NCBI GenBank assembly: GCA_964016885.1
Contig: OZ024757.1
Span: 5,704,001-5,768,000 of the forward strand
DNA length: 64,000 nt
Source: Eledone cirrhosa
Taxonomy: Eukaryota
Direction of reading: 5' to 3'
This document shows, piece after piece, positions 1-64,000 of this stretch; within the stretch, counting starts at the first letter, position 1, and each line of letters starts with the position of its first letter. The notes beneath the pieces are model-generated. The model did not search any database. It was not told where the DNA came from and saw only the letters and a list, made by a program, of their open reading frames with translations. The position numbers and the translations under genes were made by a program.

Positions 1-757
1 TTGATCGGGTGACCGTGTCTCGCTCGTATAGGACTGTATCTGGCAGGTTTTCTACAGCTGGATGCCCTTCCTAACACCAACCACATTTCCAGTGTGGACT
101 GGGAGCCTTTTCGTGATGACACCTATACGACCTCTTTAGTTGGACTGGATGTTGTGGTACCAACATAGCTTTACAGAGACAGGGTGGTGTTGGTGGGAGT
201 GGGAGCATGGAGTAGGGGTTGTGGGTTGGGTGTATATTTGGTTAGGAGGGGCCTACTGACTGTAGGTTAACTTTGCACATAGGGAAGGCACGTCTTCTCT
301 ATTACTGTGTGGTACCATAGATCTCGATCCAGTGACATTGTCTAAGAGAGTTGTAAGTGTGCAAGGTTGGATTTTATGTCGTCCCAGGTTTTTCTGGGTC
401 TACCTACTCCATAACTTCCATCAAATTTGATCACCCTGCACTTTTTTATAAAGCTGTCATCTTTCATGCGCATCACATGACCATACCAACGTAATCTTCT
501 CTCAAGTAAACAGCATCTGATCCCTCTTATTCCTAATTCTCAATTAGTTTGTTTATGTTTTGCCGTTCATGTATATTACAATTACACATCCAACAGAGCA
601 TGCATGCTTCGTTCCTTTCCAATCTGCGCAGGTCCTCTGCACACAATCCCCATGTCTCACTGCCATGTAACATTGCTGTTCATATGCACGCATCATACAA
701 CCTGCCTTTCATTTTTAGAGAAACTTTTTGTGTCCAGCAGCGGTATTAGCTCATTGT
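1..757 (-). mobile_element. RTE-clade LINE 3' fragment (decayed RT C-terminus and 3' UTR), runs off the window start
   Basis: Reverse strand encodes KMKGRLYDACI..AMLHGSETW..LERNEACML..RLRWYGHVMRMKDD with frameshifts. It has the family tail motif TGTTAGGAAGGGCATCCAGCTGTAGAAA. Confidence 0.9.
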
Positions 758-859
758 GACATGTGAGAGAAACCATTCTCTTTGAATGTTACATTAACTA
801 CACACAAACATATACATACAGCTGGGAAGCCATATCACTTTGATATATTTGGTAAATCT

Positions 860-1580
860 TTCTCTAAATGTTGTGGATTCACTAGACACTAACATATACA
901 GGAGAGGAACCATATCACTGTGATGTCTGTGGTAAATGCTTCTCTAAATTCTGTGACTTTACTACACACTAATATATACAGGAGAGGAACCATATCACTG
1001 TGGTGTCTGTGGTACCTCACTCTCTAAATGTTGTGGCTTCACTACACACTAACATATACAGGAGAGGAACCATATCACTGTGATGTCTGTGGTACCTCAC
1101 TCTCTAAATGTTGTGGCTTCACTACACACTAACATATACAGGAGAGGAACCATATCACTGTGATATCTGTGGTACCTCACTCTCTAAATGTTGTGACTTT
1201 ACTACACACTAACATATACAGGAGAGGAACCATATCACTGTGATGTCTGTGGTACCTCACTCTCTAAATGTTGTGGCTTCACCACACACTAACATATACA
1301 GGAGAGGAACCATATCACTGTGGTACCTCACTCTCTAAATGTTGTGACTTCACTACACACTAACATATACAGGAGAGGAACCATATCACTATGATGTCTG
1401 TGGTACCTCACTCTCTAAATGTTGTGGCTTCACTACACACTAACATATACAGGAGAGGAACCATATCACTGTGATATCTGTGGTACCTCACTCTCTAAAT
1501 GTTGTGGCTTCACTACACACTAACATATACAGGACAGGAACCATATCACTGTGATGTCTGTGGTACCTCACTCTCTAAAA
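860..1580 (+). pseudogene. Tandem array (about 9 x 80 bp) of a dead C2H2 zinc finger
   Basis: GGAGAGGAACC recurs at 901, 981, 1061, 1141 and onward (80-nt period). The unit reads TGEEPYHCDVCGTSLSKCCGFTTH* and is 4 nt short of an 84-nt finger. Confidence 0.85.
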
Positions 1581-1984
1581 TTTGTTTGCTTTTAAGAAAC
1601 CACTGGTAAATGAAATAATTGCCTTATGTTGTTTATTACATAACTATTAAGCTCTGTTACCTACATAGAGCACTCTTTTTTCCTGGACTTTTCCGACGGA
1701 ATTACTTCACATATATACATATAAACGAAAAAAATGAAACGAAATTTCATTTCCCACTCTTAGTACGGCTGTAACTTAAATATAAGTATGTATACGTACA
1801 TACATATATGTATACAGACGTACAGTAGTATGTATATATACATACATGCACACATATATATATGTACGTATGGATTCACCAAACATTCATTACAATGCTC
1901 AGTGTGTTTGTAAACAAACATCCCGAATTAAGCCGTAGTGTCCAGCAACCATCGTTGCTCGTTTGTTCAACACTGACAAAGGAA

Positions 1985-2025
1985 CGCTGTACTAGTTTCA
2001 AGCTTGTTAGCTATCGTCAGCAACG
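1985..2025 (-). ncRNA. Minimal type I hammerhead ribozyme motif (family A)
   Basis: Minus strand: cgttg CTGACGA t-agct-aaca-agct-t GAAAC TA GTA cagcg. Stem I is cgttg/cagcg and stem III is palindromic (ACTAGT). Confidence 0.75.
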
Positions 2026-2220
2026 TATATGCAAATTGGGCTACTCAGCCGTTAATATGCATAAGGAAATTATATACTTTCGGACGTTCAACCATCTGGC
2101 AGGAAGGTATACGTTGCAATTTGTATATAATAGGGGTTAATTTGAAGCAGAAAATGTTGGGGACCACTTAAGACAACAAATCGTTCTTTTTATTTTATAA
2201 CAATTATTATTATTATCATA

Positions 2221-3048
2221 TCTATATATATAAAACTGTGGTTGTCTGTCTGTCTATCGATTTTTGGCACACATCTCCTCTTAGAATCTCTCACGGAATT
2301 GCACCGAAATTGCTATACTTGTACATTGAGCCCTAGCGAAGACATCGGAAAAAAAAATATTTCAAATTGACCCGCCCTATCTGACGAAATCGAATATAAT
2401 GTATCGATTTTTGAGCGTAAGTGATCAGTTATTTCCCTTTGTTCTGTTTACATTGAGCGTCTTACGTAAAAAATTACGCTGGCTTTACGAACAGTTGTCG
2501 AGCCAGCAAAATATTGACCTGCAAAATTCATCAGTTCGAACACTAAGCTTCCGTTTTGCTTCATTTCCATTTAAAAGCATTTTAAAACAATATTTTTACT
2601 TGAAAACAAGTCTATTTAAAGACTACGTAAAACAAGCAAATATTTCGTCGTTAGGCGTGCAGACAGACAGTCGTGCAGAGAGGTGATATAGGCGTGCAGA
2701 CAGACAGTCGTGCAGAGAGGTGATATAGGCGTGCAGACAGACATAACTGATAATTTGGTTACGCTAATGTTTTTCTCTGCGTTGCAGTGTTTACATTTTC
2801 GATCTTTGTTAATAAATAACCAGTGCAGTTTCTATCCCCAACATCCTCTTTTGTTATAACATTCGGGTTATCGTTATGTTTTCTTAACTTCATAAGGCAT
2901 ATTGTTGGTTGAGGGAATATTAATCAAAAACACCACATGCAAGTCTGCACAGTAGACACTACAGTTTTTAAGCCAAGAAAGAAACTTAACATTGTAACTT
3001 TAACACAGCTACTGAGCGACCCCGAGCAACGCCGGGCTTTACTGCTAG
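2221..3048 (+). mobile_element. Non-autonomous Helitron
   Basis: 5' TC, 3' CTAG, subterminal hairpin cccg-agcaacgc-cggg, inserted between A and T. The empty site is present in the paralog at about 29155. Confidence 0.85.
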
Positions 3049-3083
3049 TATATATATATTTTAGTCTTCAAATTTATTATTAT

Positions 3084-3127
<44 letters not shown>

Positions 3128-3132
<5 letters not shown>

Positions 3133-3385
3133 AAATGAGGTCGTGTAGGTGTCACGCCAAAAAAAAATACACAGTCCACGCTGTAATGTGGCCGTGTAGG
3201 TTACACGGTAAAAACCTCCCAGTTCCACACTGTAAATGTGGTTGGTGTTAGGAAGGGCATCCAGCCGTAGAAAACCCGCCAGACAGTCCTATGCGAGCAA
3301 GACAACCACTCTTGCCTCAAGTGGGAAAATTCCCGTCCAAACCCATGCAAGCGTGGAATATGGACGTTAAACGATGATGATGATA
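3128..3385 (+). mobile_element. RTE LINE 3' tail fragment ending in (GAT)n
   Basis: Matches the 3' UTR of the LINE at 19155-19640. Confidence 0.85.
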
Positions 3386-3552
3386 GTAATAACAATAAAT
3401 TTGAAGACTAAAATCCAAAGAGAGCTCGATAAGGATAAATATATATAAAATATATAAGAACCGTAGAGCAAATATTTATTAAAATTTTTTCAGAAGATCC
3501 CTTTAAGGGTGAAAGCAGCGATTCTTTGCTTAAACTTTAATCTGTTATTTTA

Positions 3553-3603
<51 letters not shown>

Positions 3604-3692
3604 GAGGTTATATTTAATTTGTTGGGATTCAACAAGCTTAAACATTTTTATAACTGATATAAAGCACTCAACACTTAGTGGTGTAACTACAC

Positions 3693-3853
3693 AATATATT
3701 AATAAATGGAAACTATATTTATTTTATTATACATATTTCAAGGGCCACAATGTCTTTTAGAGAAGAAGAGATCCTAAAGAATGTGGCCCTTGAAATATGT
3801 ATAATAAAATATATATGGTTTTATAAATATAGTTTCCATTTATTAATATATTG
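3693..3853. repeat. Imperfect fold-back inverted repeat next to (TA)n
   Basis: caatatattaataaatggaaactatattt...tttcaagggccaca mirrors tgtggcccttgaaa...aaatatagtttccatttattaatatattg. Confidence 0.75.
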
Positions 3854-3883
3854 TATATATATATATATATATATATATAGATG

Positions 3884-3914
<31 letters not shown>

Positions 3915-4469
3915 GTGTGTGTGTGTACCCCTCAGTCCGTTTTTAAAAATACACTCGTTGAACCACGTCATCCCCGTGGCAACACGTGGTTCAAATCATT
4001 CGCAGATTTGCATTTGCTGTGTAAACGCAGATGGTTATCTTCTTCTCCTTTGGTGAACATCCAAGAATTTAACTGCTGTGGTTTACGGATTAATAGGTGA
4101 AATATATTTCTTACTTAAAGAAATATATACAAAGGAGATTAATCATTTTAAAAGGTATCTATATTTGAAGTTCTAGTTAAACTTTAATTAGTTACCTACC
4201 TAGCTATGTGTGCCTACATTCTTTACAAATTATACCCTGTGATTGTTTCATGTATTTATTATATATATATATATCTCAATCTATTTCTAGTTGATATGTA
4301 ATGCTCGGATCTAATCTTTGAGCTTATTCTACGGTGGATATGGTGCATGTCTCTCAGACATGACAACCCTTAATTTTAATTTTGGATATATATACATATA
4401 TATATACATATAACATATGTATATATACAAATATACATATAATATATATATATACATATATATATATGT

Positions 4470-4578
4470 ATGAGGTTGGTGTTAGGAAGGGCATCCGGCT
4501 GTAGAAATCAAGCCAGAATCAGTTCCTGTCCTACCCCTGCAAACAGGGAAAAACGGACGTAAAAGGATGATGATGATG

Positions 4579-4580
<2 letters not shown>
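4470..4580 (+). mobile_element. RTE 3' tail fragment in (TA)n
   Basis: TGTTAGGAAGGGCATCC...GGACGTAAA(GAT)n. Confidence 0.8.
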
Positions 4581-4618
<38 letters not shown>

Positions 4619-4623
<5 letters not shown>

Positions 4624-4958
4624 GATGAAATCAAAAATGCAACTGGAGTCTTATTTTTAAAAAAATATATATATTTATTTGGTTCCTTTACCGGTTTCGC
4701 AGTTCTTCTGCTTTTCAAAATTAGAGTTGAGATGGAGGGTCTGTGGTTTTCCTCACAAGAGAAAAACCACAGACCCTCCATCTCAACTCTACTTTTGAAA
4801 AGCAGAAGAACTGCGAAACCGGTAAAGGAACCAAATAAATATATATATATTTTTTTAAATAAGACTCCAGTTGCATTTTCGATTTCATCTTTTTTTCTTT
4901 ATACTTTCACTCGTGTAGGACACCTCGGTTATTTTTCATTTTGTAAAAAAAACCTCAC

Positions 4959-4965
<7 letters not shown>
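4619..4965. mobile_element. Fold-back Penelope-like mini element (family B) in (TA)n
   Basis: Near-perfect inverted arms of about 130 bp (4619-4750 / 4763-4895) plus a short unique tail, bounded by (TA)n. Each arm has a hammerhead-like motif. Confidence 0.7.
4792..4827 (+). ncRNA. Hammerhead-like motif with U3-A8 core (family B)
   Basis: ctt TTGAAAA gcag-aagaa-ctgc GAAAC CG GTA aag. Confidence 0.55.
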
Positions 4966-4995
<30 letters not shown>

Positions 4996-5307
4996 GGAGG
5001 TGAGTTTTATTGTAGTACAATAAAGCAATGCAGATATCGGATAAGAAGCACTCTACAGTTTGTAGGACTGGAGTATACATAATATATAAGATATGTTGAT
5101 TTAAAACTGCACTATCCACAAGTGTTTTTTAACCTTCATATCATGTCTTCCTATTTTATCTTATGAAAACACAAATATTATTGCATGATGATGTTTGTTT
5201 TTGAAATGCACATAATAAAATACATGGAACTCTTTTAACCATCTTTTGATCTTATATATTATATATATATATAGTTAAAAGAATAGAGGTGTAACACACA
5301 AGTTATT

Positions 5308-5682
5308 ATATATTGGTAAACGGAATAGAAAATGCTGACAAATTGTTCACAGTTGAAAAATGGTTTAATTAGGAATAAAAGAGTATTAGTGATTGTATGG
5401 GTTAGTATTCAGTTGTGGTTTTAAGTTTTTAAGTTTTTACCGGTTGCGCATTTTTAAATGCTTTTCAAAAATAATTTTGAGATAGAGTGTCCGTGTTGAT
5501 CAGAGCAAACAACACGGACACTCTATCTCAAAATTATTTTTGAAAAGCATTTAGGAATGCGCAACCGGTAAAAACTTAAAACCACAACTGAATACTAACC
5601 CATACAATCACTAATACTCTTTTATTCCTAATTAAACCATTTTTCAACTTGAATAATTTGTCAGCATTTTCTATTCCGTTTA

Positions 5683-5690
<8 letters not shown>
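5308..5690. mobile_element. Fold-back Penelope-like mini element (family C)
   Basis: Inverted arms of about 185 bp (5308-5497 / 5511-5690) ending at (TA)n. Confidence 0.7.
5537..5573 (+). ncRNA. Hammerhead-like motif with U3-A8 core and GCAA in place of GAAA (family C)
   Basis: ttt TTGAAAA gcatt-tagg-aatgc GCAAC CG GTA aaa. The same substitutions occur in the opposite arm. Confidence 0.45.
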
Positions 5691-5729
<39 letters not shown>

Positions 5730-5743
<14 letters not shown>

Positions 5744-6399
5744 TCTCATGCATACACACAGATACTCACATTCACATATATATATTTATATAGTAAAGCA
5801 CTTTACTATTAGGATTATATATATCTATATATGTTGCCTTGGCTGCTATTTCTAGGGCTAAAATTAACACCGGAAGTGGACAAGATGAAAAAAGTTAGCT
5901 AAAATTCAGTCTCAACTTTTTAAACAATAGATTTTTTTATGTCAACAAACGGAGAATATTTGGCAAGAAAGATAACTCTTGTCTTACTTAAAGCCGGAAA
6001 TTGAGTTAAAAATTTTGCGGGTCTGCAGTTTATGTAAACCTTCTTATTTGGTCTTGTTAACTGGCATTTGACTGCTATTTCTAGCATATATTAATAGACA
6101 CTTTAGAAATAGCAGCCAAAAGTCAGCTAACAACACTATAGGAAACACCAGAAAGAAGGACTCATGCACACACACACATATATATATATATGTACATGAG
6201 TGTGTGTGTGTGTATATATATATACATGTACACACACACAGACATCTGTGTGTGTGTTTATATATATATATATATATACACACACACGCACAAATATATT
6301 AATATATGTGCGTATATATATATATAATATATGCATGTGTGTATATATGTGTATGTGTACGTATTCATACATACATATATATGTGTATATATATATATA

Positions 6400-6448
<49 letters not shown>

Positions 6449-6464
6449 GTATATACATATACAT

Positions 6465-6498
<34 letters not shown>

Positions 6499-6652
6499 AT
6501 GTATGTATATGTATATGTATATATATATATATATACAGTATATGTGTGTATATGATATATATGTATATGTATATATATATACAGTATATGTATATCTATG
6601 TGTATGTGTGTGTGAATATTTATATACAACCCCCTCCCCCCACACACATATA

Positions 6653-6702
<50 letters not shown>

Positions 6703-7411
6703 CATATATGTATATATATATACTTTATATATATACATATATATGTATATATATATATATACACATATATATGTATGTATGAATACGTACACATACACAT
6801 ATATACACACACATGCATACATACATATATTATATATATATACGCACATATATTAATATATTTGTGCGTGTGTGTGTATATATATATATATATATAGAAA
6901 CGCACACACAGATGTCTGTGTGCGTGTACATGTATATATATATACACACACACACACTCATGTACATATATATATATATGTGTGTGTGTACATGGGTCCT
7001 TCTTTCTGGTGTTTCCTATAGTGTTGTTAGCGGACTTTTGGCTGCTATTTCTAAAGTGTCTATTAATATATGCTAGAAATAGCAGTCAAATGCCAGTTAA
7101 CAGACCAAATAAGAAGGTTTATATAAACTGCAGACCCGCAAAATTTGTAACTCAATTTCCGGCTTTAAGTAAGACAAGAGTTATCTTTCTTGCCAAATAT
7201 TCTCCGTTTCTTGACATAAAAAAATCTATTGTTTAAAAAGTTGAGACTGAATTTTAGCTAACTTTTTTCATCTTGTCCACTTCCGGTTTTAATTTTAGCG
7301 CTAGAAATAGCAGCCAAGGCAACATATATAGATATATATAATCCTAATAGTAAAGTGCTTTACTATATAAATATATATATATGAACGTGTGTATCTGTGT
7401 GTATGCATGAG

Positions 7412-7420
<9 letters not shown>
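5730..7420. repeat. Large inverted duplication (arms about 670 bp, microsatellite spacer)
   Basis: 5730-6395 is the reverse complement of 6750-7420 with scattered substitutions. The mirrored ORFs at 6044-6283 and 6982-7236 confirm it. Confidence 0.9.
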
Positions 7421-7457
<37 letters not shown>

Positions 7458-7460
<3 letters not shown>

Positions 7461-7550
7461 TCATCATCATCATCATTTTACGTCCGCTTTACGGGAACTG
7501 ATTCTGGCTTGATTTCTACAGCTGGATGCCCTTCCTAACACCAACCTCCT
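7458..7550 (-). mobile_element. RTE 3' tail fragment
   Basis: (CAT)n followed by tttctacagctggatgcccttcctaacaccaacc. Confidence 0.8.
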
Positions 7551-7889
7551 ACATATATATATATGTATATATATATATGTTATATGTATATATGTATATA
7601 TATATGTTATATGTATATATGTATATATATATATGTTATATGTATATATATATGTATATATACACATATACACATACATACATATATATATATACATATT
7701 TATATATGTTATATGTATATATATATATATATGTGTGTGAGTGCGTATGTATGTACACATATTTGTATGTATGTGTATATATATGTGTATATATTTGTAT
7801 ATATGTATGTGTGTATGTACCATTAAGTATGTGTGTTGTGTGTGTGTGTGTGTAAGTGGGCGAGGGTGTGAATGTGTTTGTCGACACCT

Positions 7890-8007
7890 GGAGGATGAAA
7901 GGCAAAGTTAACCTCGGCGGGATTTGAACTCAGATCATAAAGGGACGTAACTCTATGCTTCAAAGCATGGTGTCCGACTCTCTACCGATACTGCCAATCC
8001 ACCGCCC
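7890..8007 (-). mobile_element. tRNA-derived SINE (partial)
   Basis: Reverse strand: TGGCAGTATCGGTAGA (A-box-like), GAGTTCAAATCCC (B box), then CTTTGCCTTTCATCC core. Confidence 0.75.
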
Positions 8008-8112
8008 TATATATATATATAATATATACCGTGCGTATATATATATAATATATGTATGTATGTGTATATACGTGTGTGTGTGTATGTGTACGTATTCATA
8101 CATACATATATA

Positions 8113-9330
8113 TCATCATCATCATCATCATCACCGTTTTACGTCCGTTCTTCCACGCTAGCATGGGTTAGACGGGTTGTCCTGTTGTGGGCAGTGTCTG
8201 GTCGGCTGACCATGCCTTGCTCATACAGGAACTGATCTGACTTGATTTCTACAGCTGGATGCCCTTCCTAACACCAACCTCATTTACAGTGAGTGCTGGG
8301 TGCTTTTTCGTGGCGCCTACACGTCCACTTTACAGTGTGGGCTGGGTGCTTTTTTGCCGTGGCACCTCCACGACCACCTTGCGGTGGGGGGGGGGGGGGG
8401 CATATTGTTTATATGCTTCAGCATGTACCCATGGGAGGTCGGGTACCCTGTATTACTGCGTGACGCCAGAAGTCACGGTCGTGTGTCATTGACTTTGAGA
8501 GGTGTAGTTGGGTAAGGTCGGCTTTTATCACCTCATCCCAAGTCATCTTGGGTCTCCCCACTCCGCGGTTTCCATCAACTTCTAGTGCTCTGCACCTTTT
8601 TATGCAGCTGTCATCCTTCATACGCATCACATGTCCATACCAGCGTAACCGCCTCTCCTGCACGCAGCATTTGATTCCTCTTATGCTCAGTCTCTCTCTC
8701 AATTCATTTATGCTTTGTCGTTCACGTATATTACTGTTACACATCCATCGGAGCATGCAGGCTTCGTTTCTCTCTAATCTACGTAAGTCTTCCACCTTCA
8801 GCGCCCAGGTCTCACTACCATGCAACATCGCTGTTCGGATACACGCATCATACAGTCTGCCTTTCATTCTGAGGGAGAAGCCTTTTGCAGCTAGCAGTGG
8901 TAGTAGTTCCCTAAACTTCTTCCATCCCGTTCTTACCCTAGTTATTGTACTTTCTGAGCACCCACCTCCGTTGCTAATTCGGTCACCTAGGTAGCAGAAG
9001 CTGTCTACTGTTTCTACAGGGCCCTCCCAGAGATTGGTGGTACTTGTTTCCTGTGGCTGTTTGCTTGCTGTTTCAGCACAGCTGCTGCATGTGAATCCTA
9101 CATTCTTAATTAAGCTTCCTGAGATCCCGCTACATCTCTTGTGTACCCATTGTTTGCATTTGGGGCAAAGTAATGGAGTTCCTACCTACACCTTTCCTAC
9201 ATACTGAGCAAGGCCATTTCCCTGAGGGGATCTGGGTTCTGTTTTCTCGTCTACTTATAAGGACCTTAGTCTTTGTCATGTTGACTTTGAGGCCCTTTCT
9301 CTCTAGTCCCTGCTTCCAGGTTTGGAAATG
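8113..9330 (-). mobile_element. 5'-truncated RTE LINE (Cys/His finger, RT C-terminus, 3' UTR)
   Basis: ORF 8418-8867 (MKGRLYDACIRTAMLHGSETW...RLRWYGHVMRM). Upstream frame reads [16 protein letters not shown]...[15 protein letters not shown]. (CAT)n tail. Confidence 0.9.
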
Positions 9331-9646
9331 TGTATATATATATACATATATATATACATATATACATATATATGTGTATATATATATACATATATATGTA
9401 TATACATATATATGTATATGTATATATATATATGTATATATATATATATGTATATATATATGTATATATATATATATGTATATATATATATGTATATATA
9501 TATATATGTATATATATATATGTATATATATATGTGTGTGTGTGTATGTATATATATATATATATATGTATATATATACAAATATATGTATATACATATA
9601 TATGTATATACATATATGTATATATATATATATGTATATATATACG

Positions 9647-9706
<60 letters not shown>

Positions 9707-9747
9707 TGTGCGTGTGTGTGTGTGAATGAGCATGTGGGAATATTTAT

Positions 9748-9825
<78 letters not shown>

Positions 9826-9827
<2 letters not shown>

Positions 9828-9949
9828 GAAGTATTTCCGTCGGAAAGGTACAGGAGGAAAGAGTGCTCTATGTAGGCTACAGAGCTTATTACTGTAGCCT
9901 ACATAGAGCACTCTTTTCTCCTGTACCTTTCCGACGGAAATATTTCATT
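9826..9949. repeat. Fold-back palindrome (about 55-bp arms) abutting (TA)n
   Basis: tatttccgtcggaaaggtacagg...gagtgctctatgtaggctacag / ctgtagcctacatagagcactc...cctgtacctttccgacggaaata. One arm recurs at 1660-1710 and 28570-28620. Confidence 0.8.
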
Positions 9950-10094
9950 TACTCAGCTCCAACCGGGAATGATCGAAGCATATTCTATATTACATATACG
10001 ATTAGCACCTTCCAGCCCGATAAGTTGAGCACTCTACAGTTTCAGGAAATTAACCAACATACACCATGGACGTTTATGAATTGGATTATTCTAT

Positions 10095-10641
10095 CAAAAA
10101 TATACCTACTCCTTCCAACAAATATACCTACTCCTTCCAACAAGATATACCTACTCCTTCCAACAAAATATACCTACTCCTTCCAACAAAATATACCTAC
10201 TCCTTCCAACAAAATAGACCTACTCCTTCCAACAAAATATACCTACTCCTCTACAAAATATACCTACACCTTCCAACAAAATATACCTACTCCTTCCAAC
10301 AAAATATACCTACTCCTTCCAACAAAATATACCTACTCCTTCCAACAAAATATACCTACTCCTTCCAACAAAATATACCTACTCCTTCCAACAAAATATA
10401 CCTACTCCTTCCAACAAAATATACCTACTCCTCTACAAAATATACCTACACCTTCCAACAAAATATACCTACTCCTTCCAACAAAATATACCTACTCCTT
10501 CCAACAAAATATACCTATTCCTTCCAATAAAATATACCTACTCCAACAAAATATACCTACTCCTTCCAACAAAATATACCTACTCCTTCCAACAAAATAT
10601 ACCTATTCCTTCCAACAAAATATACCTACTCCTCTACAAAA
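10095..10641. repeat. 23-bp minisatellite (AAAATATACCTACTCCTTCCAAC)n
   Basis: Direct tandem array of about 23 units. Confidence 0.95.
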
Positions 10642-10814
10642 TTCCTTTTCGCCCGTTTTTTTCAGCCTCACTTTCATATTTCCTAAATTTTGTTTTCAAA
10701 TCCATATTTAATAAAAACACCATGTTATTTATTCCGACGACTGAAGACAAACACATCTGCCTTCAAAAAACCACTGGTAAATGAAATAATTATCTTATGT
10801 TGTTTATTACATAA

Positions 10815-10864
<50 letters not shown>

Positions 10865-10869
<5 letters not shown>

Positions 10870-11370
10870 TAATAAAAACAATGAAATAAAAACAAAGAAC
10901 AATTCCTTATATTAAAAAATTCATCATTTTACGATCGTTTCTGGGATATATATGTGTGTGGTATGTATATCATGTTAAAGATCTATGTAAAAATATTACA
11001 AATTATCAGAGGAAATATACCTTCACATACATGCTATCTTCAGAAATGATGAAGTATGTTTATTGAAAAAAACACCTATCGACTTGACCTCTAACTCTTT
11101 TCCGTTGGTCAATTCAAAACCTGTTCCTAAACAGACTTTTTATATTAATTCTTTGTTTTTTTCAATAAACACATCTCATCATTTCTGAAGACTTCATGTA
11201 TATGTGAAAGTATGTATATCTCCTCTGATAATTTGTAATATTTTAAAATAGATCTTTAACATGATATACATACCACACAAATATATATCCCAGAAAAGAT
11301 TGTAAAATGATGAATTTTTTAATATAAGGAATTGTTCTTTGTTTTTATTTCATTGTTTTTATTAATTTAT
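10865..11370. mobile_element. Fold-back Penelope-like mini element (family D)
   Basis: Inverted arms of about 205 bp (10865-11070 / 11157-11370) starting at (TA)n. Each arm has a hammerhead motif. Confidence 0.7.
10922..11051 (-). ncRNA. Type I hammerhead motif with a 95-nt stem/loop II (family D)
   Basis: Minus strand: catcattt CTGAAGA [95 nt] GAAAC GATC GTA aaatgatg, with a perfect 8-bp stem I. A decayed plus-strand copy lies at 11177-11312. Confidence 0.65.
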
Positions 11371-11505
11371 CTTGACTCTGTTTTCCTATGACTTTTATCC
11401 TAAATTTTTGAATGCATCTTCTCTTTTAATGATATCTTCTATATTTGGATTACATTGAGTTCTTCATACGGATTGGACACTACCGTATATTTTGGTAGAT
11501 TTATC

Positions 11506-11551
<46 letters not shown>

Positions 11552-11974
11552 CACATATATATGTCCTTCTTCCTCTTATGTCGTCTATGGCTGATATCTC
11601 TAGCATGTTTATATATATGTCCTTCCTTTTCTCTTGAGCTCCCATTCTCCTCCAAAAGTGTGTGTGTCTGAGTGTGTAACATGCAAACGCTGAAAATATT
11701 TGTAATGATATAAAAACGAAGGACATGCTAGAAAGAGCAGCTAAATCACATAAAATATTTTTAAAAAAAAACGAAGGGCAGATATACATGCTAGAAATAG
11801 CAGTCAAATACCAACAATCAAGACCAAACAAATTGCACACCCGCAACATTTTTGTCTCGACTTTTGCGATTAAGTAAGACAAGAGTTACCTTTCTTGGCA
11901 AAAATCTCGGGTTTTTTACATTTAATTTTCTATTGTTTAAAATATTTTCACTGATTTTAAGCCAAAGTTTTTTA

Positions 11975-11993
11975 ATGGCTGCCACTTCCGGTT
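11975..11993 (+). promoter_or_regulatory. Candidate core-promoter motif pair (YY1-like ATGGC plus ETS CACTTCCGG)
   Basis: ATGGCTGCCACTTCCGGT. The homologous ETS site is retained at about 5870 and 7280, and a similar motif occurs at about 25905. Motif match only. Confidence 0.3.
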
Positions 11994-12067
11994 TGTGTTG
12001 TGCGTCTACAGACAGCAGTAAACCTGCTAGAAATAGCAGTCACAGCAACACACATATATTTATATAT

Positions 12068-12218
12068 CAGGGATTCCCAACGAGGGGTGCACGCCCCACA
12101 AGGAGCAATTTGAATATAATAGGGGTCAATATGAAAGTGATATAATACGATCAAACTTCCAGTTACACATTTTAAATGTTGAGGTGGGGCATGGTGCAGA
12201 AAAGGTTGGGGACCACTG
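12068..12218. mobile_element. Probable hAT-type MITE
   Basis: Imperfect TIRs CAGGGATTCCCAAC / GTTGGGGACCACTG, 151 bp, in TA-rich flanks. The TSD is not clearly resolved. Confidence 0.55.
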
Positions 12219-12307
12219 ATATATATTTATTTATGTCCTTCATTCTGTTGTTTTTAAACTCTAAACTCATCATTGTTCTGTTGTTCTCTGGGATTCTAGC
12301 ATGTGTG

Positions 12308-12340
<33 letters not shown>

Positions 12341-12341
12341 T

Positions 12342-12905
12342 ATGGTAATTACGGAGTAGGTAGACCCAGAAAAACCTGGGACGATCTGATAAATTCCGAC
12401 CTTACACACTTGCACCTCTCTAAGACAATATCACTGGACCGGGAGTTTTGGCGCTACACAGTAATACAGAAGACCCGCCTTGCCTATGTACAAAGCGAAA
12501 CCTACAGTCAGTAGGCACCTCTTAACCAAATATACACCCCAATCCACTACCCCTACCCTATCCTCCCACTCCCACCAACACTACCCTCTCTCTGTAAAGT
12601 TGGTACCACAACATCCAGTCCAAATATATGAGATAATGAGATCGAGATCGTGTGGGTGTCACGACAAAAAAACACACGGTCCACGCTGTAATGTGGTCGT
12701 GTAGGTAACACAGTAATAAGTTCCCAGTCCACACTGTAAATGTGGTTGGTGTTAGGAAGGGCATCCAGCCGTAGAAAACCTGACAGATAGTCCTATATGA
12801 GCGAGACACGGTCATCCGCCCAACCTTGCTCAAGTGGGACAACTCCCGTCTAACCCATGCTAGCGTGGAAGATGGACGTTAAACGAAGATGATGATGATG
12901 ATGAT
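12342..12905 (+). mobile_element. RTE LINE 3' fragment
   Basis: Encodes GVGRPRKTWDDLINSDLTHLHL, followed by the 3' UTR and a (GAT)n tail. Confidence 0.88.
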
Positions 12906-14009
12906 ATATATATATATGGCAGTCAACCTCACTTAGCACAGACATGAAAAAATCGTGATCCTTGGGGTTATAATTAGACTAAAGTGCTTCCTCTGGGAAC
13001 AATAAGCTGGTTGTGATCGTTGGAGACTGCTCTGGTGGGCCTAAGACTAAAGATATATATATAGCTGTTGAAACGGCCGGAGCTCAGCCGTCGGGGTCCT
13101 GCATATTTTCATATATATATATATGTGTTCTGCGACATTTATAATTACATAAGCAAGCATCTAATTATTTGAATAACAAAATTTCAGGTTTAAATACTTT
13201 ATTTTTTACCAATAACATTAAGAAAGGCATGAACAACACCACATGTTAATTACTCCATATTGAAAGTAGGTTTATGAATATTAAATTTCTGTAGTTTCTT
13301 ATAACCTTCATGGTGGTCTGGTGGGAGATACCAGAGATGGTGGAGGTCCTGCTCTGGGGTTCAATCCTGGTCAAGAGATACTCTAAGGGGGTTCATACTA
13401 AACTTCTTCTGTGTTTCTTATCTCTAGAGACAAATATATATACATAAGGTAATCTGGTAAAGTTGTTAGAACATCACATAGAATTCTTTGTAGTATTTTT
13501 TCCAGTTCTTTAATCTGAGTTCAACTTTACTTTTCTTCCATTCGGGGTTGATAATAAAGTACCAGTCAAATACTAGGGGTTAATTCTTCCTCTATATCTC
13601 ACTCTCTGTCTTTCTCTGGAAGAAATCTGTTTTATTCCGACCTGGAGAAGTTTTTTTTTCTAGAGAGAAAGAGAGACTTTTGTTATGTATTTAAACGTAA
13701 CTTTTTTTCACTGAACTTTGAATTCCTTTTTCTTCTCTTTAGATTGAATAAACCTTAACATTTTACGTCTACAATTATATTTACCTTAACTCATGTTAAT
13801 CTTTACAGTCAAGGACCTGTTTATACTCCATCATATAAACACATCAATCTTGTTTTGTTTTTCTTGCACTGATGGAGTCATAGGGGTGTCACTGTGGACA
13901 TTTGAAGCTTGGTGGAGCCCTTCACTCACCAGGTTGGAACAGATGATTTCTTCCAGAGAAGGAGAGAGAATGAGAGAGAGGAAGTGAGAAAGAAATATAG
14001 GGAGGAAGA

Positions 14010-14340
14010 ACAGACCCCAGTGGCAGACTGGTACTTTTTTGTTATCAACCTTGAATGGATGAAAGGCAAAGTTGACCTCAGCAGGATTTAAACCCAGAGA
14101 GCAGAGAACCAGAACAAATATGGCAGAAAGCATTCTATCTATTGTTTTATAGACTTTAAATAAATGTTTCTACTTTTAACTCAACCCCAGTGTATTACTG
14201 GTACTTTATTTTACTGAACCTCTGAGGAAGAAGAGTAAAGCTAACCTCAGCAGGATTTTAATACAGAACGTAAAGGGATGTAACTATATGACACAAAGCA
14301 TATCGTCTGACACTCTACTGATTCTGCCAATCCACCACCA
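14010..14340 (-). mobile_element. Two adjacent decayed tRNA-SINE copies
   Basis: ggatgaaaggcaaagttgacctcagcaggattt at about 14060 and a second copy with gtctgacactctactgattctgccaatcc at about 14310. Confidence 0.6.
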
Positions 14341-14842
14341 TCACCAATAAAATAAAATTGTGTCTCTAAAAGAAACCTTAATGACAAATAATATGAAGTA
14401 GAACTTTCTACAGAGTGTATTTGTGGATTACAATACAAAACCTCTGAGAATGATTTCTAACATATTTCACCATAATAAATGTTCATTAATATATATTATT
14501 ATAATTATCATATATTAGGTCAGGTGGATTGGCCAGAACAATTCTACACTTCTTTTTTAGATGTCATGATCTTCCATGGCATTCCTGAGATCATTAATCT
14601 CCAGCTGGACATCCTGTGACATCTGATCTATGTAGGTCAATCTCAGTCATCCCACTAGGGTCTTACTATGTTTAGGTATCCACCACAGGAAACAGCTCAT
14701 CAGGTCATCCTCCCCTCAGTAACAATATATATATATATCTATAGACACACAGACAGACACACATATATATATTTATTTTCTTCTTTCCAGAGTGTGTCTG
14801 TATATTTGTGTGTTTCACATTTCACAGTGATGGGGTTTATCA

Positions 14843-15178
14843 CTAGTGTTGACTACATTTGTGAACAACCAGTGAAGAATTCCATGTGAAAGATTTCTCA
14901 CATATTTCATAATGGAACGGTTTTTCTCCAGTGTGACTCCGTATGTGGATGACAAGATTAGAATTATAAGTGAAAGATTTCCCACATATTTCACAATGGA
15001 AGGGTTTTTCTCCAGTGTGACTCCGTATGTGGATGACAAGATTAGAATTATAAGTGAAAGATTTCCCACATATATCACAGTGGAAGGGTTTTTCTCCTGT
15101 GTGTATTTTCCCATGTGAGGTTAGTTTCAGTTTTGAAGAGAAAGTTTTCCTGCAAATCTCACAGCTATATTCAGACAT
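14843..15178 (-). CDS. Short C2H2 zinc-finger protein (3 intact fingers plus 1 broken; possibly pseudogenic)
   Basis: CxxC-x12-HxxxH repeats with HTGEKPF linkers. The fourth finger has C>Y. Paralog of 23465-24235. Confidence 0.75.
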   Translation of the reverse strand: MSEYSCEICRKTFSSKLKLTSHGKIHTGEKPFHCDICGKSFTYNSNLVIHIRSHTGEKPFHCEICGKSFTYNSNLVIHIRSHTGEKPFHYEICEKSFTWNSSLVVHKCSQH

Positions 15179-15424
15179 ATTTCTAGCTAGTGATCTTTAC
15201 ATAAAGGATTCTCACCACTTCTACTGATACCTTAAGATATGTAGATATGGTTAATAGTTACCATTTAGTCTAATATACAGAGTGTCCATAAAAGACTGCA
15301 GAACTCCGCTTTCTTCTTCTACAAAGTTGTAATGTAGCATTCAGTTGGTACAAGTAATAAGACATATGACAGCGTAAGACTGATCTTGGATGAAGAAAAA
15401 GCAAGTGCTTATATATATATATAT

Positions 15425-15605
15425 CATCATCATCACCGTTTTAGGTCCGTTCTTCCATTCTAGCATGGGTTAGATGTGCTGTCCTGTTGTGGGCAGTGTC
15501 CGGTCAGCTGACTTTGTCTTGCTCATACGGGAACTGATTCTGGCTTGATTTCTACAGATGGATGCCCTTCCTAACACCAACCTCATTTACAGTGAGTGCT
15601 GGGTG

Positions 15606-15608
<3 letters not shown>
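15425..15608 (-). mobile_element. RTE 3' tail fragment inserted upstream of the ZNF CDS
   Basis: Matches 8113-8310. Absent from the paralogous position at about 24470. Confidence 0.8.
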
Positions 15609-15660
<52 letters not shown>

Positions 15661-16689
15661 TATAAGTGATTATTGTGGAGTATACCACTATTAATTTTGC
15701 TAAAGTGAGAGAAGCTCTATTCATACTAAAATCCTCACCTCCCAAAACCGACGAATAAACTTATATAGTTAAGGTTCTTGTTATTGAGGACAGTTCAGGT
15801 GACAAGAGAATTAATATCCATAATTTCAAAAGATGAAGGTTAATATATATACACATATATATATATATATACAGACATACAGTGTTTACGTATGAGAGAG
15901 AGAAATAGACGTGTGTGTAGAAATATGTGTGTACGCATTGTAATAATCAAGATATTTCACTTTAGATACTAAAAAGTTCACAATGTTTGTGTTGTGATGG
16001 AAAATGAAATAATACGTACTTTAGTTGTCAAATAAAGTCAAGAAAATTTAGTAAAAACTAATTATTCACAGATTTCTGATTAAAAAAACATTTTCCTGTC
16101 CTGTAAAATGATCAGATGGCAGAAGTTGGGCAGCCTGCTGTTTCTTGTTATGTAATTCTACCAGAATCTCTTCAGGAGCCTTCGAGATGTTGGTCCAGGC
16201 AGTGTTGGTCTGGTTCTCTATCAGTGTGGGTGTAATTCGAGTGATGTCCGAGTAGAGACTGTCATAGTTGAGATGTTGGTGGGCTCGGTTGTTGTAGGCC
16301 TCTCTGGTAATAACACAAAACTATTTTCCCTTGTCCGATGAGAAGTATACAAGGTTCTTAGATCTGAGGTTAACTTAGGGTAGCGAGTTGTGGTCTGGAA
16401 AGGTTGTGGTGAGTAAGTGTGTGTTTTTGTAGGATCTCGAGAATAAACTCTCACAGTTAAACTTACCATGACTAACATCCTACAAAAACACACACATACT
16501 CCCCACAACCTCTCCAGAGGTGAAAGCAGTGATTCTTTGCTTAAACTTTAATCTGTTCTTATAATATATATATAATCAAGTGGAAAGATATATACATATA
16601 TCTTTTCACTTGGTTATATATAGAGAGAGAAAGAGCCAAATATCGTATAAGATATATGATATATGGCTCTTTCTCATTCTCTCTATATA

Positions 16690-16802
16690 TATCTTTGTAT
16701 TTGGTTGTTATGTCTCTCTCTCTCTATATATATATATATATCTTTGTATTTGGTTGTTATGTCTCTCTCTCTATATATATATCTTTGTATTTGGTTGTTA
16801 TG

Positions 16803-16833
<31 letters not shown>

Positions 16834-16955
16834 CTTTGTATTTGGTTGTTATGTCTCTCTCTATATATATATATCTTTGTATTTGGTTGTTATGTCTCTC
16901 TCTCTATATATATATCTTTGTATTTGGTTGTTATGTCTCTCTCTCTATATATATA
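16690..16955. repeat. Compound minisatellite TATCTTTGTATTTGGTTGTTATG(TC)n(TA)n, left part
   Basis: The same unit resumes at 19640-19985 after the LINE. Confidence 0.9.
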
Positions 16956-16957
16956 TA

Positions 16958-19021
16958 ACATGGTGGTGGAACAGTAAGGTGGAGGAGTCAATTAAGGCCA
17001 AAAAGCAGGCTTGGAAAGTATGGCGGGATGGGGGAAGCAGAGAAGACTATCAAGTGGCCAGGAGGGAGGCTAGGAGACAAGTGTACTTCGCAAGAAAGGA
17101 AGCAGAGGAAAGAAAGTTCAAGCATGTTCTACAACGTGAGGACCAAAAACGTGAGGTGTTCAGGATTACTAGGCAATGTGTCAAGGAAAACCGTGATATT
17201 GTCGGGGAGAAGTGTGTACTTAACGATGATGGCATACTTGCCATCACCGACGCTGATAAGAAGGTAGCTTGGAAGTGTCACTACGAAAGGCTAATAAATG
17301 AGGAGAACAAATGGGAGAAAGACAGTCTCCCCCACATCGACCCAATAGAGGGACCAGCAATGTTAGTCCAGGGTAGTACAATAAGCAAGGCAATCAAAGA
17401 TATGAAGACGGGTAAGGCGGCTGGTCCTTCGGAAATAGTTGCTGAGATGCTGAAGGCATCTGGTTCGGTGGGACACACCATGGTCACCCGGATAGTTAAC
17501 CAAGTCGTACAGAATGGGGTTGTTCCGAAGGACTGGCGTAGCAGCATCATCGTTAACTGCTATAAGGGAAAAGGAGATGCCCTAGATAGGAGTAACTATA
17601 GAGGCATTAAATTAATCGACCAGGTCATGAAGGTCACGGAAAAAGTAATAGCGCAACTAATCAGAGAGAGAATTGATCTAGATGAAATGCCGTTCGGGTT
17701 TGTGTCAGGCAAAAGTACCACAGACGCTCTTTTCATTGTACGACAACTACAGGAGAAGTACCTAGCTAAAAGTAAACCCCTATACTTAGCTTTCGTCGAC
17801 TTGGAGAAGGCCTTCGACAGAGTCCCCCGTTCCATTATCTGGTGGTCTCTTAGAAAACTAGGTGTTGACGAATGGCTTGTGAGAGCTATACAAGCCATGT
17901 ATAAAGAAACAGTCAGTAAGGTTAGAATTAACAACGAATATAGTGAAGAGTTTAGCGTAAAAGTTGGTGTCCATCAGGGCTCTGTTCTTAGCCCCCTACT
18001 ATGTATTATTGCCCTACAGGCTATAACAGAGGAGTTCAAGACCGGCTGCCCATGGGAACTCCTATACGCAGATGATCTAACGCTCATAGCTGAATCAATG
18101 ACCGAACTAGAGAAGAAATTCCAAACATGGAAGCACGGCCTAGAATCAAAAGGCCTTAAAATTAACCTGGCTAAGACTAAAGTTCTAGTTTGTAGGAAAG
18201 AAAATAAGGCGGCGGTCCCATCTGGGAAATGGCCATGCTCAGTGTGTAGGAAAGGCGTAGGTAGAAACTCCATTTTATGTCCCAAATGCAAAGTATGGGT
18301 GCATAAAAGATGTAGTGGGATCACAGGTAAGCTAACTAAGAACATAGATTTTACATGTGGCCGGTGCTCTGGTGCAATAAGTAGCAGCAAGTGCCCACAA
18401 AATACTAGCTCCTTCAACTGCGCAGAGGGTTCTATAGAAATAGTGGACAGCTTCCGTTACCTGGGTGACAAAATCAGCAGTGGGGGAGGGTGCTCTGAAA
18501 GTACAGTAGCTAGAGTCAGAACTGGATGGAAAAAGTTCAGAGAGCTTATACCACTATTAGCCGCTAGAGGGTTCTCCCTAAAAATGAAAGGCAGGTTATA
18601 CGATGCCTGCATACGAACAGCAATGCTGCATGGCAGTGAGACCTGGGCATTGTGTGCAGAGGATATACGCAGACTAGAGAGGAACGAAGCTTGCATGCTC
18701 CGCTGGATGTGCAATAGTAATATACGTGAACGGCAAAGCATAAACGAACTAAGGAAAAAATTAGAAATAAGAGGGATCAGATGTTGTTTACTCAAGAGAA
18801 GGCTACGTTGGTACGGTCACGTGATGCGCATGAAAGACGACAGCTGTATAACAAAGTGCAGGGCAATAAAGATAGACGGTAGCCACGGAGTAGGCAGACC
18901 CAGAAAAACATGGGACGAGCTGATAAATTCCGACCTCACACGCTTACACCTCTCCAAGACAATGTCACTGGACCGAGACCTTTGGCGGTACTCAGTAATA
19001 GAGAAGACCCGCCTTACCTAA
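16958..19021 (+). CDS. RTE-clade LINE reverse transcriptase ORF (uninterrupted, 5'-truncated, no endonuclease)
   Basis: Motifs KAAGP, NYRGIKL, FVDLEKAFDRV, GVHQGSVLSP and LLYADDL, an internal CxxC..CxxC..HxxC..CxxC finger, and RLRWYGHV and GRPRKTW. Confidence 0.95.
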   Translation, partial: TWWWNSKVEESIKAKKQAWKVWRDGGSREDYQVARREARRQVYFARKEAEERKFKHVLQREDQKREVFRITRQCVKENRDIVGEKCVLNDDGILAITDADKKVAWKCHYERLINEENKWEKDSLPHIDPIEGPAMLVQGSTISKAIKDMKTGKAAGPSEIVAEMLKASGSVGHTMVTRIVNQVVQNGVVPKDWRSSIIVNCYKGKGDALDRSNYRGIKLIDQVMKVTEKVIAQLIRERIDLDEMPFGFVSGKSTTDALFIVRQLQEKYLAKSKPLYLAFVDLEKAFDRVPRSIIWWSLRKLGVDEWLVRAIQAMYKETVSKVRINNEYSEEFSVKVGVHQGSVLSPLLCIIALQAITEEFKTGCPWELLYADDLTLIAESMTELEKKFQTWKHGLESKGLKINLAKTKVLVCRKENKAAVPSGKWPCSVCRKGVGRNSILCPKCKVWVHKRCSGITGKLTKNIDFTCGRCSGAISSSKCPQNTSSFNCAEGSIEIVDSFRYLGDKISSGGGCSESTVARVRTGWKKFRELIPLLAARGFSLKMKGRLYDACIRTAMLHGSETWALCAEDIRRLERNEACMLRWMCNSNIRERQSINELRKKLEIRGIRCCLLKRRLRWYGHVMRMKDDSCITKCRAIKIDGSHGVGRPRKTWDELINSDLTRLHLSKTMSLDRDLWRYSVIEKTRLT

Positions 19022-19640
19022 ATACAAAGTAAAAACCTACTACAGTCAGTAGGCATCTCTATCAAAACACACCCCCGTCCCACCACCTCCACCCCATCCA
19101 CACCGCCCCTTTCAATGTAAAGTTATGTTGGTCCCACAACATCCAGGCCGAAACAAATGAGATCGTGCAGGTGTCACGACAAAAAAACACACAGTCCACG
19201 CTGTAAATGTGGCCGTGTAGGCAACACGGTAAAAACCTCCCAGTCCCACACTGTAAATGTGGTTGGTGTTAGGAAGGGCATCCAGCTGTAGAAAACCCGC
19301 CAGACAGTCCACGCTGTAATGTGGCCGTGTAGGCAACACGGTAAAAACCTCCCAGTCCCACACTGTAAATGTGGTTGGTGTTAGGAAGGGCATCCAGCTG
19401 TAGAAAACCCGCCAGACAGTCCACGCTGTAATGTGGCCGTGTAGGCAACACGGTAAAAACCTCCCAGACCCACACTGTAAATGTGGTTGGTGTTAGGAAG
19501 GGCATCCAACTGTAGAAAACCCGCCAGACAGTCCTATGCGAGCAAGACAACCACTCTTGCCTCAAGTGGGAAAACCCCCGTCCAAACCCATGCAAGCGTG
19601 GAACACCGGACGCTAAACCTGATGATGATGATGATGATGA
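16958..19640 (+). mobile_element. Young 5'-truncated RTE LINE with triplicated 3' UTR unit
   Basis: Open RT frame, 3' UTR with three copies of a 112-113 bp unit, (GAT)n tail, inserted in a minisatellite. Confidence 0.93.
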
Positions 19641-19661
19641 TCTCTGTATTTGGTTGTTATG

Positions 19662-19698
<37 letters not shown>

Positions 19699-19718
19699 CT
19701 TTGTATTTGGTTGTTATG

Positions 19719-19751
<33 letters not shown>

Positions 19752-19771
19752 CTTTATATTTGGTTGTTATG

Positions 19772-19810
<39 letters not shown>

Positions 19811-19885
19811 CTTTATATTTGGTTGTTATGTCTCTCTCTCTCTCTCTATATATATCTATATATATCTTTGTATTTGGTTGTTATG

Positions 19886-19948
<63 letters not shown>

Positions 19949-19985
19949 ATATATATATATATATATCTTTGTAATTGGTTATGAT
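19640..19985. repeat. Compound minisatellite, right part
   Basis: Same unit as 16690-16955. Confidence 0.9.
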
Positions 19986-19995
19986 GGCTCTAGAT

Positions 19996-20030
<35 letters not shown>

Positions 20031-20084
20031 TGGCTGCCAACTCGTTTTCGAGTACGGCCACTACTTTATATCCATCTAGGAGAA

Positions 20085-20635
20085 CCCCTACCAATGCGCT
20101 GAACGAGTGCGACATTTTAGTCCAGCCAGCGACTTGAAAACTCTGGCACAAACACTACACCTGTGACAAATATTGACACAGTGCTGGGCCCATGGTACCA
20201 TGTGACGACAAGTGCAGAGATCTCCAGATATAAAGCAATGCCTGTGCCGTGAAGCTTTTATAGTGAGCAAAGGCACTGCTCAAAGCCAGTCCCACTCTCT
20301 TAACCAAGATGATATTTACCAAAAAGAAGAACAAGTCAACATCATTGGATACCATCAGGGTTGCAGGTGTTATATCAGAGTTTTCCTTCTCCTATAATTC
20401 TGTCTTGACAAAGGCTAAGGGGTCATCTCTCCCAGTGATTTTGGATGGCTATTGACTCTTAAGAGCCCCTTTGCCTTTTGACAGGTTTTGTTTTTAGTCC
20501 TGCAGGATGTCCAAAGTCACCCTCCTCACCAAGAAACCTTGGTGGGGTTGCCAGTTTAGTCGCCAACGACCCGACCATGGGACATGTTGTACTGGGATAC
20601 ATGTTACCAGTAGCACCAGCTGGTGACCTGACTCA
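20085..20635 (-). mobile_element. Old LINE-derived remnant (RTE/BovB-like C-terminal zinc-finger motif)
   Basis: Reverse frame CSVCARVFKSLAGLKCRTRSAH resembles the CxxC-R-F-S--GL--H-R terminal finger of RTE ORFs. Confidence 0.4.
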
Positions 20636-21821
20636 TATATGTATATATATATGCCTGGTGGTCATCGATCTGTACAGTTCGTTTGTCTACCAACATATCA
20701 GGAAAAAATTATACATTTTCTCTGTATTTTCTCCAAGGAGAACATGTGTTGCTTCCTGTTATACATAAAACTTTGCATCTTCGAAATATATATTATGAAA
20801 TAAATAGAGATGCTATATATATCGTCCGTTTATTACTAATATTATATATATATATATATATACACACACACATGCATATGCCATTATAGTTTATTGTCAC
20901 GGCAGGAAAACCTTTAATTATAAGTTTACCTGACCATACCAACATGGGACTTAATTTAAGCCAGGCGGTGTTGTCTCCCTTAGCACTAATCACTGAATTA
21001 ATATCCAGTAACGTCTGCTTTTCTTCTAGGTTTAGTTAAGCCTTTATCATTAACGTTACTCTATATTTACTGTTATATTTTCTCAGTAAACATAATTATC
21101 TCACAAAATATTGAATTTATGAGATATATTTTGGGAACAAAACCTTAACATCAGCATGAGCGGCTTGTTAGGGCCAGTTAGAACAGAAAATGTCAGAGAA
21201 TTCTGGCCAGATACGGACGGTTTAAATAAATGATTTAATAAATAACAGCTCTATTGAAACACTACTGTGTTGTTCTGAGATGATTTCAGTAGAATTTCAA
21301 ATGGTAGGACAAATATATTCTACATTTACTTTAATATAGATTTAAACAAAGATGGTAGAATGACAGAATTGGTAGAGTGTCAGATAACCTACCATTGCAG
21401 TATTTGTCCTGGTTTTTAATATTGTGAGTTCAAATCCCACTGAGGTGAATTTTATATTTTATTCTTCTAGACTAGATAAAATATATTAAGGTTCTTGTTA
21501 TTGAGGACAGTTCAGGTGACAAGAGAATTAATATTCATAATTACAAAAGATGAAGGTTAATATATATACATATATATATACATACATACAGTGTGTAGGT
21601 ATGAAAGAGAGAAATAAATAGACGTGTGTGTAGGTGTTGTAATAAATCAAGATATTTCACTTCAGATAGAAAAGTTCACAATGTTTGTGTTGTGGTGGAA
21701 AAGGAAATAATACGTACTTTAGTTGTCAAGGCCAAATATAAAGTCAAGAAAAGTTAGTAAAAACTAAATGTTCACCGATTTCTGATTAAAATAATATTTT
21801 CCTGTCCTGTAAAATGTTGAA

Positions 21822-22310
21822 CATACTTATATTGAAGTAACAGCCGTACTAAGAGTGAGAAATGAAATTTCATGTTTTTCCATTTATCGCTTTAGGTGCG
21901 CCCGGCCAACTAACTCACTCAATATTCAAATTAGGCTGCTCAGCCATTAATATGCATAAGGAAAGTATATACTTTCAGACGTTCAATCAGTTGACAGGAA
22001 GGTATACGGTGTTGATGACAGCTAATAAGCTAGAAACTAGTTCATCGTTCCTTTGTCAGTGTTGAACAAAAGGGCAACGATGGTTGCCGAACACTGTACG
22101 GCTTAATTCGGGCTGTTTGTTTACAAACAAACCGAGCATTATAATAAATATTTAGTAAACCCATACGTACATATATATATATATGTGTGCATGTATGTAT
22201 GTATATACATACTACTGTACGTCTGAATACATATATGTATGTACGTATACATACTTATATTTAAGTATCAGCCGTACTAAGAGTGAGAAATGAAATTTCA
22301 TTTTTTCCAA
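21822..22310 (+). mobile_element. Retrozyme/Penelope-like unit with terminal direct repeats (family A)
   Basis: catacttatatt.aagta.cagccgtactaagagtgagaaatgaaatttcat occurs at both ends, about 428 nt apart, with an internal hammerhead. Homologous to 1740-2117 and 28655-29050. Confidence 0.65.
22007..22047 (+). ncRNA. Minimal hammerhead motif (family A, diverged copy)
   Basis: cggtg TTGATGA c-agct-aata-agct-a GAAAC TA GTT catcg. Stem I pairing is kept despite changes relative to the 1985 copy. Confidence 0.6.
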
Positions 22311-22607
22311 TTTCCAACATATTTCAGCATAATAAATGTTCATTCATATATATTATTATTTCATGGCCTTCTTGAGATCATTAATCCCCAGTAGAACATC
22401 CCTAGACATCTGATCTATGTAGGTCATTTTCAGTCATCCCACTAGGGTCTTACTATGTTTAGGTATCCATCACAGGAGCCAGCTTATCAGGTCATCCCTT
22501 CTTTGGTAGGAATGTCTGGCATATCTTGTCCTTTGCTCCGTAGATATTGTAGTAATCTTCAATATATGGCAGTATACTTCTTCCATTTGATAGAGTATAT
22601 ATATATA

Positions 22608-23055
22608 GATGCATATGAAGGATGACAGCTGCATTAAAAGGTGCAGAGCACTAAATGTCGCTGGAAGCCATGGAGTGGGGAGATCCAGGAAGACCCGGGA
22701 TGAGGTGATAAAAGCTGACCTTGCCCAATTGCACCTCTCAAAAGCGATGATGCAGGACGGTGCCCTCTGGCATCATGCAGTAATACAGAAGACCTGACTT
22801 CACACGGCTACAAGTCGAAGCTGAAGCATATAGACAAATATGTCCCTATCACCACCCACTGCAAAGTGGTCAACAAAAAAACACCCAGCCCCCAGAGTAA
22901 AGTGGCTGTGTAGGTACCATGGTTAAAAAAAGCACCTAGCACACACAGTAAATGAGGTTTTGTGTTAAGAAGGACATCAAGCTGTAGAAATCAAGCCAAA
23001 ATCAGTTCCCGTACGAGCAAGACGAGGTCACATGACGTAAAACAGTGATGATGAT
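22608..23055 (+). mobile_element. RTE LINE 3' fragment
   Basis: MHMKDDSCIKRCRALNVAGSHGVGRSRKT followed by a decayed 3' UTR. Confidence 0.85.
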
Positions 23056-23139
23056 AAGTATAAGATAAGGATTTTTCAAGCTTCACATTTTATATTCTTC
23101 CTTCCAGAGTGTGTCTGTATATGTGTGTTTCACATTTCA

Positions 23140-23464
<325 letters not shown>

Positions 23465-24235
23465 TTAATAAGCTTTTTCTCCTGTGTGTATTCTTTTGTG
23501 ATCTACAAGATGAGAACCTTGAGAAAAAGATTTCCCAGATATTTCACAATGGAAGGGTTTTTCTCCTGTGTGTATTCTTTTGTGATCTACAAGTGTAGAA
23601 TTACTAGAAAAAGATTTCCAACATATTTCACAATGGAAGGGTTTCTCTCCTGTGTGTATTATTTTGTGATCGACAAGATGAGAATTACAAGAAAAGGATT
23701 TCCCACATATTTCACATGAATAAGGTTTTTCTCCTGTGTGTGTTCTAATGTGAACTACAAGACTAGAATTACAAGAAAAGGATTTCCCACATATTTTACA
23801 TGAATAAGGTTTTTCTCCTGTGTGTGTTCTTATGTGTTTTACAAGACTAGAATTACAAGAAAAAGATTTCCCACATATTTCACGTGAATAAGGTTTCTCT
23901 CCTGTGTGTATTCTTTTGTGATTTACAAGATGAGGACCACGAGAGAAAGATTTCCCACATATTTCACAATGGAAGGGTTTTTCTCCTGTGTGTATTCTTT
24001 TGTGAACTACAAGATTAAAATTACAAGAAAAGGATTTCCCACATATTTCACATGCAAAAGGTTTTTCTCCAGTGTGTGTTCTTATATGCCTTTTTAAATT
24101 TCCCTTCAAGACATAATATTTCCCACATATTTCACAATGGAAGGGTTTTTCTCCTGTGTGTATTTTCTCATGTGAGGATAGTTTTAGTTTTGAAGGGAAA
24201 GTTTTCCTACAAATCTCACAGCTATATTCAGACAT
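23465..24235 (-). CDS. C2H2 zinc-finger protein, 9 finger repeats (2 with a lost Cys), truncated by a premature TAA
   Basis: Tandem HTGEKP-linked fingers. Fingers continue in the same frame beyond the stop (23222-23434). Confidence 0.85.
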   Translation of the reverse strand: MSEYSCEICRKTFPSKLKLSSHEKIHTGEKPFHCEICGKYYVLKGNLKRHIRTHTGEKPFACEICGKSFSCNFNLVVHKRIHTGEKPFHCEICGKSFSRGPHLVNHKRIHTGEKPYSREICGKSFSCNSSLVKHIRTHTGEKPYSCKICGKSFSCNSSLVVHIRTHTGEKPYSCEICGKSFSCNSHLVDHKIIHTGEKPFHCEICWKSFSSNSTLVDHKRIHTGEKPFHCEISGKSFSQGSHLVDHKRIHTGEKAY

Positions 24236-25439
24236 ATTTCTAGCTAGTGATCTTTACATAAAGGATTCTCACCACTTATACTTATACATTAAGAAATGTA
24301 GGTATCGTTAATAGATGCCATGTATTTTAATATACAAAGGTTCCATAAAAGACTGCAGAAGTCTGCTTTCTTCTTCTACAAGTTGTAATGTAGCATTTAG
24401 TTGGTAAAGTAATAAGACATGTGACAGTGTAAGACTGATCTTGGATGAAGAAAAGGCAAGTGCTTATATATATGTGTGTGTGATTATTGTGGAATATACC
24501 ACTATTATTATTGTTAAGGTGAGAGAAGCTCTATTCACAATAACATCCTCAGCTCATAAAACTTCTATAGTTAAGGTTCTTGTTATTGAGGACAGTTCAG
24601 GTGACAAGAGAATTAATACCCATAATTACAAAAGATGAAGGTTAATACATATATATATATAGACATACAGTGTAGGTATGAGAGAGAGAAATAGCCGTGT
24701 GTGTGTGTAGAAATATGTGTAGGTGTTGTAATAAATCAAGATATTTCACTTCAGATAGAAAAGTTCACAATGTTTGTGTTGTGGTGGAAAACGAAATAAT
24801 ACGTACTTTAGTTTTCAAGACCAAATATAAAGTCAAGAAAAGTTAGTAAAAACTAAATGTTCACTGATTTCTGATTAAAATATTTTCCTGACCTGTAAAA
24901 TGTTGAACAACCACTTCAATATTTAATAATACAGGTGATAAAACAACAACTATCAGGTAAATAAGTCACCTTATGTTATTTACAAACATTAACGTCCACC
25001 TTAATATGAAATAATCACCATAAAAGATAAAATTAGATGAGGTTTAAGTTGTAACAATGGAGCTGATATAAATGGTAATATTTCACCGTCTAGTTGACAC
25101 CGGTGTCATCATTTAAAAGTCCCCCACATAATTTAATACATTCAGAAACAACTTCCGTTATATTACTTCACATCTTCAATCTATATGTTAGTTCTTTATT
25201 CAGATTTGTATAAATAACATTATTAATTTTACATAGTTGTTTATATTAAAACAAAACACAATATAAAAGGTAATAAAATATTTAAGAAATGGAAATGTAA
25301 CATAAATGTGGATATAAGTTGTAACGATGGAGCCACTGTAGATAACTTTCCAATGTCTAGTTGACACCGGTGTCATGACTTGAAAGTCCCCTACATAATT
25401 TAATACATTCAGAAACAACTTCCGTTATATGAACTAGCA

Positions 25440-25625
25440 GAGGATTGGCAGTACCAGTAGAGGGTCGGACGCCATGCTTTGACGCATAGAGTTACGGTCC
25501 TTGCCATTCTGAGTTCAAATCCCGCCGAGGTTAACTTTGCCTTTCATCCTTTCGGGGTCGATAAAATAAAGTACCAGTAATACACTGGGTTAATTGCTGG
25601 CCGTGTGCCAAAAGTAGAAACAGTT
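25440..25625 (+). mobile_element. tRNA-derived SINE
   Basis: A-box-like TGGCAGTACCAGTAGA, B box GAGTTCAAATCCC, and core GCCTTTCATCCTTTCGGGGTCGATAAAATAAAGTACCAG (Meta/Sauria-SINE-like domain). Confidence 0.8.
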
Positions 25626-26279
25626 ATATGAACTAGCAGAAAACTACCTTCGGGTGATTTTCTGCTAGCATGTGTAGTGTGTATATTGATATTATACACA
25701 AGTATATATACATGTAGATATGATACATCAAATAAAATCGTAATTGACAATATATAATACACAGAAATTGAACGAAGACTGTGTTACACTGTCTTATGTA
25801 ATCAGTAACGTAATCCATGATACATTAAAAAAGACGATATTATATATAAACTGCATTAGGAGAAATTTAGTGACAGAAAATTAGTATGTTTATTGAAGTG
25901 ATGGCCAACCGGAAGTGTTGACATTTCAGAAATTTTAAAGAAGTGAATCTTTAAATAAACAAAATGTATTTAATCAACAGCCACGAAATTTAGTAGATAA
26001 ATTATGTAATATTCATTCATTATTTATTGAAAGTAATCCAACTTATTTTACTAATGGGATAACAAATTATAAACCGTACTCAGTCCCACGCTCCTCCTTT
26101 TATTATAGTTTAGATTCATACGTTCAATAGATATGCTAGTACTTTATTCAGATTTGAATAAATAACGTTATTAATGTTATATAACTGTTCATATTAAACC
26201 AAAACACATTATTAAAGGTAATAAAATATTTAAGTAATGGGGAAAAAAAAACGAATCAAACAACGAAAATAATTGTTTC

Positions 26280-26455
26280 TACTCTTGGCACAAGGCCAGC
26301 AATTAAAGCAGTGTATTACTGGTACTTCATTTTATCGACCTCGTAAGGATGAAAAGCAAAGTTAATCCTCGCGGGATTTGAACTCAGATCGTAAAGGGAG
26401 GAAACTATATGCTACAAAGCATGGCGTCCGACGCTCTACCGATATTGCCAATCCA
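26280..26455 (-). mobile_element. tRNA-derived SINE
   Basis: Reverse-complement match to 25440-25625. Confidence 0.75.
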
Positions 26456-27239
26456 ACGAAAATAACGGGAGAGGGACAGACTTTATATTTCAGTCTGAGC
26501 TGTGATTCAGCCCCACCCTACAGACAAAATGGCAAAGGTGTTACCACAGAGAATAGCCAGAGACACCCACTACAACATCCACCCCACCTCATGGGACTAC
26601 TTCCTCAAGTAGTCTGCTGTCTTTCTAATTTTGAGGAGGAAATCAGCAGTGTGGGGACAAATAGGAAGTGGTTTGTCAGGCCCCGGTATTTAACTATCTC
26701 CCTCTTCTCTCTATTGCAGGTAGTAAAGCCTGGGTTTGTGGCTGCAGGGAAAATGTTGGAGGCAGAGAATGATCCAACCCATGCTAAACCTCCAACTAAA
26801 GCTGATACTTGTCTTTTTCAGCTGTGGAGATTAGAGACATGTGGAATGATGTGTCTTGCTTAAGGACACAATGTACCTCCCTAACTGACAATTGAAAACA
26901 TGATATTACCATATGTTGTATGGCTTCACTATACAATATATATGTGTTTGTATACATATATATAGTATATATTTGTGTGTATACATTGTCTCATTCCATG
27001 AGAGTAACTTGGTCAGCCTTTGAACTCCTCATCCGACCCTTCTATAAGTATATACATGTTTGTCAGTGTGTGTGTACATATGTATATAGAATATTGTCAC
27101 AACTACTATATACACCACATATACACTATATATAATATTGTCCAATATATATAGACTATATGTCATGTTGTCCAAGGGAAAGGCTGATATAGATCAGCAC
27201 CAGTGACATTACAACTATTATATACACTATATATCAACA

Positions 27240-28062
27240 TCATCATTATCATTTAACGTCTGTCTTCCACGCTAGCATGGGTTAGACAGGAGGTGTCCCA
27301 CTTGAGGCAAGATTGATCGGGTGACCGTGTCTCGCTCGTATAGGACTGTATCTGGCAGGTTTTCTACAGCTGGATGCCCGTCCTAACACCAGCCACATTT
27401 CCAGTGTGGACTGGGAGCCTTTTCGTGATGACACCTACACTACCTCTTTAGTTTGGACTGGATGTTGTGGTACCAACATAACTTTACAGAGACAGGGTGG
27501 TGTTGGTGGGAGTGGGAGCATGCAGTAGGGTGTGTGGGTTGGGTGTATATTTGGTTAGGAGGGGCCTACTGACTGTAGGTTAACTTTGCACGTAGGGAAG
27601 GCAGGTCTTCTCTGTTACTGTGTGGTACCATAGATCTCGATCCAGTGACATTGTCTAAGAGAGGTGTAAGTGTGCAAGGTTGGATTTTATGTCGTCCCAG
27701 GTTTTTCTGGGTCTACCTACTCCGTAACTTCCATCAATTTTGATCACCCTGCACTTTTTTATAAAGCTGTCGTCTTGCATGCGCATCACATGACCATACC
27801 AATGTAATCTTCTCTCAAGTAAACAGCATCTGATCCCTCTTATTCCTAATTCTCACTTAGTTTGTTTATGTTTTGCCGTTCATGTATCTTACAATTACAC
27901 ATCCAACAGAGCATGCATGCTTCGTTCCTTTCCAATCTGCGCAGGTCCTCTGTACACAATGCCCGTGTTTCACTGCCATGTAACATTGCTGTTCATATGC
28001 AGGCATCATACAGCCTGCCTTTCATTTTTAGAGAAACTGTTTGTGTCCAGCAGCGGTATTAG
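27240..28062 (-). mobile_element. RTE LINE 3' fragment (paralog of 1-757)
   Basis: Near-identical to 1-757 and includes the (CAT)n tail. Confidence 0.9.
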
Positions 28063-28119
28063 CTCATTGTGACATGTGAGAGAAACCATTTTCTTTGAAT
28101 GTTACATTAACTACACACA

Positions 28120-28490
28120 AACATATACAGGAGAGGAACTATATCACTATGATGTCTGTGGTAAATGCTTCTCTAAATTCTGTGACTTTACTACACACTA
28201 ACATATACACGAGAGGAACCATATCACTGTGATGTCTGTGGTACCTCACTCTCTAAATGTTGTGGCTTCACTACATACTAACATATACAGGAGAGGAACC
28301 ATATCACTGTGGTGTCTGTGGTACCTCACTCTCTAAATGTTGTGACTTTACTACACACTAACATATACAGGAGAGGAACTATATCACTGTGATATCTGTG
28401 GTACCTCACTCTCTAAATGTTGTGGCTTCACTACACACTAACATATACAGGAGAGGAACCATATCACTGTGGTACCTCACTCTCTAAAAT
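28120..28490 (+). pseudogene. 80-bp dead zinc-finger tandem array (about 4-5 units)
   Basis: Same unit as 860-1580 with fewer copies. Confidence 0.85.
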
Positions 28491-28903
28491 TTGTTTGCTT
28501 TTAAGAAACCACTGGTAAATGAAATAATTGCCTTATGTTATTTATTACATAACTATTAAGCTCTGTTACCTACATAGAGCACTCTTTTTTCCTGGACTTT
28601 TCCGACGGAATTACTTCACATATATATATATATATAAACGAAAAAAATGAAACAAAATTTCATTTCCCACTCTTAGTACGGTTGTTACTTAAATATAAGT
28701 ATGTATACGTACATACATATATGTATACAGACGTACAGTAGTATGTATATATATATACATACATGCACACATATATATATATGTACGTATGGATTCACCA
28801 AACATTCATTACAATGCTCGGTGTGTTTGTAAACAAACATCCCGTATTAAGCCGTAGTGTCCAGCAACCATCGTTGCTCGTTTGTTCAACACTGACAAAG
28901 GAA

Positions 28904-28944
28904 CGCTGTACTAATTTCAAGCTTGTTAGCTATCGTCAGCAACG
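28904..28944 (-). ncRNA. Minimal hammerhead motif (family A paralog)
   Basis: As 1985-2025 but GAAAT TA GTA (C>T in stem III). Confidence 0.6.
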
Positions 28945-29505
28945 TATACCTTCCTGCCGATATGCAAATTGGGCTACTCAGCCATTAATATGCATAAGGA
29001 AATTATATACTTTCGGACGTTCAACCATCTGGCAGGAAGGTATGTTGCAATTTGTATATAATAGGGGTTAATTTGAAGCAGAAAATGTTGGGGACCACTT
29101 AAGACAACAAATCGTCCTTTTTATTTTATAACAATTATTATTATTATTATCATATATATATATATTTTAGTCAACTTTGCTCCTCTCCTAAATCTGCTGC
29201 TCTTGAGCCTAATTTACAAATCAATAGAGATTTAACTAGTTTTAGCAAATAATATTTGTTGTTTCATATTTCTTGAAACATTTCTTATAATTGACTGTGA
29301 CTAACAACAATCAGTAAACTATACCATCAATACCCCCCAGTGATACAAACCTGGACAGTGTGGAAGAATTCTCTCAGGCATGGAGAACACTAGGTACCAG
29401 TTACCTTGTGGTCCCAGGAGAGGACAGAATGGTGAAAGGGGGTTACCCTGGAGACAGCAAGTGAGATGTGTTGAAATAGCTTTTAAAACTTGTGGGGCTC
29501 TCACC

Positions 29506-29860
29506 TGTGTGTGGCCAACTCCACCCTGATAACAGTTAGTAGGGAGCTGGTATAGGGACCAAGTCTGACAATTTTCTCCACCACTATAGTTTAACAAGAC
29601 ACTCCTGTGTGTGGCTAACTCCACCCTGATAACAGTTAGTAGGGAGGTGGTATAGGGACCAAGTCTGACAATTGTCTCCACCACTATAGTTTAACAAGAC
29701 ACTCCTGTGTGTGGCTAACTCCACCATGATAACAGTTAGTAGGGAGGTGGTATAGGGACCAAGTCTGACAATTGTCTCCACCACTATAGTTTAACAAGAC
29801 ACTCCTGTGTGTGGCTAACTCCACCCTGATAACAGTTAGTAGGGAGGTAGTTTAGGGACC
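29506..29860. repeat. 100-bp tandem repeat, about 3.5 copies
   Basis: tgtgtggctaactccaccctgataacagttagtagggag recurs every 100 nt. Confidence 0.92.
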
Positions 29861-30091
29861 AGAATGCCAGAAATCTCCATTACTACAACTTCAACAACAA
29901 ACAACTAATACTTCAACAGTTTGTGATCTTTTGTGATTAAGTTTTAATTTTTCTTGTTACTTTAGGGAAACAATGATATCAACAAAGTTAGTGGCCCTAT
30001 AACCAGGATATTGTCAAATTTCTAAATTTCAGTTGTAAAATATACAAAGAGTGATAGAATTTCAGTCATTTTAAACAACATTGAAGTGTTT

Positions 30092-31090
30092 GTGTTAGAT
30101 GTATTAAAACTGCTTACAAGATGGTATCATTACATATGGTGTTAATAACAGAGATTTAGATGGGTGTTAGATGTATTAAAACTATTTTCAAGATGATATC
30201 ATTACATGTGGTGTTAATAACAGAGATTTAGATGGGTGTTAGATGTATTAAAACTACTTACAAGATGATATTACATATGGTGTTAATAACAGAGATTTAG
30301 ATGGGTGTTAGATGTATTAAAACTACTTACAAGATGATATTACATATGGTGTTAATAACAGAGATTTAGATGGGTGTTAGATGTATTAAAACTACTCACA
30401 AGATGATATCATTACATATGGTGTTAATAACAGAGATTTAGATGGATGTTAGATGTATTAAAACTATTTTCAAGATGATATCATTACATGTGGTGTTAAT
30501 AACAGAGATTTAGATGGGTGTTAGATGTATTAAAACTACTTACAAGATGATATTACATATGGTGTTAATAACAGAGATTTAGATGGGTGTTAGATGTATT
30601 AAAACTACTTACAAGATGATATCATTGCATATGGTGTTAATAACAGAGATTTAGATGGGTGTTAGATGTATTAAAACTACTTACAAGATGATATCATTAC
30701 ATATGGTGTTAATAACAGAGATTTAGATGGGTGTTAGATGTATTAAAACTACTTACAAGATGGTATCATTACATATGGTGTTAATAACAGAGATTTAGAT
30801 GGGTGTTAGATGTATTAAAACTACTTACAAGGTGATATCATTACATATGGTGTTAATAACAGAGATTTAGATTGGTGTTAGATGTATTAAAATTACTTAC
30901 AAGATGATATCATTACATATGGTGTTAATAACAGAGATTTAGATAGGTATTCGATGTATTAAAACTACTTACAAGATGATATCATTACATATGGTGTTAA
31001 TAACAGAGATTTAGATGGGTGTTAGATGTATTAAAACTACTTACAAGATGATATCATTACATATGGTGTTAATAACAGAGATTTAGATGG
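30092..31090. repeat. 72/69-bp minisatellite, about 14 copies
   Basis: GTGTTAGATGTATTAAAACTACTTACAAGATGATAT(CAT)TACATATGGTGTTAATAACAGAGATTTAGATGG. Confidence 0.95.
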
Positions 31091-31808
31091 CAAAATAACA
31101 AAATGTTGAAGTTACAGACTTGATAAATTCCTTAAATATAATTCTTTTATTAACATCAAATAGAATGAAATTTAGGACATAAATAGAATTTATAAAATTA
31201 ATTATGAAAAATTAATAAATTGTTTACAAAACAATGAAATCAATAAAAAAAAAAGGGAGTCAGAAAGAAAAAGAAAAACAGGTAAAACTACTCCTTCAAT
31301 TACTGTAACAGAGAATGTTGGTGTTACCCTCTAAAATTTCTGAGACTAGACACTCACAGCAATACCTCAGATGATAGAGGGTCCCTCCAATTACACACTA
31401 CAACAGGGAATGTTGGTGTAGGGCTCTAAAATGTATCATAGCAGAGAAGACATTACCTCAGGTGATAGAGGGTCCCTTAATTACACACTACAACAGGCAA
31501 TGTTGGTGTAAGCCTCTAAAACTTTTCATAGCAGGTGAGAGACGGTCTCTTAATTACACACACTATAGGAGGGAATGTTGGTGTAGGCCTCTAAAATTCA
31601 ACATAGCCCTAGAAGGCAATAACTTAGGTGATAGAGGTCCCTTAATTACACACACTATAGCAGGAAATGTTAGTGTTGACAAACCAAGGCTGAAATTTCT
31701 GGCATAGATTTAAAATTAATTCAAAAAGTCAAGAATAGATCAGAGAAAGATTTTAATTTCAAATGAAAATAAAATACCTCAGGTGATAGAGGGTCCCTTA
31801 ATTACACA

Positions 31809-33223
<1,415 letters not shown>

Positions 33224-33974
33224 TGTATGCCTGTGTAACTGTATCTATATTGGTAGAAACAGGTGTGGTAGAAATGTCCAAGTGTTTAACGTCCTCCATA
33301 GTAATTCTTGAAGAATTCTTCAAAGTTCTGAAGATATATGACTGTGTAAGACAGATGTTGGTATAAGAAAGTGTAAGAGAGATAGTGTGTGTGTGTGTGT
33401 TTGTGTCTTAATAAATGAGGATTGTTCACCACGGAGTGTAGAAAAGTACACAATATCTGCTGTGGTAACAATACAAATAATACGTATTTTATATTTCAAG
33501 TCCAAGTGTAAAGTCAGGAAAGACCAGGGAAGCTAATTGTTCAGATGTTGGTGATTTAAACCTATTTCTCACTGTCCTGTAACATGTGGAACAACCAATT
33601 CACGATGTAGCGTAGTTTCTCATGAAATGAAATATTTAATCATGTAGGAGATGGAACACCTACCCTGGAACATGTAGCTCACTCTATGTTATCTACAGAA
33701 TATTAACTTTCACCTTAACATGAGATAATTGATACACAAGATATAATTAGATTAATTAAAGTTATTAAGATAGCAGGTACGTGGTGTCGTTAATAATGTT
33801 TTCCCGGTCTTAAATAAAGCCGGTGTCATACGTTAAAAGTCCCTGACCTAATTTAATTCCTTCAGAAAGACCTTCAGTTACATCAATTCACTCCATCAAT
33901 TGTATCCAACCCATGGTAAAACAAACAACATCTCCCAGTAAAATATTTATTACGTAACAACGAGGGAGTCTCTT

Positions 33975-34046
33975 ACCTGGTTACTTGCCCTGGTAGAAAT
34001 AGCAGCCAAATAACCCTCTAGCTCTAAATAAACATCGGCCATATTC
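33975..34046 (-). promoter_or_regulatory. Candidate promoter and first non-coding exon of the ZNF pseudogene
   Basis: Minus strand: YY1-like AATATGGCCG at about 34045 and donor CCAG|GTAAGA at 33977/33976. Acceptor TTACAG|G at 33577/33576 is conserved in the paralogs (about 16100, 21808, 24892, 38783). Confidence 0.45.
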
Positions 34047-34096
34047 TGCAATTTAGTCACACATAAACACACACACACGTGTATGTTTATATACAT

Positions 34097-34150
<54 letters not shown>

Positions 34151-34774
34151 ACGTGATGGTCACGGCTGGAACAACTTTAAATAAAGGATTATTCAATCAT
34201 TCTAAGGCGATATTTATATAAAGCTAAAGTGGAGTTATCTCCCCTGGTAGTTTACTACATCACGTGGTCTGTGTGTCATCATCCTTATCACTGTTTAACG
34301 CCACGCTAGCATGGGTCAGACTAATTGCCCTATTGTGGGATCAGATGACTGTGTCTTGCTCATACAGAACTGTTTCTAGCTTGGTCTCTACGTCTTCCCT
34401 TTTAACGTCAACCACATTTTCAGTGTGGAGACTGAGTGTTTTTATCATGGCTCCAAAACGACAACTTTACAGCGTGAACTCGGCGCTTTTTGTCGTGTTA
34501 CCAACGTGACCAGATGACAGTATGGAGTGGCCGCCTTTTGTCGTAGCACCAAAATGACCAAATTACAGTGTGGACTGGGAAAGTTTTATCACGTCAACAA
34601 CACGACCACTTTACTGTGTCGGCTCGACGCTTTTCATCTTGTCACCAAGTTTGGGGTAGGCGTATATTGTGGTGTCACCATCACGATATTGGAGGCTAGA
34701 CGTTTGGGTCGCTACCAAACCTACTCTACTGGGTGGACTGGGTTCCCCAACATAACGACCATAAAGTACAGTTT

Positions 34775-36064
34775 GGTGCTCCTCGAGTTTTTGGGATTCA
34801 AACTCACACTCAGACAGACATTTTCAGTGTTATATATATACTAGCAGTGGTACCCGGCGTTGCACGGGATCTGTATTTTGGAACGCGGGAAGCCAACAGA
34901 CTTAATCGTGGAAAATCTGCATGCCTGGACAATATGTAAAGAAAATAAACCGAAAATAAACCGAATACTCTGATGGATAGATAATCTTTAAGATTTTCCT
35001 CGATGAAGCTGGAAAAATGTAGACCCTAGGGATTCAAGAAAATAATTTTTTTTATGTGCATAATATGCCTTGAAATTTCGATAAAAGTGGCTATACGTAA
35101 CGCCTCCAAAAAGCCTGAAAAAGCTGAAAAAGCTGAAAAAATGAAGTTTTTCACCTAATGTGGGCCCTAGGCCATAAAAAAGTTGGATTTTCTTTGCTCG
35201 CGGTATGAAGAAGAGACTGACTAATACATAGTTACAATTTCAAGGTAATCGGTCTGACGTAACGCCTAAAAATACCCCTAAAAAACTGAAAAATCGCAGT
35301 TTTTCACCTAATGCGGGCCCTAGATGATCAAAAAGTAATACACATGTAAAGTTTGATTCCCTGAAACATAAGTATTACATTTGTAAAGTTTGAAAACAGT
35401 CGGTATGGTGCTTCTCGAGTTTTAGAGATTCACACTCACACACACACAGACAGATATCCTCAGTGTTATATATATACTAGCAGTGGTACCCGGCGTTGCA
35501 CGGGATAAGGTATTTTGGAACGCGGGTTGCGAATAGACCTAATCGTGGAAAAACTGCATGCCTGGACAATATGTAAAGAAAATAAACCGAATACTCTGAT
35601 GGCTGGATAATCTTTAAGATTTCCCTCGATGAAGCAGGAAAAATGCAGGTTTTCACCTAATGCGGGCCCTAGGGGATCAAGAAAGTGAATTTTTTTTATG
35701 TGCATAATATGCCTTGAAATTTCGGGAAAATCGGCTAGACATGACGCCTCCAAGAAGCCCTAAAAGGCTGAAAAAATGAAATTGTTCACCTAATGCGGGC
35801 CTAGGCCATAATAGAGTTGGATTTTCTTTGCTTACGGTATGAAAAAGAGACTGACTAATACATAGTTACAATTTCAAGGAAATCGGTCTGACGTAATGCT
35901 ACAAAAAAACCCTAAAAATGTTCAAAAACGCAGTTGAATTTTTTTTATGTGCATAACACTCCCTGAAACATAAGTAATACACATGTAAAGTTTGAAAAAA
36001 ATCAGTTGGGTACTTCTCCAGTTTTAGGGATTCAAACTCACATACACAGAGACAGACATCGACA

Positions 36065-36080
<16 letters not shown>
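34775..36080 (-). mobile_element. Head-to-tail array of non-autonomous Helitrons
   Basis: The 3' end cccgtgcaacgccgggtaccactgCTAG ends at 34841 and at about 35477. Three 5' ends (tatataa.actg...tgtctgtc) resemble 2221-2255. Confidence 0.8.
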
Positions 36081-36118
<38 letters not shown>

Positions 36119-36124
36119 TATATC

Positions 36125-36165
<41 letters not shown>

Positions 36166-36742
36166 CACACAATGACAAACAGACAGAATCAGTATTTCAT
36201 TTATGGACCTCAAAATATAGAAGCAGCTTCACCTCAGTGAGATTTTTACTCTGAGAGCTAGAGCAGACACTGAACATATATCCAGATGTGCACACATCTA
36301 TAAATATACACATATCTACACACACATACACATATTTATACACACGTAATTATACTCACATAAAGATATACATATACACAAATGAAGATACAATCATTTT
36401 TCGCATGTGGAGCGTACTTCATCTTTATACTGTATATGTGTACTGTATATGTGTGTGTATATATATGTGTATATTTATGAGTGTATATGTGTATATTTAT
36501 GAGTGTATGTATGTACGTATTTGTATGAGTGGCCGTATGTATGTATGTCTATGTTTGTGTCTACGTGCGCTTATATGTATGTGTATACGCATGTATATGC
36601 GTATTTGTGTGTATATATATATATGGATATGTGTGTGTATGTGTATTTTTGTGTATTTATATATATATATATTTGACGCTATAGTCACTTATATATTATG
36701 GAATACTGTTGGCTTCTTGCTACAATAATTTCTATACTTTTC

Positions 36743-36799
<57 letters not shown>

Positions 36800-37000
36800 A
36801 TAACAATAAAATGTTAAAGGTAATCCGATAAGAGTCTACGAAAACGTCTCATGGACAGTTTAAGCACACGGTAGTATGGGACTCAACAAGATGTTTACTT
36901 TGGGGACAATTGTGCTTGTCTTCCTATGTAAATATATCTTGGAGTAATAACAAAGTTAAGAATAACATGGTTGACAAAACAATCAAGGGTATTTAATTAT

Positions 37001-37105
37001 AGTCTTACAATTGTTTCCATGGTGGAATTGTCTATAAATTACTAATACTGGAGAAGTATAAATCAACTTACAATACATTTAAATCAAACCATTTCATCAG
37101 AAACT
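37001..37105 (-). ncRNA. Type I hammerhead motif with long loop II (family E)
   Basis: Minus strand: agttt CTGATGA a-atggt...accat-g GAAAC AATT GTA agact (76 nt between the core halves), with palindromic ACAATTGT. Confidence 0.6.
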
Positions 37106-37488
37106 CTTAATAAATATAAAATATATGCCTAACGGTAAACTTAAAAGCACTACAACGGAATTGGCTGTCAGAAGTGAAAGTAGAAGAATATGACGTCATT
37201 CGTCAACCTTCGTTCATTTCCGTATCACCACGGGTTTATTAATGTTTATTTACGTTAGCGTAGTAATCAATGAAAATATATTTATTTCGCTCTGTGTATC
37301 AAATTAGACAACAAGTTAGCGTAATCGATTTGTTTTCAAATGAAATTACATTTATATATTTCAATAATGTTTCAATAGCATGGATACAGTAAAGTGAGTA
37401 GATTTGCAAACACATCGATTACGCTAACACCACTAATGCAGACTCTCACACAATCCCCACCACCATGTGTAAATAAATACACTTTGAA

Positions 37489-38577
37489 ATCACCACGTTC
37501 ATGTAAAACTTGGTTTTTTCCCTTTGGGATAATACACGGATTTGCAAGTTGAAAAATATGAATTCTACATTATACCCCAGGGTGGAGTTAATCATCGCCA
37601 TATTTCCATCGCTACCCCTACTACAGCAGATACCATTAATTGGTTGAACAAACATGGACTTCTGAATACTGAAAAGGTCTGCCCATCATGTGGTGAACGT
37701 ATGATGGAAGTAGCGAAAACAAATATGTCAGATGTAATAATCTGGCCATGTGGAAGGCCATGTAGAAACATGGAGTCGATTAGAAAAGGCAGCGAATGTG
37801 GCTGTAGCAGATTGGAGAAAGTTTTGCCGTGATATCGATCTGCTTTATTATTATTTCCTTGGCTAAGTTAATATCTAAGTTTTTGCTTACACGTTAATTA
37901 CAATTGTAACAGCTAGTCTAGTTTTTAATACACATGTTAAATAAGATTGTATATTATCGTTTTGTTTTAATTGTACCATAACTCTGGAAAAGTAGCTGGT
38001 TATTTGGTATCCATTGGACATACGAGAAGCTGTTATAATTATTAAACTACGGATGTTGAATTTATTTTCTTAATCCTGTATGTTATTAAAAGGTTCCCGA
38101 GTAGTACAGTAAATTAAAGCCTTTACGAACGGAACTAAGCAATGAAAGTATTTTTAATAAGTGTATCTCATCGTAAACGTATCTCTTAGAAATTCATAAA
38201 TGGCTGTGTAAACCCTTACACTTTAAAACAACATTACAAACCAATTATGTGGTCATTGAAGTTGCTAGAAATAGCAGGCAAATCTTATACCCTCTGCCAC
38301 ATCCTGTGTTCCTGGCAGCTGAGTATCAACCATCCATAAAGAATCTCAATGGGGAAAACTTTCTTCAATGTCTGCCAGTATTACAGAACAAGGTTATCTT
38401 GTAGTTACCCGCGTTAAATAGTTTTTTTTTAAAGAAAGTTTTCTAATTTTATAACTATGACTATGAAATAAAACGCGTGGAGATATGGAAACAAATAGAT
38501 TACGCTAAACGTAAATAAGTTGCAAATACGTGTATTATCCCAAAGTGAAAAACCAAGTTTTGCATCAACGTGGTGAT
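37489..38577 (+). mobile_element. Deleted DNA transposon with about 58-bp inverted repeats and a Merlin/ISXO2-like transposase N-terminal zinc ribbon
   Basis: IR atcaccacgtt.atg.aaaacttggttttt...gggataatacacg.atttgcaa at both ends. ORF fragment WLNKHGLL...CPSCGERM...DVIIWPCGRPCRNMESIRKGS. Confidence 0.55.
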
Positions 38578-38667
38578 GCATCAACGCTGGAAGATCCCAC
38601 TCAGGATGAGAGAGCAGCCCGGGTGCCGGTAGCCGATGCCCTCGCTTCCTCTTTTATGGTGATTATT

Positions 38668-64000: not shown

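Follow-up and report, generated by a model that had tools for sequence, protein, structure and literature searches.

C13 as the majority state of a hammerhead core position in an abundant repeat family of likely Penelope-like origin

Introduction

Two short palindromes, here called E1 and E2, lie close to each other in the 64,000-nucleotide stretch of DNA analysed in this study (the window), and each of their arms carries a motif that reads as a small hammerhead ribozyme with a UUGAAAA core. In E2, the base at core position 13 is C rather than A. What kind of element are E1 and E2, and did the E2 family need a hammerhead that cuts? The answer we consider probable is that E1 and E2, each a pair of short repeats placed head to head within (TA)n, represent the pseudo-LTR ends of two related families of Penelope-like elements (PLEs) with a minimal, dimer-type U3-A8 hammerhead. 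C13 is the majority state in the E2 family. Insertion probably does not depend on cleavage, which likely allowed this family to multiply with a ribozyme that was weak or dead.

Organization of the two palindromes

The window is animal DNA, apparently from a cephalopod to judge by one short peptide match to a published octopus element, and is rich in repeats, among them remnants of RTE-like reverse transcriptases, clusters of C2H2 zinc fingers, and long (TA)n runs. Self-comparison of the window found the two palindromes at 4610-4903 (E1) and 5307-5692 (E2). The arms of each are arranged head to head, (TA)n is present on both sides of both elements, and extra sequence occurs on one arm only, the right arm in E1 and the left arm in E2. 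Relative to the left arm of E2, the right arm has an 8-nt deletion just 3' of the motif.

Table 1. Features of the E1/E2 region, in window coordinates.
Feature	Position	Strand	Basis or detail
(TA)n run to the left of E1, likely target of insertion	4583..4619	.	sequence
E1 left arm, inverted copy without tail	4620..4752	-	self-comparison, sequence
E1 left motif, U3-A8 core, GAAA, helix I of just 2 bp	4689..4718	-	U3 at 4718
E1 right arm	4761..4899	+	self-comparison, sequence
E1 right motif, U3-A8 core, GAAA, helix I 3 bp	4795..4824	+	U3 at 4795; predicted cut 3' of A17 (4824)
E1 one-sided tail, ~65 nt	4900..4964	+	sequence; loose ends at 4903
(TA)n run, right flank of E1	4965..4992	.	sequence
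Third high-copy element between E1 and E2	4993..5259	.	depth, loose ends at 5091/5092
(TA)n run, left flank of E2	5260..5273	.	sequence
E2 one-sided tail, 33 nt	5274..5306	-	sequence, loose ends, depth
E2 left arm, close to family majority form	5307..5499	-	X4 contig 16
E2 left motif, U3-A8 core, C13 at 5446	5438..5468	-	U3 at 5468
E2 right arm, without tail	5509..5685	+	sequence
E2 right motif, U3-A8 core, C13 at 5562	5540..5570	+	U3 at 5540
(TA)n run, right flank of E2	5686..5728	.	sequence

E1 and E2 match at 73% of positions over 143 nt in the self-comparison. The local alignment score between an arm of E1 and an arm of E2 was 54, and the highest score among 1000 shuffles was 32. The leaders that precede the motifs are identical at 21 of 30 positions, a value reached in 4 of 2000 shuffles. 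The block common to the two elements consists of the leader and the motif, and the sequence further downstream has diverged. The likeness of the tails is weak, being reached by 77 of 2000 shuffles. Judged from these alignments, E1 and E2 are related to each other.

The abundance of the two elements was assessed by aligning public reads and contigs of four runs (X1, X4, X7, and X22, out of 24 listed) to positions 4757-5503, which cover one arm per element. With positions 4757-4864, which include the E1 core, masked, the alignment covered homolog variation in the rest of this region. Both E1 and E2 were found to be high-copy. Other copies of E1 end near 4903 and continue into (TA)n, as seen in 52 contigs of X1 and one of X4. 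Many copies of E2 are without the tail and end at 5307 in (TA)n; this was observed in 782 reads of X22 and in contigs of X1, X4, and X7. The depth over the E2 tail in X22 was 0.48 of that over the adjoining arm. One contig of X1 contains 143 nt past position 5495 that did not align to the E2 arm. Sharp read ends in X22 at 5344, 5367, and 5476 were considered as a fixed 5' boundary and rejected. All of them lie on AATT sites (5341, 5367, and 5473), and they were therefore treated as cut sites of the library.

The third element, which separates E1 from E2, consists of 5091-5250 together with an inverted piece (4993-5092) that is joined in other copies to the far end of 5091-5250. No hammerhead was seen in it. 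It is apparently a 3' end with its own tail, in inverted order, and other copies of it extend upstream of 5091 with common sequence (347 reads).

Hammerhead motifs in the four arms

Read outward from the axis, all four arms present the same order of parts: TTGAAAA, a stem II opening with a G-C pair, G(A/C)AA, the palindrome CCGG, and TA. In full, the motif is TTGAAAA-gcag/ctgc-GAAA-CCGG-TA in E1 and TTGAAAA-gcatt/aatgc-GCAA-CCGG-TA in E2. The 5' core, N3-UGA-N-N8-A with a Watson-Crick pair between positions 3 and 8, is found in 4/4 arms. The 3' core, G12-A13-A14-A15.1, is present in both arms of E1 but absent from E2, where both arms have GCAA. Stem II opens with G10.1-C11.1 and has 4 bp in E1 and 5 bp in E2; between the two, one pair has changed on both sides (G-C versus U-A). 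The stem III palindrome ACCGGT is followed by A (a U-H cut site) in every arm, and its self-duplex in a dimer is predicted at -10.3 kcal/mol. Helix I has 3 bp in three arms, which in E2 are three A-U pairs, and 2 bp in the left arm of E1; it is absent from predicted folds.

How often would such motifs arise by chance? A descriptor that allows C3-G8 or U3-A8, any base at 13, a stem II of at least 4 bp, and a palindromic stem III matched exactly four places in the window, which are the four arms. The same descriptor gave a mean of 0.025 matches and a maximum of one in 200 dinucleotide shuffles. Thus, the two neighboring palindromes with UUGAAAA cores described in an earlier note on this DNA are well supported, as are its similar leaders and, from the alignment of the arms, its related lineage of hammerhead variants. 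Its description of U3-A8 as a compensatory core pair agrees with published work (PMC3088659, PMC4209133). Other details had to be revised. The stem II sequences were said to be different but perfectly paired; the pairing is perfect, but the first three pairs are shared and only one pair differs. The motif was placed 25-30 nt from the fold-back center, whereas U3 lies 38.5 nt (E1) and 36 nt (E2) from it, and ~31-33 nt from the end of the arm pairing.

The leaders have a further property in common. In one frame, the stretches 4770-4798 and 5515-5543 end in SQ-x-YF followed by a TGA inside the core (SQLYF-stop in E1 and SQNYF-stop in E2). As far as the reading frame suggests, the stop codon of a parent frame may lie within the hammerhead, with U3 as the third codon position.

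Searches with general models and in other collections gave little. In Rfam, no hammerhead appeared among the 150 of 329 matches listed, which were hairpin and microsatellite matches below threshold. A pattern scan of metagenomes gave 120 loci, apparently chance matches, with no (TA)n or palindrome context seen; base 13 in these loci was G in 45, A in 41, C in 28, and T in 7. The best metagenome look-alike (L048) sits in apparent coding DNA and was rejected. Tighter motif patterns matched nothing in either prokaryote genomes or viral contigs.

Base 13 across the E2 family

Is C13 a lesion of the copy in the window, or a property of the family? Position 13 of the aligned E2 arm corresponds to 5446. 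In organism B, X4 contig 16, the sole contig there, covers 5307-5487 without a gap, and 5454 is the one letter at which it differs. In organism D, X7 contig 24, the deepest among the contigs listed, covers 5324-5457, and its single other letter is also at 5454. X7 contig 23 from the same organism has 11 other letters, all at sites other than 5446. This contig represents a diverged subfamily, ~90% identical, that has retained C13. In organism A, ~2,290 reads of X22 cover the E2 motif, and 5446 is absent from the 40 variants listed out of 128.

The frequency of the listed variants sets a bound on other bases. For 23 of the 40 the frequency was computed, and each reached at least 24.6% in some run; the other 17 were at ~25% or more by inspection. 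Since the listed variants are all at about a quarter or more, a base other than C at position 13 should be under ~25% in every run. We infer that C13 exceeds ~75% in each run, a figure that rests on the inferred ranking of the variants and leaves room for a minority of A13. The variants outside those listed include one G>T site in X1, two in X7, and several in X22. C13 is therefore the majority state of the E2 family in three organisms, the diverged subfamily included. As a result, C13 is not a lesion of the insertion in the window, and it predates the spread of the family. The earlier note had offered A13C as either a tolerated variant or an inactivation that preceded insertion. The change does predate the insertion, but that wording was too narrow, because C13 predates the amplification of the whole family. 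On the fixation of C13 among homologs, the answer is a majority in the E2 reads and contigs of three organisms, with a minority of A13 possible.

The rest of the motif is also little changed. U3 and A8 of the E2 left arm (5468 and 5463) are absent from the 40 variants listed out of 128. Within the E2 motif, the listed changes all fall in loop II: the one at 5454 and, in 30% of X22 reads, the loss of 1 nt at 5456. At 5454, the left arm of the window is the odd one out, as 97-100% of other copies agree with the right arm. Variable sites in the E2 family number 12 of 151 in the flanks versus 0 of 27 in the stem and core, a difference that is not significant (Fisher p=0.13). Thus, recent spread from one master copy fits as well as selection. 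A hammerhead family with C13 was not found in the literature searched, and C13 is missing from the 56 motifs in Cervera Fig. S3 as well as from all 34 rows in Craig File S2; both tables came from searches that required GAA, and a C13 family may thus already be in print.

Probable origin as Penelope-like insertions

The anatomy of E1 and E2, which the earlier note passed over, is that of PLE insertions: an inverted 5'-truncated copy, a one-sided tail, both types of 3' end recurring in other copies, and a (TA)n target. The ends of PLEs were described by Craig 2021 in the same terms, as an inverted 5'-truncated copy with a 30-40 bp tail at one end and (TA)n targets (PMC8557442). In the window, 0 of 248 frames of at least 55 aa matched a GIY-YIG family in Pfam, and the reverse transcriptase matches lie elsewhere, unlinked to E1 and E2. 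A missing reverse transcriptase and GIY-YIG frame is as expected for truncated copies. The putative membership of E1 and E2 in the PLEs is based on the anatomy and the motif. Non-LTR retrozymes form tandem arrays of a monomer that has a canonical hammerhead, whereas both E1 and E2 are inverted pairs, and the window contains no tandem copy of either.

One model for how such palindromes could arise begins with a PLE protein that would nick the (TA)n target. Reverse transcription would then start at two alternative internal sites, one yielding a tail and the other none. Two short cDNAs, one per nicked strand, would pass the whole hammerhead and extend to 30-45 nt upstream of the motif, and their joining head to head would leave a palindrome with a single tail. 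Alternatively, a single cDNA folding back could give the same picture. Every arm extends across the cut site, which indicates that the templates were uncut RNA. The model draws on the anatomy and on biochemical findings by Frangieh 2024: nicking and extension occur on both strands, the tail is bounded by two start sites of reverse transcription, catalytic mutants insert normally in vitro, and uncut RNA is the main template (PMC11167929).

Predicted folding and cleavage

Could the motifs of E1 and E2 cut? In all four arms, UCAA of the leader and UUGA of the core are predicted to form a hairpin that occupies U3-A6. A single arm folds poorly as a hammerhead, with a helix I of 2-3 pairs and the competing leader hairpin. 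In contrast, helix I of the canonical element at 51245 has 6 bp and continues in a long extension. In transcripts with both arms, the probability of the closing pair of stem II is below 1e-14. There is one sense arm per strand, and hence no dimer can form in cis. The genomic copies of E1 and E2 are therefore predicted by folding to be inert, and read-through RNA would form one long hairpin.

In the E2 core, cleavage is most likely weak or lost, and dispensable to the family, because copying ran past the cut site in all four arms, helix I has only 2-3 bp, and catalytic mutants insert in vitro. A13 belongs to the consensus core of the hammerhead, and its changes reportedly kill cleavage, a result attributed to Ruffner in 1990. 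In a scan of pairwise mutants, C3G/G8C was the sole swap to rescue the U-turn region (PMC9901934), which suggests that U3-A8 is itself likely weak. Of the two fates considered for A13C, a ribozyme that is dead but dispensable is favored over a tolerated change.

Alternative explanations

It is nevertheless conceivable, though unlikely, that C13 is tolerated and perhaps co-adapted, with A8 freeing position 13, and that the motif still cuts as a dimer or with the help of protein. The rest of the E2 core, G10.1-C11.1, the palindromic stem III, and the GUA site are all intact, and the ~90% identical subfamily (X7 contig 23) retains C13. Precedents can be cited as well: a PLE hammerhead of Anolis cuts only with protein added (PMC11167929), core variants of low activity exist in nature (PMC3088659), and a triple change at U3, A8, and C13 goes beyond what the pairwise mutant scan covered (PMC9901934). 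Against this stand the place of A13 in the consensus core, the absence of C13 from the two published tables (both from searches that required GAA), the likely weakness of U3-A8 in that same scan, and a helix I of three A-U pairs in competition with a hairpin. In its strongest form, the E2 family would have a working hammerhead with a triple-changed core, A8 would remove the constraint on A13, the natural active core would fall beyond all search patterns now used, and GCAA types in animal retroelements would have been missed wholesale; this we regard as quite doubtful.

Other explanations deny the motif a role in the elements, or that it is a hammerhead. The palindromes might be non-autonomous fold-back (MITE-like) DNA transposons in TA, with the motif a passenger from a piece of PLE. 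Short, high-copy, near-perfect inverted repeats flanked by TA, with no coding frame in E1 or E2, are what such transposons look like. However, symmetrical fixed termini are not seen; the ends are asymmetric, one arm has a tail, and both end types recur across copies, while a target duplication would be unreadable inside (TA)n. Moreover, the same build surrounds canonical hammerheads elsewhere in the window, and the X1 contig that runs beyond 5495 hints at longer non-palindromic members. A fold-back transposon is thus very improbable. It is harder still to believe that the motif is a chance look-alike under another constraint, such as a frame end with a TGA stop at U4-G5-A6. The two leaders do end alike at TGA, and loose patterns of this kind occur by chance in large collections. 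Yet four matches were found against 0.025 expected, stem II pairing survives a two-sided change and different loop lengths, and the 3' core and stem III past the stop are still shared, in contrast to the diverged sequence downstream. A hammerhead could in any case overlap a stop codon.

Other elements in the window

Several other loci of the window carry hammerheads or palindromes. Elements of the E1/E2 build with canonical cores are seen most clearly at 50551-51414, where there are three canonical CTGAAGA/GAAA-CGCG-TA hammerheads, with C3 at 50746 and 51056 on the minus strand and at 51245 on the plus strand. They lie in two tandem copies and one inverted copy that are 98-100% identical, with (TA)n flanks, a one-sided tail, and a long helix I. 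This is a young PLE-type insertion of the same build as E1 and E2, and a good positive control.

A palindrome at 9823-9951 opens the element at 9823-10820. It is followed by a frame start, MDVYELDYSIKNIPTPSN, which by eye is like the start of Hydra-1_Obim, MDLHNIGYSFKNIPTPSN, and runs into a derived 23-nt tandem array. A degenerate hammerhead near 10742-10780 and (TA)n come next. The locus is likely a collapsed PLE of the Hydra clade, and related 3' ends occur at 1587-1723 and 28496-28636. An older palindrome (83%) at 10864-11370 has CTGAAGA in both arms and decayed 3' cores. By eye, the start of its inverted arm lies ~30 nt upstream of position 3. E1 and E2 are alike in this, and the shared start may mark a preferred 5' end. 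A further hammerhead-bearing repeat family is found at 1737-2029, 21995-22306, and 28642-28956, with CTGACGA...GAAA-CTAG-TA at 2020 (minus strand), U3 together with G8 at 22012 (plus strand), and a decayed stem III near 28910. The palindrome at 44627-44812 contains CTGATCA and GAAACATGT in its right arm and no stem II; it is possibly a degenerate hammerhead.

The remaining observations concern loci of other kinds. A 1.76-kb inverted repeat with a microsatellite center (5698-7458) adjoins E2, and a partial relative is found at 11784-11994. The whole cluster is enclosed by two SINE-like copies in facing orientation, at 4386-4617 and 7424-7634. An uninterrupted frame of 1784 aa occupies 56680-62034 on the minus strand; its Pfam matches (NHL repeat, coiled coil) are sub-threshold only, and it is possibly a large single-exon beta-propeller gene. 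A short GC-rich hairpin at 3015-3050 is followed by CTAG and a TA run, an arrangement that we take to resemble a Helitron 3' end.

Significance and comparison with known systems

U3-A8 minimal hammerheads in PLEs were already known, having been published in 2014. Cervera and De la Pena 2014 counted ~1,300 U3-A8 motifs in Schistosoma mansoni, by way of its Cercyon PLEs, and described pairs of motifs on opposite strands 100-700 bp apart; in Fig. S3 of that work, the PLE-linked motif Schistosoma mansoni (4) has a UUGAAAA core (PMC4209133). Covariation to U3-A8 in nature was reported by Perreault 2011 (PMC3088659). The U3-A8 core and the palindromic layout of E1 and E2 therefore add nothing new, and the one point that appears new is that C13 is the majority state across an abundant repeat family.

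Such a family, spread with a near-invariant core base substituted, is a natural test of whether hammerheads do anything for their PLEs. If C13 is dead, a family was able to multiply in vivo without needing cleavage, an extension of the in vitro result. If C13 cuts, all searches have relied on a core consensus that is too narrow. The former outcome, which we favor, has a parallel in the Naiad elements, which thrive without canonical hammerheads (PMC8557442). Craig 2021 suggests that PLE hammerheads may be parasites of the element.

Among the systems compared, E1 and E2 share with the metazoan PLE hammerheads of PMC4209133 the U3-A8 pair, G10.1-C11.1, a palindromic stem III, a short helix I, pairs on opposite strands, and mostly truncated copies. 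Helix I has 2-6 bp in those motifs, and the 2-3 bp of E1 and E2 make it very weak. Unlike them, E1 and E2 have no extra base between A9 and G10.1 and have the 4-nt palindrome CCGG in stem III, and the E2 family differs by C13 from all 56 representatives, which came from a search that required GAAA. Section 8 of Perreault 2011 names the variants A6C, insertions after A6 and A13, and U15.1-A16.1 (PMC3088659), and A13C is not among them.

The pseudo-LTR insertions of EN+ PLEs (Neptune, Hydra, and Naiad; PMC8557442) resemble E1 and E2 in the inverted truncated copy, the tail at one end, the (TA)n, and the hammerhead near the 3' end, and from octopus the same paper reports Hydra-1_Obim and Naiads with a preference for (TA)n. 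E1 and E2 differ in that their copies are cut down to 130-190 nt and have no frame, and in that the tail of E1 is ~65 nt; in addition, all 34 motifs of the table in PMC8557442 have CTGA and GAA cores. The Poseidon element PAc of Anolis carolinensis (PMC11167929) has a canonical C3-G8 core that cuts with the help of protein and a frame that starts inside the motif, neither of which is shown for E1 or E2. In other respects, PAc is close to them: it too has two 3' ends split by the tail, inserts into AT-rich DNA, and keeps an uncut hammerhead in its copies.
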